Origin: Desulfatiglandales bacterium
GTDB lineage: Bacteria > Desulfobacterota > DSM-4660 > Desulfatiglandales > Desulfatiglandaceae
Length of the DNA: 64,000 nt
Direction: 5' to 3'
NCBI GenBank assembly: GCA_963662465.1
Contig: OY759599.1
Span: forward strand, 7,488,001-7,552,000
Shown: in pieces, positions 1-64,000 of the stretch
Layout: the number at the start of each line of letters is the position of its first letter
Position numbering within the stretch: the first letter of the stretch is position 1
The notes under the pieces: model-generated
What the model was told of the DNA's origin: nothing
The model's database searches: none
Seen by the model: the letters and a program-made list of their open reading frames with translations, nothing else
Translations under genes and position numbers: made by a program

Positions 1-1
1 G

Positions 2-67
2 GTGACCACCCTGTGCATTAACTGCAAAAAAAGCCAGGAAAACGAAGAGAAGTTGAGAGGCCTGTGA
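2..67 (+). CDS. dksA: 3' end of DksA/TraR C4 zinc-finger protein (partial, begins before window)
   Basis: Frame 2 reads VTTLCINCKKSQENEEKLRGL*, matching the DksA C-terminal CxxC and helix. Confidence 0.75.
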   Translation: MTTLCINCKKSQENEEKLRGL

Positions 68-69
68 TA

Positions 70-195
70 TTAGCCGTTAGCCGTTAGCGATTAGCTGTTA
101 GCTATATCAACAGGTTGGCGGAAGATACCATATGAAATCATGTAAATGCTTTTAACCTCAAAACTAACAGCTAACGGCTAACAGCTAACAGCTAA
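70..195. repeat. Inverted pair of heptamer tandem repeats
   Basis: About 5 TTAGC(C/T)G-type units at 70-104; reverse-complement CTAAC(A/G)G x4 at 164-195. Confidence 0.9.
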
Positions 196-234
196 GAAAG
201 GTGTTGTTTTTGCCCGTTGTCATAGGATGGCGCT

Positions 235-2949
235 GTGTCTGAGACCCCAAGCAGTCGGCCAAAAAAAAGGCAAAAATCTCAAAAAATCCATGAAGAGGTC
301 ATTACGACCCATGTCAACGCCGATTTTGACGCTCTTGCGTCTATGTTGGCCGCCGGGAAACTCTATCCGGAAGCGGTGCTGGCGTTTCCCGGCTCACAGG
401 AAAAAAACCTCAGGAATTTTTTTCTAAATTCCACCTTTTATCTCCTGAATATCACCAAAGTTAAGAATATCGATATTGACGCCATCAAGCGGCTCATCCT
501 CGTGGACACCCGGCAGAAGGGTCGCATCGGTGATTTTGCACGCCTGGCGGATCGGGAAGACGTGGAAATTCACGTGTACGACCATCATCCCGCTGCCTCC
601 GACGACGTGCATGGGCAGGTGGAAGTCATTCGCAGAATCGGCTCAAATACGGCGCTGATGGTTGATATTATCAAAAAAAGAGGGATTCCCGTTTCATCGG
701 AAGAAGCCACCATCATGTGCCTCGGGATTCACGAAGATACCGGAAGTTTTACGTTTTCTTCCACCACCAGTGAAGACTATGAAGCGGCGGCCTGGCTCGC
801 GGCTCAAGGCGCCGACCACAACGTTATCTCGGACATGCTGACCCGTGAGCTGACCACTGAAAACCTCTGGCTGCTGAATGACCTCATAAAATCCGCCACC
901 ACCCGCATGATCAACGGAACGGAAATTGTGATCGCCAAAGTCATCACCGATGAATTTGTTCCCGACTTTGCGGTTCTGGTGCATCGCTTCATGGAGATGG
1001 AAAGTCTGAAGGTGGTTTTTGCGCTGGCGCAGATGGAAAATCGCATTTTCATGGTGGCAAGGAGCCGGGTCGATACGGTGGACGCAGCTGAAATTGCCGG
1101 GATATTCGGAGGCGGAGGACATCCGGAGGCGGCTTCGGCAACCATCAAAGATCAGACGCTGATCCAGGTGGAACGGTCTTTGGATGTGCTGTTGAACATG
1201 CGTATCCGGCGACGCAGAAATGCCAGGGACATGATGTCTTCTCCGGTCATGCGAATCAGTTCCACGGACACCGTTCGCAAAGCGGCCGATTTCATGACCC
1301 GGTACAACATCAATGTACTCCTGGTGATGGACGGCGACGACGACCTTCTTGGATACGTCACCCGGCAGATTGTTGAAAAAGCGGCGTACCTCGGACTGGG
1401 AGACCGAAAAGCCGGCGACTATATGAATATTGAATTCGCCACCGTTCATCCGGATGCGCCACTCAAACAAATTCAGGAACTGATTATTCGCGGCAGGTTG
1501 AGAATCCTTCCAGTGGTTGAAAACAAAATGGTGAAGGGTGTTATTACCCGAACGGATCTTTTGAACATCCTGCTGGGAAACCCGCTGGTTCCCGATGCGC
1601 TCCATAGCGCCGGAAAGGACGGCCAGGTCGTCAGGAAACGGAATCTATCCGCAATGCTGAAAGAACGGTTGCCGAAAAAGGTGATCACCCTTTTAGAAGC
1701 GCTGGGGGATGCCGCCGATGCTCTCGGCTACGGCATATATCTTGTGGGGGGGTTGGTCAGAGACATTTTCCTGAAGGTTGAAAACCTGGATGTGGATATT
1801 GTCATTGAGGGAAACGGCATTACGTTTGCTCGTGAATTTGCCAAAAACCATCCCGTCCGTATGCGAAGTCATCAGAAGTTCGGCACCGCCGTACTCATTT
1901 TCCCCGATGGCTTCAAGGTGGATGTGGCCACTGCCAGGATTGAATATTACAAGTCTCCAGGAGCGCCGCCCATCGTTGAAACAAGCTCACTGAAGCTGGA
2001 TCTTTACCGCCGGGATTTCACCATGAACACCCTGGCCGTCAGTTTAGGCAAACGGTCTTTCGGGACACTCATCGATTATTTCGGCGCGCAGAAAGATATC
2101 AAGGACAAAGCACTGCGGGTCCTGCATAATCTGAGTTTCGTGGAAGATCCCACGCGCATGCTCCGGGCCATACGATTTGAGCAGCGTTTTGGCTTTACCA
2201 TTGGAAAACTAACCCTCGCCCTCATGAAAACCGCGGCCAAAATGGATTGGGCCGACAGCCTCGCATCGCGCAGAATTCTGTCGGAACTAAAGCTCATCCT
2301 TAAGGAGCAGACCCCCACAAACGCCCTCATTAGGCTAAAGGAATTTGATCTCCTCAAATTCATTTCTCCCTATCTGGATTTGACGGATACCATTAAAGAT
2401 CTACTGGAAGAAATCAAGGAGGTCATTGCCTGGTACAACCTTCTTTTTCTGGAAGACCCCATAACGCCATGGAAGGTCTATTGGTATGGGCTCACCATCG
2501 GACTTGATGCGAACACCTTTAAAAGATTAACCCATGAAATAGGGACCGGCGGTATGTCCCCTCGGGGAAAAGCGGAACAATGGCTCATGGATACCCTTTT
2601 CCGGTTTGATGGAACCGACTATGAACTATATGCATTGCTCAGGACCCATGATACGGAAATGTTGCTTTATTTGATGGCCAAGGCCAAAAATGAAAGAATG
2701 AAACGTTTGATCTCCCATTTTTTCACACAGTTAAAAGGAAAAAAGATTCGCCTGAATGGAAAGGATCTGTTAGACTTAGGGTTTAAATCGGGACCCATCT
2801 TCAAAGAAATCTTTGAAAGGCTCCTGGAAGCCCGATTAAACCAGCAGACACAAAAAAAGGAAGATGAAATAGCGATGGTTGAACAGGAATTCGGGGCGCG
2901 AAGGGTTCCGAAAGCCAAGGCTAAAAATGAAAAACCGAAAGGGGAATAA
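235..2949 (+). CDS. DHH/DHHA1-CBS-PolyA_pol tRNA nucleotidyltransferase (probably A-adding type)
   Basis: DHH motifs (HVNADFD, VDT, YDHH, GGGGH), tandem CBS domains, class II NTase motifs (LVGGLVRD, DVDI, RRDFTMN, EDPTRMLRAIRF). Confidence 0.9.
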   Translation: MSETPSSRPKKRQKSQKIHEEVITTHVNADFDALASMLAAGKLYPEAVLAFPGSQEKNLRNFFLNSTFYLLNITKVKNIDIDAIKRLILVDTRQKGRIGDFARLADREDVEIHVYDHHPAASDDVHGQVEVIRRIGSNTALMVDIIKKRGIPVSSEEATIMCLGIHEDTGSFTFSSTTSEDYEAAAWLAAQGADHNVISDMLTRELTTENLWLLNDLIKSATTRMINGTEIVIAKVITDEFVPDFAVLVHRFMEMESLKVVFALAQMENRIFMVARSRVDTVDAAEIAGIFGGGGHPEAASATIKDQTLIQVERSLDVLLNMRIRRRRNARDMMSSPVMRISSTDTVRKAADFMTRYNINVLLVMDGDDDLLGYVTRQIVEKAAYLGLGDRKAGDYMNIEFATVHPDAPLKQIQELIIRGRLRILPVVENKMVKGVITRTDLLNILLGNPLVPDALHSAGKDGQVVRKRNLSAMLKERLPKKVITLLEALGDAADALGYGIYLVGGLVRDIFLKVENLDVDIVIEGNGITFAREFAKNHPVRMRSHQKFGTAVLIFPDGFKVDVATARIEYYKSPGAPPIVETSSLKLDLYRRDFTMNTLAVSLGKRSFGTLIDYFGAQKDIKDKALRVLHNLSFVEDPTRMLRAIRFEQRFGFTIGKLTLALMKTAAKMDWADSLASRRILSELKLILKEQTPTNALIRLKEFDLLKFISPYLDLTDTIKDLLEEIKEVIAWYNLLFLEDPITPWKVYWYGLTIGLDANTFKRLTHEIGTGGMSPRGKAEQWLMDTLFRFDGTDYELYALLRTHDTEMLLYLMAKAKNERMKRLISHFFTQLKGKKIRLNGKDLLDLGFKSGPIFKEIFERLLEARLNQQTQKKEDEIAMVEQEFGARRVPKAKAKNEKPKGE

Positions 2950-2955
2950 GAGGGA

Positions 2956-3942
2956 ATGACAAAAGGGAAAATCGTAAGCGGCATGAGACCCACCGGAAAA
3001 CTGCATCTTGGACATTTACGCGGCGCCCTCCTGAACTGGAAAAAACTTCAGGAAGAGTTTCAATGTTTTTATTTTATCGCGGACTGGCATGCACTGACCA
3101 GCGACTACGCCAATACGGCAATCATCAAGGAAAGCACCTATGAGATCATCATGGATTGGATTTCCGTAGGACTGGATCCGGAACAATCCACATTTTTTAT
3201 TCAGTCCGAGATCAAAGAACACGCGGAACTCTATCTGCTCTTTTCCATGTTCACCCCACTGCCCTGGCTGGAGCGAAACCCCACCTACAAGGAACAGTTG
3301 AAGGAACTCAGTCATAAAGATCTTTTCACCTATGGTTTTCTGGGCTATCCGGTTCTTCAGGCCGCGGACATATTGATGTACAAGGCCATCGGGGTTCCGG
3401 TGGGGGAAGATCAGGCGCCCCATGTGGAGCTGACACGGGAAATTGCACGACGATTCAACCATATATATGATAAAGAGATATTCCCTATCCCCAAAATCCT
3501 GCTGGCGCCCACATCAAAGATCCTGGGCATAGACCGTCGAAAAATGAGTAAGAGCTACGGCAACTCCATTTTCCTCACGGACACGAACAAGGAAATCGAC
3601 AGCAAGGTGGGACAGATGATTACGGATCCTCAACGGGCGAGAAAAACCGACCCGGGAGATCCGGACATTTGCAATGTTTTTGCCTTTCATGAAATCTACA
3701 CCGACGCAAATACCTGCAAGGAAATTCACGCCGGTTGTAAATCGGCCAAAATTGGATGTGTCGAATGCAAAAAAATGATGGCCGCGGGCCTCAAAGAAGG
3801 ACTTGCACCCATCAAGGCCAAAAGAAAGGAACTGGAATCCCAATTGGATAAAGTCAAAGAGATCATCAATAACGGCAATGATCGCGCCCGAGCCATTGCC
3901 AGGGAAACCATGGCCCAGGTGAGGGAAGCGGTGAGAATTTAA
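2956..3942 (+). CDS. trpS: Tryptophanyl-tRNA synthetase
   Basis: SGMRPTGKLHLGH, YPVLQAADIL, VPVGEDQ, KMSKS. Confidence 0.97.
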   Translation: MTKGKIVSGMRPTGKLHLGHLRGALLNWKKLQEEFQCFYFIADWHALTSDYANTAIIKESTYEIIMDWISVGLDPEQSTFFIQSEIKEHAELYLLFSMFTPLPWLERNPTYKEQLKELSHKDLFTYGFLGYPVLQAADILMYKAIGVPVGEDQAPHVELTREIARRFNHIYDKEIFPIPKILLAPTSKILGIDRRKMSKSYGNSIFLTDTNKEIDSKVGQMITDPQRARKTDPGDPDICNVFAFHEIYTDANTCKEIHAGCKSAKIGCVECKKMMAAGLKEGLAPIKAKRKELESQLDKVKEIINNGNDRARAIARETMAQVREAVRI

Positions 3943-3969
3943 CCGTTCAACATTTTTTGAAATGGGACA

Positions 3970-4722
3970 ATGGACTACAACGTCAAGCTTGAGATGTTTG
4001 AAGGTCCCTTGGACCTCCTGCTTCACCTGATTCATAAAAATGAAGTGGATATCTTTGACATTCCCATTTCAACCATCACCGATCAGTATCTGGAGTACCT
4101 GGACCTGATGAAAGCACTGGAAATGGGCATTGCCGGGGATTTCCTGGTAATGGCGTCCACGCTTCTTCACATTAAATCCAAGATGTTGCTGCCGAACCCA
4201 ATGGAAGGGGATGAAGAGGAGGACCCCCGCCTTGAAATTGCAAGACCGCTTTTGGAATACATGCAGCTCAGGGAAATGGCAACAGAACTTTCAGAGCGGG
4301 AAATGCTGGGAAGGGACGTCTTCGCCAGGGGTGACACAGGTTCGCTAAATGAATATCCGGGCATGGAAGTTCAACCGGATGTGAGCCTCTTTCAATTGAT
4401 GGATGCATTTCGACGTGTCGTTGCCCGTAGCAACGGCCCTAAAACCCTCACGCTTGCATTGGAAAAATGGTCGGTTAAAGATAAAATTAAGAGCATCATC
4501 ACTCTGCTGAAAGAGCGCTCCGATATTTTTTTTGAAGAAATCTTCACAAAAAGCCATGGGATCTCTGAAATGGTGGTCACCTTTCTCGCCCTTCTGGAAC
4601 TGGTCCATATGGGGTTAATCGGGGTGTTTCAACCTTCCCAGGAAAGCCGTATCCGCATTACAGCCTGTTTTGAAGAAGGCGATCCCTCCGGTTACGGGGA
4701 GGAGGATGGAAAAACAGCTTAA
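3970..4722 (+). CDS. scpA: Segregation/condensation protein A
   Basis: FEGPLDLLLHLI N-terminus; VTFLALLEL C-terminus. Confidence 0.95.
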   Translation: MDYNVKLEMFEGPLDLLLHLIHKNEVDIFDIPISTITDQYLEYLDLMKALEMGIAGDFLVMASTLLHIKSKMLLPNPMEGDEEEDPRLEIARPLLEYMQLREMATELSEREMLGRDVFARGDTGSLNEYPGMEVQPDVSLFQLMDAFRRVVARSNGPKTLTLALEKWSVKDKIKSIITLLKERSDIFFEEIFTKSHGISEMVVTFLALLELVHMGLIGVFQPSQESRIRITACFEEGDPSGYGEEDGKTA

Positions 4723-5335
4723 ATTCATTATCGAATCCCTTTTGTTCGCTTCCGGCAAGCCTTTGCCTGCTCGCGACATTCAAAGGTGCCTGCCCGATGA
4801 GGAATTCTCTGAAATCGTGAAAACCTTGTCGACACTCAGGCGGGAATATGATGCCATGAACCGGAGCTTCGGCCTGAAAGAGGTGGCCGAGGGGTATCAA
4901 ATCAGGACAAAACCGGATTATGCACCCTATATCCTCAGGATGGCAAAGCGGTCTTCCGCCAGATTGTCCTCCGCCGCAATGGAAACCCTGGCGATCATTG
5001 CCTACAAACAACCGGTGATTCGACAGGAAATTGAACAATTCAGGGGTGTGGATACCGGCGGAATCCTACGAACACTCCTGGAAAAGAATCTGATCCGGAT
5101 CATGGGCCGAAAACATCTGCCGGGCCGGCCCCTGATCTATGGGACAACCCGAAAGTTTCTGGAAGTTTTCGATCTCAACAATCTTGAATCCCTTCCCAAA
5201 CTGAAAGAAATAAAGGAGTTAGGAATCGGTGAAACACAAGCGACCCAGACCCACGAGAGCAGACTCCCGGCGAAGTCAACCGTCCTGGAAAAAGAAATCA
5301 AACCGCAACCCGGAGACACGGAATCTCCGTCCTGA
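4706..5335 (+). CDS. scpB: SMC-Scp complex subunit ScpB
   Basis: IESLLF, LSSAAMETLAIIAYKQPV, GRPLIYGTT; GGAGG RBS before ATG 4706. Confidence 0.95.
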   Translation: MEKQLKFIIESLLFASGKPLPARDIQRCLPDEEFSEIVKTLSTLRREYDAMNRSFGLKEVAEGYQIRTKPDYAPYILRMAKRSSARLSSAAMETLAIIAYKQPVIRQEIEQFRGVDTGGILRTLLEKNLIRIMGRKHLPGRPLIYGTTRKFLEVFDLNNLESLPKLKEIKELGIGETQATQTHESRLPAKSTVLEKEIKPQPGDTESPS

Positions 5336-6116
5336 GGCAAAAGTCCTATCCGTGCCCCTTTCACCTCCCGGTACTCCCTTCAATCCGGAAGAACAATGGC
5401 GGCTCAACCGAATATTGTCTTCAGCGGGATTGACTTCCAGGCGAAATGCCGATCAATGGATTCTTTCCAGACGAATTACGGTCAACGGAAAATCGGTTAA
5501 CACACTGGGCGGAAAAGCGTTTTGGGGAAAGGACGACATTCGCGTGGACGGACAAAAAATTCCTCCGCCCCCCCAGAAATGTTATCTGATGCTGAATAAA
5601 CCCTTCGGCTATATTTGCTCCCTGAAAGACCCGGAAGGAAGACCCCTGGTGACGGACCTCCTCAGGGAAGTCCCTGTTCGGGTTTACCCCGTGGGCCGGC
5701 TCGATTTTGACACCCTCGGACTTTTGCTTTTGACCAATGACGGAGAATTCGCCCATCACCTCACCCATCCGAGATTTCATATCCCCAAGACCTACAAGGC
5801 GACAGTTTCGGGCGCCATCACCGACGAGGCATTGAAACGCCTCCAAGGGGGAATCACCCTGGAAGACGGACCGGCCGGCCGGGCCAAAACCGACGTCATA
5901 AACCGCAATGATAAAGAGAGCATTCTGAGGATGACCATTACCCAGGGGAAAACCCGTCAGGTTCGGCGCATGCTGGATGCGGTGGGTTTCAAGGTGTTCC
6001 ATCTGATCCGGACCAGCTTTGGAACCCTGCGTCTCGGAGACTTAAAAATCGGCCATTATCGATATCTAGATTCACAGGAAGTCCTGGAATTAAAAAAAAT
6101 GGCAGGAATAGGATGA
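5229..6116 (+). CDS. rluB: 23S rRNA pseudouridine synthase (RluB/RsuA family); start uncertain
   Basis: S4 domain (RLNRILSSAGLTSRR), LNKP, YPVGRLD; scpAB-rluB synteny. Confidence 0.88.
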   Translation: MKHKRPRPTRADSRRSQPSWKKKSNRNPETRNLRPEAKVLSVPLSPPGTPFNPEEQWRLNRILSSAGLTSRRNADQWILSRRITVNGKSVNTLGGKAFWGKDDIRVDGQKIPPPPQKCYLMLNKPFGYICSLKDPEGRPLVTDLLREVPVRVYPVGRLDFDTLGLLLLTNDGEFAHHLTHPRFHIPKTYKATVSGAITDEALKRLQGGITLEDGPAGRAKTDVINRNDKESILRMTITQGKTRQVRRMLDAVGFKVFHLIRTSFGTLRLGDLKIGHYRYLDSQEVLELKKMAGIG

Positions 6117-6189
6117 TTTTTATTTACAGCTTCAAATCAATAATGTATCTTGTGCGAACTTTGCGGCTCATCGGGCCGACAGCAAGACC

Positions 6190-6264
6190 GGGCGATTAAC
6201 TCAGTGGGAGAGTGCCATCCTCACACGGTGGAAGTCCGGGGTTCAAATCCCCGATCGCCCACCA
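6190..6264 (+). tRNA. tRNA-Val (CAC)
   Basis: GGGCGAT/ATCGCCC acceptor stem, anticodon arm CCATC-CTCACAC-GGTGG, T-loop GTTCAAATC, encoded CCA. Confidence 0.95.
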
Positions 6265-6275
6265 GTAAAATCAAT

Positions 6276-6308
6276 GGGTTACGGTTCATATCGTAGCCCT
6301 TTTTTTTT
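6276..6308 (+). terminator. Rho-independent terminator after tRNA-Val
   Basis: GGGTTACG...CGTAGCCC stem followed by T9. Confidence 0.7.
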
Positions 6309-6439
6309 GGATGGTCTCCATTTGGTCTCCATTTTCTGAAAAGACCGTATTTTCCAACTTACAGGCGACCTTTTGGTTGGTCGGTTTCATCAGGTGAGAG
6401 TATACATTCAAGGTTACCGTAGGGCTTGAATGCCGCAGC

Positions 6440-6787
6440 GTGTTTGACAGTGATGTTGCCCTTAGAGTTCGGGAACTCGTGAGACAGACCTGCGAACGTT
6501 TCGAAATCCAGATAGTGCGTGGTGTGGTCAGCAAGGATCACGTGCATATTCTCGTTTCGGCGCCACCAAATATTTCCCCTTCGGACATAATGCGAAGGGT
6601 GAAGGGAAGGGCGTCGCGAAAGATCTTTGAGGAATTCCCACACCTGAAGAAACGATACTGGGGTAAGCATTTCTGAGTGCGGGGGTATTTCTGTGTCACA
6701 TCTGGCGAGCTTACCAAGGACATGATTCAAGAGTATCTTGAGCACCATTTTGAAAAAGACCCAAACGATCGTTTCGATATCGAATAA
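6440..6787 (+). pseudogene. tnpA: IS200/IS605 TnpA (Y1 HUH) transposase, 5'-truncated, with internal stop
   Basis: DHVHIL HUH motif; YWGKHF*VRGYF with TGA at 6674 where TGG is expected; frame continues to TAA at 6785-6787. Confidence 0.9.
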
Positions 6788-6835
6788 TTTACCGGCTAAA
6801 GCCGGTCTTGCTGAACTTTCAGTCCGTGCTTTTAA

Positions 6836-6866
6836 ACCCACCGTCTTCAAGACGGTGGTTGTTTAG
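6836..6866. mobile_element. IS200-family right-end hairpin
   Basis: CCACCGTCT-TCA-AGACGGTGG palindrome downstream of tnpA. Confidence 0.7.
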
Positions 6867-7145
6867 TATCCCCCCTATCATAGCAAGTACAATCCGGTTG
6901 AAAGATGTTGGGGAATATTGGAGGGACATTGGAACGGAGAAATATTGGATTCAATATCAAAAGCAGTCAATTGGGCATCTACGATGACATGGAAAGGGAT
7001 AAAGCCCATTGTCACGTTGGTGGAAAAGGCATATAAGAAGGGAATCCGGCTTACAAAAAAAGAAATGAAACCTTACGAAAACAGAATTAAACGTTCCGAC
7101 ACACTGCCCAAATGGGATGTACTTATTGAATCCGGAGTTGGGTAG
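6867..7145 (+). pseudogene. ISAzo13-family transposase C-terminal fragment
   Basis: YPPYHSKYNPVERCWGILEGHWNG...MTWKG...LPKWDV; starts abruptly at the IS200 right end. Confidence 0.8.
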
Positions 7146-7263
7146 TTTATTTCTTGTGAATTCCCTTAAGGCTTTACTGGTTGAATTTTCTTTCATTTAA
7201 AAAAATATCAGAAGTCGTACCATAGGTCCGGAAGAAAAGGCTTTGACGGTTATTCCATGGACT

Positions 7264-7854
7264 TTAAAACAATCCCAGTTCCCTGCCCCGTTTTACGGCC
7301 GAAGGATATTTGTTCATGATTGCCTCCATTTCATCCTTTCCGTTCGCCATACGAATATCATCAATATGCCAGCCCGGCGCCACCATGACCCCGTAAAGCC
7401 CCCAGTTGTAATGGGGATCTTCCTTTTTAACGAATCCCATCCATGTGCCGGCGGGAATGACCTTCTGCATGACCTGCCCCTCGTCCACTCGGGGGCCCAG
7501 AACCACCTCCTCCCAGGAACCATCCCCGTAGAGCAGCATCTGAACCATGGGGGCGCCCCCATGATACAGCAGAATTTCATCGGACGTAAGAATATGCCAG
7601 GGATCAATGGGCACATCCCGGGTCATGAGGTAGTAGATGAGGGAAGCGGCGACGCGATCTTTGTCCATATCCACTCTGAGCTTCGATGCGTAGGTGGGTT
7701 TGAAATATCCCGGGCAGGCGTCATCGCCCATGGGTGCAAGGTTCAGGGCCTTGATAACTTGACCGGTCGTCAAAGGCCGATCTTTTTTGACCGTTGCGCA
7801 CCCCAGGGCCATAACCAATATTCCTAAAATCATCGCACGAAAAATTGCCGTCAT
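7264..7854 (-). CDS. Cupin-domain (DUF985/Cupin_5-like) lipoprotein
   Basis: Lipobox MALGC after a hydrophobic stretch; SLIYYL, WHILTSDEILLYHGG, VIPAGTW, VAPGW; TGATG overlap with upstream gene. Confidence 0.8.
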   Translation of the reverse strand: MTAIFRAMILGILVMALGCATVKKDRPLTTGQVIKALNLAPMGDDACPGYFKPTYASKLRVDMDKDRVAASLIYYLMTRDVPIDPWHILTSDEILLYHGGAPMVQMLLYGDGSWEEVVLGPRVDEGQVMQKVIPAGTWMGFVKKEDPHYNWGLYGVMVAPGWHIDDIRMANGKDEMEAIMNKYPSAVKRGRELGLF

Positions 7855-10442
7855 CACAACCCCCCTTGATCCTTTCCGCATGGGTCCCCATGCTTGTCGA
7901 TATTCACATCCACGGCATGGATGCCGGGGTCATATGAATGTCCGTCTTCATGCCGGGATACAAAGCCCGCCAAAACACTGTATAGTTCTTCGAATACGCC
8001 GTCAATCACTTCTCCGGGCACCCCGTAATAGAGGAAATTGATGGGCATGGAATCCCCCAGCAGGTATAAATCTTTGTGGGGAAAAGGGAAATCCGGGGGG
8101 GTCCCGGGTTTTTTTTCAAAAACAAACTGCACGTGATGACCCTGCAGGATCTGGTTTTGAGGGTCTTTGATGGGGTGTTTTTCGATGCGAACATTATGCC
8201 CGCCAATGTTTGGCCGGTCCGCGGTGGACAGTATTTCGATCCAGGCGGTCAGGCTTTCAAACTCCACGGTCTTGGTGGAGCCGCTTGCAAAAAACAGCTC
8301 TTTGGCCGATCCCTCCAGAATCAATTTTTCGAAAAAATCTTTGTTCAAAACCGAAACCCCGGTGACCCCCAGAAAGAGATCCAGTGGTTCCCAGTCTTCC
8401 TTAACCAGGTTGTCAATATGGGAGAATTCCTTTATGCCCGTTTCTTTTTTGTCAACATTTCTGATGTCAAGGCCCGATGCGGTTCCATGGGACACCCGCC
8501 CGGCCATGGCTTTCATCAAAAATCGGCCGATGTTGCCCCGGCTTCCCAGCACCAGGGCATGCCGGTGCATCATGCATTTTCCGAGACCGTTGAAGATGGC
8601 TTCCACGGCGGCAAGGATCGAATAGGCGCAGGCCTCGGCTTCGACAACGTTCTTATACCGGGACGTGGCGATGGTAAAGGCGGGAAACGCAAGCCCTCCG
8701 CACGCCTTTTCCACCGCCTGTAAATGATAATAACCGTTGGCCGTATGCTCAAATGTGGCGGGAACAAGCTTCTTGAGCCACTCCTTCAGCAAAATATCGG
8801 TTTGCATTTCAAATGGAATTTCCACGTTGAATCGTTCCAGGGCATGGGCCAGGGTTTTTTGTTCATGACACCATTGGTTCAGGATCGGCGCCAGATACCC
8901 CCCATCCTCGATCAGGAGCAGTTTTCGACCTTCCTTTTCGGCTGCAAAGGCCTCTTTGAAAAAGAGATGTCCGGCGCTTAAGCGCATGGAACTCAGGTAG
9001 TTGCCTCGCAGGGATCTTAATGCCCGGTCCAGGTGCGCCAGGCTTTTCAAGGGGGAATACTGGCGGGAGAGGATGTACGCGCCGTCCACAGAATCCCGCA
9101 GTTCAATGCGCTGGAGGGCATAAAAGCGGAAACGCCGGTCGGGCATGCTCAGCATGTCCTCCAGATGAAATCCGGGTACAATTCCCTGGTAGCGGATAAA
9201 AAGGGTGGTGAGAAATCCGCAATGGGACGCGTCCAGGGCCTTGACAAACCCCAACACTTCCGATGTGGCGTGATGAATCAGGAGAACCCGATAATTTTTG
9301 AGGATCCCCTGGGGCGCTTTCTGCTGGGTCTGTAGAAGATTCGGCATCCGTCTCAGGTGGGCCTGCATGTCCGGCTGCTTTCGCCGCTCACCAATGCTGA
9401 TGTTGAGCATGGCCCCTTTTCTGGACAGGTCCATGTAAACCCGGTCCCCTTTGTCAACCATCTCCAGGGTATTTCCCAAAACCAGGGTTTTGACGAGTCC
9501 TTCATCTTCCAGCAGCAACAGTATTTTGCTGATTTGCAGAACGAAAACAAAATTCGGGTCCAGGAGCAGCTTTTCCGATATTGCCTGTGTCCATCTGAAC
9601 ACGGCGCCGGTGATGTTTCTTAGCCCTGATGCGATCAGCAGTTCAAAAAGGGCCGCCTGCCGCCCCGGAATCTCAATATATTCGTTATGCTGGTTCTGGC
9701 ATTCCCGGTGAATGCCGGTGAAAATCTGCTCCGCCATGATGGCGATGTCCTGGCGGTAATGGCTGCGTCCGATTTCGTTGACCACCCGGTGGGGTATCCT
9801 TTTCAGAAACAGGCGCGATTGATTCCCGTCTTCGATGGTGAGGCGAAGGAAGCGTCCTTCACGGTCATACTCCAGCAGAATAAAATAGCCGTGCGCCCCT
9901 TCACAGGTGGTGTGAAAGGGAAAGAGCATGGCGGGATGCTCATGTTCATCCGGCCCGCTGTTTTCATCCTTTTCCGTTTCAAAAGCGCCTGGGAAGAGCA
10001 GTCCGCCCCATCGGGGCGTTTGAACCGCGTCAAACACGAGGCGCAGGTGACGGATAAAGTCTTCCGGGTTTTCCAACAGATTGCGCGCCACCGGACCCCG
10101 GGCATAGACCACCACATGGGTGACGCCCAAGGCCGCCAGTTCAGGGGTATTTTCGGAATCCACCATGACCCGTGTCAGGATGTCCACCTGCGAATGACGG
10201 CATTCCTCCATCACCTGTTTGGCCAGGGAGCTGACAAAACCGGGAATTCCCGAAAAGACCCGCATGTTTGTCATGTCAATGAGGAAGCTGCCGTCTTCCT
10301 GTTCCATGAGGGGGATTCCGAAGGAGGTCAGTTGCGCGCCATGGGGCACAGGTATATCCGGCTTCTCTTTTTTAAAGCGAGGCGCATGCATGAGATTGCT
10401 GAGGATCGAGCCGATCTGTTTTTTAGGCGCCCTGTCTTCCAA
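7854..10442 (-). CDS. 862-aa protein: unknown N-terminal region plus divergent S-adenosylhomocysteine-hydrolase-like NAD-binding C-terminal region
   Basis: Long ORF with RBS; motifs IHHAT, EDGGY, EHTANG, KNVVE, GSRGNIG, VTG, LLGDSMPINF occur in SAHH order. Confidence 0.7.
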   Translation of the reverse strand: MEDRAPKKQIGSILSNLMHAPRFKKEKPDIPVPHGAQLTSFGIPLMEQEDGSFLIDMTNMRVFSGIPGFVSSLAKQVMEECRHSQVDILTRVMVDSENTPELAALGVTHVVVYARGPVARNLLENPEDFIRHLRLVFDAVQTPRWGGLLFPGAFETEKDENSGPDEHEHPAMLFPFHTTCEGAHGYFILLEYDREGRFLRLTIEDGNQSRLFLKRIPHRVVNEIGRSHYRQDIAIMAEQIFTGIHRECQNQHNEYIEIPGRQAALFELLIASGLRNITGAVFRWTQAISEKLLLDPNFVFVLQISKILLLLEDEGLVKTLVLGNTLEMVDKGDRVYMDLSRKGAMLNISIGERRKQPDMQAHLRRMPNLLQTQQKAPQGILKNYRVLLIHHATSEVLGFVKALDASHCGFLTTLFIRYQGIVPGFHLEDMLSMPDRRFRFYALQRIELRDSVDGAYILSRQYSPLKSLAHLDRALRSLRGNYLSSMRLSAGHLFFKEAFAAEKEGRKLLLIEDGGYLAPILNQWCHEQKTLAHALERFNVEIPFEMQTDILLKEWLKKLVPATFEHTANGYYHLQAVEKACGGLAFPAFTIATSRYKNVVEAEACAYSILAAVEAIFNGLGKCMMHRHALVLGSRGNIGRFLMKAMAGRVSHGTASGLDIRNVDKKETGIKEFSHIDNLVKEDWEPLDLFLGVTGVSVLNKDFFEKLILEGSAKELFFASGSTKTVEFESLTAWIEILSTADRPNIGGHNVRIEKHPIKDPQNQILQGHHVQFVFEKKPGTPPDFPFPHKDLYLLGDSMPINFLYYGVPGEVIDGVFEELYSVLAGFVSRHEDGHSYDPGIHAVDVNIDKHGDPCGKDQGGL

Positions 10443-10465
10443 TATTTTTGTCTCCCCCTATTTTA

Positions 10466-11509
10466 TCACGTTTGATGATCATCGTCGCCGGTTCGAAGTC
10501 GCAGGTCCCCGGCTTTTTTCTTGAGGGTTTTAAAATAATCCGAACCGGTGATTTTTTTTAAATCCGCATCCTGTTTGGTTCGATCGATTTTGACCCTTAA
10601 TGTTTTGACCTGGCGTTGCAGATCCTGTTCTCGTTTTTGAACGGCCTTGACCATATTGGAAAATACCCCTGCCAGGGTTCCCAGTTCATCGGGGCGGCTG
10701 CTGATGGCATGCAATTGGTTCACATGGGAATAATCACCGTCAGCCACCCGGCGGGCTTCATCCGTCAGGTTTATGATGGGGGCGGTAATTTTTTTTGAGG
10801 AGACCGCGCATACGGCAAGACCGATAATCAGAACCACCAGGGTAAGGGTCCCGACGGTATAAAGTTCCTCCACCCGGATCTTCTCCCGCATGGTGATCAT
10901 GATGCTGCAGATCCAGGTGGCCAGGACCGTTAGGATCAGCAGGTAATAGACGGCCAGGAGGGTGCGCATTTCAATGCGGGAAACCAGCAGATGAACGGCC
11001 TGCATGATGGGCGGCACCAGAATGAAGGCCCACAAGGTATCCGTGATGAAGATGGGCAGAAAAAAACCGAACAGGGCCTGGTGGAAAGGAATCCGGCCCA
11101 GCCACCACTCCACGCCCGTTGAAAAGGCGAAGGGCAGGCTGGACGCCAGCAACAGCAGAATCAGCAATTTACTGAAGGCGGCAATGGAAAGCACCGGCTT
11201 GATGCCCAACAACCCCGCAAGACCCGGAATAAACCCCATGAGTCCGTTGGCGAAGCTCCAATGAATCGCAAATAAAGGTCCCTTGCCCGCAATGGCGTAT
11301 CCGAGCATGTCGCCTAAGCTCCCACAGAAAAACCCCGCCGCCGGGCCGTACCATATCCCCATGAACATGGGCAGAACCACCTGGGGGCGCAACTCGGCAA
11401 AGTTGCATCCCGGTAGATAATATTTCCCTGACAAGAAATTGGCGAACCCGTAAACGCACCCAAAGGCGAGGCATATGCTGGAGATTTTGAGGGCGTTTCG
11501 TGAGGTCAT
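10466..11509 (-). CDS. Membrane protein: ECF S-component-like domain, HAMP domain and coiled-coil tail
   Basis: LRPQVVLPMFMGIWYGPAAGFFCGSLGD and NGLMGFIPGL (S-component-like); ITAPIINL...RPDELGTLAGVFSNM (HAMP). Confidence 0.75.
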   Translation of the reverse strand: MTSRNALKISSICLAFGCVYGFANFLSGKYYLPGCNFAELRPQVVLPMFMGIWYGPAAGFFCGSLGDMLGYAIAGKGPLFAIHWSFANGLMGFIPGLAGLLGIKPVLSIAAFSKLLILLLLASSLPFAFSTGVEWWLGRIPFHQALFGFFLPIFITDTLWAFILVPPIMQAVHLLVSRIEMRTLLAVYYLLILTVLATWICSIMITMREKIRVEELYTVGTLTLVVLIIGLAVCAVSSKKITAPIINLTDEARRVADGDYSHVNQLHAISSRPDELGTLAGVFSNMVKAVQKREQDLQRQVKTLRVKIDRTKQDADLKKITGSDYFKTLKKKAGDLRLRTGDDDHQT

Positions 11510-11524
11510 GGGTCTTTCACAACC

Positions 11525-12340
11525 TTATTGGTTCAACGCCCTTGCCACCCTTTTCAGATCGGCGACAATGGGATGGTCGGGAAAGCGAACCGCGAAAATA
11601 TCATGACTGGCCAGGCCCATCATTTCATCGGAATGGGGGATGACGGCCGCCACGGGGCAATGATAGGTGCGGGACACCGTCTCGCGGATCTGTTCAAAAT
11701 CGAACGTTAAAGGCGCCTTATTGATGAGGATCATCATTTGGGGCACCTCCAGTTCCCTGGCCACTTCCACTGTCAATCCGGTTCCCTGGTAGTCCTGATA
11801 ATCGGGGCGCATGACCACCAGCAGGGCGTTTGAAATGGCGATGGAAAGCAGGGTCTCCTCGTTTAAGCCGGGATGGGTATCGATCACCAGGACATCCAGG
11901 TTCAAGGCTTTGATCAGGTCCCTGAAGCCGTCGCTGAGCAGGTTGATATCGTAACCGTCATGCAGGACCCTGGCGATATCGGCGGCATTGACGCTGGAGG
12001 GGATCAGGTACACGGCGCCGGTGCATTCCGGTCCCATAACGTCGGTGACGTCGCATGCGGTCTGCTCGATAGGGCATTTCCCCCACAGGTAATCATTCAA
12101 GGAATAAACCGCATCGTCTTCGTCCAACCCGAAAATCACGTGGATCCCCGGGGACTGGATGTCCGTGTCCACCACCCCCACCCGGAGTCCCTCCATGGCG
12201 TAGAGGGCCGCCAGGTTGGCGGATGTATTGGATTTTCCGGTTCCCCCCCTGAAGGAGTGAACCGATATTATTTTGGCCATTGATGATGTTTCCGCCGTTG
12301 TTTGCATTTCCGTTTGTCGGGATATGACGCCATTGTTCAT
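11525..12340 (-). CDS. MinD/ParA-family ATPase (real start may be 12280)
   Basis: Deviant Walker A SFRGGTGKS, VDTDIQSPG, IDTHPGL, INK. Confidence 0.88.
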   Translation of the reverse strand: MNNGVISRQTEMQTTAETSSMAKIISVHSFRGGTGKSNTSANLAALYAMEGLRVGVVDTDIQSPGIHVIFGLDEDDAVYSLNDYLWGKCPIEQTACDVTDVMGPECTGAVYLIPSSVNAADIARVLHDGYDINLLSDGFRDLIKALNLDVLVIDTHPGLNEETLLSIAISNALLVVMRPDYQDYQGTGLTVEVARELEVPQMMILINKAPLTFDFEQIRETVSRTYHCPVAAVIPHSDEMMGLASHDIFAVRFPDHPIVADLKRVARALNQ

Positions 12341-12366
12341 GTGAACCCGTTGTTTTCAAGCTGGAA

Positions 12367-12395
12367 AGTATAGGTCAGGGGATGTTTTGAGTCAA
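12367..12395 (-). promoter_or_regulatory. sigma70-type promoter of the MinD operon
   Basis: Minus strand TTGACT-N17-TATACT. Confidence 0.65.
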
Positions 12396-12766
12396 TAGCA
12401 ACCGACGGCATGCAGCAATTCTAAATTTGAACGGGGTCTAAACATTTCACGGGAATCCGTGCAATGAGCGCTATCAGATACCCTCTGTTATACCCTTGAA
12501 AAGCCTTGACATCTCCTTCTATTTATAATTAAAAACAGTTGACCCTTGCTAAAAGTGGCAAGGAAATCCCGCCGTTCTTTTGTATCGAATCGTAAATGAA
12601 TGAAAAATCCGTGACCGATGAGGCCATGGTCTCTATTTTAGGTGATTATGCCTTTTAACCGGCACTGCTCATTATTGGCGTTACGCGCCGCTTATCTTAG
12701 TTATTATTTTATGGAATGTGGAGTGGAAAGACTTCGAATGTGAAATACTGAGAAGGAAAAAAGACA

Positions 12767-13318
12767 ATGGGGATACCTCAAAGGAAATTATTTACGAAAG
12801 ATGAATATCTGTTGTTGGAAGAAAGAGCAGAAACAAAGCACGAGTTAGTTAGTGGTGAAATATATGCAATGGCTGGGGCTAAAGAAAACCATGTGAAAAT
12901 AACAGGTAATATATTTAGAAATATTGCAAATCATTTACTTGAATCCCCATGTGATGTTTATTCAAGTGATATGAAATTATCAGCAGGGTTTGATTGTTAT
13001 TATCCTGATGTTTTTGTAAAATGCGACCCAGAGGATAATGACGAGTTAGTTAAAGAAAAACCAATACTTATTCTTGAAGTTTTATCAGATTCAACTAAAA
13101 ATTTTGACAGAGGAAATAAACTACAAAATTACCTTAAAATTCCAACTTTGCAAGAATATGTTTTGGTTAGCCAGCAAGAAGTTGAAGTATGGATATACAG
13201 GCGAACAGGAAAAAAATGGGAGATGGAAATTTTGAACGATAATGATGAACTTCATTTTATTTCTATCGATTTGAAAATTCCAGTTAGAGATTTATACGCA
13301 AAAATTTTATTGACTTAA
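12767..13318 (+). CDS. Uma2 (DUF820) family PD-(D/E)XK endonuclease-like protein
   Basis: HELVSGEIYAMAGA..H, YYPDVFV, EVLSDST, YLKIPTLQEYVLVSQ; AT-rich. Confidence 0.9.
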   Translation: MGIPQRKLFTKDEYLLLEERAETKHELVSGEIYAMAGAKENHVKITGNIFRNIANHLLESPCDVYSSDMKLSAGFDCYYPDVFVKCDPEDNDELVKEKPILILEVLSDSTKNFDRGNKLQNYLKIPTLQEYVLVSQQEVEVWIYRRTGKKWEMEILNDNDELHFISIDLKIPVRDLYAKILLT

Positions 13319-13349
13319 AAAAATTAAGAATGCTGCTGCCGATAATCAC

Positions 13350-13808
13350 TCACGAGGAACAAAAGCGGATACTGAATCTCATTCCGAAAGAATATGAGCC
13401 GGGAGCTTCGGAGGAACTGACAAAAATCATCGGCGAATCTCATATGAATACTGAGTCTCCCGAATTGTGAGAAACAATTTCCACCTAGTCCCTTGTGGGG
13501 GGACTGCTGGGTGTGACGCCCACAATGATGTTCTGTTTGCCTCTGTTTCACGAGAGAAGTTTGAGGTAATTGGGATTTTCAATCATAATGTCTTTGAAAG
13601 CAACGACTCAGGTTCTATGGCCGCAGAACGTTCACAGCTTTGGGCTATTTACGAAGAACGTGAACAAAGAGGTACTCTTCTAGGGCAACTATTTTTGGGT
13701 GGCATGGGAGGGCTTGGTATAACGATGTCCGGACATTCAGTATCTGTCGTTCGTGCTGCTCAAAGATATTATCAACTGGAATATACTCGTGAATATTTGC
13801 GGGACTGA
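13350..13808 (+). pseudogene. Degraded hypothetical gene
   Basis: Protein-like segments (NDVLFASV..FEVIGIFNH) in broken frames; no clear start. Confidence 0.35.
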
Positions 13809-13993
13809 GCTCATCTCGCGGCTTTTTAAGAAATTATGAGTGGGCATGTATTGCTAAGCTTTTATTAGGTTTCGCACTAAAAAGCCGGTGAGTATTGTGC
13901 TGGGTGGACGTTGTGCAGGCACGAGAAAAAGGATTGGGATTCTGATATCAATGAATCGACCAATTATCAACCGATGATAGAGGTAATCGACCG

Positions 13994-15103
13994 ATGATTA
14001 ACGAAATCTATATCGACAATTTTCGATGTTTGACAAATTTTCGGATCAAGCCGGGGGACTTTCAACTCTGGCTCGGGGACAATGGTTCAGGCAAAACTTC
14101 AGTGCTGGATGCCTTGCGTTACGTTCAACGGCTGATGCGCGGCGAGCATGTGGAGGATATCTTCAATAGAAACAGCCTGACAATCTGGGATAAAAGGCGA
14201 GATCAGACGATAGGGTTCTCCCTGATGATAGATGACGAAGCGTACAAATACGAATTGACGGTTGAATATGAAAATCAGGAAGATAAACAACGCATTAAGC
14301 GAGAAGAATTAATCTGGAAAGATTCGACCTTTTTCTTGTTCGATGGGCAGGATGCGCATCTCTACCGTATCAATTGGAATACGGGAAAAACAGAAGAGGG
14401 CGCCGTTTTCCCTGCGAATTGGGGTCGTTCGGTGATTCCGACAATTGCACAACGTGACGACAACAAGCCTTTAATCCGGTTCAGGGAAGAACTTGAAAAG
14501 ATTCTGCTGATTCAGCCGGTTCCATTGCTTGTAAAAGACGCCGCTGCATCCGAGTCGCGCAATCTATCGGAACATGCTGAAAATTTTGCCCAGTGGTATC
14601 GCCATCTCTTACAGGAACAACCCTCTATTGGTTATGGGGCAAAACAACTCCTGGAGGACGTTCTCCCGGGTTTCGAACAGTTGAGTCTCAGAGAAATCGG
14701 CGAATCTCGAAAATTGATAGCGACATTCCGCATCGAAGGCAAAGACCGCAACTTCGACTTCATGAATATGTCCGACGGTCAACGTCAATTGATCGTTCTC
14801 TATACAGTTTTGGAAGCGTTGCGCGCTGGAACCTTTTCGACAGTGCTATTTGACGAGCCGGACAATTTCGTTTCAATGCGCGAAATCCAACCCTGGCTTG
14901 AAAACCTTAACGACATCTGCGATGAACCAGACAAACAGGCCCTTATCATATCTCATCATCCTGAAATTGTTAACAAGATGGCAAGAGGCGCGGAGCTGTG
15001 GTTTTCCCGGCAGGCGGGGGCGCATGTTGTCGTAAGGCCTTTCCCCAAAGTAGCCGATTTGCCGCCGGCGGAAGTTATGGCGCGGGGATGGGAAAATGAG
15101 TAA
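13994..15103 (+). CDS. ABC-type AAA_21-like ATPase
   Basis: IDNFRCL, Walker A GDNGSGKT, signature MSDGQRQL, Walker B FDEPDN, ISHHP. Confidence 0.9.
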   Translation: MINEIYIDNFRCLTNFRIKPGDFQLWLGDNGSGKTSVLDALRYVQRLMRGEHVEDIFNRNSLTIWDKRRDQTIGFSLMIDDEAYKYELTVEYENQEDKQRIKREELIWKDSTFFLFDGQDAHLYRINWNTGKTEEGAVFPANWGRSVIPTIAQRDDNKPLIRFREELEKILLIQPVPLLVKDAAASESRNLSEHAENFAQWYRHLLQEQPSIGYGAKQLLEDVLPGFEQLSLREIGESRKLIATFRIEGKDRNFDFMNMSDGQRQLIVLYTVLEALRAGTFSTVLFDEPDNFVSMREIQPWLENLNDICDEPDKQALIISHHPEIVNKMARGAELWFSRQAGAHVVVRPFPKVADLPPAEVMARGWENE

Positions 15104-15647
15104 AGCATCGCAAATTATCGTTTTCTGTGAAGACAAGGCCCACGAGGTGTTCGTAAAACGTTTCCTGAAAAAGGGATGGGGTGTAAAGCCTCGCGCAATC
15201 CGGGTGCCGCCTTATCCAAATGGAAAGAGATCAGGCAAAAAACATGTGTTGGATAACATTTCCCTGGAAGCCGAAGCGCTGCGCGGACGGCACGCCTCGA
15301 CGATCCTGCTGGTGATTCAAGATGCGGACGAACTCTCTGTTGCACAGGTAAAATCCAACTTGGACGCGAAACTTTTGCCTTCCAGAAACAATAATGAGCC
15401 AATAGCCTACATCATACCCAAATGGCATATTGAGACTTGGATAGCCTACCTGGATGGCGAGAATGTTGATGAAGCGGACAAAAACACCTACAAAAACAAC
15501 TATGGCAAAATCTCTGAGCTAAAGGATGCCCATCCCTTTATCGACAGACTTGCAGATAATTGCAGAGAGAATATACAACTCGAATTGCCCCCGAATTCAC
15601 TGGTCGCGGCCTGTGAAGAATTCAATCGAATACGCAGTGCATTATAG
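15096..15647 (+). CDS. Putative TOPRIM-like (DUF4276/RloB-type) partner of the ATPase
   Basis: N-terminal VFCED, central QDAD, IETW; overlaps the ATPase stop. Confidence 0.6.
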   Translation: MSKASQIIVFCEDKAHEVFVKRFLKKGWGVKPRAIRVPPYPNGKRSGKKHVLDNISLEAEALRGRHASTILLVIQDADELSVAQVKSNLDAKLLPSRNNNEPIAYIIPKWHIETWIAYLDGENVDEADKNTYKNNYGKISELKDAHPFIDRLADNCRENIQLELPPNSLVAACEEFNRIRSAL

Positions 15648-15718
15648 GGGGAAACCTACCATGCCCAGATTGACGCCCATTCTGACTATCAGGACCAGAT
15701 GCGGTTTTGGAATAATCC

Positions 15719-15781
15719 TGCCAACCAAGCATTCAACCGGATTTTCAAAATTTTGAAAACCGGTTAATTTGGTCGTTGGGC
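15719..15781 (+). mobile_element. Integron attC recombination site
   Basis: R'' TGCCAAC, L'' TTCAAC, central palindrome CCGG-ATTTTCAAAATTTTGAAAA-CCGG, L' GTTAA, R' GTTGGGC. Confidence 0.75.
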
Positions 15782-15803
15782 GAGGAAGAGAGCATTATTC
15801 ATC

Positions 15804-16119
15804 ATGGCAAAGCGAAAACGAAAACTTACGTCTGCGGAAAAAACTGAAAAGAAACGACGGCGACAGGAATACATGACCATTTTCATAAATGGGAAGCAGA
15901 AACGAGTCAAACGTCCCCCGACGGTCGGAAGGGCTCCCGATTGACGAGTTCATCCGAAGAAACGCAGATCCCATCTGGCTTCTCCAAAACGAGATGTACG
16001 AAGAACTGCACCACTGGGAACAGCAACATAACCAGCAGGAAGAAGATGACAATCTCCAACCAGAACCTGCACGCGATTTCAAAAAGGTCAGCTGTATTGA
16101 CGACAAATTGCCTTTTTGA
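15804..16119 (+). pseudogene. Small basic hypothetical protein, frameshifted; cassette-like position after attC
   Basis: MAKRKRKL...YMTIFINGKQKRVKRPPTV then +1 shift to EGLPIDEFIRRNADPIWLLQNEM. Confidence 0.65.
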
Positions 16120-16155
16120 AAGGTGTAAGGTATACACTTTGAGCATTTTTGGAGG

Positions 16156-16512
16156 ATGACAATGACAAGTCCGGGAACTAACCCTGTGTATCGAAAACTC
16201 GTCATCGTAGCGTCGTTTCCAACTACGGACATTTGGCTCGGTGATGACGAGGGACACTTTGTGCAAAAAGAGACAGGAACGCTCGAAACAAGTGTTATGG
16301 AAGGCCGATATACAGTCGAGTTTGGCTTAGGCACGCTCACCTATCCAATCCATCTCTCTAAAGATGCACGATACACAGAGGCGCAATTGCGCGAAGGCCC
16401 CACTTGCCCTCGGCCAATTCCAAATATCGAACCGGGAGAAGAGAATGGTCAGGCTTCGGGAAAAAGGGGCAAATTCTATCGTACAGATCTGAAACTGAAC
16501 CTGCCAATTTAG
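16156..16512 (+). CDS. Hypothetical protein
   Basis: GGAGG RBS before ATG; 118-aa ORF. Confidence 0.55.
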   Translation: MTMTSPGTNPVYRKLVIVASFPTTDIWLGDDEGHFVQKETGTLETSVMEGRYTVEFGLGTLTYPIHLSKDARYTEAQLREGPTCPRPIPNIEPGEENGQASGKRGKFYRTDLKLNLPI

Positions 16513-16535
16513 TCGCGAGGTGCGAATGGGCGAAG

Positions 16536-17312
16536 TTAGGACCAAGCCCAAAGAATGGTTTCTTTCTTCGGAAAATTGGTGGGCTGCCATGGCGCATCTC
16601 CATCAAGAGCCTGTTTGATCTGAACAACAAAATCTTGCGCGTATCGATAGCGCTGTCTTCCGTCTGCAAGATGGGCAATATGCCGGCCGGTTTCGATGAT
16701 GGCTGCCATGGGGAGGAAAAGGATATCGGCAAGCCACTGCTGAAGATTACGCGTCACCTGGGGGATCACCTTTTTTGCCTTTGCATTGCCGTCAGCGAAC
16801 CGGGCCGCACTCTCCAGTTGGGTAAAAATGGCCAACTGATCTGAACAGGTCAGCTGAGGCTTCCTGCCGCCTCTGGCAAAATTATTATACGCAACCCTTA
16901 AATCGGTATTTTGATCAGAGGATGCCTGAGCTACTTCGTATAAAGGTGGGGGAGCAGCCGGCCCGGTGATGCTCTCGGTTTCGATGTGGAGTTCCTCTTC
17001 ATTCCGAACGCTCAATTGAACCGTCAGGGTGTTCCAGTCTTTCTCACTGGTTTCACAGCCAAGAATAAACGATTGGCGGCCACAATAACCCAGTTCATTG
17101 ACACGACCGCGCACAATCCTGTCCGAATCCTGAACTTGATACTGGATGGAACTGAGTTTCTGTCCCTGTGCAAGCCACGAAAGGAGGCGTAGCCCTTCAA
17201 TGGCGTTACTCTTCCCGGATGCGTTGGCGCCGATCAGCATGGTCAACGCCGCCAGAGGAAGCTCTCCTTTTCGACAACTTTTGAAATGATCGAAAAATAT
17301 TTTTGATAACAT
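16536..17312 (-). pseudogene. Truncated AAA_21-like ATPase
   Basis: Walker A GANASGKSN present; no ABC signature or Walker B; homology appears to stop near 16712. Confidence 0.7.
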
Positions 17313-17339
17313 CAGGATACCCTCCTTTTCTTGAATGGA

Positions 17340-18644
17340 TCAGTTCATCAGATCCGGTAACCAGGTGACGGTTTCAGGGACGGCGATCATGACCGCCGTT
17401 CCGAAAATAAGGGCCAGCAGAAACGGAAAAGCCCCCTTAAAGATGGTTACCAGGGGCACATCCTTGGCGATCCCTCGCGTAATGTAGACGCTGATGCCCA
17501 CCGGAGGGGTGATAATTCCCATGTGGGTGACCAGTACAATAATGATGCCGAACCAGATGGGATCATATCCCAGATTCATGGCAATGGGATAAAATATGGG
17601 GATTGTGAGCATGATCAGCGCCAATGAATCGATAAAACAGCCTCCCAACAGAAAAATTAAACAAATCAAGCCCATAATGGCCCAGGCCGGCCAGTTGAGC
17701 AGGGCCACGGCATTGGCCATTTCAAGGGGTATCCGCGTCAAGGCCAGGAAATGACCAAAAATAGTGGCGCCCGCAATGAGCATGATGACCATGCAGGATA
17801 TCTTGAGGGTGCCGTAAACGGCGTTCTGGAAGTTTTCCCAGGAAAGTTTATGGCGGAGCAGGACGATCAACAGAATGGTAAAGGCCCCCACCGCCCCTGA
17901 TTTTGTGGGAGTAAACAGGCCGGTTACCAGACCCCCCATGACAAACAGGAATACCGCCAAGGTTTCCCATAGTGCTTTCAGGGAAAAGAGCATCTCCTTG
18001 AGGGTGAACTTTTCTCCACTGGGTCCCTGTTCCGGTTTAATGGCGCAATAGATTCCAATGGCCGCCATAAACAGAAGGGTCATGAAAATGGCGGGGAGAA
18101 CCCCCGCAATGAACAATGCTCCGATGGATTGTTCCGTCAAAATGCCGTAAACGATGAGGACCACGCTGGGCGGCATCAAGGATCCGAGACCGCCGCCCGA
18201 GGCAACGCAACCGGTGGCCAGTTCCGATCCATAGTGATACCGTTTCATCTCGGGAAGACCGATGGTTCCCATGGTGGCGGTGGTGGCCGTGGCGGACCCG
18301 CAAACGGCGCCGAATGCTGCACAGGCGGCCACTGTGGCCATGGCAAGACCTCCCCTGACCCGCCCCGTGAATTTATAGGCCACATCATAGAGCGAGCCGC
18401 TGACGCCGGCATAAAAGGCGATGTAGCCCATGAAGACGAACAGCGGTATCAACGTCAACCCATAGGATGAAAAAACGCTGAAAATGTCCGTTGATAGGAG
18501 GCGCAATCCGGCCCTGATACTGGTCAGGTAGGAGAAACCGATGAACCCCACAAGGGCCATGACATATGCCACCGCCATACCGGTAAAGAGCATGAGGATG
18601 AGAAAAACGATGCCGATGATGCCCGCGATGGTGAATTCATTCAT
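17340..18644 (-). CDS. dctM: TRAP transporter large permease
   Basis: IPLFVFMG, GGLAMATV, FGAVCGS, LMPPSVVLIVYG, ITPPVG. Confidence 0.93.
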   Translation of the reverse strand: MNEFTIAGIIGIVFLILMLFTGMAVAYVMALVGFIGFSYLTSIRAGLRLLSTDIFSVFSSYGLTLIPLFVFMGYIAFYAGVSGSLYDVAYKFTGRVRGGLAMATVAACAAFGAVCGSATATTATMGTIGLPEMKRYHYGSELATGCVASGGGLGSLMPPSVVLIVYGILTEQSIGALFIAGVLPAIFMTLLFMAAIGIYCAIKPEQGPSGEKFTLKEMLFSLKALWETLAVFLFVMGGLVTGLFTPTKSGAVGAFTILLIVLLRHKLSWENFQNAVYGTLKISCMVIMLIAGATIFGHFLALTRIPLEMANAVALLNWPAWAIMGLICLIFLLGGCFIDSLALIMLTIPIFYPIAMNLGYDPIWFGIIIVLVTHMGIITPPVGISVYITRGIAKDVPLVTIFKGAFPFLLALIFGTAVMIAVPETVTWLPDLMN

Positions 18645-19117
18645 GTGGGTTCTCTTCTATTTTTAAAGAGCGTCAGAAACTCCATAAAAATGACCAGCGC
18701 CAGGATGGCGCAGGCGAAAGACACCCCGTAGATGAGATAGAAGGTGGGAAACTGCAGCGTTGCCGAGACTTGCCCGGCGTCGCCCATTTCACCGGCGTAT
18801 ACCCAACATTGCCATGCCACCAGACAGAAGAGGCCCGATGACAAAAGGGCCGCCATGCCATCATTGACTTTTCTGATGCGCACCGGCAGCCGCATGCGAA
18901 GCAGGTCCACACCCACATGCGCTTTTTCCAGTTCCGCAAAAGGCAGGGCAAAGGCCAGCAACAAAAATGCCATCATACCCGTCAATTCTTCGGAGCCTAA
19001 AAGCGGATGCCCGAAGAAGCCGCCCACCACATCGGCGCATGTCAGGAGCATCATGGCGATGAGGCATACGCCGCCCGCCTTTTTAAGGATTTCCGAAAGC
19101 CACCTCGCAATATTCAT
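18641..19117 (-). CDS. dctQ: TRAP transporter small permease
   Basis: Four TM helices, GSEEL, HVGVDL; lies between dctP and dctM. Confidence 0.88.
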   Translation of the reverse strand: MNIARWLSEILKKAGGVCLIAMMLLTCADVVGGFFGHPLLGSEELTGMMAFLLLAFALPFAELEKAHVGVDLLRMRLPVRIRKVNDGMAALLSSGLFCLVAWQCWVYAGEMGDAGQVSATLQFPTFYLIYGVSFACAILALVIFMEFLTLFKNRREPT

Positions 19118-19136
19118 GTTTTTCTCCGGCTTGAGG

Positions 19137-20225
19137 TTACTTTTTCTCCATGTATTCGCTTTCAAACTTTCCCTTTTGATGGTCTGCCAGTCGTGTTTTT
19201 ACAAACTCAAGCACGTCCTTGCCGGGAAGTCCTTTTTTTTCGTTTTCGTCAAGGTATTCCCGCAGTACCGGCTGGACCGCTTTCGTCCATCGTTTGGCTT
19301 CCTTGGGGCCGATGCCGATCATGGCATTACCGGATTGGAGCAGGAAATTGATCCCCTCAAAGGCGCCGGCTTCCCATGCCTTGCCGTGCTTGAAAATCCA
19401 TTCGCTGTTGATTTCCTCGATAATCTTTTGGTCCTTTTCGGACAGCGTATTCCATTTGTCCTTGTTCATGACCACAAAAAAGCCTAAGGAATACGCCGTG
19501 GGGTAGCAGGCGATGACATAGTCCGTCACCTCCGCCATCTTCCACCCCTTGTTGGATTCAAGCGGATACAAGCCCCCTTGGACCACCCCCTTTTGGAGGG
19601 ATTGATATAGTTCATTCATGGGAAAAGCGGTGGGGGTGCCTCCCAGGGTCTTGATCATGCCGGCGGTGGGGCCATGGGAACGGATCTTGAGACCCTTCAG
19701 GTCCTCCATTTTATGGACGGCTTTTCCTTTGGTGTGGATAAATCCGGGACCATGGGCATGCAGATAAAGGACTTTCACCTCGTCCAATTCCTTCGGCTGG
19801 AATTTTTCATAGACTTCATTGATGATGGCCGTCGAAACCTGTCCGCTGGGATATCCCAGGGGGAGATTGATGAAGTCCATCATGGGGAATCGCCCCCTCG
19901 TATATTGTAGAACGGAACATCCCACGTCCGAAAGACCCGTCTTGACCCCCTGGTAATTCTGAACGGCCTTGGTCAGGGTTTGCCCCGGGTAATGGGTTAT
20001 CTTTACCCGTCCCTCCGTTCTTTTTAGAACCTCTTGACACCATGCCGCTTCCAGTTTGCTTTGAGGATGGGTGGGGGGCATGAAGCCACTATAGGTCATC
20101 TGGATGGTGTCTTCCGCGACCGCAGTCATGGGCCATAGGAAACAGATCAGCGCCAGGGCTGAAACCGCTAGATTCAGGAGTGGAACTCTCACTGCGATGC
20201 CCCCATGAACAACCTTCTTCTTCAT
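19137..20225 (-). CDS. dctP: TRAP transporter substrate-binding protein
   Basis: Signal peptide, GRFP, EDLKGLKIR, ELYQSLQKGVV, MNKDKWN. Confidence 0.92.
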   Translation of the reverse strand: MKKKVVHGGIAVRVPLLNLAVSALALICFLWPMTAVAEDTIQMTYSGFMPPTHPQSKLEAAWCQEVLKRTEGRVKITHYPGQTLTKAVQNYQGVKTGLSDVGCSVLQYTRGRFPMMDFINLPLGYPSGQVSTAIINEVYEKFQPKELDEVKVLYLHAHGPGFIHTKGKAVHKMEDLKGLKIRSHGPTAGMIKTLGGTPTAFPMNELYQSLQKGVVQGGLYPLESNKGWKMAEVTDYVIACYPTAYSLGFFVVMNKDKWNTLSEKDQKIIEEINSEWIFKHGKAWEAGAFEGINFLLQSGNAMIGIGPKEAKRWTKAVQPVLREYLDENEKKGLPGKDVLEFVKTRLADHQKGKFESEYMEKK

Positions 20226-20504
20226 TTTTCAAACCTCCCATTATCGTATTGATTGAACGATCATTTCCGTTTAAAAACCCACTTGTCGAGCATCTCGAAC
20301 ACCCGTCCCCCCATATTTCCGGTTTCAATGGGCAGATCTAGCACAGGACGGGGATTCGGATCAAGTTATGAATCTTCACCCTCTTGGAAAGAATTTAACC
20401 GTGAGTGAGAATCGGAACTTGATTCCATGGGGGTGTCTGTCATATGAATGGGGTGTATTTGTTTTCAGATGCATTTAAAAGAAGAAAAGATAGAGGATTA
20501 ATCT

Positions 20505-21275
20505 ATGAAAGGACTTGGATCAGCCATTAGAACCCTGACCATTCTGCCGTGCCGGGGTGGAGAAGATGAAAGCCTTGCGGACAGTCTTTACTGGTTTGTG
20601 GGGGTGGGGTTTGGCTTGGGGTTGGTGCTTTTTGCCGTTGGCGCCCTGTGGCAGTGGATTTTACCGACGCAATGGCCCCTGGGTGGGGCTGTTTTGCTGG
20701 TGGCGCTGGAGGTGTTCCTGACCCGGGGGCTTCATCTGGACGGGTTGGCGGACTGGGCCGATTCCATCGGCGGGTTTGGTCGACAACGGCGGTTAATTAT
20801 CATGAAGGATGTGTCCCTGGGCGCTTTCGGGTCCCTGGCCCTGATTCTGGATGTGGTTTTTCGGGTGGTGATGATTGAGCGACTCATCTCCTCGGGTTCC
20901 CTCATATGGATACTGGCGGTCAGCGCCATTTCAAGGGATATGATGGTGGGGTTGATTACCACGCTTCCCTACGCCCGTGTCGGGGAAGGGATGGCCGGTC
21001 CTTTTGTGGTTGGCGCTTCCAAAGAGCACTGGTTTTTTTCCCATTGCCTCTGCCTGATGGTGTGCCTGCTTTTCGGACCGTTGGGGGTGGGCCTGTTCCT
21101 TCTGGGATGGGGTTTTACAAAGTTATACGGAAAAAGGTGCCTGAGAGAGTTCGGGGGCATTACCGGGGATCTTCTGGGAACCGCCAATGAGATGGTAAGC
21201 CTTCTTTTGCTGCTGCTCTGCGCGGCCTGGGGAGAGTCAATTATGTCGGTGACCGGTTGGTTCTGGCTGAGATAA
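20505..21275 (+). CDS. cobS: Cobalamin synthase
   Basis: TRGLHLDGLADWAD, IMKD..GAFG, GGITGDLLG. Confidence 0.93.
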   Translation: MKGLGSAIRTLTILPCRGGEDESLADSLYWFVGVGFGLGLVLFAVGALWQWILPTQWPLGGAVLLVALEVFLTRGLHLDGLADWADSIGGFGRQRRLIIMKDVSLGAFGSLALILDVVFRVVMIERLISSGSLIWILAVSAISRDMMVGLITTLPYARVGEGMAGPFVVGASKEHWFFSHCLCLMVCLLFGPLGVGLFLLGWGFTKLYGKRCLREFGGITGDLLGTANEMVSLLLLLLCAAWGESIMSVTGWFWLR

Positions 21276-21293
21276 AAGATAAAAGGAATATTT

Positions 21294-22283
21294 ATGTCCA
21301 AATGGATCATGGTATTGTGGATGGGGTTTTTGCTGGATGTTTTTCTGGGAGATCCCGAATATCGGTTTCATCCCATCCGGTTGATGGGCCGCGGCATCTT
21401 TCTGGGGGAGAGATGGTTGCGAAGGCTGGGGCTTGCCGGTCGGTCAGGCGGGGGCTTTCTTGCCCTGGCGCTTGTAGGGGTGACGCTTTCGGTTTTTTTG
21501 CTCTTATCGTGGATGTTGAACGCCGTTTTTTGGCCGTTGGCATTTCTTTTTCAGGTGTTTGTTTGTTTCTCCTGCCTGGCCCTGCGGGACTTGATGGCGC
21601 ATCTGGATCCCGTGGTGGATGCCCTTGAAGCAGGGGATCTCGATTCCGCCAGGCTGAGTGTGGCAAGGGTCGTGGGTCGTGATGTTTCGTCCCTGGACGA
21701 AAAGGGGGTGGTTCGGGCAGCAGTGGAAACCCTGGCCGAGAATTTTATTGATGGTTTTATTTCGCCTCTTTTCTGGTATATGTTGGGGGGCTTGTTGGGG
21801 TTGCTGCTGAACGTTGATCCCCTCAAACCGGCCCTTTGTTTTATGCTGGTTTTCAAAGTCGCCAGTACCATGGATTCCATGGTAGGCTACCAAAACGAGC
21901 AATATGAAGCTTTCGGATGGGCCGGGGCAAAACTGGATGACATCATGAATTTCGTTCCGGCGCGGCTTTCCTTGGTTTTTCTCTTCCTGGGAGCTATGTT
22001 CACCGGACTCAATGGGGTTCGAGGTTTGAAAATCGGTTTTCGGGACCGGTTGAAGCATGATTCTCCCAATGCGGCTCATGGGGAAAGCTTTGTGGCGGGC
22101 GCCTTGGGCCTTCGTCTGGGCGGTCCCACAAGCTATGAAAACGTTATTAAGGATAAACCCTGGTTGGGTGAGAGCTTGAAGGAGCCGAGCCCTTCGGACG
22201 TCGTGAAAACCATGTGGCGCCTCTGTTGTTCCGCTTGGATTGCGATGGTTTTTTCAACCGCTGCACTGTTTTGGATCTCCTGA
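21294..22283 (+). CDS. cbiB: Adenosylcobinamide-phosphate synthase
   Basis: GDPE..HPI, VGRD, ETLAEN..DG, TMDSMVGY, DDIMNFVPARL, SPNA. Confidence 0.93.
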   Translation: MSKWIMVLWMGFLLDVFLGDPEYRFHPIRLMGRGIFLGERWLRRLGLAGRSGGGFLALALVGVTLSVFLLLSWMLNAVFWPLAFLFQVFVCFSCLALRDLMAHLDPVVDALEAGDLDSARLSVARVVGRDVSSLDEKGVVRAAVETLAENFIDGFISPLFWYMLGGLLGLLLNVDPLKPALCFMLVFKVASTMDSMVGYQNEQYEAFGWAGAKLDDIMNFVPARLSLVFLFLGAMFTGLNGVRGLKIGFRDRLKHDSPNAAHGESFVAGALGLRLGGPTSYENVIKDKPWLGESLKEPSPSDVVKTMWRLCCSAWIAMVFSTAALFWIS

Positions 22284-22296
22284 AAGGGACCTTTAT

Positions 22297-23484
22297 ATGT
22301 CGAAGATTTTACTCGCGGATGACGATTTTTCAATAGGGATGGAGATCGAGGAGATGCTCACGGCCCTGGGTTACGATTTCGTAGGACAGGCCGGATCAGG
22401 TCGGCAGGCGGTACAAATGGCGCGAGACCTGCGCCCCGACATGGTTCTCATGGATATTGTGATGCCGGGAGAAATGAATGGCGTCGAAGCTGCCGAGAAA
22501 ATCAAGGCGGAATTGGGTCTCCCAATCGTTTTTGTTTCCGGGTATGGAGACGTAGAATACATCGAAGCGGTAAAGCAGATAGAGCCTTTTGGCTACATCA
22601 TGAAGCCCTTTTATGAAGAGGAGATACGGGCAGCCGTTGAAATCGCGTTTTACAAAAGGAAAATGGAACTAAAACTGAAGGAAGCCAACGATCGGGTCAA
22701 ACAGCATCAGGAAATGCTGACGGTTGTCATCCATAAGAGCCCCGTCCCTATAGCGGTAGCTGGTTTGGATGGTTCCATCCTCTCTTTCAATGAAGCGCTC
22801 GTATCGTTGACTGGATACCGGCAGGAGGAGGTAAAGGATTTTGAGGATTTGGCCGCTAAACTTAATCCTGATGAGAAAGACGGGACCCTTTTATGGGAAA
22901 AAATTGGGTGGGTTCCGGTGGAAGAAACAAAGGACGCCTATGCGCTTATGATCAGGGGAAAGGATGGCGCCATAAAGAATGTGGATTTCCATGCGGCTCG
23001 TTTTGAAGACGGCGTGATTATCCAGATGGTTGATGTCACTGCCCGGAAACGTGCGGAGCAAGCGCTCAAAACTTCAGAACGACAGATGGCTCAGATTATT
23101 GATTTTCTTCCGGATGCCACATTTGTCATCGACAATGAAGGCAGGGTAGTGGCCTGGAATCGTGCCATTGAGAGGATGTCGGGGGTAAAGGCGGAAGAGA
23201 TGTTGGGAAAAGGAAACTACGAATATGCGATCCCCGGTTTCGGGGAGCGAAGGCCGATTCTGATAGACCTCGTGAGAAAATGGGATAATGAGATAGCGAA
23301 GACCTACCGGTATGTAAAGAGAGAGGATGAATGCCTTGTTTCCGAGACCTATGATTCTCTGGTTAAGCCCGGTCTCATTCTGTGGAACAAGGCCTCCTTG
23401 ATTTATGATGCCGAGGGTAAAGTCATTGGGGCTATTGAATCGATTCGGGATATTTCCGACAGGAAGGTTGCGGCGGAGGGGTGA
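22297..23484 (+). CDS. Receiver plus two PAS domains; probably a truncated hybrid sensor kinase
   Basis: ILLADDD, MDIVMP, GYIMKPF; PAS domains ending ESIRDISDRK; receiver remnant (SGEPFDAVMLDLSI) follows at about 23533-23590. Confidence 0.8.
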   Translation: MSKILLADDDFSIGMEIEEMLTALGYDFVGQAGSGRQAVQMARDLRPDMVLMDIVMPGEMNGVEAAEKIKAELGLPIVFVSGYGDVEYIEAVKQIEPFGYIMKPFYEEEIRAAVEIAFYKRKMELKLKEANDRVKQHQEMLTVVIHKSPVPIAVAGLDGSILSFNEALVSLTGYRQEEVKDFEDLAAKLNPDEKDGTLLWEKIGWVPVEETKDAYALMIRGKDGAIKNVDFHAARFEDGVIIQMVDVTARKRAEQALKTSERQMAQIIDFLPDATFVIDNEGRVVAWNRAIERMSGVKAEEMLGKGNYEYAIPGFGERRPILIDLVRKWDNEIAKTYRYVKREDECLVSETYDSLVKPGLILWNKASLIYDAEGKVIGAIESIRDISDRKVAAEG

Positions 23485-23598
23485 GGACTGTGCTAAAGCG
23501 GGCTATGCCCCATGGCGGGCTTCTTCATGAGTATGAATTCAGGCGAACCCTTTGACGCGGTTATGCTGGATCTGTCGATTAAGAGTGGAAGCCAGGAA

Positions 23599-26241
23599 TC
23601 AACGTGCTAGTTTTTTTTCCAGTGTTTCAATGATTTCCCTCAACCGGTTTTCATCTTCCATTTTCTGACCTTCCAGATCCCGGACGTAAAAAATGTCCGC
23701 AACCTGATCTCCTTTGGTGGCGATTTTGGCAATCCGGATATCCAACCCCAGTTCGAAAAGGGTTCGGGTGAGGCGGTACAGGAGTCCCACGCGATCATCG
23801 GCAAACACTTCGATGAGAGTGAAAAAGTCGGAGGCTCTATTATTCAGGATGATTTTTGGCGGCAGTGACGGTTTTTTGGGTACATCCAGAATGGATGGGG
23901 TTTCCTTTTCCTGAATCCGATCTTCCAGTGATAATGCGCCTGTGAAGATGTCTTCCACATCTTTTTTGACCTTTTCCCATACTTCACGGGACCTGCGGGG
24001 ATCGGGATGGGGGGTTGCCTTGAAGATATCGACCGCTGTGCCGTCTCCCCAGGTATAGATGTTGGCAGCCACCACGTTCACATTATTGATGGCCAGGGCC
24101 CCGGCGATTCGGGAAAAAATTCCCGGTTGGTCACGGGACAGAAAGGTAATGTCCACGCAGCTTTCCATCTCATTTTCCTTGATTTCAAGGGCAAAGTTCG
24201 GAACTTTTTCATTTTCCGGGTACTCCGCCAGGTCTTTTAGCATCTTAACATGGTGGATGATTTCATGGGGTGTGCAGTTCAGGAGATATCGGGGCGACAT
24301 GGCCGAAAAAAGCGCGTTCTGCTCTGATTCTTTCAAGGCGGGAAAGGCTTTTCGAACCTTTAACAGGGTTTCGTCGGCCTTGTCGGATGCGTCGCGGGTG
24401 GCCAGCTCTTCTCCCAGAAAGATGTTGAGAATTTTGAAAAAGAGTTCCTGCATCAGGTTTGCCGTCCAGGTATTCCAGGCCCGGGGACCCGTTGCCCGGG
24501 CATCCGCCCATGACAACACATAGAGCATTTTAAGTTTAGCAATATCACGGATGGTGCGTGCACATTGAACAATGACTTTTTCATCGCGCAGATCCCTTCT
24601 CGTTGCGGTTTCCACCAGCAGATGATGGTGTCGGATGAGGAAGAGGGTCTGTTCTGCTTCAACTTTGGGATAATTAAAGCGTTTCAGAAGGGTTTCCGCA
24701 ATTTCAGCGCCCTTTTGTGCATGATTTTTTTCGGTTTTCCCCATGTCGTGAAGGAGTCCTGCCAGGAAAAGGGGTTCCGGGTCGGGCAGGTCGCTGAAGA
24801 TATCCACCAGAAGAATGTCTTTTCCCCCGGCCAGTGTCTTCAAATGCCTGACGGTTTCCAGCGAATGCCGTCCCACCGGAAAAATGTGGTAGGCATCAAA
24901 TTGCACCCGATCTCTTATTCTCGAAAATTCAGGTATAAAGGCTTCAAGGAACCCTGTTTCAAACATTTTGTCGAGGGCTTCAAAGGCCTTTTTGTTATTG
25001 AGGATGTTCAGGAAGGATTCAGCCATGTGTTCGGAGGCCCTGAATTTATCGTCCACCAGGAAGAGAAATTCTCGAATCAACCTTTCGGTTTCCATGGAAA
25101 GGGGCTCGCCGGATCGGGCCATTTGCTCAAATATGTTTATCAGGAGAAACGGTTTTGAGAGAATGGCCGTGGCTGAGTCAAACCGGATCTTGCCGTCCCG
25201 GATGCTTAATCCCTCGTATGGCGGTTGTTGTGAATCGTCCGTTTCGGGGGAGGCGGAAGTATGTTGCGGTGGGAGATGGGCTGCCGCAAAAGAACGATTC
25301 AGGGTCTTGATGGTTGCCATGGCGCGATGGAGTTGCCCCATAAATTGTTCAACGGCCAGGAAGCTGCCTTTATCGCGATATCCCAGCCACCGGGCGATAT
25401 TTTCCTGGAATTCAAAGCTGAGCCGGTCGTTTTTCCTGCCGGCCAACTGATGCAGCCTGTTTCGAACCAGTCCGATAAATCCGAGATCTTTTTTGAGTGC
25501 CCCGTATTCCCTGTGGGACAGTTTCCCATGGTATTCCAAATCTTTGGGGGTTATCAGCTCAAAAAGCGCTTTTGCGTGCCACAGCATCTCATGATAGTCC
25601 CTAAGCCCACCGATGCCTTCCTTAAGGTCTGGTTCAAGGAGATGGCTGGCGTCTCCAAAGACTTCCATACGGATTTTGTGGTTGTTTTCCAGCCATCGAG
25701 AGATTTCCACTGCTTTTCTGGCGGCTATTTTTTTGTGAAGGGATTCCATGAGGGAGAGGTAGATGGGGGAATTCCCGCATATGAATCGGGCGTCCATGAT
25801 GGATGTCAATACTTCAAAATCATTTTTGGAAAGGTTAATGCAATCTTTAACCGTGCGAACGCCGTACCCCAGGTCCAGGCCAAGATCCCACAGGGGATAG
25901 AAAAATTCCTCAGCCAGTTCTTTTGCCAAAGGGGGTATTTTTGATCTAAACAGGATGAGGATATCGATGTCCGAATGAAAGTTGAGTTCCCCACGTCCAT
26001 ATCCGCCAACGGCCAAAATGGCAAAGGGGATCCGTTTTTTGAACAAACCATGTCCCGCCGTGCTGTTCTGATGGGTCTGCCTGAAATATTGGTCCACTAT
26101 TTCAGAGTATGCTTCTGAAAAGCCATGGGGTGAACTTGCATTTTCAAACTGCAAGGCCAGGGCCTGTCTGGAATCCTCAAGTGCTCTGGATGCCGATGTT
26201 TTTTCGATGTTTTGATTCGGTGTGCATTTTTTCGCCAACAT
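23599..26241 (-). CDS. glnD: [Protein-PII] uridylyltransferase, copy 1
   Basis: AVGGYGRGEL..SDIDI, EPDLKEGIGGLRD, HD domain LLHDMGK, two ACT domains. Confidence 0.93.
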   Translation of the reverse strand: MLAKKCTPNQNIEKTSASRALEDSRQALALQFENASSPHGFSEAYSEIVDQYFRQTHQNSTAGHGLFKKRIPFAILAVGGYGRGELNFHSDIDILILFRSKIPPLAKELAEEFFYPLWDLGLDLGYGVRTVKDCINLSKNDFEVLTSIMDARFICGNSPIYLSLMESLHKKIAARKAVEISRWLENNHKIRMEVFGDASHLLEPDLKEGIGGLRDYHEMLWHAKALFELITPKDLEYHGKLSHREYGALKKDLGFIGLVRNRLHQLAGRKNDRLSFEFQENIARWLGYRDKGSFLAVEQFMGQLHRAMATIKTLNRSFAAAHLPPQHTSASPETDDSQQPPYEGLSIRDGKIRFDSATAILSKPFLLINIFEQMARSGEPLSMETERLIREFLFLVDDKFRASEHMAESFLNILNNKKAFEALDKMFETGFLEAFIPEFSRIRDRVQFDAYHIFPVGRHSLETVRHLKTLAGGKDILLVDIFSDLPDPEPLFLAGLLHDMGKTEKNHAQKGAEIAETLLKRFNYPKVEAEQTLFLIRHHHLLVETATRRDLRDEKVIVQCARTIRDIAKLKMLYVLSWADARATGPRAWNTWTANLMQELFFKILNIFLGEELATRDASDKADETLLKVRKAFPALKESEQNALFSAMSPRYLLNCTPHEIIHHVKMLKDLAEYPENEKVPNFALEIKENEMESCVDITFLSRDQPGIFSRIAGALAINNVNVVAANIYTWGDGTAVDIFKATPHPDPRRSREVWEKVKKDVEDIFTGALSLEDRIQEKETPSILDVPKKPSLPPKIILNNRASDFFTLIEVFADDRVGLLYRLTRTLFELGLDIRIAKIATKGDQVADIFYVRDLEGQKMEDENRLREIIETLEKKLAR

Positions 26242-26315
26242 GGCAAAGTCTCCTTGCTGCTTTCACTGTCTTAAATGTGGGAAGGTTTTCACCCTCTGGT
26301 TAAAAAGTAATCCAC

Positions 26316-26331
26316 TGCAACTGGCGTGCCA
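26316..26331 (-). promoter_or_regulatory. sigma54 (-24/-12) promoter of glnD copy 1
   Basis: Minus strand TGGCAC-GCCAG-TTGCA, a perfect consensus about 75 bp upstream of the start. Confidence 0.85.
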
Positions 26332-26402
26332 TTGCCGGTTCTCGCCCAAAAGAGCCTTACGGATGAATTTTGCGTTGTATATTCATCAAGAAAAACATAC
26401 GA

Positions 26403-26435
26403 TAGTTTTAAGTTTTAGGTCTTAAGTTTTACGTT
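26403..26435. repeat. Heptamer tandem repeat (AAGTTTT type)
   Basis: TAGTTTT AAGTTTT AGGTCTT AAGTTTT. Confidence 0.7.
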
Positions 26436-26504
26436 GTTCCGTCAATGAATTTCTTGTTTTTCGTGACAGGTTTTTAGAAAATAAGGTACGAAGGAGATTT
26501 TTAT

Positions 26505-28331
26505 ATGTGTGGTATTATTTGCTACGTGGGACAGAAAAGCGCAAAACCAATTCTGCTGGAAGGACTGAAACGACTTGAATATCGAGGGTACGATTCGGCG
26601 GGTCTGGCAGTGCAAAATGGGAATGAAATTTCCTGTTATCGAGAACTGGGAAAAATTGCGAGTCTGGAAGCCCTGGTGGATGGTCAGCTCATGGAAGGGA
26701 CCAGCGGTATTGCCCACACCCGGTGGGCTACCCACGGTGAACCCTCGGTTGCAAACGCCCATCCCCAGCGGGATGAGAAAGAAAACGTTTTTGTCATTCA
26801 TAACGGCATTATCGAGAACTACCACATCCTGAAAAAGCAACTGGAAAAAAAAGGCATTACGTTCAGATCCGAGACCGATACCGAAGTCCTGGCGCAGTTG
26901 ATCGCCCTTTACTTTGACGGCGACCTGGCCGATGCCGTGAGAAAAACCATGGGGCAGGTGGAAGGGACCTTCGGTCTGGGCGTCATTCACCGGTATGTTC
27001 CCGGTCAGATCGTTGTGGCCAGACGGGGAAGTCCCCTCATTATCGGCGTCAGTGATGATGGCCATTTTGTGGCCTCCGATGTGTCGGCCATGGTGCGCTA
27101 CACCAATAAGGTGGTGCATCTTCAGGAAAACGAGTTGGCCACGATTACCGCGGATGATTTTTCCATTTCCACGGCCCAGGCCCTACCCATTGTGCGAAGC
27201 ACGGAAACCGTTGAATGGCGTGCCGAAGATGCGGAATTGAATGGATTTCCCCACTTCATGCTGAAGGAGATTTACGAACAAGCCCACACCATTAAGGATG
27301 CATTCCGGGGTCGATTGGAACCGGGTGAAGGGGTTCCCAAACTGGGTGGGATTATGCCCGTTTGGGAGGATCTCAAAAATTGTCGTCATATGGTTTTGGT
27401 GGCGTGCGGCACCTCTTATTATGCGGCCTGTGTGGGAAAGTACATCTTTGAAAAACTAACTGAAATTGATACGGAAGTGGGGCTGGCTTCCGAGTTTCGG
27501 TATCGAAAATTGAATTTCCCCCCCAACACTTTCGTAGTCGCCATCAGCCAGTCAGGGGAAACAGCGGATACCCTTGCCGCCATCAGGGAAGCAAAACGGA
27601 AAGGCGCCCGCCTCCTCGGCATCGTCAACGTGGTGGGCAGTTCCATCTCCCGGGAAACGGATGCGGGTATCTATAACCACGCAGGTCCTGAAATCGGCGT
27701 GGCCTCCACCAAAAATTTCACCTCCCAACTGACCATCCTTACCCTGCTGGCCTTGCTTCTGGGACGACATCAGCATCTCTCTCTTACTGAGGGGATTCAG
27801 GCCATTCGCGCACTTGAAGCCTTGCCCGAACAGGTGCGGGAAGTGCTGGGGCAGGCCAGCCACATCGAGGCCATTGCGGAGAAATACTGCCATTGTACCA
27901 ACTGGCTTTTCCTGGGGCGAAAATACAATTACCCCGTTGCCCTGGAAGGCGCCCTGAAGCTTAAGGAAGTGTCCTATATTCACGCGGAAGGGTATGCCGC
28001 GGGAGAAATGAAGCATGGCCCCATTGCGCTGATCAATCCCGAAATGCCCACCGTGGCCATTATTCCCAATGATGAGATGTATGAAAAGATGCTCAGCAAC
28101 ATCCATGAGATCAAGAGCCGTAAAGGGCCCGTGATTGCCATTGCCACCCAGGGAGATGAAAGGGTGAGGGCTTTGGCGGACGACATCATCGAGATTCCGC
28201 CCGTCCTCGACTTTTTGAGTCCCATCCTGGCCGTGATCCCCTGCCAGTTGCTGGCTTATTACTGCGCTAAATTCCTTGAAAGGGATATCGATAAACCCCG
28301 TAACCTGGCGAAGAGTGTTACTGTGGAGTAG
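26505..28331 (+). CDS. glmS: Glutamine-fructose-6-phosphate transaminase
   Basis: MCGI, HTRWATHG, SQSGETAD, GEMKHGPIAL, PRNLAKSVTVE. Confidence 0.98.
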   Translation: MCGIICYVGQKSAKPILLEGLKRLEYRGYDSAGLAVQNGNEISCYRELGKIASLEALVDGQLMEGTSGIAHTRWATHGEPSVANAHPQRDEKENVFVIHNGIIENYHILKKQLEKKGITFRSETDTEVLAQLIALYFDGDLADAVRKTMGQVEGTFGLGVIHRYVPGQIVVARRGSPLIIGVSDDGHFVASDVSAMVRYTNKVVHLQENELATITADDFSISTAQALPIVRSTETVEWRAEDAELNGFPHFMLKEIYEQAHTIKDAFRGRLEPGEGVPKLGGIMPVWEDLKNCRHMVLVACGTSYYAACVGKYIFEKLTEIDTEVGLASEFRYRKLNFPPNTFVVAISQSGETADTLAAIREAKRKGARLLGIVNVVGSSISRETDAGIYNHAGPEIGVASTKNFTSQLTILTLLALLLGRHQHLSLTEGIQAIRALEALPEQVREVLGQASHIEAIAEKYCHCTNWLFLGRKYNYPVALEGALKLKEVSYIHAEGYAAGEMKHGPIALINPEMPTVAIIPNDEMYEKMLSNIHEIKSRKGPVIAIATQGDERVRALADDIIEIPPVLDFLSPILAVIPCQLLAYYCAKFLERDIDKPRNLAKSVTVE

Positions 28332-28356
28332 GGCTCGGTCGGAATGAAAGACATTT

Positions 28357-28609
28357 TTGTGGAACAGCTTACAAGACCGCAGGAAAAGACGACATCATCC
28401 GGGCGTTGAAGGAAGCGCTGGAGCGAAAGGAGATGATAACATGAGTACGTTGGCGGAGCAGCGGATTGAAGAGGGTGTTCAAAAGGGAATCCGGACAGGT
28501 ACAATACTGGGGTTTCGAGAAGGTGTTAAGAAGACGGCTTTTTTCCTGATGGTTTTCCTTGTTCCGGTGTTTTCGTTGTCGTTAAACGGGTCGGAAAGAA
28601 AATCGAGGG
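28357..28609 (+). pseudogene. Collapsed Rpn remnant fused to the signal-peptide remnant of the caspase-DUF1566 gene
   Basis: Colinear fragments matching 32209 ff. (GAACAGCTTACAAGACC), 32890-33040 (KDDIIRALKEALE..MSTLAEQ) and 35344-35410. Confidence 0.8.
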
Positions 28610-29992
28610 ATGCTCTTTTTTTACGCCGGTCACGGTGAGACCGAAACCCTGTCCGACGGCGCCAAGATGGGTTACATCGTTCCACGGGATTGCCCCGTGT
28701 TGAAGCTGGACCCGCAGGGTTTTGCGGCACACGCCGTCAGCATGCGTGAAATCGAATCGGCATCCTTGAAGATTCGGTGCAAGCATGTCCTGATGCTCTT
28801 TGATTCCTGTTTTTCAGGGGCTCTTTTTTCCCTGGTGCGAGCGGTCCCGGACGATATCACCGAAAAAAGCCTGCTCCCCGTCCGGCAGTACATCACCGCC
28901 GGAACGGAGGAGGAAAGCGTACCCGATAAAAGCACCTTTAAACGATGTCTTATGATTGGTCTGGGCGGCAGCGCGGACCTGACGGGGGACGGCTACATCA
29001 CGGGGTCGGAACTGGGGATGTATCTGGCGGACAAGGTGGTTAACTATACCCACCGTCAGCAGCATCCCCAATACGGAAAGATCAATAACCCGGAACTGGA
29101 CCAGGGGGACTTCGTCTTTGCGCTGAAGCGTTCCGAGCCGAAGAAAATCGTTGCTCCCGCAAAAGCCCCGCCAGTGATGCAGGCATCCGCCAAACCCCAG
29201 GTTGATATGGACGCGCTTCTTGAAAAAGTCCGGCAAAAGCAGGAAGCCATCAGAAAAGCGCGAGAAGCGCTTTTGGCCAAGGCGAAAGAACTGAAGGTTG
29301 ATCTGGAAAAATACAACATGATATTGCAAGCAAAGCTGGATGAGACCCTGGAACTGGCCGCATGGGAACTGTTGGCTATGAAATACCCGGAATGGACGCA
29401 AAACGTAAAAACCGGGGATACCACTCAATTGGTTCGAAATGTATTGGCGCAAGATCCGGATGGGTTGTTTAAAAAGATTTTTGAACCCGGCGCCGGCAAA
29501 GGATACGTCAGAAGTCCTCAAAACCTGTCGAAGCATAAGCCTTCCGTTTCGACCGCGGTAAAACCCGGGGAAACAACGAGCGACGGTCGCTTTATCGCCA
29601 ATTCCGACGGAACGGTTCTGGATACCAAAACGAAGCTTATGTGGTCAAGTTCGAACTTGGATGTGCCTAATTTTAACTATGGTCATGATAATGCTGAAAA
29701 GTGTTGTACGGGGTATCGAGGGGGTGGATACTCGGACTGGCGCATGCCGACCCTTGATGAGTTGGAGGGCCTTTACGATGAAAAGGTGACCAATGAACAC
29801 GGCTATCACATAACAAAACTGATTAATGTGGGTGCCGAGCTTATCTGGGCGGATAACAATAGTTGGGGTGGGGAGGGGGCATTCAGTTTCAAAAAAGGTT
29901 CAGTGATCCCTATAGATTCTAAACCAAGTGTAGGTGGGTATTTTTATACGGATGCCAGTACAGGGGCGTTGCCGGTGCGAACTGCGAATTGA
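28610..29992 (+). pseudogene. N-terminally truncated caspase-like (C14) plus DUF1566 protein, paralog of 35344-37056
   Basis: YAGHG and FDSCFSG dyad; DGTVLDTKTKLMW, DWRMPTLDEL; lacks about 110 N-terminal residues of the paralog. Confidence 0.8.
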
Positions 29993-30152
29993 ATATTATG
30001 GTTATTTGATGATCTAGGGGGAGGAAAAACATTTTCGTATTTTTTCGGCAGGGTAATCTACGAAAGTGTGGGCCCTCATTGAATGGTAGATTCAGGTTCC
30101 GGACGGCAGCCCCCCTTATTTCCTAATAACCTGTCACAAAAAACAAGAAAAT

Positions 30153-30176
30153 CTTTGCGCCTTTGCGTCTTTGCGC
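30153..30176. repeat. Octamer tandem repeat CTTTGCG(C/T) x3
   Basis: Read directly from sequence. Confidence 0.75.
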
Positions 30177-30227
30177 GAGATATTTTGGTTGCGGTTATCC
30201 GCGTTAGAAAGGAATATTCGTCCTATC

Positions 30228-31232
30228 CTAATTAATTTCAGAGATCTTCCCGCCCTTGTCAGCAGGCCCTTGCGTACCCTGAAGGCGGCGTAACACCCCT
30301 TCAAATGCCTCAATATCTGCACACCTGAACGTCTGCTTGAAAAGAGATTTTAAGCTGAACAGAGAGTCGATCCCCGCGATCTCTTCCTGGATCGCAGTTG
30401 TTACAATGCCGAATTTCTCAAGCAAAAAATCCAGAAGCATTTCCCGAGTGGCAGACACCGTACCCAGTGTCTTGCCTTCCTGGATGCCCAGTGTCTTGCC
30501 TTCCTGGATGCCCAGTGTTTTGCCTTCCTCAATTCCCTTTTCCATCGCGATTTCTATGATATCCAGCATCTTTATCTCCTCCCACATCTTCATAAGACGT
30601 TTTTTGTCAATCATCTTGTTGGCCAGAATCAACGTCGCGGCGGGCAGGCGGGCCGATATCTTGTTTTCCCGGAGAAGCTCCGCTTGAAAATGAACCACTT
30701 CTTCCACAAACCGGGCGCGGTTCTCTCCCTTTTCCTTCCCATACAGCGGCAATATTACCAGTTCCAGCCAATTCCTGAATGTACCCGCCTTGATCTCTTC
30801 GCGAATTTCCCGAAGCCGTTTTGCGCCATCCCGTTTGCTGAAATCGATCACCAGCGGCGCATACCTGCCACTCGTGGTATCGATGCTCAATTCTCCTGTT
30901 TCCACATCTCCGGATGCCAGAATCACATCCATCATCCCCGGTCCCCATTTTCCGGCGCCCATGAAGTGGTATGCCGCAAAACGATACAAATCCGAGCGCT
31001 TCAGGTTCCGTTGCTCCTCCAAATGAAAAAGCGCGCCTGTCCTGTCGCGCACCATTACATCCACCCGTCCCGCTTTCACGCTGATGTCCACCGGTTCAAA
31101 TGCAAACACCTCTTCAACCGGGGCGGTCTTGAGCCCGATGGCATCAAGGGTTTGGCCCTTAAGGGCGTCCGCAATCCATTTTACAATGAAATCATAATTC
31201 TGGAAATAGTCGGTTCCGTTTCTGCTTTCCAA
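30228..31232 (-). CDS. Divergent Rpn/PD-(D/E)XK-like protein with C-terminal EG-repeat tail
   Basis: YDFIVK, RVDVMV..FHLEEQ nuclease-like motif, (Q/E)EGKTLG x3 as a 24-bp repeat, LLEKFG tail. Confidence 0.7.
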   Translation of the reverse strand: MESRNGTDYFQNYDFIVKWIADALKGQTLDAIGLKTAPVEEVFAFEPVDISVKAGRVDVMVRDRTGALFHLEEQRNLKRSDLYRFAAYHFMGAGKWGPGMMDVILASGDVETGELSIDTTSGRYAPLVIDFSKRDGAKRLREIREEIKAGTFRNWLELVILPLYGKEKGENRARFVEEVVHFQAELLRENKISARLPAATLILANKMIDKKRLMKMWEEIKMLDIIEIAMEKGIEEGKTLGIQEGKTLGIQEGKTLGTVSATREMLLDFLLEKFGIVTTAIQEEIAGIDSLFSLKSLFKQTFRCADIEAFEGVLRRLQGTQGPADKGGKISEIN

Positions 31233-31292
31233 AGGTTATCTCCGTGCCGATCCCGCTTCGTTATGAATTTTTCAGACTTCCCGCACACTTGA

Positions 31293-31321
31293 AACATATC
31301 CCATTTACATGTTTGTGTCAA
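31293..31321 (-). promoter_or_regulatory. sigma70-type promoter of the 31232 gene
   Basis: Minus strand TTGACA-N17-TATGTT. Confidence 0.55.
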
Positions 31322-31534
31322 AGTTTTCTCGTTCCCACGTTCTGTGGGGCGGACTGGGGTCGAACCAAGCCAACTGCCTGAATTCCAGCCAAAGATATTT
31401 TAAATTTTGGCTGCCGACGTAAGGCGGGACAGTTTCTCATTTGTTTGAACCTTGATTTTCTTGATTTCTTGATTTTTCATTCACGCTGCCGAGCATCATC
31501 ACGGCGATCAAGAACGTCTTTTTCATCAAGGTTC

Positions 31535-31742
31535 GGTAATCCCTACAAAACAGTGCAGGTCAATAATTTTAGAGGTGTACGGACCGGATGCACGACGTTT
31601 GTAGTGACGCCGTAAGGCGTTTGGTTGTATGACCACCCCCATGCCCTCACGAGCACACTACAAACTTAAAGATATCTCATTACAGCTCCTGTGCCTCCAA
31701 AATAGCTGATTTTTATACCTGCACTGTTTTGTAGGGATTGCC
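31535..31742. mobile_element. 208-bp MITE with 26-bp terminal inverted repeats and an 8-bp target duplication
   Basis: TIRs GG(T/C)AATCCCTACAAAACAGTGCAGGT at 31535-31560 and 31717-31742; CAAGGTTC duplicated at 31527-31534 and 31743-31750. Confidence 0.92.
31597..31665. repeat. REP/REPIN-like inverted element inside the MITE
   Basis: GTTTGTAGTG...CACTACAAAC arms with internal ACGCC-GTAA-GGCGT hairpin. Confidence 0.6.
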
Positions 31743-32208
31743 CAAGGTTCGGCCTTGCTCATCGTTCCGGCCATTTGTTGGGGCGAAAAACCCTTTTTTA
31801 AACTGTGCGCCCCGATAAACCTATGTTTCATAATCAAGCAATCCCGGCATCCTTTTTAATCATGGTTCAAGATGATGCCGCCAACGCCGAATTGCAAGGC
31901 AACGAGCACTGCCTAAATTGTCCCGGCTTGTGGCTGTAGCGGAAAACGGGAACGCGGGGTAATCCTGCACAAAAGCCTTGTGTGAACCGCAACCATAAGA
32001 TATCATTTGCCACCGGGGAAGCGACAATTCCCTTGTTGTGAGCGTTTGGTAGGTGTCGGATTTTCAGTGCGGAGGGGAGAATCAATTGCGAAAACAGGCA
32101 AATATCCGCTGAAAGCATGAATTTCAAAAGGGTGTTTCCTATGCCACATTATCTGACGCTTCCCGGCACCCGGGCGTTGCCGGTATGCGCTCACAATTGA
32201 ACATTACC

Positions 32209-33243
32209 ATGGAACAGCTTACAAGACCCCACGATCTGTTTTTTAAGGAATCATTTTCGCGGATAGAAACGGCGCGTGATTTTGTGCGCCACTATCTGCC
32301 GGCGGAAATAACCGCTTTGTTGAAGCTTGAGACCCTTGAAATCACCAAGGACAGCTTTGTGGACAAAAAGCTCAAAGAGCGGTTCTCGGATTTGGTGTAC
32401 CGGGTGGCGCTGAAAGAAGGCGGGTCTGTTTACGTATATCTTCTCTTTGAACACAAAAGCCATCCTGAACCCGAAGTGGCACTGTACCTCTTGTCGTGCA
32501 TGGTCCAGTTGTGGAACCAGCGTCTGAAGCAGAACCTGAAGCCGCCGCTGTCTCCGATCATCCCGCTGGTGGTTTATCACGGTCAGGAGAAATGGACTGC
32601 TTCCCGAGCGTTTCAAGACCTGGTGTTTACGCCTGAGGCCATGAAACCGTTTGTTCCTGATTTTTCGTACCGGCTGTGGGATCTGTCGGATTATACGGAC
32701 CATGAGATTAAGGGCGGAGTGTCTCTGAAGGTGGCAGCTCTTTTATTGAAGCATATATTCTCTGAAAACATAGGGGAAAAACTCCCCGGTATTTTCAAGC
32801 TTCTTAGAAGCATCATCGACGCGCGCAGCGGTTTGGAATATCTTGAAGCCGCTCTTCGGTATGTGTCGTCCGGCAGCAGTCATGTGGAGAAGGACGACAT
32901 CATACGGGCGTTGAAGGAAGCGCTGGAAGAGAAAGGAGAGGATGACATGAGCACATTGGCGGAGCAGTGGATTGAAGAGGGTGTTCAAAAAGGAATCAAG
33001 AAAGGTAAAATACTGGGGCTGAAAGAAGGCGTGAAGAAGGGCGTCAAGGCCGGCAAGATCCAGGAGGCCCGGGAGATGGTGCTTGAAGCCGTCGCATCCA
33101 GATTTGGCACGGCGCCTGACGATATTGTAAAAGAGATCAATGCCGTAAACAACCGTGCGCTTCTCAAGTTGCTGCTCAGGCAGGCAATTGTGTGTACGGA
33201 TATAAACGTCTTTTGGAAAACCCTTCGTGAACTGAGGGAGTAA
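32209..33243 (+). CDS. Rpn/YhgA-like recombination-promoting nuclease, copy 1
   Basis: HDLFFKESFS, SFVD, SDLVY, LFEHKS, PIIPLVVYHG, MSTLAEQW..EG..KG tail. Confidence 0.92.
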   Translation: MEQLTRPHDLFFKESFSRIETARDFVRHYLPAEITALLKLETLEITKDSFVDKKLKERFSDLVYRVALKEGGSVYVYLLFEHKSHPEPEVALYLLSCMVQLWNQRLKQNLKPPLSPIIPLVVYHGQEKWTASRAFQDLVFTPEAMKPFVPDFSYRLWDLSDYTDHEIKGGVSLKVAALLLKHIFSENIGEKLPGIFKLLRSIIDARSGLEYLEAALRYVSSGSSHVEKDDIIRALKEALEEKGEDDMSTLAEQWIEEGVQKGIKKGKILGLKEGVKKGVKAGKIQEAREMVLEAVASRFGTAPDDIVKEINAVNNRALLKLLLRQAIVCTDINVFWKTLRELRE

Positions 33244-33336
33244 TGTGCCGGTGGTCGGTATGCCGTCCATGAATGCAACATTCTGTAAAATCCGGACATC
33301 ATCGGCGACTATACGCCGGGATAATTGAACATTACC

Positions 33337-34371
33337 ATGGAACAGCTTACAAGACCCCACGATCTGTTTTTTAAGGAATCATTTTCGCGGATAGAAACGG
33401 CGCGTGATTTTGTGCGCCACTATCTGCCGGCGGAAATAACCGCTTTGTTGAAGCTTGAGACCCTTGAAATCACCAAGGACAGCTTTGTGGACAAAAAGCT
33501 GAAAGAGCGGTTCTCGGATTTGGTGTACCGGGTGGCGCTGAAAGAAGGCGGGTCTGTTTACGTATATCTTCTCTTTGAACACAAAAGCCATCCTGAACCC
33601 GAAGTGGCGCTGTACCTCCTGTCGTGCATGGTCCAGTTGTGGAACCAGCGTCTGAAGCAGAACCTGAAGCCGCCGCTGCCTCCGATCATCCCGATGGTGG
33701 TTTATCACGGTCAGGAGGAATGGACTGTTTCCCGAGCGTTTCAAGACCTGGTGTTTACGCCTGAGGCCATGAAACCGTTCGTTCCAGATTTTTCGTACCG
33801 GCTGTGGGATCTGTCGGATTATACGGACCATGAGATTAAAGGGGGTGTGTCTCTGAAGGTGGCCGCCCTTTTACTGAAGCACATATTCTCTGAAAACATA
33901 GGGGAAAAACTCCCCGGTATTTTCAAGCTTCTTAGAAGTATCATCGACGCGCGCAGCGGTTTAGAATATCTTGAAGCCGCCCTTCGGTATGTGTCGTCCG
34001 GCAGCCGTCATGTGGAGAAGGACGACATCATACGGGCGTTGAAGGAAGCGCTGGAAGAGAAAGGAGAGGATGACATGAGTACATTGGCGGAGCAGTGGAT
34101 TGAAGAGGGCGTTCAAAAAGGACTCAAGAAAGGTAAAATACTGGGTCTGAAAGAAGGGGTGAAGAAGGGTGTCAAGGCCGGCAAGATCCAGGAGGCCCGG
34201 GAGATGGTGCTTGAAGCGGTCGCATCGAGATTTGGTAAGGCGCCTGACGACATCGTAAATGAGATCAATGCCGTAAACAACCGTGCGCTTCTCAAGTTGC
34301 TGCACAGGCAGGCAATTGTGTGTACGGATCTAAACGTTTTTTGGAAAACCCTTTGTGAACTGAGGGAGTAA
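33337..34371 (+). CDS. Rpn/YhgA-like nuclease, copy 2
   Basis: Near-identical to copy 1, offset 1128 bp. Confidence 0.92.
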   Translation: MEQLTRPHDLFFKESFSRIETARDFVRHYLPAEITALLKLETLEITKDSFVDKKLKERFSDLVYRVALKEGGSVYVYLLFEHKSHPEPEVALYLLSCMVQLWNQRLKQNLKPPLPPIIPMVVYHGQEEWTVSRAFQDLVFTPEAMKPFVPDFSYRLWDLSDYTDHEIKGGVSLKVAALLLKHIFSENIGEKLPGIFKLLRSIIDARSGLEYLEAALRYVSSGSRHVEKDDIIRALKEALEEKGEDDMSTLAEQWIEEGVQKGLKKGKILGLKEGVKKGVKAGKIQEAREMVLEAVASRFGKAPDDIVNEINAVNNRALLKLLHRQAIVCTDLNVFWKTLCELRE

Positions 34372-34464
34372 TGTGCCGGTGGTCGGTATGCCGTCCATGA
34401 ATGCAACATTCTGTAAAATCCGGACATCAGTGGCGACCACACGCCGGGATAATTGAACATTACC

Positions 34465-35204
34465 ATGGAACAGCTTACAAGACCCCACGATCTGTTTTTC
34501 AAAGAATCATTTTCGCGGATAGAAACGGCGCGTGATTTTGTGCGCCACTATCTGCCAGCGGAAATAACCGCTTTGTTGAAGCTTGAGACCCTTGAAATCA
34601 CCAAGGACAGCTTTGTGGACAAAAAGCTCAAAGAGCGGTTCTCGGATTTGGCGTACCGGGTGGCGCTGAAAGAAGGCGGGTCTGTTTACGTATATCTTCT
34701 CTTTGAACACAAAAGCCATCCTGAACCCGAAGTGGCGCTGTATCTCTTGTCGTGCATGGTCCAGTTGTGGAACCAGCGTCTGAAACAGAACCTGAAGCCG
34801 CTCTTCGGTATGTGTCGTCCGGCAGCCGTCATGTGGAGAAGGACGACATCATACGGGCGTTGAAGGAAGCGCTGGAAGAGAAAGGAGAGGATGACATGAG
34901 CACATTGGCGGAGCAGTGGATTGAAGAGGGCCTTCAAAAAGGAATCAAGAAAGGTAAAATACTGGGTCTGAAAGAAGGGGTGAAGAAGGGCCTGGAGAAG
35001 GGCATCAAGGCCGGCAAGATCCAGAATGCCCGGGAGATGGTGCTTGAAGCCGTCGTATCGAGATTTGGCACGGCGCCTGACGATATTGTAAATGAGATCA
35101 ATGCCGTAAACAACCGGGCGCTTCTCAAGTTGCTGCACAGGCAGGCAATTGTGTGTACGGATCTAAACGTTTTTTGGAAAACCCTTCGTGAACTGAGGGA
35201 GTAA
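34465..35204 (+). pseudogene. Rpn copy 3 with a 307-bp frameshifting deletion; C-terminal ORF 34896-35204 intact
   Basis: Junction at about 34793-34801 joins two TGAAGCCGC sites that lie 307 bp apart in copy 1. Confidence 0.9.
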
Positions 35205-35343
35205 TGCGTCGGTGATCGGCATGCCGTTCATGAATGCAAAACTCCGGTTTTGACCTTGATTTGCTGTTACAAAAACAGTATCTTTCAAGCGGTTTGAAGC
35301 CGTCGATTGGGCATTTTTTTCGCGTATCACAGGGAGGTTTCAG

Positions 35344-37056
35344 GTGAAGAAGACAGTTTTTTCCCTCATGATTTTCCTTGCTCCGGTGCTTTTGTTGTCG
35401 TTAAATGGCGCAGCTGCGGATCGCGGCATCACCATCGTCGCCAACAACGGCAGAAGTCTGCGCCTGTATGACGACTATCATGCGGTTGTGATCGGCGTGA
35501 GTGACTATCAGTACTGGCCGAAACTGCCCAATGCGGCCAAGGATGCGGCGGAAGTGTCGGACCAACTGAAGCGCATGGGAGTTTATGTGAAGCTGGTTTT
35601 GAATCCCACCTATCGTGAAATGAAAACGGTTTTAGCCGACATGGTTTACGACATTGGACGAAAGGAGAATCGGGGGCTGTTGTTCTTCTATGCCGGTCAT
35701 GGAGAGACCGAAGCCCTGGCCGACGGCGCCAAGATGGGTTACATCATCCCGCGGGACTGCCCCGTGTTGAAGCACGACCCCCGGGGGTTCGCGGCACACG
35801 CCGTCAGCATGCGTGAAATCGAATCGGCATCCTTAAAGATCCGCTGCAAGCATGTTTTGATGCTCTTTGATTCCTGTTTTTCAGGGGCTCTTTTTTCCCT
35901 GGTGCGCGCCGTTCCCGACGATATCACCGAAAAAAGTCTGCTCCCTGTCCGGCAGTACATCACCGCCGGAACGGAGGAGGAAAGCGTACCCGATAAAAGC
36001 ACCTTTAAACGATGTCTTTTGATTGGTCTGGGCGGCAGCGCGGACCTGACGGGGGACGGCTACATCACGGGGTCGGAACTGGGGATGTACCTGGCGGACA
36101 AGGTGGTCAACTATACCCACCGTCAGCAGCATCCCCAATACGGAAAGATCAATAACCCGGAACTGGACCGGGGGGACTTCGTCTTTGCGCTGAAGCGTTC
36201 GGAGCCGAAGAAAATCGTTGCTCCCGCAAAAGCCCCGCCAGTGGTGCAGGCATCCGCCAAACCCCAGGTTGACCTGGACGCGCTTCTTGAAAAAGTCCGG
36301 CAAAATCAGGAAGCCAAAAGAAAAGCGCGGGAAGCGCTTCTGGCCAAGGCGAAAGAGCTGAAGGTTGATCTGGAGAAATACAACCAGATTCTGCAAGCAA
36401 AAGAAGATAAGACCCTGGAACTGGCTGCATGGGAAGTGTTGGCCATGAAATACCCGGAATGGATGCAAAACGTAAAATCCGGGGATACCACCCAACTGGT
36501 TCGAAATGTAGTAGCGCAAGATACGGATGGGTCCTTTAAAAAGATTTTTGAACCCGGCGCCGGCAAAGGATACGTCAGAAGTCCTGAAAACCTATCGAAG
36601 CATAAGCCTTCCGTTTCGACCGCGGTAAAAACCGGGGAAACAACGAGCGACGGTCGCTTTATCGCCAATTCCGACGGAACGGTTCTGGATACCAAAACAA
36701 AGCTTATGTGGGCGGGTTCGGACGTGGGCGTGTCTTTTGGAGGGGATGATGGTGGTCATGAGGATGCTAAAAGGTGTTGTAAGGGGTATCGGGGGGGTGG
36801 ATACTCGGACTGGCGAATGCCGACCCTGGATGAGTTGGAGGGTCTTTACGATGAAAAGTTGACCAATGAACACGGCTTCCACATAACGAAACTGATTAAT
36901 GTGGGCACCGAGCTTATCTGGGCGGATAACAATAGTTGGGGTGGGGCGGCGAAATTCAATTTTAAAAATGGTTCCACAATGTCTGATGACTTGGGGAGGC
37001 GGGGGCACGGAATGGTTCTCAATGCCCGGGCCCTGCCGGTGCGATCTGCGAATTGA
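35344..37056 (+). CDS. Secreted caspase-like (C14) peptidase with coiled coil and DUF1566 (Lcl C-terminal) domain
   Basis: GGAGG RBS, signal peptide, AVVIGVSDY..L.NA..DA, YAGHG, DSCFSG, DUF1566 motifs ending ALPVR. Confidence 0.88.
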   Translation: MKKTVFSLMIFLAPVLLLSLNGAAADRGITIVANNGRSLRLYDDYHAVVIGVSDYQYWPKLPNAAKDAAEVSDQLKRMGVYVKLVLNPTYREMKTVLADMVYDIGRKENRGLLFFYAGHGETEALADGAKMGYIIPRDCPVLKHDPRGFAAHAVSMREIESASLKIRCKHVLMLFDSCFSGALFSLVRAVPDDITEKSLLPVRQYITAGTEEESVPDKSTFKRCLLIGLGGSADLTGDGYITGSELGMYLADKVVNYTHRQQHPQYGKINNPELDRGDFVFALKRSEPKKIVAPAKAPPVVQASAKPQVDLDALLEKVRQNQEAKRKAREALLAKAKELKVDLEKYNQILQAKEDKTLELAAWEVLAMKYPEWMQNVKSGDTTQLVRNVVAQDTDGSFKKIFEPGAGKGYVRSPENLSKHKPSVSTAVKTGETTSDGRFIANSDGTVLDTKTKLMWAGSDVGVSFGGDDGGHEDAKRCCKGYRGGGYSDWRMPTLDELEGLYDEKLTNEHGFHITKLINVGTELIWADNNSWGGAAKFNFKNGSTMSDDLGRRGHGMVLNARALPVRSAN

Positions 37057-37157
37057 ACATTATGGTTATTTGATGATTTAGGGGGAAGGAAAACATTTTT
37101 GTATTTTCCCGGCAGGGTAATCTACGAAAATGTGGACTCCCAGCGAATGATAGATTC

Positions 37158-37329
37158 AGGTGTTAGGTGTTAAGTTTTAGCTGTTACGGGCAGGCAAAAC
37201 CCGAAATCCAAGACTTGGTCCGGATACCTGTAACCCATGAGAAAATTATTTTTAGGTAATTAAATCAAAAAGAAAGCTTTAGTGCCGGGATAGTTCGTCT
37301 TAAAACTTAAAACTTAAAACTTAAAACCT
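37158..37329. repeat. Inverted pair of heptamer tandem repeats upstream of glnA
   Basis: AGGTGTT/AAGTTTT-type x4 at 37158-37185; CTTAAAA x4 at 37299-37326. Confidence 0.85.
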
Positions 37330-37361
37330 GTTCCCCAATCCTCTTCATCAATCCCATTTTC

Positions 37362-37377
37362 CGGCACCACATTTGCA
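37362..37377 (+). promoter_or_regulatory. sigma54 promoter of glnA
   Basis: CGGCAC-CACAT-TTGCA (GG-N10-GC). Confidence 0.75.
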
Positions 37378-37502
37378 TAACCATAAAACACAAAAAAACG
37401 GAAATCAGTTTATACAAACGTATTGGAATTATCGTACCATGAGTTCGGTGATCATGGATGACGGTGGGAAGAAACATTTTAACATGCAAGGGAGGAAACA
37501 AA

Positions 37503-38831
37503 ATGAACTGTCAGTCATTTGATGATGTGAGAAAAATTGTAAAGGAAATGGATATCAGCTTTGTTCAATTCTGGTTTACCGATGTCTTGGGGGTCTTGAA
37601 GAGTTTTGCCATTACCCCTTCCGAACTGGAGGAGGGCATGACCGAAGGGATGGGGTTTGACGGGTCGTCCATTGAGGGGTTTGCGCGAATTCAGGAGAGC
37701 GACATGATCGCCAAACCGGATCCCACCACCTTTCAGCTGGTTCCCTGGCGGAGCGGCGACCGGCCCGTGGCCCGTATGTTCTGCGATGTGATGCATCCGG
37801 ATGGAACGCCTTATGAGGGAGATCCCCGGTATGTACTCAAAAGGCTTCTCAAGAAAATTGCGGAAAAAGGATATACCTTCTACGTGGGTCCTGAAGCGGA
37901 GTATTTTTACTTCAAGGACGACAAATGCACGGAGGTGCTGGATAAGGGCGGTTATTTTGATTCCCGGCCCGTGGATATGGGAAGCGGCCTGAGACGGGAT
38001 ACCATCTTTGCCCTTCAGGACATGGGGATTCAGGTGGAATACAGCCATCACGAGGTGGCGCCCAGTCAGCACGAGATTGACCTTCGGTACCAGGAGGCCC
38101 TGCGTATGGCGGACAACATCATGACTTACCGCCTGGTGGTCAAGGAGATCGCGCGTCAGAACGGCGTTTACGCTACCTTCATGCCCAAACCCATCTTCGG
38201 GGAAAACGGAAGCGGCATGCATGTGCATCAGTCCCTTTTCATTAAGGATAAAAATGCGTTTTACGATGCATCCGATGAATTTAACCTGTCCACCGTTGCC
38301 AGGCAGTATATTGCCGGGTTGATGCGACACGCGCCTGAAATTACGGCTGTTTGCAACCAGTGGGTCAATTCCTATAAACGCCTGGTGCCTGGATACGAGG
38401 CGCCGGTTTACGTATCCTGGGCCCGGCGAAACCGGTCTGCCATGATTCGGGTTCCCATGTACAAACCCGGCAAGGAAAATGCCACCCGGATTGAGTTCAG
38501 GTCTCCTGATCCGGCCTGTAACCCGTACCTCGCTTTTGCGGTAATGCTGGGCGCGGGCCTCAAAGGGATTGAAAACAAATATGAATTGCCGGCCCCCGTG
38601 GAAGAAGACATCTTTGAGATGAACCCGGCCGAAAGAAAGGCCCATGGGATCACCGATCTTCCAGGGAATCTGTATGCCGCCATTCTGACCACGGAAAAGA
38701 GTGAATTAGTTCGGGAAGTGCTGGGGGATCACGTATTCAATAAATTTATTGAAAACAAAATTATTGAATGGGACAAATACCGAACCCATGTGAGCCAGTA
38801 TGAACTGGATAAATATTTGCCCACTTTATAA
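37503..38831 (+). CDS. glnA: Glutamine synthetase type I
   Basis: FDGSSIEG, HHEVAPSQHEI, FMPKPIFGENGSGMH, SYKRLVPGYEAP, RIEFRSPD. Confidence 0.96.
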   Translation: MNCQSFDDVRKIVKEMDISFVQFWFTDVLGVLKSFAITPSELEEGMTEGMGFDGSSIEGFARIQESDMIAKPDPTTFQLVPWRSGDRPVARMFCDVMHPDGTPYEGDPRYVLKRLLKKIAEKGYTFYVGPEAEYFYFKDDKCTEVLDKGGYFDSRPVDMGSGLRRDTIFALQDMGIQVEYSHHEVAPSQHEIDLRYQEALRMADNIMTYRLVVKEIARQNGVYATFMPKPIFGENGSGMHVHQSLFIKDKNAFYDASDEFNLSTVARQYIAGLMRHAPEITAVCNQWVNSYKRLVPGYEAPVYVSWARRNRSAMIRVPMYKPGKENATRIEFRSPDPACNPYLAFAVMLGAGLKGIENKYELPAPVEEDIFEMNPAERKAHGITDLPGNLYAAILTTEKSELVREVLGDHVFNKFIENKIIEWDKYRTHVSQYELDKYLPTL

Positions 38832-38851
38832 TGCTATAACGCTGAAGTTGC

Positions 38852-38887
38852 TCGTCTCCCTCTGTTTTGAGAGGGGGGCGATTTTTA
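38852..38887 (+). terminator. Hairpin, possible weak terminator after glnA
   Basis: TCGTCTCCCTCT...AGAGGGGGGCGA followed by TTTTT. Confidence 0.55.
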
Positions 38888-38932
38888 TCCTAAAACCGCG
38901 GCTTGCCGCATCAGAAAGGATTCATCCAGGAA

Positions 38933-39355
38933 ATGATAAACACAAAGAGGCGCAAATTGGCGCTTTTTTATTGCCGGAATGTCCCTGAAAGCCGAGAGAA
39001 GGATCGGCAGGCTTTGGAAGAGGCTTGTCATGAGTCCATTGCGCTCTTTCCCATGCCTTGCAGCGGAAGAGTGGAGCCGGTCCATTTGCTCCGGGCCTTG
39101 GAAGAATTTGCCGATGCTGCTTATGTGATCGCTTGCCCCGAAGGCGCTTGCCGCAATTTTGAAGGGAATTTGAGGGCAAAAAAGCGCATTGAAAGGACAA
39201 AATCGATCATTGAAAGTATCGGTCTTGAAAGGGAAAGGGTAGGGTTGATCGTTTGTTCAAAGGATAACCCTAAACCCCTGGCCATGTTGGCTCGAGAGAT
39301 CATGGATAGGATTTCACCCCTGGGGCCGTCCTCCGCATTGGGCCCTGAGGCGTAA
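38933..39355 (+). CDS. mvhD: MvhD/FlpD-like [2Fe-2S] protein
   Basis: PCSGRV, ACPEGAC..EGN..AKKR, IGLERERV. Confidence 0.85.
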   Translation: MINTKRRKLALFYCRNVPESREKDRQALEEACHESIALFPMPCSGRVEPVHLLRALEEFADAAYVIACPEGACRNFEGNLRAKKRIERTKSIIESIGLERERVGLIVCSKDNPKPLAMLAREIMDRISPLGPSSALGPEA

Positions 39356-39403
39356 TGCCGAACTATCCATCGGCGAAGCGTAAATAATGAGGAGAATAGG
39401 GAT

Positions 39404-40072
39404 ATGATCACAGGAGAACAGAAGCCTGTTGAAGAGATCAGAAAAATGATTGCGCCATACAAGCGGATCCTGGTGCTGGGTTGCGGCTCATGTGTTGCCG
39501 AGTGTGCGGCAGGCGGTGAAAAGGAAACCGCTATGCTGGCATCCGCCCTGCGCATGGCGGCCCGAATGAATGATGAGGATGTTGTCATTGAAGAAATGAC
39601 CCTGGACCGGCAGTGTGTTATGGAGTTCGTGGTCCAACTGGACAAAATCATCGAGCCCTATGATGCGGTGCTTTCTCTGGGTTGCGGCGCCGGCGTTCAG
39701 GCCGTGGCGGATATGTACCCGGAAGTGCCGATTATCCCGGGGCTCAATACTGAATTTTTAGGGGAAACAAAGGCCCAGGGGGTTTGGGCGGAAACATGCG
39801 TGGGATGCGGGGATTGTATGCTCTATTATTTCGGCGGCATCTGTCCCCTGACCCGCTGTTCCAAGCAAATTTTAAATGGACCCTGCGGCGGGTCCGTGGA
39901 TGGTCGGTGCGAAGTGAACCCGGATATTCCGTGCGCCTGGCAACAGATCATTGATCGTCTGGAGAAATTCGGCGCACTGGACCGACTGGAAGAGATTTAC
40001 CCCCCCAAGGACTGGTCCAAAAAACAGGGCGGGGGTCCCAGAAAGATTATCAGGGAGGATCAGCAAAAGTGA
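39404..40072 (+). CDS. metV: Methylene-THF reductase Fe-S subunit
   Basis: GCGSCVAEC..GG, RQC, CGAGVQ, CVGCGDC, GICP..RCSK...NGPCGG...CEV..C.W. Confidence 0.9.
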   Translation: MITGEQKPVEEIRKMIAPYKRILVLGCGSCVAECAAGGEKETAMLASALRMAARMNDEDVVIEEMTLDRQCVMEFVVQLDKIIEPYDAVLSLGCGAGVQAVADMYPEVPIIPGLNTEFLGETKAQGVWAETCVGCGDCMLYYFGGICPLTRCSKQILNGPCGGSVDGRCEVNPDIPCAWQQIIDRLEKFGALDRLEEIYPPKDWSKKQGGGPRKIIREDQQK

Positions 40073-41001
40073 ACCATGAAAGTCAGCTAAAAAAAGTTCT
40101 TGCGCAGGGTGAATTTGCGGTCACGGCGGAATGCGGTCCCCCGAAAGGCGCGGATGCGCAGGTGATATTAAAAAAAGGCGAATTACTGAAGCATATGGTG
40201 GATGCCGTGAATGTGACCGACAATCAGACGGCTATTGTTCGCATGTCAAGTCTTGCCGCCTGCAGCCTGTTGAAATCGGCTGGTCTGGACCCGGTGTTGC
40301 AGATGGTGGTCAGGGACCGCAATCGTATATCGCTCCAGTCGGATATCCTGGGGGCGTCGGCTCTGGGGATTCACAATGTGTTATGTCTCTCCGGCGACCA
40401 TCAGATTTTCGGCAATCAACCCCAGTCCTTAGGTGTTTTTGATCTGGATTCCATCCAGTTTGTGCAGGCCGTCAAGGGGATGCGGGATGATGGCGTTATT
40501 CTGGGAGGCGACTTGCTGGATCATAACCCCCACATGTTTATCGGGGCGGCCGCCAATCCTTTTGCGGACCCCTTAGGGTTTAGAATCGTTCGGTTGGCCA
40601 AGAAGATCAAGGCCGGGGCCGACTTTATTCAGACCCAGTGCATTTACAATCTCGACCGCTTTGAATCCTGGCTTTCCATGGCCGCCGACAGGGGGTTGAC
40701 GGAAAAAACCTTTATCCTGGGCGGTGTGACCCCCATCAAGTCGGTAGGCATGGCCAAATATATGAAAGCAAAGGTGGCCGGCATGGATATTCCCGATGAC
40801 GTGATCAAACGGATGGCGGGGGTTCCCAAGGAGAAACAGCGGGAGGAAGGAATCAACATTTGCGTGGAAACTATTTCCCGGTTAAAAGAGCTCCCGGGCG
40901 TCAGCGGCGTCCATATCATGGCCATTGAATGGGAAGAGGCCGTGGGCAAAATCGTCAAACGGGCAGGGCTGTACCCCAGACCGGCCCTGGACAGGGCATA
41001 G
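40069..41001 (+). CDS. metF: Methylene-THF reductase catalytic subunit
   Basis: TAECGPPKG, NVTDN, RDRNR..LQSD, LSGDH, GADFIQTQ, GVHIM. Confidence 0.93.
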   Translation: MNHESQLKKVLAQGEFAVTAECGPPKGADAQVILKKGELLKHMVDAVNVTDNQTAIVRMSSLAACSLLKSAGLDPVLQMVVRDRNRISLQSDILGASALGIHNVLCLSGDHQIFGNQPQSLGVFDLDSIQFVQAVKGMRDDGVILGGDLLDHNPHMFIGAAANPFADPLGFRIVRLAKKIKAGADFIQTQCIYNLDRFESWLSMAADRGLTEKTFILGGVTPIKSVGMAKYMKAKVAGMDIPDDVIKRMAGVPKEKQREEGINICVETISRLKELPGVSGVHIMAIEWEEAVGKIVKRAGLYPRPALDRA

Positions 41002-41014
41002 GGAGGAGCCGGTT

Positions 41015-42406
41015 ATGCCGTCCAAATATGTAATCCATACCAAGACTGTCCCTCGCCGTTTTCAGCCCATGACCCAATCGGGTATTATTGCCTGGGAGGA
41101 AGGGTGTTTAAAATGCGCTGTTTGCGTCAAAACAAAATGCGTTTACGGCGTTTACGACCACCGGGGGCTGGATGCCAGGCACATGGTGGAATCCATTGAC
41201 AACCAGTGCATGAACTGTCTGCGCTGTGTGCAGGGATGCCCCAGGGAGCTGATCCACAAATCCATTAATCCCGAATTCATGGCCATGGGGGATGAGTACT
41301 GGTCTCCCAATATTATCGCCAGTCTGTGGACCCAGTCGGACAGCGGAAAGATCCCCGTTTCCGGGGCCGGTTATTCAGGCCCTTTCAGCGGACCCGGTTT
41401 CGACGCCATCTGGACCGATATGAGCGAGATTGTGAGGCCCACAAGGGACGGGATCCATGGACGAGAATATATTAGCACCGCCGTCGACCTGGGAAAAACG
41501 CCTTCATATCTGGTTTTTAACCCCGAAGGCGAGCTTGAGGGGGAGTCTCCCAGGTTCCTGGACATCCCTTTACCCATTATCCTGAAGGTTCCCGGCTTCG
41601 GGGCCGTGAGTGAAAAGACCCTTGAAGGATGGGCCGAAGCAGCCAAACGGCTGGGGACGCTTTTTTCACTTCCCGAGGAAATGCTGAAACAAGTCCCGGG
41701 CGGATATGCTCCGTGGCTTCTGCCGTCCATTTCATCGAACTCGGAAGGTCTGCCCGCCGGGGTTCGCATGGTGGAATTGACCTTTGATGATGACTGGAAA
41801 GGCAGGGGTAAAAAAACTTTTGCCCCGACGGCCGGTCCGGCGCCTTTGATCTCCGTTAAAATCCCCATGGCCGAAGGCATGGAAGAGAAGGCGCAACTGC
41901 TGGCGGAAGCGGGTGTTTCCATTATCCATCTGGAAGCCGATTTCCAGGGGCGTGCGTTTGACGGCGCGGACTTTTTAAAAGACGGCATCCGTTCCGTTCA
42001 CTTGCGGCTGGTCGAGATGGGGATCAGGGACAACATAACCCTTCTGGTCGGCGGCGGTATTTCCATGGCCGAGCATGTGGCCAAGGCCATTATCTGCGGC
42101 GCCGATGGCGTTTTCATGGATTTTCCCATGCTCATCGCCCTGGAGTGCCGCATGTGCCGGCGTTGTGAAAAGGGCCTCTCGTGCCCGGTGGATATTCAGG
42201 ATGCGTCAGCGGAATGGACGGCCGGCAGGGTGGTGAATCTCATGGGGGCATGGCATAACCAGCTCCTGGAAGTGATGGGCGCCATGGGGATCCGCGAGGC
42301 CCGTCGCCTGCGGGGAGAGGTGGGTCGGGCCATGTTCTTTGAACAGTTGGATCGCGAAACCTTTGAAGCCATGGGAGAGGTTGAGGAGGACTGTGAGCTT
42401 GAATAA
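41015..42406 (+). CDS. Ferredoxin-fused degenerate glutamate synthase FMN-domain paralog
   Basis: CLKCAVC and CMNCLRCVQGCP; IICGADG; CRMCRRC..C; LLEVMGAMG; lacks MSYGS and QGAKPG. Confidence 0.75.
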   Translation: MPSKYVIHTKTVPRRFQPMTQSGIIAWEEGCLKCAVCVKTKCVYGVYDHRGLDARHMVESIDNQCMNCLRCVQGCPRELIHKSINPEFMAMGDEYWSPNIIASLWTQSDSGKIPVSGAGYSGPFSGPGFDAIWTDMSEIVRPTRDGIHGREYISTAVDLGKTPSYLVFNPEGELEGESPRFLDIPLPIILKVPGFGAVSEKTLEGWAEAAKRLGTLFSLPEEMLKQVPGGYAPWLLPSISSNSEGLPAGVRMVELTFDDDWKGRGKKTFAPTAGPAPLISVKIPMAEGMEEKAQLLAEAGVSIIHLEADFQGRAFDGADFLKDGIRSVHLRLVEMGIRDNITLLVGGGISMAEHVAKAIICGADGVFMDFPMLIALECRMCRRCEKGLSCPVDIQDASAEWTAGRVVNLMGAWHNQLLEVMGAMGIREARRLRGEVGRAMFFEQLDRETFEAMGEVEEDCELE

Positions 42407-43889
42407 TTCGGAATCATTTCAGTTGCCTGAAGTTAAACGTACCCCTTCCCGATTTAGAAACGCAATCGGGAAGTACCGGTTGAACCGAACGAGTGCCTGC
42501 ATTGCGTGCGGAAAATGCGTGGAAATCTGCCCCTACGAGGTGCATGTGGCGCGAAGGGGTCGGGTGTTAATCGAAAACGCCTATCGCTGTGTGGGGAAGG
42601 ATTGTGAAAACCCCTGCGTCGATGCTTGTCCGGTTCAGGCGCTCAGTTTAAAAAGAAATCCTGATTTTGAGACATTGGGGGATCGCCGGTGGCCGCCGGA
42701 TTTGCTGGCCTCCTCCTGGCATATGGCGGAATTCGGCCAGGTTCCTGAAAGGGGACTCGAGTACAAGATCGGCGCCTCCGAAGGGGGATTTGACAAACTG
42801 CGCATTGCCTTTAGAAAGAGCAAAATCGGATCGGTTCTGGTGGATGATGATGAAATGGACCTGGGTGTTCTCTTGAACCGGCGCGATGACAATGCCTACC
42901 GGGCCAGGACCCAAGTGCCCTTTTACGGGGGCGGCATGAGCTACGGGTCCGTGAGCATCAACACCATGCTCAGTCGAATGAAGGCGGCCAAGGCCCTGGG
43001 CACCTTTTGCTGCACCGGTGAAGGGGGATACCCCGATGAACTCAAGCCCTACGACGATCATGTGATCACCCAGGTGGCGACGGGTCTTTTTGGGGTGCGT
43101 GAAGAGACCCTTCAGCGCGTCAAGATCGTTGAATTCAAGTATGCCCAGGGCGCCAAGCCGGGCTTGGGCGGGCATCTTCTGGGAGACAAGGTGACACCGG
43201 GAGTTGCTCGCATGCGGGAGGCGGTGGTGGGGTATCCCCTCTTTTCCCCTTTTCCCTTTCACTCGGTGTATTCGGTGGAAGACCACAAAAAGCATGTGGA
43301 CTGGATTAAGGCCATCAATCCCAAGGCTTTGGTTTCCGTGAAGGTCTCTACGCCAACCGACGTGGATATGGTGGCGGTGGGGAGCTATTATGCGGGCGCC
43401 CACATTATTCATTTGGACGGCAGCTACGGCGGTACGGGGGCTGCGCCCGACATTGCCAAGAAAAACATCGCCATGCCTATTGAATACGCTTTGCCCAAGG
43501 TACACCGGTTTTTGACGGAAGAGGGGGTGCGGGATAAAATAACGGTCATTGCCGGCGGCGGAATTCGAACCCCCCATGATGTGGCCAAGACCATTGCCCT
43601 GGGTGCTGACGGGGTCTGCACCGGAACGGCGGATTTGGTGGCCCTGGAGTGTATCAGGTGCCACAACTGTGAGCGCGGACGGGGTTGCGCCAGGGGGATT
43701 GCTACCACTGACAGCGAATTGATGAACCTGATCGAGGTGGAATGGGGAACCCAAAGAATTTTGAATCTGTTTCTCGCCTGGCGAAAGGAACTGGCCCGCA
43801 TTTTGAAGAAATTGGGCATGAAAAACCTGAAGGAACTGGTGGGGCGCACCGATTGCTTGGTGCATTTGGATTATATGAAGAAGAGTTAA
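42393..43889 (+). CDS. Ferredoxin-fused glutamate synthase FMN-binding subunit (split/archaeal type); start 42393 or 42399
   Basis: CIACGKCVEICP, MSYGS, TGEGG, QVATGLFGV, KYAQGAKPGLGGHL, GGTGAAP, CIRCHNC..C. Confidence 0.9.
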   Translation: MSLNNSESFQLPEVKRTPSRFRNAIGKYRLNRTSACIACGKCVEICPYEVHVARRGRVLIENAYRCVGKDCENPCVDACPVQALSLKRNPDFETLGDRRWPPDLLASSWHMAEFGQVPERGLEYKIGASEGGFDKLRIAFRKSKIGSVLVDDDEMDLGVLLNRRDDNAYRARTQVPFYGGGMSYGSVSINTMLSRMKAAKALGTFCCTGEGGYPDELKPYDDHVITQVATGLFGVREETLQRVKIVEFKYAQGAKPGLGGHLLGDKVTPGVARMREAVVGYPLFSPFPFHSVYSVEDHKKHVDWIKAINPKALVSVKVSTPTDVDMVAVGSYYAGAHIIHLDGSYGGTGAAPDIAKKNIAMPIEYALPKVHRFLTEEGVRDKITVIAGGGIRTPHDVAKTIALGADGVCTGTADLVALECIRCHNCERGRGCARGIATTDSELMNLIEVEWGTQRILNLFLAWRKELARILKKLGMKNLKELVGRTDCLVHLDYMKKS

Positions 43890-43958
43890 AAGTGAAGAGT
43901 GAAGAGTGAAGAGTTGCAGGGTGACAACTATTCACTTTTTACTATTCACTCTTCACTT
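43881..43958. repeat. Inverted heptamer repeats forming a long hairpin
   Basis: AAGAGT(G/T)-type x5 followed by TCACT(C/T)T-type x5. Confidence 0.9.
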
Positions 43959-43975
43959 AAATATTTTTGGCGGAA

Positions 43976-46962
<2,987 letters not shown>

Positions 46963-46972
46963 GGCGAACATT

Positions 46973-49564
46973 TTGAACGAATCGCAGGCAAGGGTTGCGG
47001 CATTTCTGTCGGAAAGAAATGCCTTGGCCCAAAAAGGGCTTCAATCTGAATCGGGTCTTCGGTTTTCCCATCAATATGCCGATGTGATGGATCGGTTTGT
47101 TCGGGACCTTTTTTTAATGGCTGGATTTCCGCGGCAAAGCCGTTCCGATGGGGAAGGGGCTTTGGCGGTGGCGGCTTTGGGCGGCTATGGGCGGCGGGAA
47201 CTCTGCCTGGGTTCGGATGTGGACCTGATGGTGCTTCATCAGGGCGATCTGACCCCTCACATGAATCAGGTGATTCGTCATGCCCTTTACCCCTTATGGG
47301 ATGCCAAGGTGGAGGTGGGGTATTCCATTGTGACCTATCAGGAGTGCATCCGGCTGGCCATGGAGGATTTTCGAATGCTCACGTCCCTGGTGGACAGCCG
47401 TTTTTTGCTGGGAAGCCGGTCTTTCTACAGACTTTACCAGGAGGCTTTCTGGTCTCGCATGGCCCGTGAAAAAGGGTCGCTTTTGGGCAGGTTTCTGGTT
47501 TCAAGACGGGAACGGGCGGACCGGAACAAGGGAGAGGAATGTTTCGTGGAGCCGGATCTGAAAGAGGGACTGGGCGGTCTTCGGGACATTCATCTTATGG
47601 GCTGGATGGCCCGGATCTGGTTTGATTGCCGGCGCCTGGGCGAGATGAAGCGGTTTGGGGCCTTCAGCCATTTTGAGATACGGAAGTTGGGGATCAGCAG
47701 GAGTTTTCTCCTGAAGATTCGAAACCACCTTCACTGGCTGGCCCATCGCAAGGAAGATACCCTCGGACTTTCCTACCAGGATCAGATTGCGAATATTTTG
47801 GGGTACGGGGATGAACCCCATATCTCCGGCCCTGAAAGGCTTATGCGGGATGTGTATCTTCATTTGAACAGGATTCGCTACCGGCATGAGGAGTTTCAGG
47901 TAAAAATTCTGGATATGATTGATCCATCCCCCATTGAACCGATCCGGGAGGACCTTCCTTCGGAATTTCGGGTGCGAAAGGGGAATGTTGTTCTGGCGGA
48001 TGGGGTGTTGTCCGAAAAGGATCCCCTGGTGATCCTGCGGGGGTTCAAGGAAGCCAATGATCGGGGCCTTTTTCTGGGGTCCGGGTTTATCTGGGAGGCC
48101 AAGGAAATCATCAGCCGGAAAGGGAAAACCATTGCGCGGTCGGCTGAGGGAAAGGTCCTGTTCCTAGACATGATTCTGAAGCCCGAAAATCCGAAAATCA
48201 TACGACTGGCCCTTGAAATCGGGCTCATCGATCTCTTCACCCCGGAATTCAAAAAAATCAGGAACCTGCCCCAGTTCGGCTTTTATCACGAGATGACCGT
48301 GGACCTGCATTCTCTGAGGACTTTGGATGTGATCAGCGAAATTACAAAGGGGGTCTACGATGAAAAATGGTCTGTTTTCAGGTTCGTTTTCGAGGAAATA
48401 GAAAATCCCGACTGCCTTTTTCTGGCGGCCCTGCTGCACGATATCGGGAAAGGATACGGTGAAGATCATTGTGCCCGGGGCCCCCGACTCATCCCCGTGA
48501 TCCTGGCGCGATTGGGATTTGGGAAATCATGCGTTCAAATGGTATCATCTTTGATCCGGCATCACCTCCTGTTGCCAAGGGTGGCTCAGCGCAGGGATCT
48601 TCGGGATGAGAAAACCAGTGTGCAAACGGCCCAGACCGTTCAGGATCCGCAGTTACTGAAAATGCTTTTTCTACTGGCCGTTGCGGACAGTTTTGCCACC
48701 GGGCCCATGGCCCGGAGCGACTGGAAGATCATGCTCCTGGCGGAGCTGTTTCACAAGGTGCAGCGCATATTGGAGAGGGATAATCTGGCGTCGCCCGATG
48801 CCACCCAGAAGATTGAGGGCAGGAAAAAGCGCATTCGGGAAATCTTGCTGCGAGACTTTGAAGAAGACAAAGTCCGGCACCTCATCGATCAGGTTTCCTC
48901 CCGCTATCTTCTCAATACATCGCTTTCGGACATGGTGGTGCATTTTTCTCTGGCGTTGGATCTGGGCGACCTGAAGCACGCCTGGAAACTGGAAAAGCGG
49001 AAAGACGCTTCCGTCACCCGTGTCATTCAGGTGACCTACGACAAGCCCGGGTTGTTCAGCAAGATGGCGGGCGTCTTCACCCTGAACAACATGGCGGTAT
49101 TGTCCGCGAGCATCTTTACTTTGAAAAACGGCCTGGCGTTTGATACCTATGAGGTGACCAATCCGCTGGATGTTTACCTCGAAACGGAGAAATGGGCTAA
49201 AACGGAAAAAGACCTGTATGAAGCGCTGGATGATCGTCTTTTGCTGGATGGTTTGATAAAGGAGAAAAGGGACGCCAAAATGCCGGGGGTCTATGGAAGG
49301 CCGGTCAGGAAAAAGGTCGTCTTAAACAATGAAGAGAGCGATTTTTTTACCCTTATCGAAATTGAGTCCGGCGCCAGATTCGGCCTGCTTTATGACCTGG
49401 CATGCGTGATATTCAGCATGAACCTTGACATTCGAACGGCAAAGGTCAACAGTGACGGTGAAAAGGTGACCGGTGTTTTCTATGTGCGGGATTCGGTTGG
49501 GCAGAAGGTTTATGAGCCCGACATGATTTATGAAACCAAACAGCGTCTGATGGGGGTGCTGTGA
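46973..49564 (+). CDS. glnD: [Protein-PII] uridylyltransferase, copy 2 (start approximate)
   Basis: ALGGYGRREL..SDVDL, EPDLKEGLGGLRD, LLHDIGK, two ACT domains; directly after P-II. Confidence 0.9.
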   Translation: MNESQARVAAFLSERNALAQKGLQSESGLRFSHQYADVMDRFVRDLFLMAGFPRQSRSDGEGALAVAALGGYGRRELCLGSDVDLMVLHQGDLTPHMNQVIRHALYPLWDAKVEVGYSIVTYQECIRLAMEDFRMLTSLVDSRFLLGSRSFYRLYQEAFWSRMAREKGSLLGRFLVSRRERADRNKGEECFVEPDLKEGLGGLRDIHLMGWMARIWFDCRRLGEMKRFGAFSHFEIRKLGISRSFLLKIRNHLHWLAHRKEDTLGLSYQDQIANILGYGDEPHISGPERLMRDVYLHLNRIRYRHEEFQVKILDMIDPSPIEPIREDLPSEFRVRKGNVVLADGVLSEKDPLVILRGFKEANDRGLFLGSGFIWEAKEIISRKGKTIARSAEGKVLFLDMILKPENPKIIRLALEIGLIDLFTPEFKKIRNLPQFGFYHEMTVDLHSLRTLDVISEITKGVYDEKWSVFRFVFEEIENPDCLFLAALLHDIGKGYGEDHCARGPRLIPVILARLGFGKSCVQMVSSLIRHHLLLPRVAQRRDLRDEKTSVQTAQTVQDPQLLKMLFLLAVADSFATGPMARSDWKIMLLAELFHKVQRILERDNLASPDATQKIEGRKKRIREILLRDFEEDKVRHLIDQVSSRYLLNTSLSDMVVHFSLALDLGDLKHAWKLEKRKDASVTRVIQVTYDKPGLFSKMAGVFTLNNMAVLSASIFTLKNGLAFDTYEVTNPLDVYLETEKWAKTEKDLYEALDDRLLLDGLIKEKRDAKMPGVYGRPVRKKVVLNNEESDFFTLIEIESGARFGLLYDLACVIFSMNLDIRTAKVNSDGEKVTGVFYVRDSVGQKVYEPDMIYETKQRLMGVL

Positions 49565-49637
49565 TGAGGAATCATTTTGCTATGCTGCAACGACTATACG
49601 TACACAACTTACTTCAGATACAAAAATATCTTCATTG

Positions 49638-49703
49638 AACTTGTACAGATAAATTAACAAGTTCAAGAGTGTTTATGATGCTTGTACGATAAATAATACA
49701 AGT
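49638..49703. promoter_or_regulatory. Probable YefM operator palindromes
   Basis: AACTTGT...ACAAGTT (49638-49663) and CTTGTA...TACAAG (49681-49702) upstream of the antitoxin. Confidence 0.55.
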
Positions 49704-49715
49704 TTGGAGGATATT

Positions 49716-49970
49716 ATGAGAATTATCAATTTTAGCGAAGCAAGAAGCAATTTAAAGTCTGTTTTAGATCAAGTCATAGATGATGCTGACTATACAATAA
49801 TAACCCGCAGTGATTCAGAAGATGCCATTGTTATGTCATTAGAGACCTTCAATAGTTATATGGAGACTTTCTGTCTATTGCGGTCACCCGCTAATGCTGC
49901 CCATCTTATAAAATCTATGGAGCAGTATAAAAATGGAAGCGTCCAAGAAAGAGAACTAATAAATGAGTAG
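49716..49970 (+). CDS. yefM: YefM/Phd antitoxin
   Basis: MRIINFSEARSNLKSVLD, ETFCLLRSPANAAHL; GGAGG RBS. Confidence 0.92.
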   Translation: MRIINFSEARSNLKSVLDQVIDDADYTIITRSDSEDAIVMSLETFNSYMETFCLLRSPANAAHLIKSMEQYKNGSVQERELINE

Positions 49971-50040
49971 AAAATTAGCTTGGACTGATGAAGCATGGAA
50001 GGGATACATTTATTGGCAATCACAAGATAAAAAAACACTT
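49963..50040 (+). pseudogene. yoeB: YoeB/Txe toxin, N-terminal 26 aa only
   Basis: MSRKLAWTDEAWKGYIYWQSQDKKTL, then homology is lost. Confidence 0.85.
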
Positions 50041-50050
50041 TTTCTCTCTA

Positions 50051-50130
50051 TCCGTCTGATCCGGATGACATTGCCTTTCTTCTTTGTGCGGAAAACGGAA
50101 ATGCGGATACTATTTTAAGCTATGATCCGC
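50051..50130 (+). pseudogene. PIN-domain toxin internal fragment
   Basis: DPDDIAFLLCAENGNADTILSYD resembles the PIN_3-type DPDD..FL.CA....AD.I.S.D motif. Confidence 0.6.
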
Positions 50131-50143
50131 CAGGTACTGGCTA

Positions 50144-50320
50144 ATGAATAGCAAAGAATTCAAACGCTGGTTAACGAAACAGGGAGCTGCCTTTCAACCT
50201 GGCAGGGGATCTCATCTGAAGGTATTTCTGAATGGTCGCTAGTCTGTTTTACCCATGCACAATATCGAGTTGAAGAAAGGCACGGTGAGTGCGATCAAGA
50301 AACGATTAGGTTTGAAGTAG
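50144..50320 (+). pseudogene. hicA: HicA toxin with an in-frame TAG
   Basis: MNSKEFKRWL..QG...GRGSHLKV..NGR*SVLPMH..EL.KGTV.AIKK.LGLK; stop at 50240-50242. Confidence 0.88.
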
Positions 50321-50329
50321 GAGGCTGTT

Positions 50330-50749
50330 ATGTGGGATTATCCGGTTGAGTTGACCTCAGATAAAGAGGATGGAGGGTTTGTGGTGACTTTCCCTGATGT
50401 GCCGGAGGCAATTACTCAAGGCGAAAATAAGGAAGAAGCATTGTTATATGCCCGTGATGCGCTTGAGACGGCACTCTCAATGTATGTTGATGGCCACCGT
50501 GACTTGCCTGTTCCAAGCCTTGCAGATGGTCGTGATGTGGTACGTCCTAATGCTTTGGAGTGTGCCAAGCTTGATATCTATTCTGCTATGCGAGCGCAAG
50601 GTGTCATCAAAGCGGAGCTTGCGAGGCGTTTGCATTGGCATGTGCCGCAGGTGGATCAATTGTTGGACCTTAGCCATGCCTCTAAGTTGTCCCAAATTGA
50701 ACAGGCTGCGGCATCGCTTGGTAAACGTGTCGAAATGAGTGTTGTTTAA
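50330..50749 (+). CDS. hicB: HicB antitoxin
   Basis: FVVTFPDVPEAITQG...EAL..A.DAL and C-terminal HTH KAELARRL. Confidence 0.92.
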   Translation: MWDYPVELTSDKEDGGFVVTFPDVPEAITQGENKEEALLYARDALETALSMYVDGHRDLPVPSLADGRDVVRPNALECAKLDIYSAMRAQGVIKAELARRLHWHVPQVDQLLDLSHASKLSQIEQAAASLGKRVEMSVV

Positions 50750-50830
50750 TCTCGAATGAATAAAGATCTTTATAACGCAATTACAGATAACGAATCAGGG
50801 ATTTAGCATGGCTAAAGAAATATTGGTAAC

Positions 50831-50973
50831 AGGGCTGCTCAATGATGGGAATCTTCAGGTTCGGATTTGTGGGGAGAGCACTGGAAACCGGTGTTTTTAT
50901 CCGGAACCAAACGCCTGAATGTCATGCAGTTCCGGCGGGGTAAGGCCGAGGCGATGGTGAACTTATCGATATG
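50831..50973 (+). mobile_element. Degenerate group II intron 3' end (DV/DVI-like) followed by an attC-like right half
   Basis: ATGATGGGAATCTTCAGGTTCGGATTTGTGGGGAGAG-CACTGG-AAA-CCGGTG-TTTTTATCCGGAA; GGTGAACTTATCGATATG downstream. Confidence 0.4.
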
Positions 50974-51012
50974 TTTTTCACGGCAAAGCCGCTTTCTGAC
51001 AAAGGGGAAAAT

Positions 51013-51225
51013 ATGAATTTTAATATCAAAGAAATGTCAGCAGAAGAAAAAATGCGGACGATGGAACTGTTATGGGATGATTTTTGCGGTAGACAGCCGG
51101 ATTTCAAGTCACCGGATTGGCATGAAAACATTTTGAACGAAAGAGAAAAAAGATATAAAGAAGGAAAAGATAAATTGCTCGATTGGGAGCAGGCTAAAAA
51201 AGAGATTTGGGAATCGGTATTGTGA
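51013..51225 (+). CDS. Addiction-module antitoxin (TIGR02574-like)
   Basis: MS.EEK...MELLWDD, SPDWH..IL.ER, DWEQAK. Confidence 0.85.
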   Translation: MNFNIKEMSAEEKMRTMELLWDDFCGRQPDFKSPDWHENILNEREKRYKEGKDKLLDWEQAKKEIWESVL

Positions 51226-51515
51226 AAATCAGAATACTTGAATCAGCAAAAAGGGATCTGAAAGAGGGATTTTATTTCTATGAGAGTCAGAAACAGGGGC
51301 TCGGACATTATTTCATAGAAACACTTTTGTCAGATATTGAGTCTCTCAGAATTTTTGCTGGTATTCACAGTATTCATTTCGGCAAATATTATCGTCTCCT
51401 TTCAAAAAGATTTCCCTTTGCGGTATATTACGTTATTGAAGACAATGAGGTCAGAATTTACGCTGTTATTGATTGTCGAAGATCCCCTGCATGGATAAGA
51501 CAAAAATTGCAATAA
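51222..51515 (+). CDS. RelE/ParE-family toxin
   Basis: A.RDL..G..FYE.Q..GLG.YF, KRFPFAVYY, AVIDCRR.P; GTGA overlap with the antitoxin. Confidence 0.88.
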   Translation: MKIRILESAKRDLKEGFYFYESQKQGLGHYFIETLLSDIESLRIFAGIHSIHFGKYYRLLSKRFPFAVYYVIEDNEVRIYAVIDCRRSPAWIRQKLQ

Positions 51516-51739
51516 AATAAAGCAAAAAGGAAGTCGTCAAGGGGGCTGTAAACGATATAGGGAAATTTGAACTGCGCTTATCCCCGGAAGGCCATCGAGC
51601 TGTTGCCCTTGCTGCTCAAATAGCCAACCAGAGTTTCAATACGTGGGCAGCAAAACATTTGGTCAAAAGCGCCGAACAGGAGTTTCAAAAGATTTAAAGA
51701 TCGCAAAACGACAAATAATAGAGAAACAAGCGTATCATT

Positions 51740-54700
51740 ATGGATAACGATTTTAAAAAATTAGGCGGATACCCCCGCCCCCAGGGGCTTTACAGTGGTC
51801 GACATGAGCACGACAGTTGCGGGGTGGGGTTCGTGGCCAATATTGACGGCGCCAAAGATCACGCGGTCATCCTGAACGGACTTCGGATACTCAAAAACCT
51901 GATGCATCGGGGCGCCGTGGGGGGAGATCAGACCACCGGCGACGGCGCGGGCATCCTGTTTCAGTTACCGGATGCATTCTTTAGAAAGGTGTGTGGGGAA
52001 TTGGGCATCCCACTGCCCCCGACCGGTCAATACGGGGTGGGCATGGTGTTTCTGCCCCAAAACCTTGCAGCACGAAAAAAATGGGCTCGGGAAATTGAAA
52101 AGGCCGTTTCCCTGGAAGACTTGAGGATTTCAGGCTGGCGGGATGTTCCGGTGGACGGCAGCGTCATTGCAGGCCAGGCCAAAGACCAGCAACCCTGGAT
52201 CAGCCAGTGTTTTGTGGATGGCGAAGGGCTTTCCGGGGCGGACCTGGAACGAAAACTCTACCTGATTCGCAAAGTAATCGAAAAACGGGCGAGGGAATGC
52301 GCCGAGTCTGAAGAGACGTGCTATCTGCCCAGCATGAGCTGCCGGACCATTGTGTATAAGGGTTTATTTACCGCCACGCAGCTGGCCGGGTTCTATCCGG
52401 ACTTGAAGGATCCCGAAATGGTAAGCGCCATGGCCGTGGTGCATCAGCGATACAGCACCAATACTTTTCCGTCCTGGGAACTGGCCCAGCCCTTTCGCTA
52501 TTTGGCCCACAACGGAGAAATCAACACCCTCAGGGGAAACCTGAACCTGATCCGGTCTCGGGAGCAATCCCTGGAAAGCGCGTTTTTCGGCGTCAAGATC
52601 AAGCAGCTGCTGCCCGTCATCGATGAGCGGGGAAGCGACTCCGCCTGTTTGGACAACGCTCTGGAACTCCTGGCCTGTGCCGGTCGCTCATTGTCTCACG
52701 CCATGCTCATGTTGATTCCCGAAGCCTGGGGGGTCAAATACCCCATGGGTCCGGATCAGCGGGGGTTTTTTGAATATCATGCCGGTCTCATGGAACCCTG
52801 GGATGGACCGGCGGCGGTGGCGTTTTCGGACGGAAGTCAGGTGGGCGCCATGCTGGACCGAAACGGTCTCAGACCGGGCCGATTCACCATCACCCGGCAG
52901 GGGGTGATGGCCTTTGCGTCGGAAGCGGGTGTTCTGGATTTTGCGCCTGAAGACATGGTGGAGACGGGGGCGCTGGGGCCCGGCCAGATGATCCTGGTGG
53001 ATTTTGAAAAACAACGGGTTCTGAAGAACGGCGAAATCAAGACCCTGAATGCCCGGCGGCAACCCTACCGTCGTTGGGTGGATGAAAACCGGATCAGCCT
53101 GAGGGGATTTTACGGCGAGGTGGCTTCCATCAAGCCGAATCTGGCGCAATTGCCTTTTCTGCAGAAGCTGTTTGGTTATACCCGTGAAGACCTTCAGATG
53201 ATTATGGCCCCCATGGCGTCCACGGGTCTGGAACCTGTGGGGTCCATGGGGGCGGATACGCCCCTGGCCGTGTTTTCCGAAAAGAACCAGTTGCTGTTCG
53301 GGTATTTCAAGCAGCTCTTTGCCCAGGTGACCAATCCTCCCATTGATCCGGTTCGGGAGGAACTGGTCATGAGCCTCATGACCTTCATCGGGAATCCGGG
53401 AAATATCCTGGCGGAAAGCCCCCGGGGCAGCCGATTGATCAAACTGCTTCATCCCATACTCACCAACGAGGATCTGGTCCGGTTGAGGGATCTGAATGTG
53501 GCGGGGTTTCGCGCTGAAACGGTTAAAATGGGGTTTCCCGTCAAAGGGGGCGGCGTCATGCTGGAAACGGCCCTGGAGCGCATCTGCCGGGAGAGTGAAG
53601 CGGCCATTTTGAAGGGCCGCTCGCTGATTATCCTGAGCGACCGGGATTTGCCGGAAGACATGGCCCCCATTCCCTCCCTTCTGGCGGTGGCAGCCGTTAA
53701 CCGGCGTCTGGTCGAGCGGGGGATCAGAACCTCGGTGGGCATCCTTTTAGAGACCGGCGAAGCCCGGGAAGTGATGCACATGGCGCTGCTTCTGGGATAC
53801 GGGGCCACGGCCGTCAATCCCTATCTGGCCTTTGAAATTGTGGCGGCCATGGCGGGTCGAAAGGAATTGAGTCGGGAATTGAGCCTTGCCGTGAGCATCG
53901 AAAATTACATCAAGGCCCTGTGCAAGGGCCTGCTCAAGATCATGAGTAAAATGGGCATTTCAACCCTCAGAAGTTATCGTAGCGCCCAGGTGTTTGAAGC
54001 GGTGGGCATTAACACGCGCGTGATAGACCGGTATTTTGTGGGAACCGATTCCCGTGTGGAAGGGATCGGACTGGATGAGATTGCAAAAGAGGCCATTGAC
54101 CGGCGCCGTTCGGCCCACAACGAGGCCCCCGACGCACCGAAAATTCTTCCCAGCGGCGGTCATTTCCGATTGCGCGTGGACGGGGAGCGTCATCTTTGGA
54201 CGCCGGATGCCATCAACCATCTTCAGCGGGCCGTCAGGGAAAATAACGCGGATTTGTACGCCCATTATGCACGGGAAATCAATGATCAGTCTAAAAGACT
54301 GTCCACTTTGAGGGGCATGTTTGCCTTTCGCAAAACTGAGTCCGTGCCCCTGGCGGAAGTGGAGTCGGCATCGAAAATTCTCGAACGGTTTGTCACCGGC
54401 GCCATGAGCTTTGGTTCCATCAGCCGAGAGGCCCACGAGACCATTGCCATTGCCATGAATCGTTTGAAGGCCGGAAGCAACAGCGGCGAGGGGGGGGAGG
54501 ACCCGGCCCGTTATGAACCGCTTCCCAATGGCGACAGCCGGTCCAGCGCCATCAAACAGGTGGCCAGCGGGCGATTCGGCGTCACCGCCGAGTACCTGGT
54601 AAACGCTCGCGAGATTCAGATCAAGATTGCCCAGGGCGCCAAACCGGGTGAAGGCGGCCAGCTGCCGGGTCACAAGGTGAATCTGGAGATCGCACGGGTT

Positions 54701-56293
54701 CGTTATTCCACCCCGGGCGTCACCTTGATTTCTCCGCCTCCCCACCACGACATCTATTCCATCGAGGACTTGAGCCAGCTGATTTTTGATTTGAAAAATG
54801 TGAACCCTGAAGCCCGGGTGTCCGTCAAACTGGTGTCGGAGGTGGGTGTGGGCACCATTGCCGCGGGCGTGGCCAAGGCCCATGCGGACATGGTCCTCAT
54901 CAGCGGATACGACGGGGGAACCGGCGCATCGCCCCTGTCCTCCATCCGCCATGCGGGAGCGCCATGGGAGCTGGGACTTTCCGAGACCCAGCAGACCCTG
55001 ATGCTGAACGGGTTAAGAAGCCGGATCCGGGTGCAGGCGGATGGACAGATGAAAACCGGCAGAGATGTGGTGGTGGCGGCTCTTCTGGGGGCCGAGGAAT
55101 ACGGATTTGCCACTGCGGCTCTGGTGGTCCTGGGGTGCGTCATGGTGCGAAAGTGCAACAATAACCGCTGTCCCGTGGGGATTGCGACCCAGGATGAGGC
55201 GCTTCGAAAACGGTTTGCGGGCAAACCGGAGCATCTGGAAAATTTCTTCACCCTGCTGGCGGAAGAGGTTCGCGGGTACATGGCCACCTTAGGTTTCAGA
55301 AAAATGGAGGATATGATTGGACGCTCCGATCTTCTGGAAATGTCCCGGGCCATTGCTTTCTGGAAAGCCGGAGGGCTTGATTTCTCAAAAATTTTCTATT
55401 TCCCCGAGGGCCATGAGGGGTTTCCCAGACGTTGCACCGAGGCTCAGGAACACCCCATTACGAATGTGCTGGATCATGAACTGATGGTGCGATGCCGAAA
55501 AGCACTCGACCATGGGGAAAAGGTGACCCTTTCCCTGCCCATTCGAAATGTGAACCGGACCGTCGGCGCCATGCTGAGTGGTGAAGTGGCCCGGGTCTAC
55601 GGCAACCGGGGGTTGCCCCCGGATACCATCACCTGCCGGTTTCAAGGGGCCGCGGGGCAGAGTTTCGGCGCATTCGGGGCCCGGGGCATCACCCTGGTGC
55701 TGGAAGGGGAAGCCAACGATTATCTGGGCAAGGGCCTGTCCGGCGGAAAGATCATCGTCAAACCTTATCCGGGTGCAACCTTCGATCCATCCGAGAATGT
55801 GATTGTGGGAAATGTACTGCTCTACGGGGCTTCCGCCGGCGAAGTGTACTTTCACGGCAAGGCGGGCCAACGGTTTGCCATTCGGAACAGCGGCGCCATG
55901 GCGGTGGTTGAAGGGGTGGGGGATCATGGTTGCGAATATATGACCGGCGGTCGGGTGGTGGTACTCGGAGATACGGGCCTTAACTTTGCCGCCGGCATGA
56001 GCGGCGGCATCGCCTATGTGTATGATCCCGGTCGTCAGTTTGACCTTCGGTGCAACCTGGACATGGTGGACCTGGAACTCCTGGTGGAGCCGGAGGATAT
56101 CGCGGAACTCAAAAATTTGATTACCCGGCATGTGGATTACACCGGAAGCCCCAAGGCGCGAACCATCCTGGAGAACTGGGAAGCCAGTCTGCCTTTTTTT
56201 GTCAAGGTTTTTCCCATGGAATACCGGCGGGTCCTTGGCCGGATGAGTAAGGAAGACGAGGCCACGGAGCGGGAAGAGGTGCAGCATGGGTAA
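51740..56293 (+). CDS. gltB: Glutamate synthase large subunit
   Basis: [47 protein letters not shown] domain; 1517 aa. Confidence 0.97.
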
Positions 56294-57722
56294 TTCAGAG
56301 TTTGTTGAAGCGGCACGAAAAGATCCGGGATATCGGCCCGTGGTGGAAAGGTTGGGGGATTACGAGGCGGTTGAGAAGCAGTTGCATGATCGGGATGTGA
56401 TGATCCAGGCCGGGCGCTGCATGGGGTGCGGTACGCCCTTCTGTCACGCCTACGGATGCCCGCTTTCCAATGTGATTCCCGAATTCAACGATTATCTTCA
56501 TCGGGGCTTGTGGAAGGAAGCACTGGAGATTCTTTTGAGTACCAACAATTTTCCCGAGTTCACGGGGCGGTTATGCCCGGCTCCCTGCGAGGCTGCATGC
56601 GTAGACGGCATTCACGGGGATCCCGTGACCATCCGGCAGATTGAGCTGGCGCTGGTGGAAAAGGGATACCTGAACGGCTATTTATCGTCGTCTCCTCCGA
56701 AAAAGCGTTACCCTGAAAAAGTGGCGGTGGTGGGGTCCGGCCCTGGGGGCCTGGCGGTTGCCGATACCCTCAACAAGGCCGGCATTACCGTGACGGTGTT
56801 TGAAAGCGCCGAACATCCGGGGGGGATTCTTCGCTACGGCATTCCCGATTTCAAGCTGGAAAAATGGGTGGTGGCTCGCCGCATTGCCTTGATGAAAGAA
56901 GAAGGGGTTAAATTTGAAACGGGCGTGGTGGTGGGGGAAGACCTTTCCTACCGGTTTTTAAAGCAACGGTTCGGTGCTTTGTGTCTGGCTTGCGGCGCCG
57001 GAAAACCTCGGGATCTGAATATTTCCGGTCGAAATCTAGCCGGTATCCATTTTGCCATGGATTATCTGTGTGGTCAGAACCGAAGGCTTTCGGGAGAGGC
57101 GGTTGTCCCTTCGGAGAGGATTCATGCGAAAGGAAAATCCGTGCTGGTCATCGGCGGCGGGGATACCGGATCCGATTGTGTGGCCACGGCCTTGCGCCAG
57201 GGGGCGAAAAGGGTTTTGCAGTTTGAGATTCTGCCCAGGCCTTCCGAAACCCGCCCTGCTTCAACCCCCTGGCCCATGTGGCCTCAGGTCCTGCGCACAA
57301 CCCATGCCCATCAGGAAGGGGGAGAGCGCCGGTGGGCCGTGATGACCCGGGAATTTATGGGAGAAAAGGGTACGCTCACGGGGGTGAGATGCGTGGAAGT
57401 GGAATGGGCGGCCGGCGCCGATGGTCGCTTGACGGGACCCAGGGAAAAACCCGGAACCGGGTTTGAACAGGCCGTGGACCTGGTCATCCTGGCCATGGGG
57501 TTTACGGGCCCCACTCAAAATCGGATGGTTGATGATCTGGGAATTCAATTCAATGATCGCGGTCATATCGGCAGCGACAGTCGCGGCATGACCAGTGTCG
57601 AAGGGATTTTCGTGGCCGGGGACATGGGCCTGGGTCAGTCCCTGGTGGTCAGGGCCATCGCCGACGGCAGAAAGACGGCCCATGGCATCATGGCATTTCT
57701 GGAAGGAAATAAGCGTTTATGA
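56286..57722 (+). CDS. gltD: Glutamate synthase small subunit
   Basis: RCMGCG.PFC...[34 protein letters not shown]...QSLVV.AI. Confidence 0.96.
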
Positions 57723-58858
57723 AAGCGATACTCGCATTGGAAGACGGAACGTTATTTACAGGTCGCTCCTTTACAGGCCACTGTGAAACCGAAGGGGAAG
57801 TGGTGTTTAACACCAGCATGACGGGTTATCAGGAGATCCTGACGGATCCCTCCTACTGTGGTCAGATGGTGACCATGACCTATCCCCTGATTGGCAACTA
57901 TGGGGTCAATGAAGCGGATGTGGAATCGGATTGCATTCAGGTCAAAGCCCTCGTGGTCAAAGAATACCAGCCTTACCCCAGCAATTTCAGGTCGGAGAAA
58001 AGCCTTGGGGATTATTTGGAAGAAAGCGGCATTCCCGGGATTGAGGGGATTGATACCCGGGCCCTCACAAGGCATATCCGTCTTTCCGGGGCCATGCGGG
58101 GGGTGCTGTCCACCCGTGACCTGGATCCGGTGTCCCTGGTTCGGAAGGCGAAACAGTCGCCCCTGATGACGGGCCGGGACCTGGTTCAGGAGGTGTCTTG
58201 CCCGGAACCGCTTTTGTGGCGGGATGGATGTCCCATGCCGGTTCCGGGAGGGCTTGCAAAGTTCACCTGGCCCGAGAAAAATGGCGCTTTTCGCGTGGTG
58301 GCCATGGATTTCGGTATCAAATACAATATCCTTCGAGCCCTGGAAACGCGGGGATGCCATGTGCTGCTGGTTCCGGCAAGGACCGATGCGGCCGCCATCG
58401 ACCGGCTGAATCCCGACGGTCTTTTCCTGAGCAACGGTCCGGGAGACCCAGCCGCCGTTGACTACGGCATTGAGACCATTCGACAACAGATCGGTCGTCG
58501 TCCCATTTTCGGCATCTGCCTGGGTCATCAGTTGCTGGGGTTGGCCCTGGGGGGCAAGTCCTTTAAACTCAAATTCGGTCATCGGGGCGGCAACCAGCCC
58601 GTGAAGGACCTGAAAACGGGTAAAGTGGAAATCACTTCCCAGAATCACGGGTTCTGCGTGGATCATGATACCCTGAAAGATCCGGACATCGAGACCAGTC
58701 ATCTGAACCTGAATGACAACACCCTGGAAGGCATGGTCCACAAAAAACACCCCCTTTTCTCGGTTCAGTATCACCCGGAGGCATCCCCCGGTCCCCACGA
58801 TGCCGCGCACCTCTTTGACCGGTTTATCGAAATGATGAAGGGGCGCGGGAGCGAATAA
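57719..58858 (+). CDS. carA: Carbamoyl-phosphate synthase small subunit
   Basis: GEVVFNTSMTGYQE, LSNGPGDP, GICLGHQ, QYHPE. Confidence 0.97.
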   Translation: MKAILALEDGTLFTGRSFTGHCETEGEVVFNTSMTGYQEILTDPSYCGQMVTMTYPLIGNYGVNEADVESDCIQVKALVVKEYQPYPSNFRSEKSLGDYLEESGIPGIEGIDTRALTRHIRLSGAMRGVLSTRDLDPVSLVRKAKQSPLMTGRDLVQEVSCPEPLLWRDGCPMPVPGGLAKFTWPEKNGAFRVVAMDFGIKYNILRALETRGCHVLLVPARTDAAAIDRLNPDGLFLSNGPGDPAAVDYGIETIRQQIGRRPIFGICLGHQLLGLALGGKSFKLKFGHRGGNQPVKDLKTGKVEITSQNHGFCVDHDTLKDPDIETSHLNLNDNTLEGMVHKKHPLFSVQYHPEASPGPHDAAHLFDRFIEMMKGRGSE

Positions 58859-58873
58859 TAATTTACCCCTGCA

Positions 58874-58908
58874 CTTAAAACTTAAAACTTAAAACTTAAA
58901 ACGTGAAA
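58874..58908. repeat. Heptamer tandem repeat CTTAAAA x4-5 between carA and carB
   Basis: Read directly from sequence. Confidence 0.9.
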
Positions 58909-58910
58909 CT

Positions 58911-61900
58911 ATGCCCAAACGCACCGACATAAAAAAAATTCTCATCATCGGCTCCGGTCCCATCGTCATCGGCCAGGCTTGCGAATTCGATTATTCCGGT
59001 ACCCAGGCCTGCAAGGCCCTGGTGGAGGAAGGGTTTGAAATTGTACTCATCAACAGCAACCCGGCCACCATCATGACGGACCCGGAAACGGCCCATCGCA
59101 CATACATCGAACCCATTACCGCCGAGGTGGTTGCCAAGATTATCGAGCGGGAGCGGCCCCAGGCCATTCTGCCCACCCTTGGGGGCCAGACCGGTCTTAA
59201 TACGGCTGTGGAAGTGGCGGAGTCAGGCATCCTGGAAAGGTTGAACGTGGAGATGCTGGGAGCGTCTCTTCCGGTGATTCAAAAGGCGGAGGATCGGGAG
59301 CTGTTTCGCAACGCCATGGAAAAGATCGGCCTCAAAGTCCCTGAAAGCTTTATCGCCAGGAATATGGACGAGGCCAGACATGCGGCGGAACAGATCGGCT
59401 ACCCCGTTATCATCCGCGCCAGTTTCACCCTGGGGGGGATCGGCAGCGGTGTGGCCTACAACCGGGAGGAAATGGAAGACATCGCCAGGACTGGATTGGA
59501 TGCCAGCATGATCAGTGAAGTAATTATGGAAAAATCACTTCTCGGCTGGAAGGAATATGAGCTGGAAGTCATGCGGGATTTCAAGGACAATGTGGTGATT
59601 GTCTGCTCCATCGAAAATTTTGATCCCATGGGGGTTCATACGGGCGACAGCATCACCGTGGCCCCGGCCCAGACGCTGACCGATCGGGAGTACCAGGTGA
59701 TGCGTGACGCTTCCCTGGCCATTATTCGGGAGATCGGCGTGGAAACGGGCGGGAGCAACATTCAATTTGCCATCCATCCGAAAACCGGCGAGATGGTGGT
59801 GATCGAGATGAACCCGCGCGTGTCCCGAAGCTCGGCCCTGGCTTCCAAGGCCACGGGGTTTCCCATCGCCAAGATCGCCGCCAAGCTGGCCGTTGGATAT
59901 ACCCTGGATGAAATTCCCAATGATATTACCCGAGAGACCTATGCTGCCTTTGAACCCACCATTGACTACTTCGTGGTCAAGATTCCCCGGTGGACTTTTG
60001 AGAAATTCCCGGGCGCAAAAGATTCCTTGACCACCTCCATGAAGTCCGTGGGGGAAACCATGGCCATCGGTCGAACCTTTAAGGAATCCCTCCAAAAAGC
60101 CGTGCGGTCTCTTGAAATCGGGCGGTTCGGCATGGGAACCGACACCCCCGACTGCACCCTTTCTTCAATTGATGCCCATGAGTTGGAACGGGGCCTAATT
60201 CACCCCAACTCCCACCGGCTCTTTTATATCTATGAGGCTTTCAACCGGGGGATCAGCATTGAGAAAATTCATGAGTTCTCAAGCATCGATCCCTGGTTTC
60301 TGTATCATATTCAGCAGATCCATGCCTTTGAAAGCCGGTTGCGTGAAATGGCGCTTCAGGGTGAAAGGCCGGACCAATGGGATAAGGATTTCCTGAAACA
60401 GGTCAAGGAATACGGTTTTTCCGATATTCAGCTGGCTGCCATTTTCGATACCACGGAAGAGGCGGTTCGGCAGATCAGAAAATCAAAGGGCGTGGAACCG
60501 GTTTACAAATTGGTGGACACCTGCGCCGCCGAGTTTGAGGCCTTCACGCCTTACTATTATTCCACTTACGAACAGGAAAACGAGATTCGAACCAGCCATA
60601 AGCGTAAAGTGGTTATTTTGGGCGGCGGCCCCAACCGCATCGGTCAGGGCATCGAGTTTGATTATTGCTGCGTTCACGCCTCCATGGCCCTCAGAGAAAT
60701 GGGCATCGAGAGCATCATGGTCAACAGCAATCCTGAAACCGTGAGTACCGATTACGATACCTCCGACCGGCTCTATTTCGAGCCTTTGACACGGGAAGAC
60801 GTGCTGCACATTGTGGAGCAGGAGCAACCGGAAGGGATTATCGTGCAGTTCGGCGGGCAGACCCCCCTGAACCTTTCCGTGCCCCTTTCCGAGGCAGGGG
60901 TGAACATTCTCGGCACCAGCCCCGACAGCATCGATCGGGCGGAGGATCGGGAGCGTTTTCAGGTCCTGCTTAAGAAGCTTAAAATCCTTCAGCCGGAAAA
61001 CGGTATTGCCGTGAACAAACAAGAGGCCGTTCACGTGGCGGATCGGATCGGATACCCCGTGGTGGTAAGACCCTCCTTTGTGCTGGGGGGGCGGGCCATG
61101 GAAATTGTCTATGACCGGAAGGACCTGGAATACTATATGGAGACAGCGGTCCAGGTGTCCCCCGGTAAACCCATATTGATCGACCGGTTTCTGGATGGCG
61201 CCGTGGAAATCGATGTGGACGCCATTTCCGACGGCCATGACACCCTTATTGGCGGCATCATGGAGCATATCGAGGAAGCGGGCATTCACAGCGGCGACAG
61301 CGCCTGCGTGCTGCCCCCTGTTTCCCTGGAACCGGAAATCCTTCAAACCATCATGGACCATACCCGGGCGCTTGCCAAAGAGCTTTCGGTGGTGGGTCTC
61401 ATGAACATTCAATATGCGGTGAAAGACGGGGTCATTTACGTTATCGAGGTTAATCCGCGGGCGTCGCGGACGGTTCCTTTTGTGAGCAAGGCCACCAGCG
61501 TTCCCCTGGCCAAAATGGCCACCCGTGTGATCATGGGGGAAACCCTGAAAGAACTGGGGCTGACGGAGGAAGTCGTGCCGAAACATGTTTCGGTCAAGGA
61601 AGCGGTCTTTCCCTTCAGCCGGTTTCCGGGGGTGGATGCCATCCTGGGACCCGAGATGAAATCCACGGGAGAGGTCATGGGCATCGACCGCACCTTCGGC
61701 CTGGCCTTCGGTAAATCCCAATTGGCGGCCGGTCAGCGGATCCCCTTGAAAGGCACGGTGTTCATCAGCGTCAAGGATGAAGACAAAAGAAATGTCCTTC
61801 CCGTGGCCGGGGGGCTCTTTGACCTGGGTTTCAGGATACTGGCCACCAAAGGGACTTCCCGATTTTTTTTGGAGAATGGTGTTGTCAGTGAACCCGTCAA

Positions 61901-62150
61901 CAAGGTTCGGGAAGGACGGCCTCATATCGTGGACATGATCAAAAACGGAGAGGTTCATCTGGTGATCAACACCAGCAGCGATAAAAAGGCCAATGCCGAG
62001 TCCTATTCCATTCGTAGGGCATCTCTTACGCTCAATGTTCCCTATACCACGACGCTGGCCGGCGCCAAAGCAACCCTTTCGGCGATTCGCTCCATGACGG
62101 AAGAAGATATGACGGTACGAACCATACAGGAGTACCATGGGGATTGTTGA
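58911..62150 (+). CDS. carB: Carbamoyl-phosphate synthase large subunit
   Basis: [34 protein letters not shown], duplicated ATP-grasp, MGS domain. Confidence 0.98.
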
Positions 62151-62176
62151 TTGTTGATTGATGATTGTTGATTGAT
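62142..62176. repeat. Heptamer tandem repeat GATTG(T/A)T x5 overlapping the carB stop
   Basis: Read directly from sequence. Confidence 0.9.
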
Positions 62177-62205
62177 CGGTGAGACAAAGGAAGATGGGAT
62201 GATCT

Positions 62206-63612
62206 ATGAACGATGCAGGATTTGAATCCAGACGACCCAAAGATGAATGCGGCATTTTTGCCGTGTACGGCCATGAAGATGCGGCCAAACTAACTTATTT
62301 CGGGCTCTATGCTTTGCAGCACCGAGGTCAGGAGAGCGCGGGCATTGTGGTTTCCGATGGAAAACAGGTGATGGAACACAAGGCCATGGGTCTGGTTCCC
62401 GAGATTTTTAACGAGCAGATCTTAAATGGTCTCAAGGGAAATATGGCCCTGGGGCATGTGCGCTATTCCACTACGGGGTCTTCCCTGTTGTGCAATGCAC
62501 AGCCCTTTCGCGTTCGCCATTCGGGCCATTCCATGTCCATTGCCCATAACGGCAATATCGTCAATGCGCATCAAATCCGGTCGGATCTGGAGGGTAACGG
62601 GTCCATTTTTCAGACCACCATGGACAGTGAAGTGGTTTTGCACCTGATGGCCCGGCGGTTGAATCTGGGACTGGAACAGGCCATGATTGATGCCATGAGC
62701 CGGCTTCGGGGCGCTTACTCCATAGTGGTCATGACTGAGGATACCCTCATTGCCGCAAAGGACCCCAATGGTTTCAGGCCCCTGTGCCTTGGGAAACTCA
62801 ATGGGGGTTATGTGCTGGCCTCCGAAACCTGCGCCTTTGATCTGGTGGAAGCGGAGTTTATCCGGGTCATCGAACCCGGCGAGATCGTGATTATCAATAA
62901 AGACGGCGTCAAGAGTATCCCCTCGGGCATTTTATCCCGTCGAAGCCAGTGCATCTTTGAACTTATCTATTTTGCCAGGCCCGACAGCAATGTTTTCGGT
63001 GAAAACGTCTACCTTTTTCGCAAGCGGCAGGGAGAACTTCTGGCCAGGGAATATCCCCTGGATGTGGATTTTGTGATGCCCTTTCCCGATTCCGGGAATT
63101 ACGCGGCCATTGGTTATGCTCAGGCATCCGGAATTCCCCTTGAGATGGGCATGATTCGAAACCACTACATCGGTCGAACCTTTATTCAGCCGTCCCAGAG
63201 CATGCGGGATTTCGGGGTGAAAGTGAAGCTTAATCCGGTGAAGGAATTGCTGAAGGGCAAACGGGTGCTGATCATGGAAGATTCCATTATTCGTGGCACT
63301 ACCGCAAAGACCCGGGTGAAAACCCTGCGCGAGATCGGCGCCAAAGAGGTTCACATGGTGGTGAGTTGTCCCCCCCATGCCTTTCCCTGCCATTACGGCA
63401 TCGATTTCTCCACCCGGGGGGAACTGATTGCGGCCCAGAAAACAGTAGAGGAGATTAGGGCTTTTGTGGGGCTGGACAGCTTGGGCTATCTATCCATCGA
63501 TAACTTGAAAAAAGCCACCGCCATTCCCGCTAAGGATCTCTGTTTTGCCTGCTTTAACGGGGAATACCCCGTCCCCATCGAGAAGGAAACCTCTAAATTC
63601 TGTCTTGAATAA
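62206..63612 (+). CDS. purF: Amidophosphoribosyltransferase
   Basis: ECGIF, LQHRGQE, GHVRYST, YFARPD, EDSIIRGTT, YGID, CFACF. Confidence 0.97.
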   Translation: MNDAGFESRRPKDECGIFAVYGHEDAAKLTYFGLYALQHRGQESAGIVVSDGKQVMEHKAMGLVPEIFNEQILNGLKGNMALGHVRYSTTGSSLLCNAQPFRVRHSGHSMSIAHNGNIVNAHQIRSDLEGNGSIFQTTMDSEVVLHLMARRLNLGLEQAMIDAMSRLRGAYSIVVMTEDTLIAAKDPNGFRPLCLGKLNGGYVLASETCAFDLVEAEFIRVIEPGEIVIINKDGVKSIPSGILSRRSQCIFELIYFARPDSNVFGENVYLFRKRQGELLAREYPLDVDFVMPFPDSGNYAAIGYAQASGIPLEMGMIRNHYIGRTFIQPSQSMRDFGVKVKLNPVKELLKGKRVLIMEDSIIRGTTAKTRVKTLREIGAKEVHMVVSCPPHAFPCHYGIDFSTRGELIAAQKTVEEIRAFVGLDSLGYLSIDNLKKATAIPAKDLCFACFNGEYPVPIEKETSKFCLE

Positions 63613-63645
63613 GAGGATCTCCGGAGCAGCGGAGACCCTCTTTTT
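63611..63645 (+). terminator. Terminator after purF
   Basis: AAGAGG-A-TCTCCG...CGGAGA-C-CCTCTT followed by a T-run. Confidence 0.7.
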
Positions 63646-63646
63646 A

Positions 63647-64000
63647 TCAATCAGTGGGAAGTTCGTCCACCAAATGGTTGTGAAGCGACAGTCCCGCATC
63701 CACTTTTAATACCGTCCCGGTTGTAAAATGGGAAAAGAAATCCAATGCCGGATCCAGGGCCAGTTCCTTGACCACCATGCCGATGGCGCCTTTGGTGGCG
63801 CTGTAAGCCGGGTATTTTCTCACGGTCCACTGATGCACCGAACTCATGAAGATGATGGAACCGGAGATCTTTTTGTTGACCATCAGGTCCTCCACCCGCT
63901 TCGTGAGATACATGGGGCCGAAGAGATTGGTTTGAAATATCCGGTGCCACTCGGCCGGATTCAACCCATTCAGGGCCACCGTCGTGGATGGCATCCCCAC
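63647..64000 (-). pseudogene. SDR oxidoreductase 3' part (runs off the window), apparently with an internal deletion
   Basis: TNLFG, GSIIFMSS, YSATK, TGTVLKVDAG; the usual IRVN..PG segment after ELA is missing. Confidence 0.65.

Follow-up and report, generated by a model that had tools for sequence, protein, structure and literature searches.

What is sensed, and what is controlled, by four tightly packed genes that encode a MinD-type ATPase, a receptor-like membrane protein, a large protein with the fold of SAH hydrolase (SAHH) and a cupin? The genes lie on contig OY759599.1 of a Desulfatiglandales bacterium, in a stretch of 64,000 nucleotides that is referred to here as the window. To our knowledge, the output of a membrane receptor is a kinase, a cyclase, a phosphatase, a chemotaxis array or a DNA-binding domain, and the SAHH fold is known almost exclusively for SAH or SIH turnover. 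We tentatively propose, at a probability somewhat short of even, that a sensor without a kinase acts through the ATPase to control a nucleoside enzyme that depends on NAD.

Gene organization of the locus

The four open reading frames occupy positions 12280..7264 of the window on the minus strand. The ATPase and membrane protein genes are separated by 15 bp, those of the membrane protein and the 862-aa protein by 23 bp, and the 862-aa and cupin genes share one base in a TGATG overlap. The ORF coordinates thereby confirm the close spacing given in the preliminary description, and its statement that genes for a kinase, a cyclase and an ECF ATPase are absent from the operon was borne out as well. 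The proposed promoter, a sigma-70-type site (TTGACT-17-TATACT, 12395..12367, minus strand), was found to be the best of 13 promoter-like sites between 6100 and 13000 (10/12 match). By itself this match is weak, because shuffled sequence yields 6.9 +/- 2.6 such sites; both hexamers are retained, with a diverged spacer, in four of ten relatives examined (L001, L036, L039 and L046), and the site is kept as a candidate promoter. The locus had further been placed in an accessory region after tRNA-Val. A tRNA-Val is indeed present at 6190-6264, whereas a tRNA 3'-end repeat that would mark an integrated island was not found at the locus.

Conservation of the gene set

All four genes were present in the same order, with differing flanks, in each of the five GTDB loci that encode a 65-93% relative of the 862-aa protein. 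DNA similarity to the relative L001 spans positions 7264-12634 of the window and stops at the cupin stop codon. Since the order is kept amid different flanks and the similarity ends at this codon, the clustering exceeds what is expected by chance. Related genomes are non-independent samples, and the closest five loci come from related lineages, which, together with the separate occurrence of each part elsewhere, would suit genes that are neighbours by descent alone and share no function. Gene order is, however, held down to 35-40% enzyme identity while the flanks change, the rearranged loci L059 and L098 still hold the set together and fusions exist, so that we regard mere descent as highly improbable.

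Among 41 non-redundant loci with long flanks, the ATPase and the C-terminal tail of the receptor were either both present (24 loci) or both absent (17 loci, in which the large enzyme occurs without them). In the phylum sample, both were confined to the same 6 of 401 genomes, lying beside the large gene in all six, and 9 of the 15 genomes that match the enzyme carry it without ATPase or tail. ATPase-linked enzymes cluster on the enzyme tree. The conserved core consists of three genes, those for the ATPase, the membrane protein and the 862-aa protein, and the cupin lies outside it: in the 41 loci the fourth slot holds a cupin in 9 and a zinc dehydrogenase in 11, never both, and cupin-bearing versions group in a single branch of the enzyme tree. 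For each accessory gene one fusion with the enzyme was found (P0037, dehydrogenase; P0110, Cupin_5). The dehydrogenase clade often occurs without the enzyme (87/401 phylum genomes) and was not found in the cupin-type genomes G108 and G374. Of the four-gene system described initially, the ATPase, receptor and enzyme thus remain as a module whose genes co-occur across genomes (neighbourhood analysis of the 41 loci and 401 genomes), with the qualification that the ATPase-tail pair is far more widespread and that the enzyme also stands alone. Limited searches found no matching operon or system in print, in agreement with the earlier statement that no named system of this composition is known.

The MinD-type ATPase

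The first gene (12280..11525, minus strand) encodes a 251-aa ATPase of the MinD/ParA type with Pfam matches to CbiA/ParA/AAA_31, those to CbiA/ParA above the cut-off. A start at 12340, which would give the longest ORF, was rejected, as L001, which is 92% identical, does not retain this ATG and homologs have 251 aa. The Walker A lysine K16, D38/D40 of the DxD sensor, D134 of Walker B and the conserved asparagine N187 are invariant, which places the protein in the ParA/MinD superfamily. The Walker A motif reads RGGTGKS, with an arginine at the first, signature lysine, and is invariant in 52 rows; it is accompanied by DxD, then QSPG, and P44-G45, the PG motif after sensor-1, is invariant too. Conservation is high overall (mean column identity 71%). 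The label MinD-like is therefore justified by motifs and Pfam matches but does not extend to septum-site MinD: the signature lysine is replaced, the protein ends at residue 251, just beyond the MinD-aligned stretch and without the MinD membrane helix, and the MinD model TIGR01968 gives 47.8 of 212.9 bits, far below its cut-off. The KGGVGR model NF047398 gives 67 of 90 bits, and no minC or minE neighbours were found in the window or at related loci.

The ATPase is single-copy in the genome. Its clade is large (7965 of the 8000 candidates that were scored reach E<=1e-60) and far exceeds the enzyme family in size, and the enzyme is encoded on none of 72,556 plasmids, which indicates that the ATPase has other outputs.

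The membrane protein and its C-terminal tail

The second gene (11509..10466, minus strand) encodes a 347-aa membrane protein composed of an ECF S-component-like domain, two more hydrophobic helices, a HAMP domain and a coiled-coil tail, in which Pfam and NCBIfam revealed no catalytic output domain. Its designation as an ECF-S/HAMP receptor is sound for HAMP (31.7 bits, above the Pfam cut-off) and depends on homologs for ECF-S. The protein itself obtains 23 bits for ECF-ribofla_trS, under the cut-off of 26.7, and all PRK13661 and FolT scores reported for it are below cut-off, whereas two homologs exceed the Pfam ECF-S cut-off (58 and 40.3 bits) and the aligned N-domains match NCBIfam PRK13661 in 35 of 35 cases (E<=0.001) and the FolT family in 32 of 35.

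The conserved tail (residues 293-342; 10484..10633, minus strand) follows the pattern RE..L..V..L.I.ID...I..DYF..L..K..R and occurs once in the genome, adjacent to the ATPase. It was also detected in six of ten plasmid loci of the ATPase clade from other phyla (Cyanobacteria, Deinococcus, Rhizobium), the other four having no tail within 7 kb. Because the plasmid tails terminate Cache-HAMP, HAMP-only and small coiled-coil proteins, the inputs differ between loci in which the tail and the ATPase are retained. The tail is likely the output of the membrane protein to the ATPase; that the two function as a pair is very probable, and by analogy to MinE or ParB helices and their ATPases they probably are in direct contact.

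Alternatively, the S-component-like domain might take up a nucleoside or cofactor by means of an ECF motor whose genes lie elsewhere, and the ATPase would only position the enzyme at the membrane via the tail. Such an uptake unit would fit the S-component matches of all 35 N-domains, weak profile matches to FolT structures (E 0.13), the four EcfT/CbiQ-family genes elsewhere in the genome and an ATPase without a membrane helix of its own. Fusion to HAMP, interchange with Cache and the locus L071, where this ECF-S-HAMP front end is joined to a SpoIIE phosphatase in one protein, however indicate sensing; moreover, no ECF T or A gene recurs among the cassette neighbours and no Rfam riboswitch was found in the eight loci scanned. 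We consider uptake improbable and, because of the SpoIIE fusion, favour a sensor role.

The 862-aa protein has a predicted SAH hydrolase fold

The third gene (10442..7854, minus strand, TTG start) encodes the 862-aa protein, which belongs to a family of 213 representatives at E<=0.001 and comprises an N-terminal region followed by an SAHH-fold domain (predicted model, pLDDT 92.7). No Pfam or NCBIfam family, PF05221 and PF00670 included, matched it at E<=0.1; nevertheless, structure prediction confirmed the SAHH-like label of the preliminary description. Foldseek with the predicted model returned SAHHs in all top rows (E 2.3e-14), and VIA gave Z 26.2 for 6gbn (rmsd 3.4, 374 aligned) with the next fold at Z 14.5. 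The profile match to 7r39 reached just E 0.0044, and the domain (residues ~357-855; 9374..7857, minus strand) shares ~15-18% identity with SAHHs.

Residue roles in SAHHs comprise a general base, a C4' base, an acid, binders of the 3'-OH and 5'-OH, an adenine-type fingerprint, HxTxE, and a site for NAD (PMC13406329), and in sequence alignment the kept residues of the 862-aa protein fall on these positions. Present are the HxTxE/Q fingerprint, the catalytic His/Asp/Lys and the 3'-OH Thr (H391, T393, E395, D513, T567, K597), and, in the NAD site, a GxxGxxG variant (G633/G636/G639), the acidic D659 after beta2 and the nicotinamide Asn N802. His, Thr, Asp, Lys, Glu and two Gly are kept in 65 of 68 full rows of the family. 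Other positions have changed: the two nicotinamide-ribose Thr are Ala/Arg568 and Asn569, and, in the sequence alignment, the 2'-OH/Lys-supporting Glu is His566 (73/80 rows), the 2'-OH-binding Asp is Glu601, the Lys-supporting Asn after Asp is Ala/Ser602, the gate His is Ser722 (74/76) and the GHP/GHF His is Val808 (65/73). The adjacent conserved Glu565 might substitute for the lost 2'-OH Glu; no C-terminal Lys/Tyr clamp was seen. An ordinary SAHH is encoded elsewhere in the genome, in a metK-ahcY pair. This and the replacement of several residues typical of SAHHs make it doubtful that SAH itself is the substrate; the nucleoside-like ligand suggested earlier is a candidate. The protein is quite probably an active NAD enzyme, and a purine nucleoside derivative is a reasonably likely substrate, although the replacement of the 2'-OH Glu, the Asn, the gate His and the GHP His weakens both assignments.

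The N-terminal region (residues 36-356; 10337..9375, minus strand) likely consists of two tandem ~140-aa alpha/beta units. In the predicted model one order of helices and strands occurs twice, and a half-versus-half profile comparison scored 24.5 over 121 columns (maximum 19.25 in 30 block shuffles). The region need not be a dock for the ATPase, because enzymes that have it occur without ATPase and tail.

These repeats could also belong to a defence or stress switch, in which the SAHH-fold domain would act as a nucleoside sensor or metabolite-depleting effector, the repeats as a RelE/RegB-like nuclease and the ATPase as a switch in the style of immune ParA proteins. For one repeat, fold searches gave weak leads to RelE/RegB (Z ~3, E 0.03-0.3), namely RegB 2hx6 (Z 3.4, rmsd 5.4, 113 aligned) and several RelE/ParE chains at about Z 3, all in a score range that the tool labels common. 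Further weak leads for this repeat are 130-150-aa phage proteins, among them a site-specific RNA endonuclease (E 0.16). The ATPase has the PG motif that a preprint (Li, Burroughs and Aravind 2026) gives for the ConB2 assemblage, the next genes in the window match PADLOC models and the distribution is patchy (0/6 same-family genomes). ConB2 proteins, however, carry the arginine at the second Walker A lysine and not at the first, the ATPase is strongly conserved and genes 2-4 match no PADLOC model. Around 20 loci, 8 of 123 flanking ORFs matched PADLOC at 1e-25, a count with no background set, of which three resemble generic ABC ATPases and one a NUDIX protein. A defence role seems quite improbable.

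The cupin and the direction of signal flow

The variable fourth gene (7854..7264, minus strand) encodes a 196-aa DUF985 (Cupin_5) cupin (PF06172, 98.3 bits), whose lipoprotein-like leader ending in Gly-Cys makes export likely. The name cupin lipoprotein is plausible. His88 aligns to His96 of 1xe7, and the position of Glu44 of Cff1p is taken by Cys47; this Cys is found in at least 26 of 30 cassette cupins, and one of them differs. Two weak hints of nucleosides were observed in gene neighbourhoods: the genome's second cupin copy adjoins a nucleoside-deaminase-family gene, and in L068 a xanthine/uracil permease gene adjoins the enzyme.

The cupin raises the alternative that information flows in reverse, the enzyme, together with cupin or dehydrogenase, making or destroying a signal that the membrane protein senses and the ATPase relays outside the cassette, as an autoinducer-like or metabolite-monitoring loop. 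According to PMC8092285, Cff1p is required for the AI-2 mimic MHF and needs Glu44; the cassette cupin is of the same family and apparently resides on the sensor-facing side. In other settings, the ATPase clade is found beside genes for GlgX, STAS and SpoIIE proteins or beside those for peptide bacteriocins (L071 has both settings), and the enzyme occurs without the ATPase. On the other hand, Glu44 is replaced by Cys as described above, a cupin is present in just 9 of 24 ATPase-linked loci and, in the phylum sample, all ATPase copies lie beside the enzyme with no other recurring target gene among the neighbours. Reverse flow therefore appears rather unlikely.

Proposed mechanism

Gene neighbourhood, sequence and predicted structure lead us to infer the following chain for a sensor that controls the enzyme. 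Once the ECF-S-like membrane domain has bound a small ligand from outside, HAMP would shift the conserved helical tail. This shift would switch the ATPase next to it, and the ATPase in turn would control the SAHH-fold protein or recruit it. The SAHH-fold protein would perform NAD-dependent chemistry on a purine-nucleoside-type substrate and not ordinary SAH turnover. Action of the ATPase on the enzyme, probably via the N-terminal repeats, is somewhat less likely than not. The fourth gene product may be an accessory, either a cupin exported to the sensor-facing side, where it would bind the ligand or modify it, or a zinc dehydrogenase that would process the product or regenerate NAD.

More broadly, and still tentatively, the cassette may represent a widespread, unnamed signalling route in which a short helical tail passes the signal from a receptor on to an Arg-finger ParA-type ATPase, without kinase, cyclase or transcription factor. 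Here, a transporter-derived sensor would post-translationally switch the first representative of a new family of NAD-dependent nucleoside enzymes within the SAHH superfamily. Should the tail-ATPase pair prove to be a genuine output, it would give a function to thousands of 'MinD/ParA family' genes and to many seemingly output-less receptors; likewise, the SAHH fold would gain a second enzyme family and the ECF S-component fold a role as sensor. Because a genome has a single receptor, a single ATPase and a single likely target, the cassette is a compact test case.

Comparison with known systems

With SAHHs, the 862-aa protein shares the predicted fold, the HxTxE motif, the catalytic residues and the Gly loop, acidic residue and Asn of the NAD site. 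It differs in its low identity, the lack of a Pfam match, the extra 350-aa N-terminal region, His, Ser and Val in place of the 2'-OH Glu, gate His and GHP His, and its position beside a sensor and an ATPase. Like the DUF985 proteins Cff1p and YML079W (PMC8092285, PMC13267403), the cupin is a member of the Cupin_5 family and keeps the His96 equivalent, but it has Cys at the Glu44 position and a lipoprotein-like leader.

The ConB2 immune ParA systems (PCTM, APE, HINPO, ParA-wHTH and TIR-ParA; Li, Burroughs and Aravind 2026) resemble the cassette in the PG motif and in a ParA-type switch that lies beside a variable enzyme and a partner that is either helical or membrane-bound. The cassette ATPase differs in having Arg at the first Walker A Lys with K16 kept, and the main text of the preprint contains no HAMP, ECF, Cache, cupin, homocysteine, SAHH, SpoIIE, STAS or dehydrogenase. 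ECF S components (PF07155, PRK13661, FolT) have a likely counterpart in the N-terminal membrane domain, which is here fused to two more helices, HAMP and the tail, and the cassette lacks both T and A genes.

In the MinD-MinE, ParA-ParB and FleN/FlhG systems, a helix of a partner switches a deviant Walker A ATPase. Their contact surfaces are summarised in bioRxiv 10.64898/2026.10.19.760177, section 10. The cassette resembles them in the ParA/MinD fold and motifs and in a dedicated partner that ends in a short basic, amphipathic-looking helix. It deviates from them in the Arg at the signature Lys, the missing membrane helix and the low MinD score, and in composition: the partner of the ATPase is a membrane receptor, and its neighbour is an enzyme.

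Organization and conservation of the cassette

Four minus-strand genes had been proposed to lie closely spaced behind one promoter-like site, namely a ParA/MinD-type ATPase (12280..11525), an ECF-S-like/HAMP membrane protein with a C-terminal tail (11509..10466), an 862-aa protein (10442..7854) and a DUF985 cupin (7854..7264), and genes, spacing and site were all confirmed at these positions. The promoter match is by itself weak, as 13 such sites were found where 6.9 were expected. Both hexamers are kept in four of ten relatives, although there the spacer and the flanking sequence differ. For the ATPase, 12280 is the most likely start, because the upstream ATG is missing in a 92%-identical relative (L001) and the homologs are 251 aa long. 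DNA similarity to L001 spans 7264-12634 of the window and ends at the cupin stop codon, so the cassette forms a discrete unit amid changing surroundings.

The source genome is complete (8.16 Mb), and the closest loci belong to Desulfatiglandales, Desulfobacteraceae, Desulfacyla, Desulfobacterales and Desulfatirhabdiaceae. An island integrated at tRNA-Val was ruled out, since the 3' end of the tRNA (14-25 bases) occurs only once in the genome. No riboswitch was detected in eight scanned loci other than the window, a tRNA being the sole match. Between tRNA-Val and the cupin (6286-7196), short ORFs resemble transposase remnants by eye, one of them IS200-like (6440-6676). Upstream of the cassette (12767-15647 and 16536-17312) lie genes for a Uma2-family nuclease and for an AAA_21 ABC-ATPase whose 183-aa partner matches no family; another AAA_21 gene there is truncated. 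The nuclease and the ABC-ATPase match PADLOC models (PDC-S03; HEC-01A and others), and these neighbours are missing at the equivalent place in L001.

Comparison of homolog neighbourhoods demonstrated that the genes co-occur elsewhere, with all four in the same order in five of five GTDB loci carrying a 65-93% relative of the 862-aa protein. For a broader view, 100 loci of family members were gathered (the five close GTDB loci, 15 from a phylum sample and 80 of 215 from a further search), of which 76 were left after removing the weak partial L020 and collapsing at 90% identity; the 41 with at least 3.5 kb upstream and at least 0.8 kb downstream were used. ATPase and tail are accompanied by a zinc dehydrogenase in 11 of these loci, by the cupin in nine and by neither in four, while the dehydrogenase alone stands beside the enzyme in ten and none of the four partners is present in seven. 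The ATPase was never seen without the tail or the tail without the ATPase (0/41), and cupin and dehydrogenase never shared a locus (0/41). Hence, of the four-gene system put forward in the preliminary description, the conserved cassette stands, but its core comprises only three genes and the fourth slot varies among the 41 loci. The cassette is real and conserved and matches no kind described in the literature searched; it has a three-gene core and a mechanism that we infer, and chance linkage of the genes is very improbable.

In an even sample of 401 phylum genomes the enzyme family was found in 15 (one weak match) and the ATPase clade in six, the same six having the HAMP-tail protein and, in 6/6, an adjoining enzyme gene; these searches scored a small number of candidates in each genome and may have missed weak copies. 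In a FastTree phylogeny of the SAHH-fold domain, the cupin-linked enzymes group together on a single branch (support 0.937) that includes two cupin-less loci, and dehydrogenase-linked enzymes are spread over the tree. The single branch suggests that the cupin was probably recruited once, later, to the cassette, and the locus counts are therefore not independent events.

The 862-aa protein

Sequence searches of Pfam, NCBIfam and PDB gave no match for the 862-aa protein, whose family comprises 213 representatives at E<=0.001. The nearest Atlas clusters are unnamed and commonest in Spirochaetota and Thermodesulfobacteriota, and the next clusters partly carry AdoHcyase_NAD; the enzyme was not found on plasmids. 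Its proposed likeness to SAH hydrolase (SAHH) was borne out by the fold of the predicted model (pLDDT 92.7). Every Foldseek match listed for the C-terminal half was a SAHH (best E 2.3e-14), and VIA aligned 374 residues with Z 26.2 and rmsd 3.4, the next fold scoring Z 14.5.

Residue roles described in PMC13406329 were applied to a sequence alignment, the registers of which lie at <20% identity. The protein retains the HxTxE fingerprint, His391 as the acid, Asp513 as the C4' base, Thr567 as the 3'-OH residue, Lys597 as the general base and the NAD site (Gly loop, Asp659, Asn802), and the His, Thr, Asp, Lys, Glu601 and two Gly are kept in 65 of 68 complete rows. The 2'-OH Glu of SAHH is replaced by His566, the following Asp by Glu, the Lys-supporting Asn by Ala/Ser, the gate His by Ser and the GHP His by Val, and the C-terminal clamp was not seen in the alignment. 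The adjacent Glu565 might take over the role of the 2'-OH Glu. A housekeeping SAHH was ruled out, as the genome has a separate, ordinary metK-ahcY pair. The protein thus appears to be an active NAD enzyme that would perform 3'-oxidation-type chemistry on a purine nucleoside derivative. Such an enzyme might make or remove the very molecule sensed by the receptor, a loop that we regard as rather unlikely.

A branch lacking the N-terminal repeats was also observed (P0079, P0089, P0099, P0101, P0107, P0110, P0127-P0135 and P0144), some members of which have HIDxK/HLDxK-like motifs in place of HxTxE, a hint at another substrate. At L068:5503-13461 the enzyme gene follows an anti-sigma kinase and a dCache-HAMP-SpoIIE receptor, and this block faces one of xanthine/uracil permease, STAS and dehydrogenase genes.

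Within the N-terminal 320 residues, one helix/strand order occurs twice. The alignment of the two halves scored 24.5 over 121 columns (hhalign probability 13.7%), exceeding all 30 block-shuffled controls (maximum 19.25), and the region is therefore likely a tandem duplication. One repeat gave weak RegB/RelE-like leads. For the whole region, Foldseek yielded no match at E<=0.001 in the PDB or viral libraries, the best VIA Z was 5.0, no Atlas match was usable and no PDB sequence fell under E 0.19; these missing matches are evidence for neither a new fold nor a lack of relatives. An insensitive search for free-standing N-domains returned six proteins. Some family members (P0026, P0027, L098:4950-8039) have 90-190 added N-terminal residues resembling half a HAMP domain by eye, and Pfam found nothing for P0026 or P0027.

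Membrane protein, tail and ATPase

The product of gene 2 has an ECF S-component-like domain followed by two further hydrophobic helices and HAMP, and its C-terminal tail is 50 residues long. The tail profile matched gene 2 alone in the whole genome, and a tail-only search gave 13 close relatives from 28 candidates. Gene 1 encodes an ATPase of the ParA/MinD type that scores below all NCBIfam cut-offs. It lacks a terminal membrane helix of the MinD type, and its Walker A motif, RGGTGKS, in which Arg replaces the first lysine, is invariant in 52 aligned rows. Its clade is large, with at least 7965 members at E<=1e-60 among 8000 candidates scored, and is present on 14 plasmid records. Among the ten of these examined for neighbours, a tail-bearing protein lies within 7 kb of the ATPase in six and none was found in the other four. 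The plasmid tail proteins (Nostoc, Kovacikia, Deinococcus, Rhizobium) have Cache-HAMP, HAMP-only or small coiled-coil fronts. At locus L071 a SpoIIE phosphatase carries the same ECF-S-HAMP front as gene 2, and next to it are an anti-sigma-type kinase, another ATPase and a dCache-HAMP-tail protein. We infer a sensor role for the ECF-S domain and, for tail and ATPase, a role as a general output pair. An ECF-S-like domain beside a ParA/MinD-type ATPase might instead belong to an uptake-and-positioning unit, which is unlikely.

MinE and ParB helices touch their ATPases, and by analogy the tail may contact the ATPase directly. Complex prediction with an ATPase dimer, a HAMP-tail dimer, ATP and Mg gave a median of 0.46 against 0.35, 0.00 and 0.00 for controls, and is neutral on binding.

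Genes for AGE epimerase, STAS and GlgX repeatedly accompany the ATPase clade (L115, L116, L122, L071), on Deinococcus, Nostoc and Streptomyces plasmids and at one enzyme locus. SpoIIE genes are also nearby in L115, L122 and L071, and the whole arrangement is a possible glycogen-linked partner-switching setting. On cyanobacterial plasmids (L117, L119, L120, L124) the ATPase occurs with DUF7005-type, cyclic-nucleotide-binding and Nif11/NHLP peptide genes; three tails there have a partial second copy, and the L124 tail protein starts with a Nif11 domain.

The fourth slot

Gene 4 is a DUF985 cupin related to yeast Cff1p, which is reported to require Glu44 for MHF production (PMC8092285, PMC13267403) and to have been crystallised with a nucleotide (PMC8092285). 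The cassette cupin keeps His96, whereas the Glu44 position is Cys, which rules out membership in the MHF synthases. Most of 30 cupin homologs have a hydrophobic leader ending in Gly-Cys, which makes the cupin a likely lipoprotein, located outside the cytoplasm and away from the enzyme. A second, 68% identical DUF985 cupin of the genome (L126:7127-8321; G000 C1:4187126-4188320) is followed after one base by a cytidine/deoxycytidylate-deaminase-family gene. Two unnamed proteins, each a single sequence, are fusions: P0110 joins a SAHH-like domain with Cupin_5, and P0037 joins a zinc dehydrogenase with a family member of full length.

Of the 401 genomes, 87 have the dehydrogenase clade, and most of these lack the enzyme; the neighbours of the dehydrogenase vary (27 loci). 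The genome's own copy (L125:6445-9118; G000 C1 near 3367200) belongs to the cassette-type clade and has a response-regulator GGDEF-like gene on one side and riboflavin synthesis genes on the other, in the same order as in the same-family genome G140. A riboflavin link was set aside, since the position upstream of rib genes was observed in these two genomes alone. That the dehydrogenase is always supplied from elsewhere in the genome was also ruled out, the clade being common and not found in the cupin-type genomes G108 or G374. In 5/27 loci (L143, L144, L151, L157, L164) it adjoins, by eye, an NADH-pyrophosphatase (NudC)-like gene, Pfam-confirmed for L151. A second architecture without ATPase and sensor (L097, L101, L105, L106, L109, L113, L030, L034) has the enzyme gene immediately preceded by a long zinc-dehydrogenase-like gene (467-495 aa), with a NUDIX gene afterwards in several.

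Proposed mechanism and comparison with known systems

The best reading, which we hold tentatively, is a signalling chain. An outside ligand would meet the ECF-S-like domain, which would act through HAMP on the tail, the tail on the ATPase and the ATPase on the enzyme; the fourth gene would have an accessory role. The ATPase-to-enzyme step is the weakest, because ATPase-less enzymes in 17 of 41 loci keep the N-terminal region. A defence switch is also unlikely: genes 2-4 have no PADLOC match, and simple ORF calling without a background set gave matches in 8 of 123 flanking ORFs of 20 loci, four of them apparently generic, with no clear signal of a defence island.

Literature searches, with most subscription journals outside their coverage, returned no published description of the cassette. 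The immune ParA group ConB2 is defined, in the main text of its description, by an Arg at the second Walker A lysine and a PG motif (Li, Burroughs and Aravind, 10.64898/2026.10.19.760177). The cassette ATPase has the PG motif but lacks that Arg, which on this definition rules out ConB2 membership by Walker A. The terms HAMP, ECF, Cache, cupin and SAHH are absent from the same main text; the supplements may list the ATPase clade. Septum MinD was likewise ruled out, as gene 1 has Arg instead of the signature first Walker A Lys. Compared with MinD-MinE and ParA-ParB, the cassette would work like such a switch put behind a receptor.
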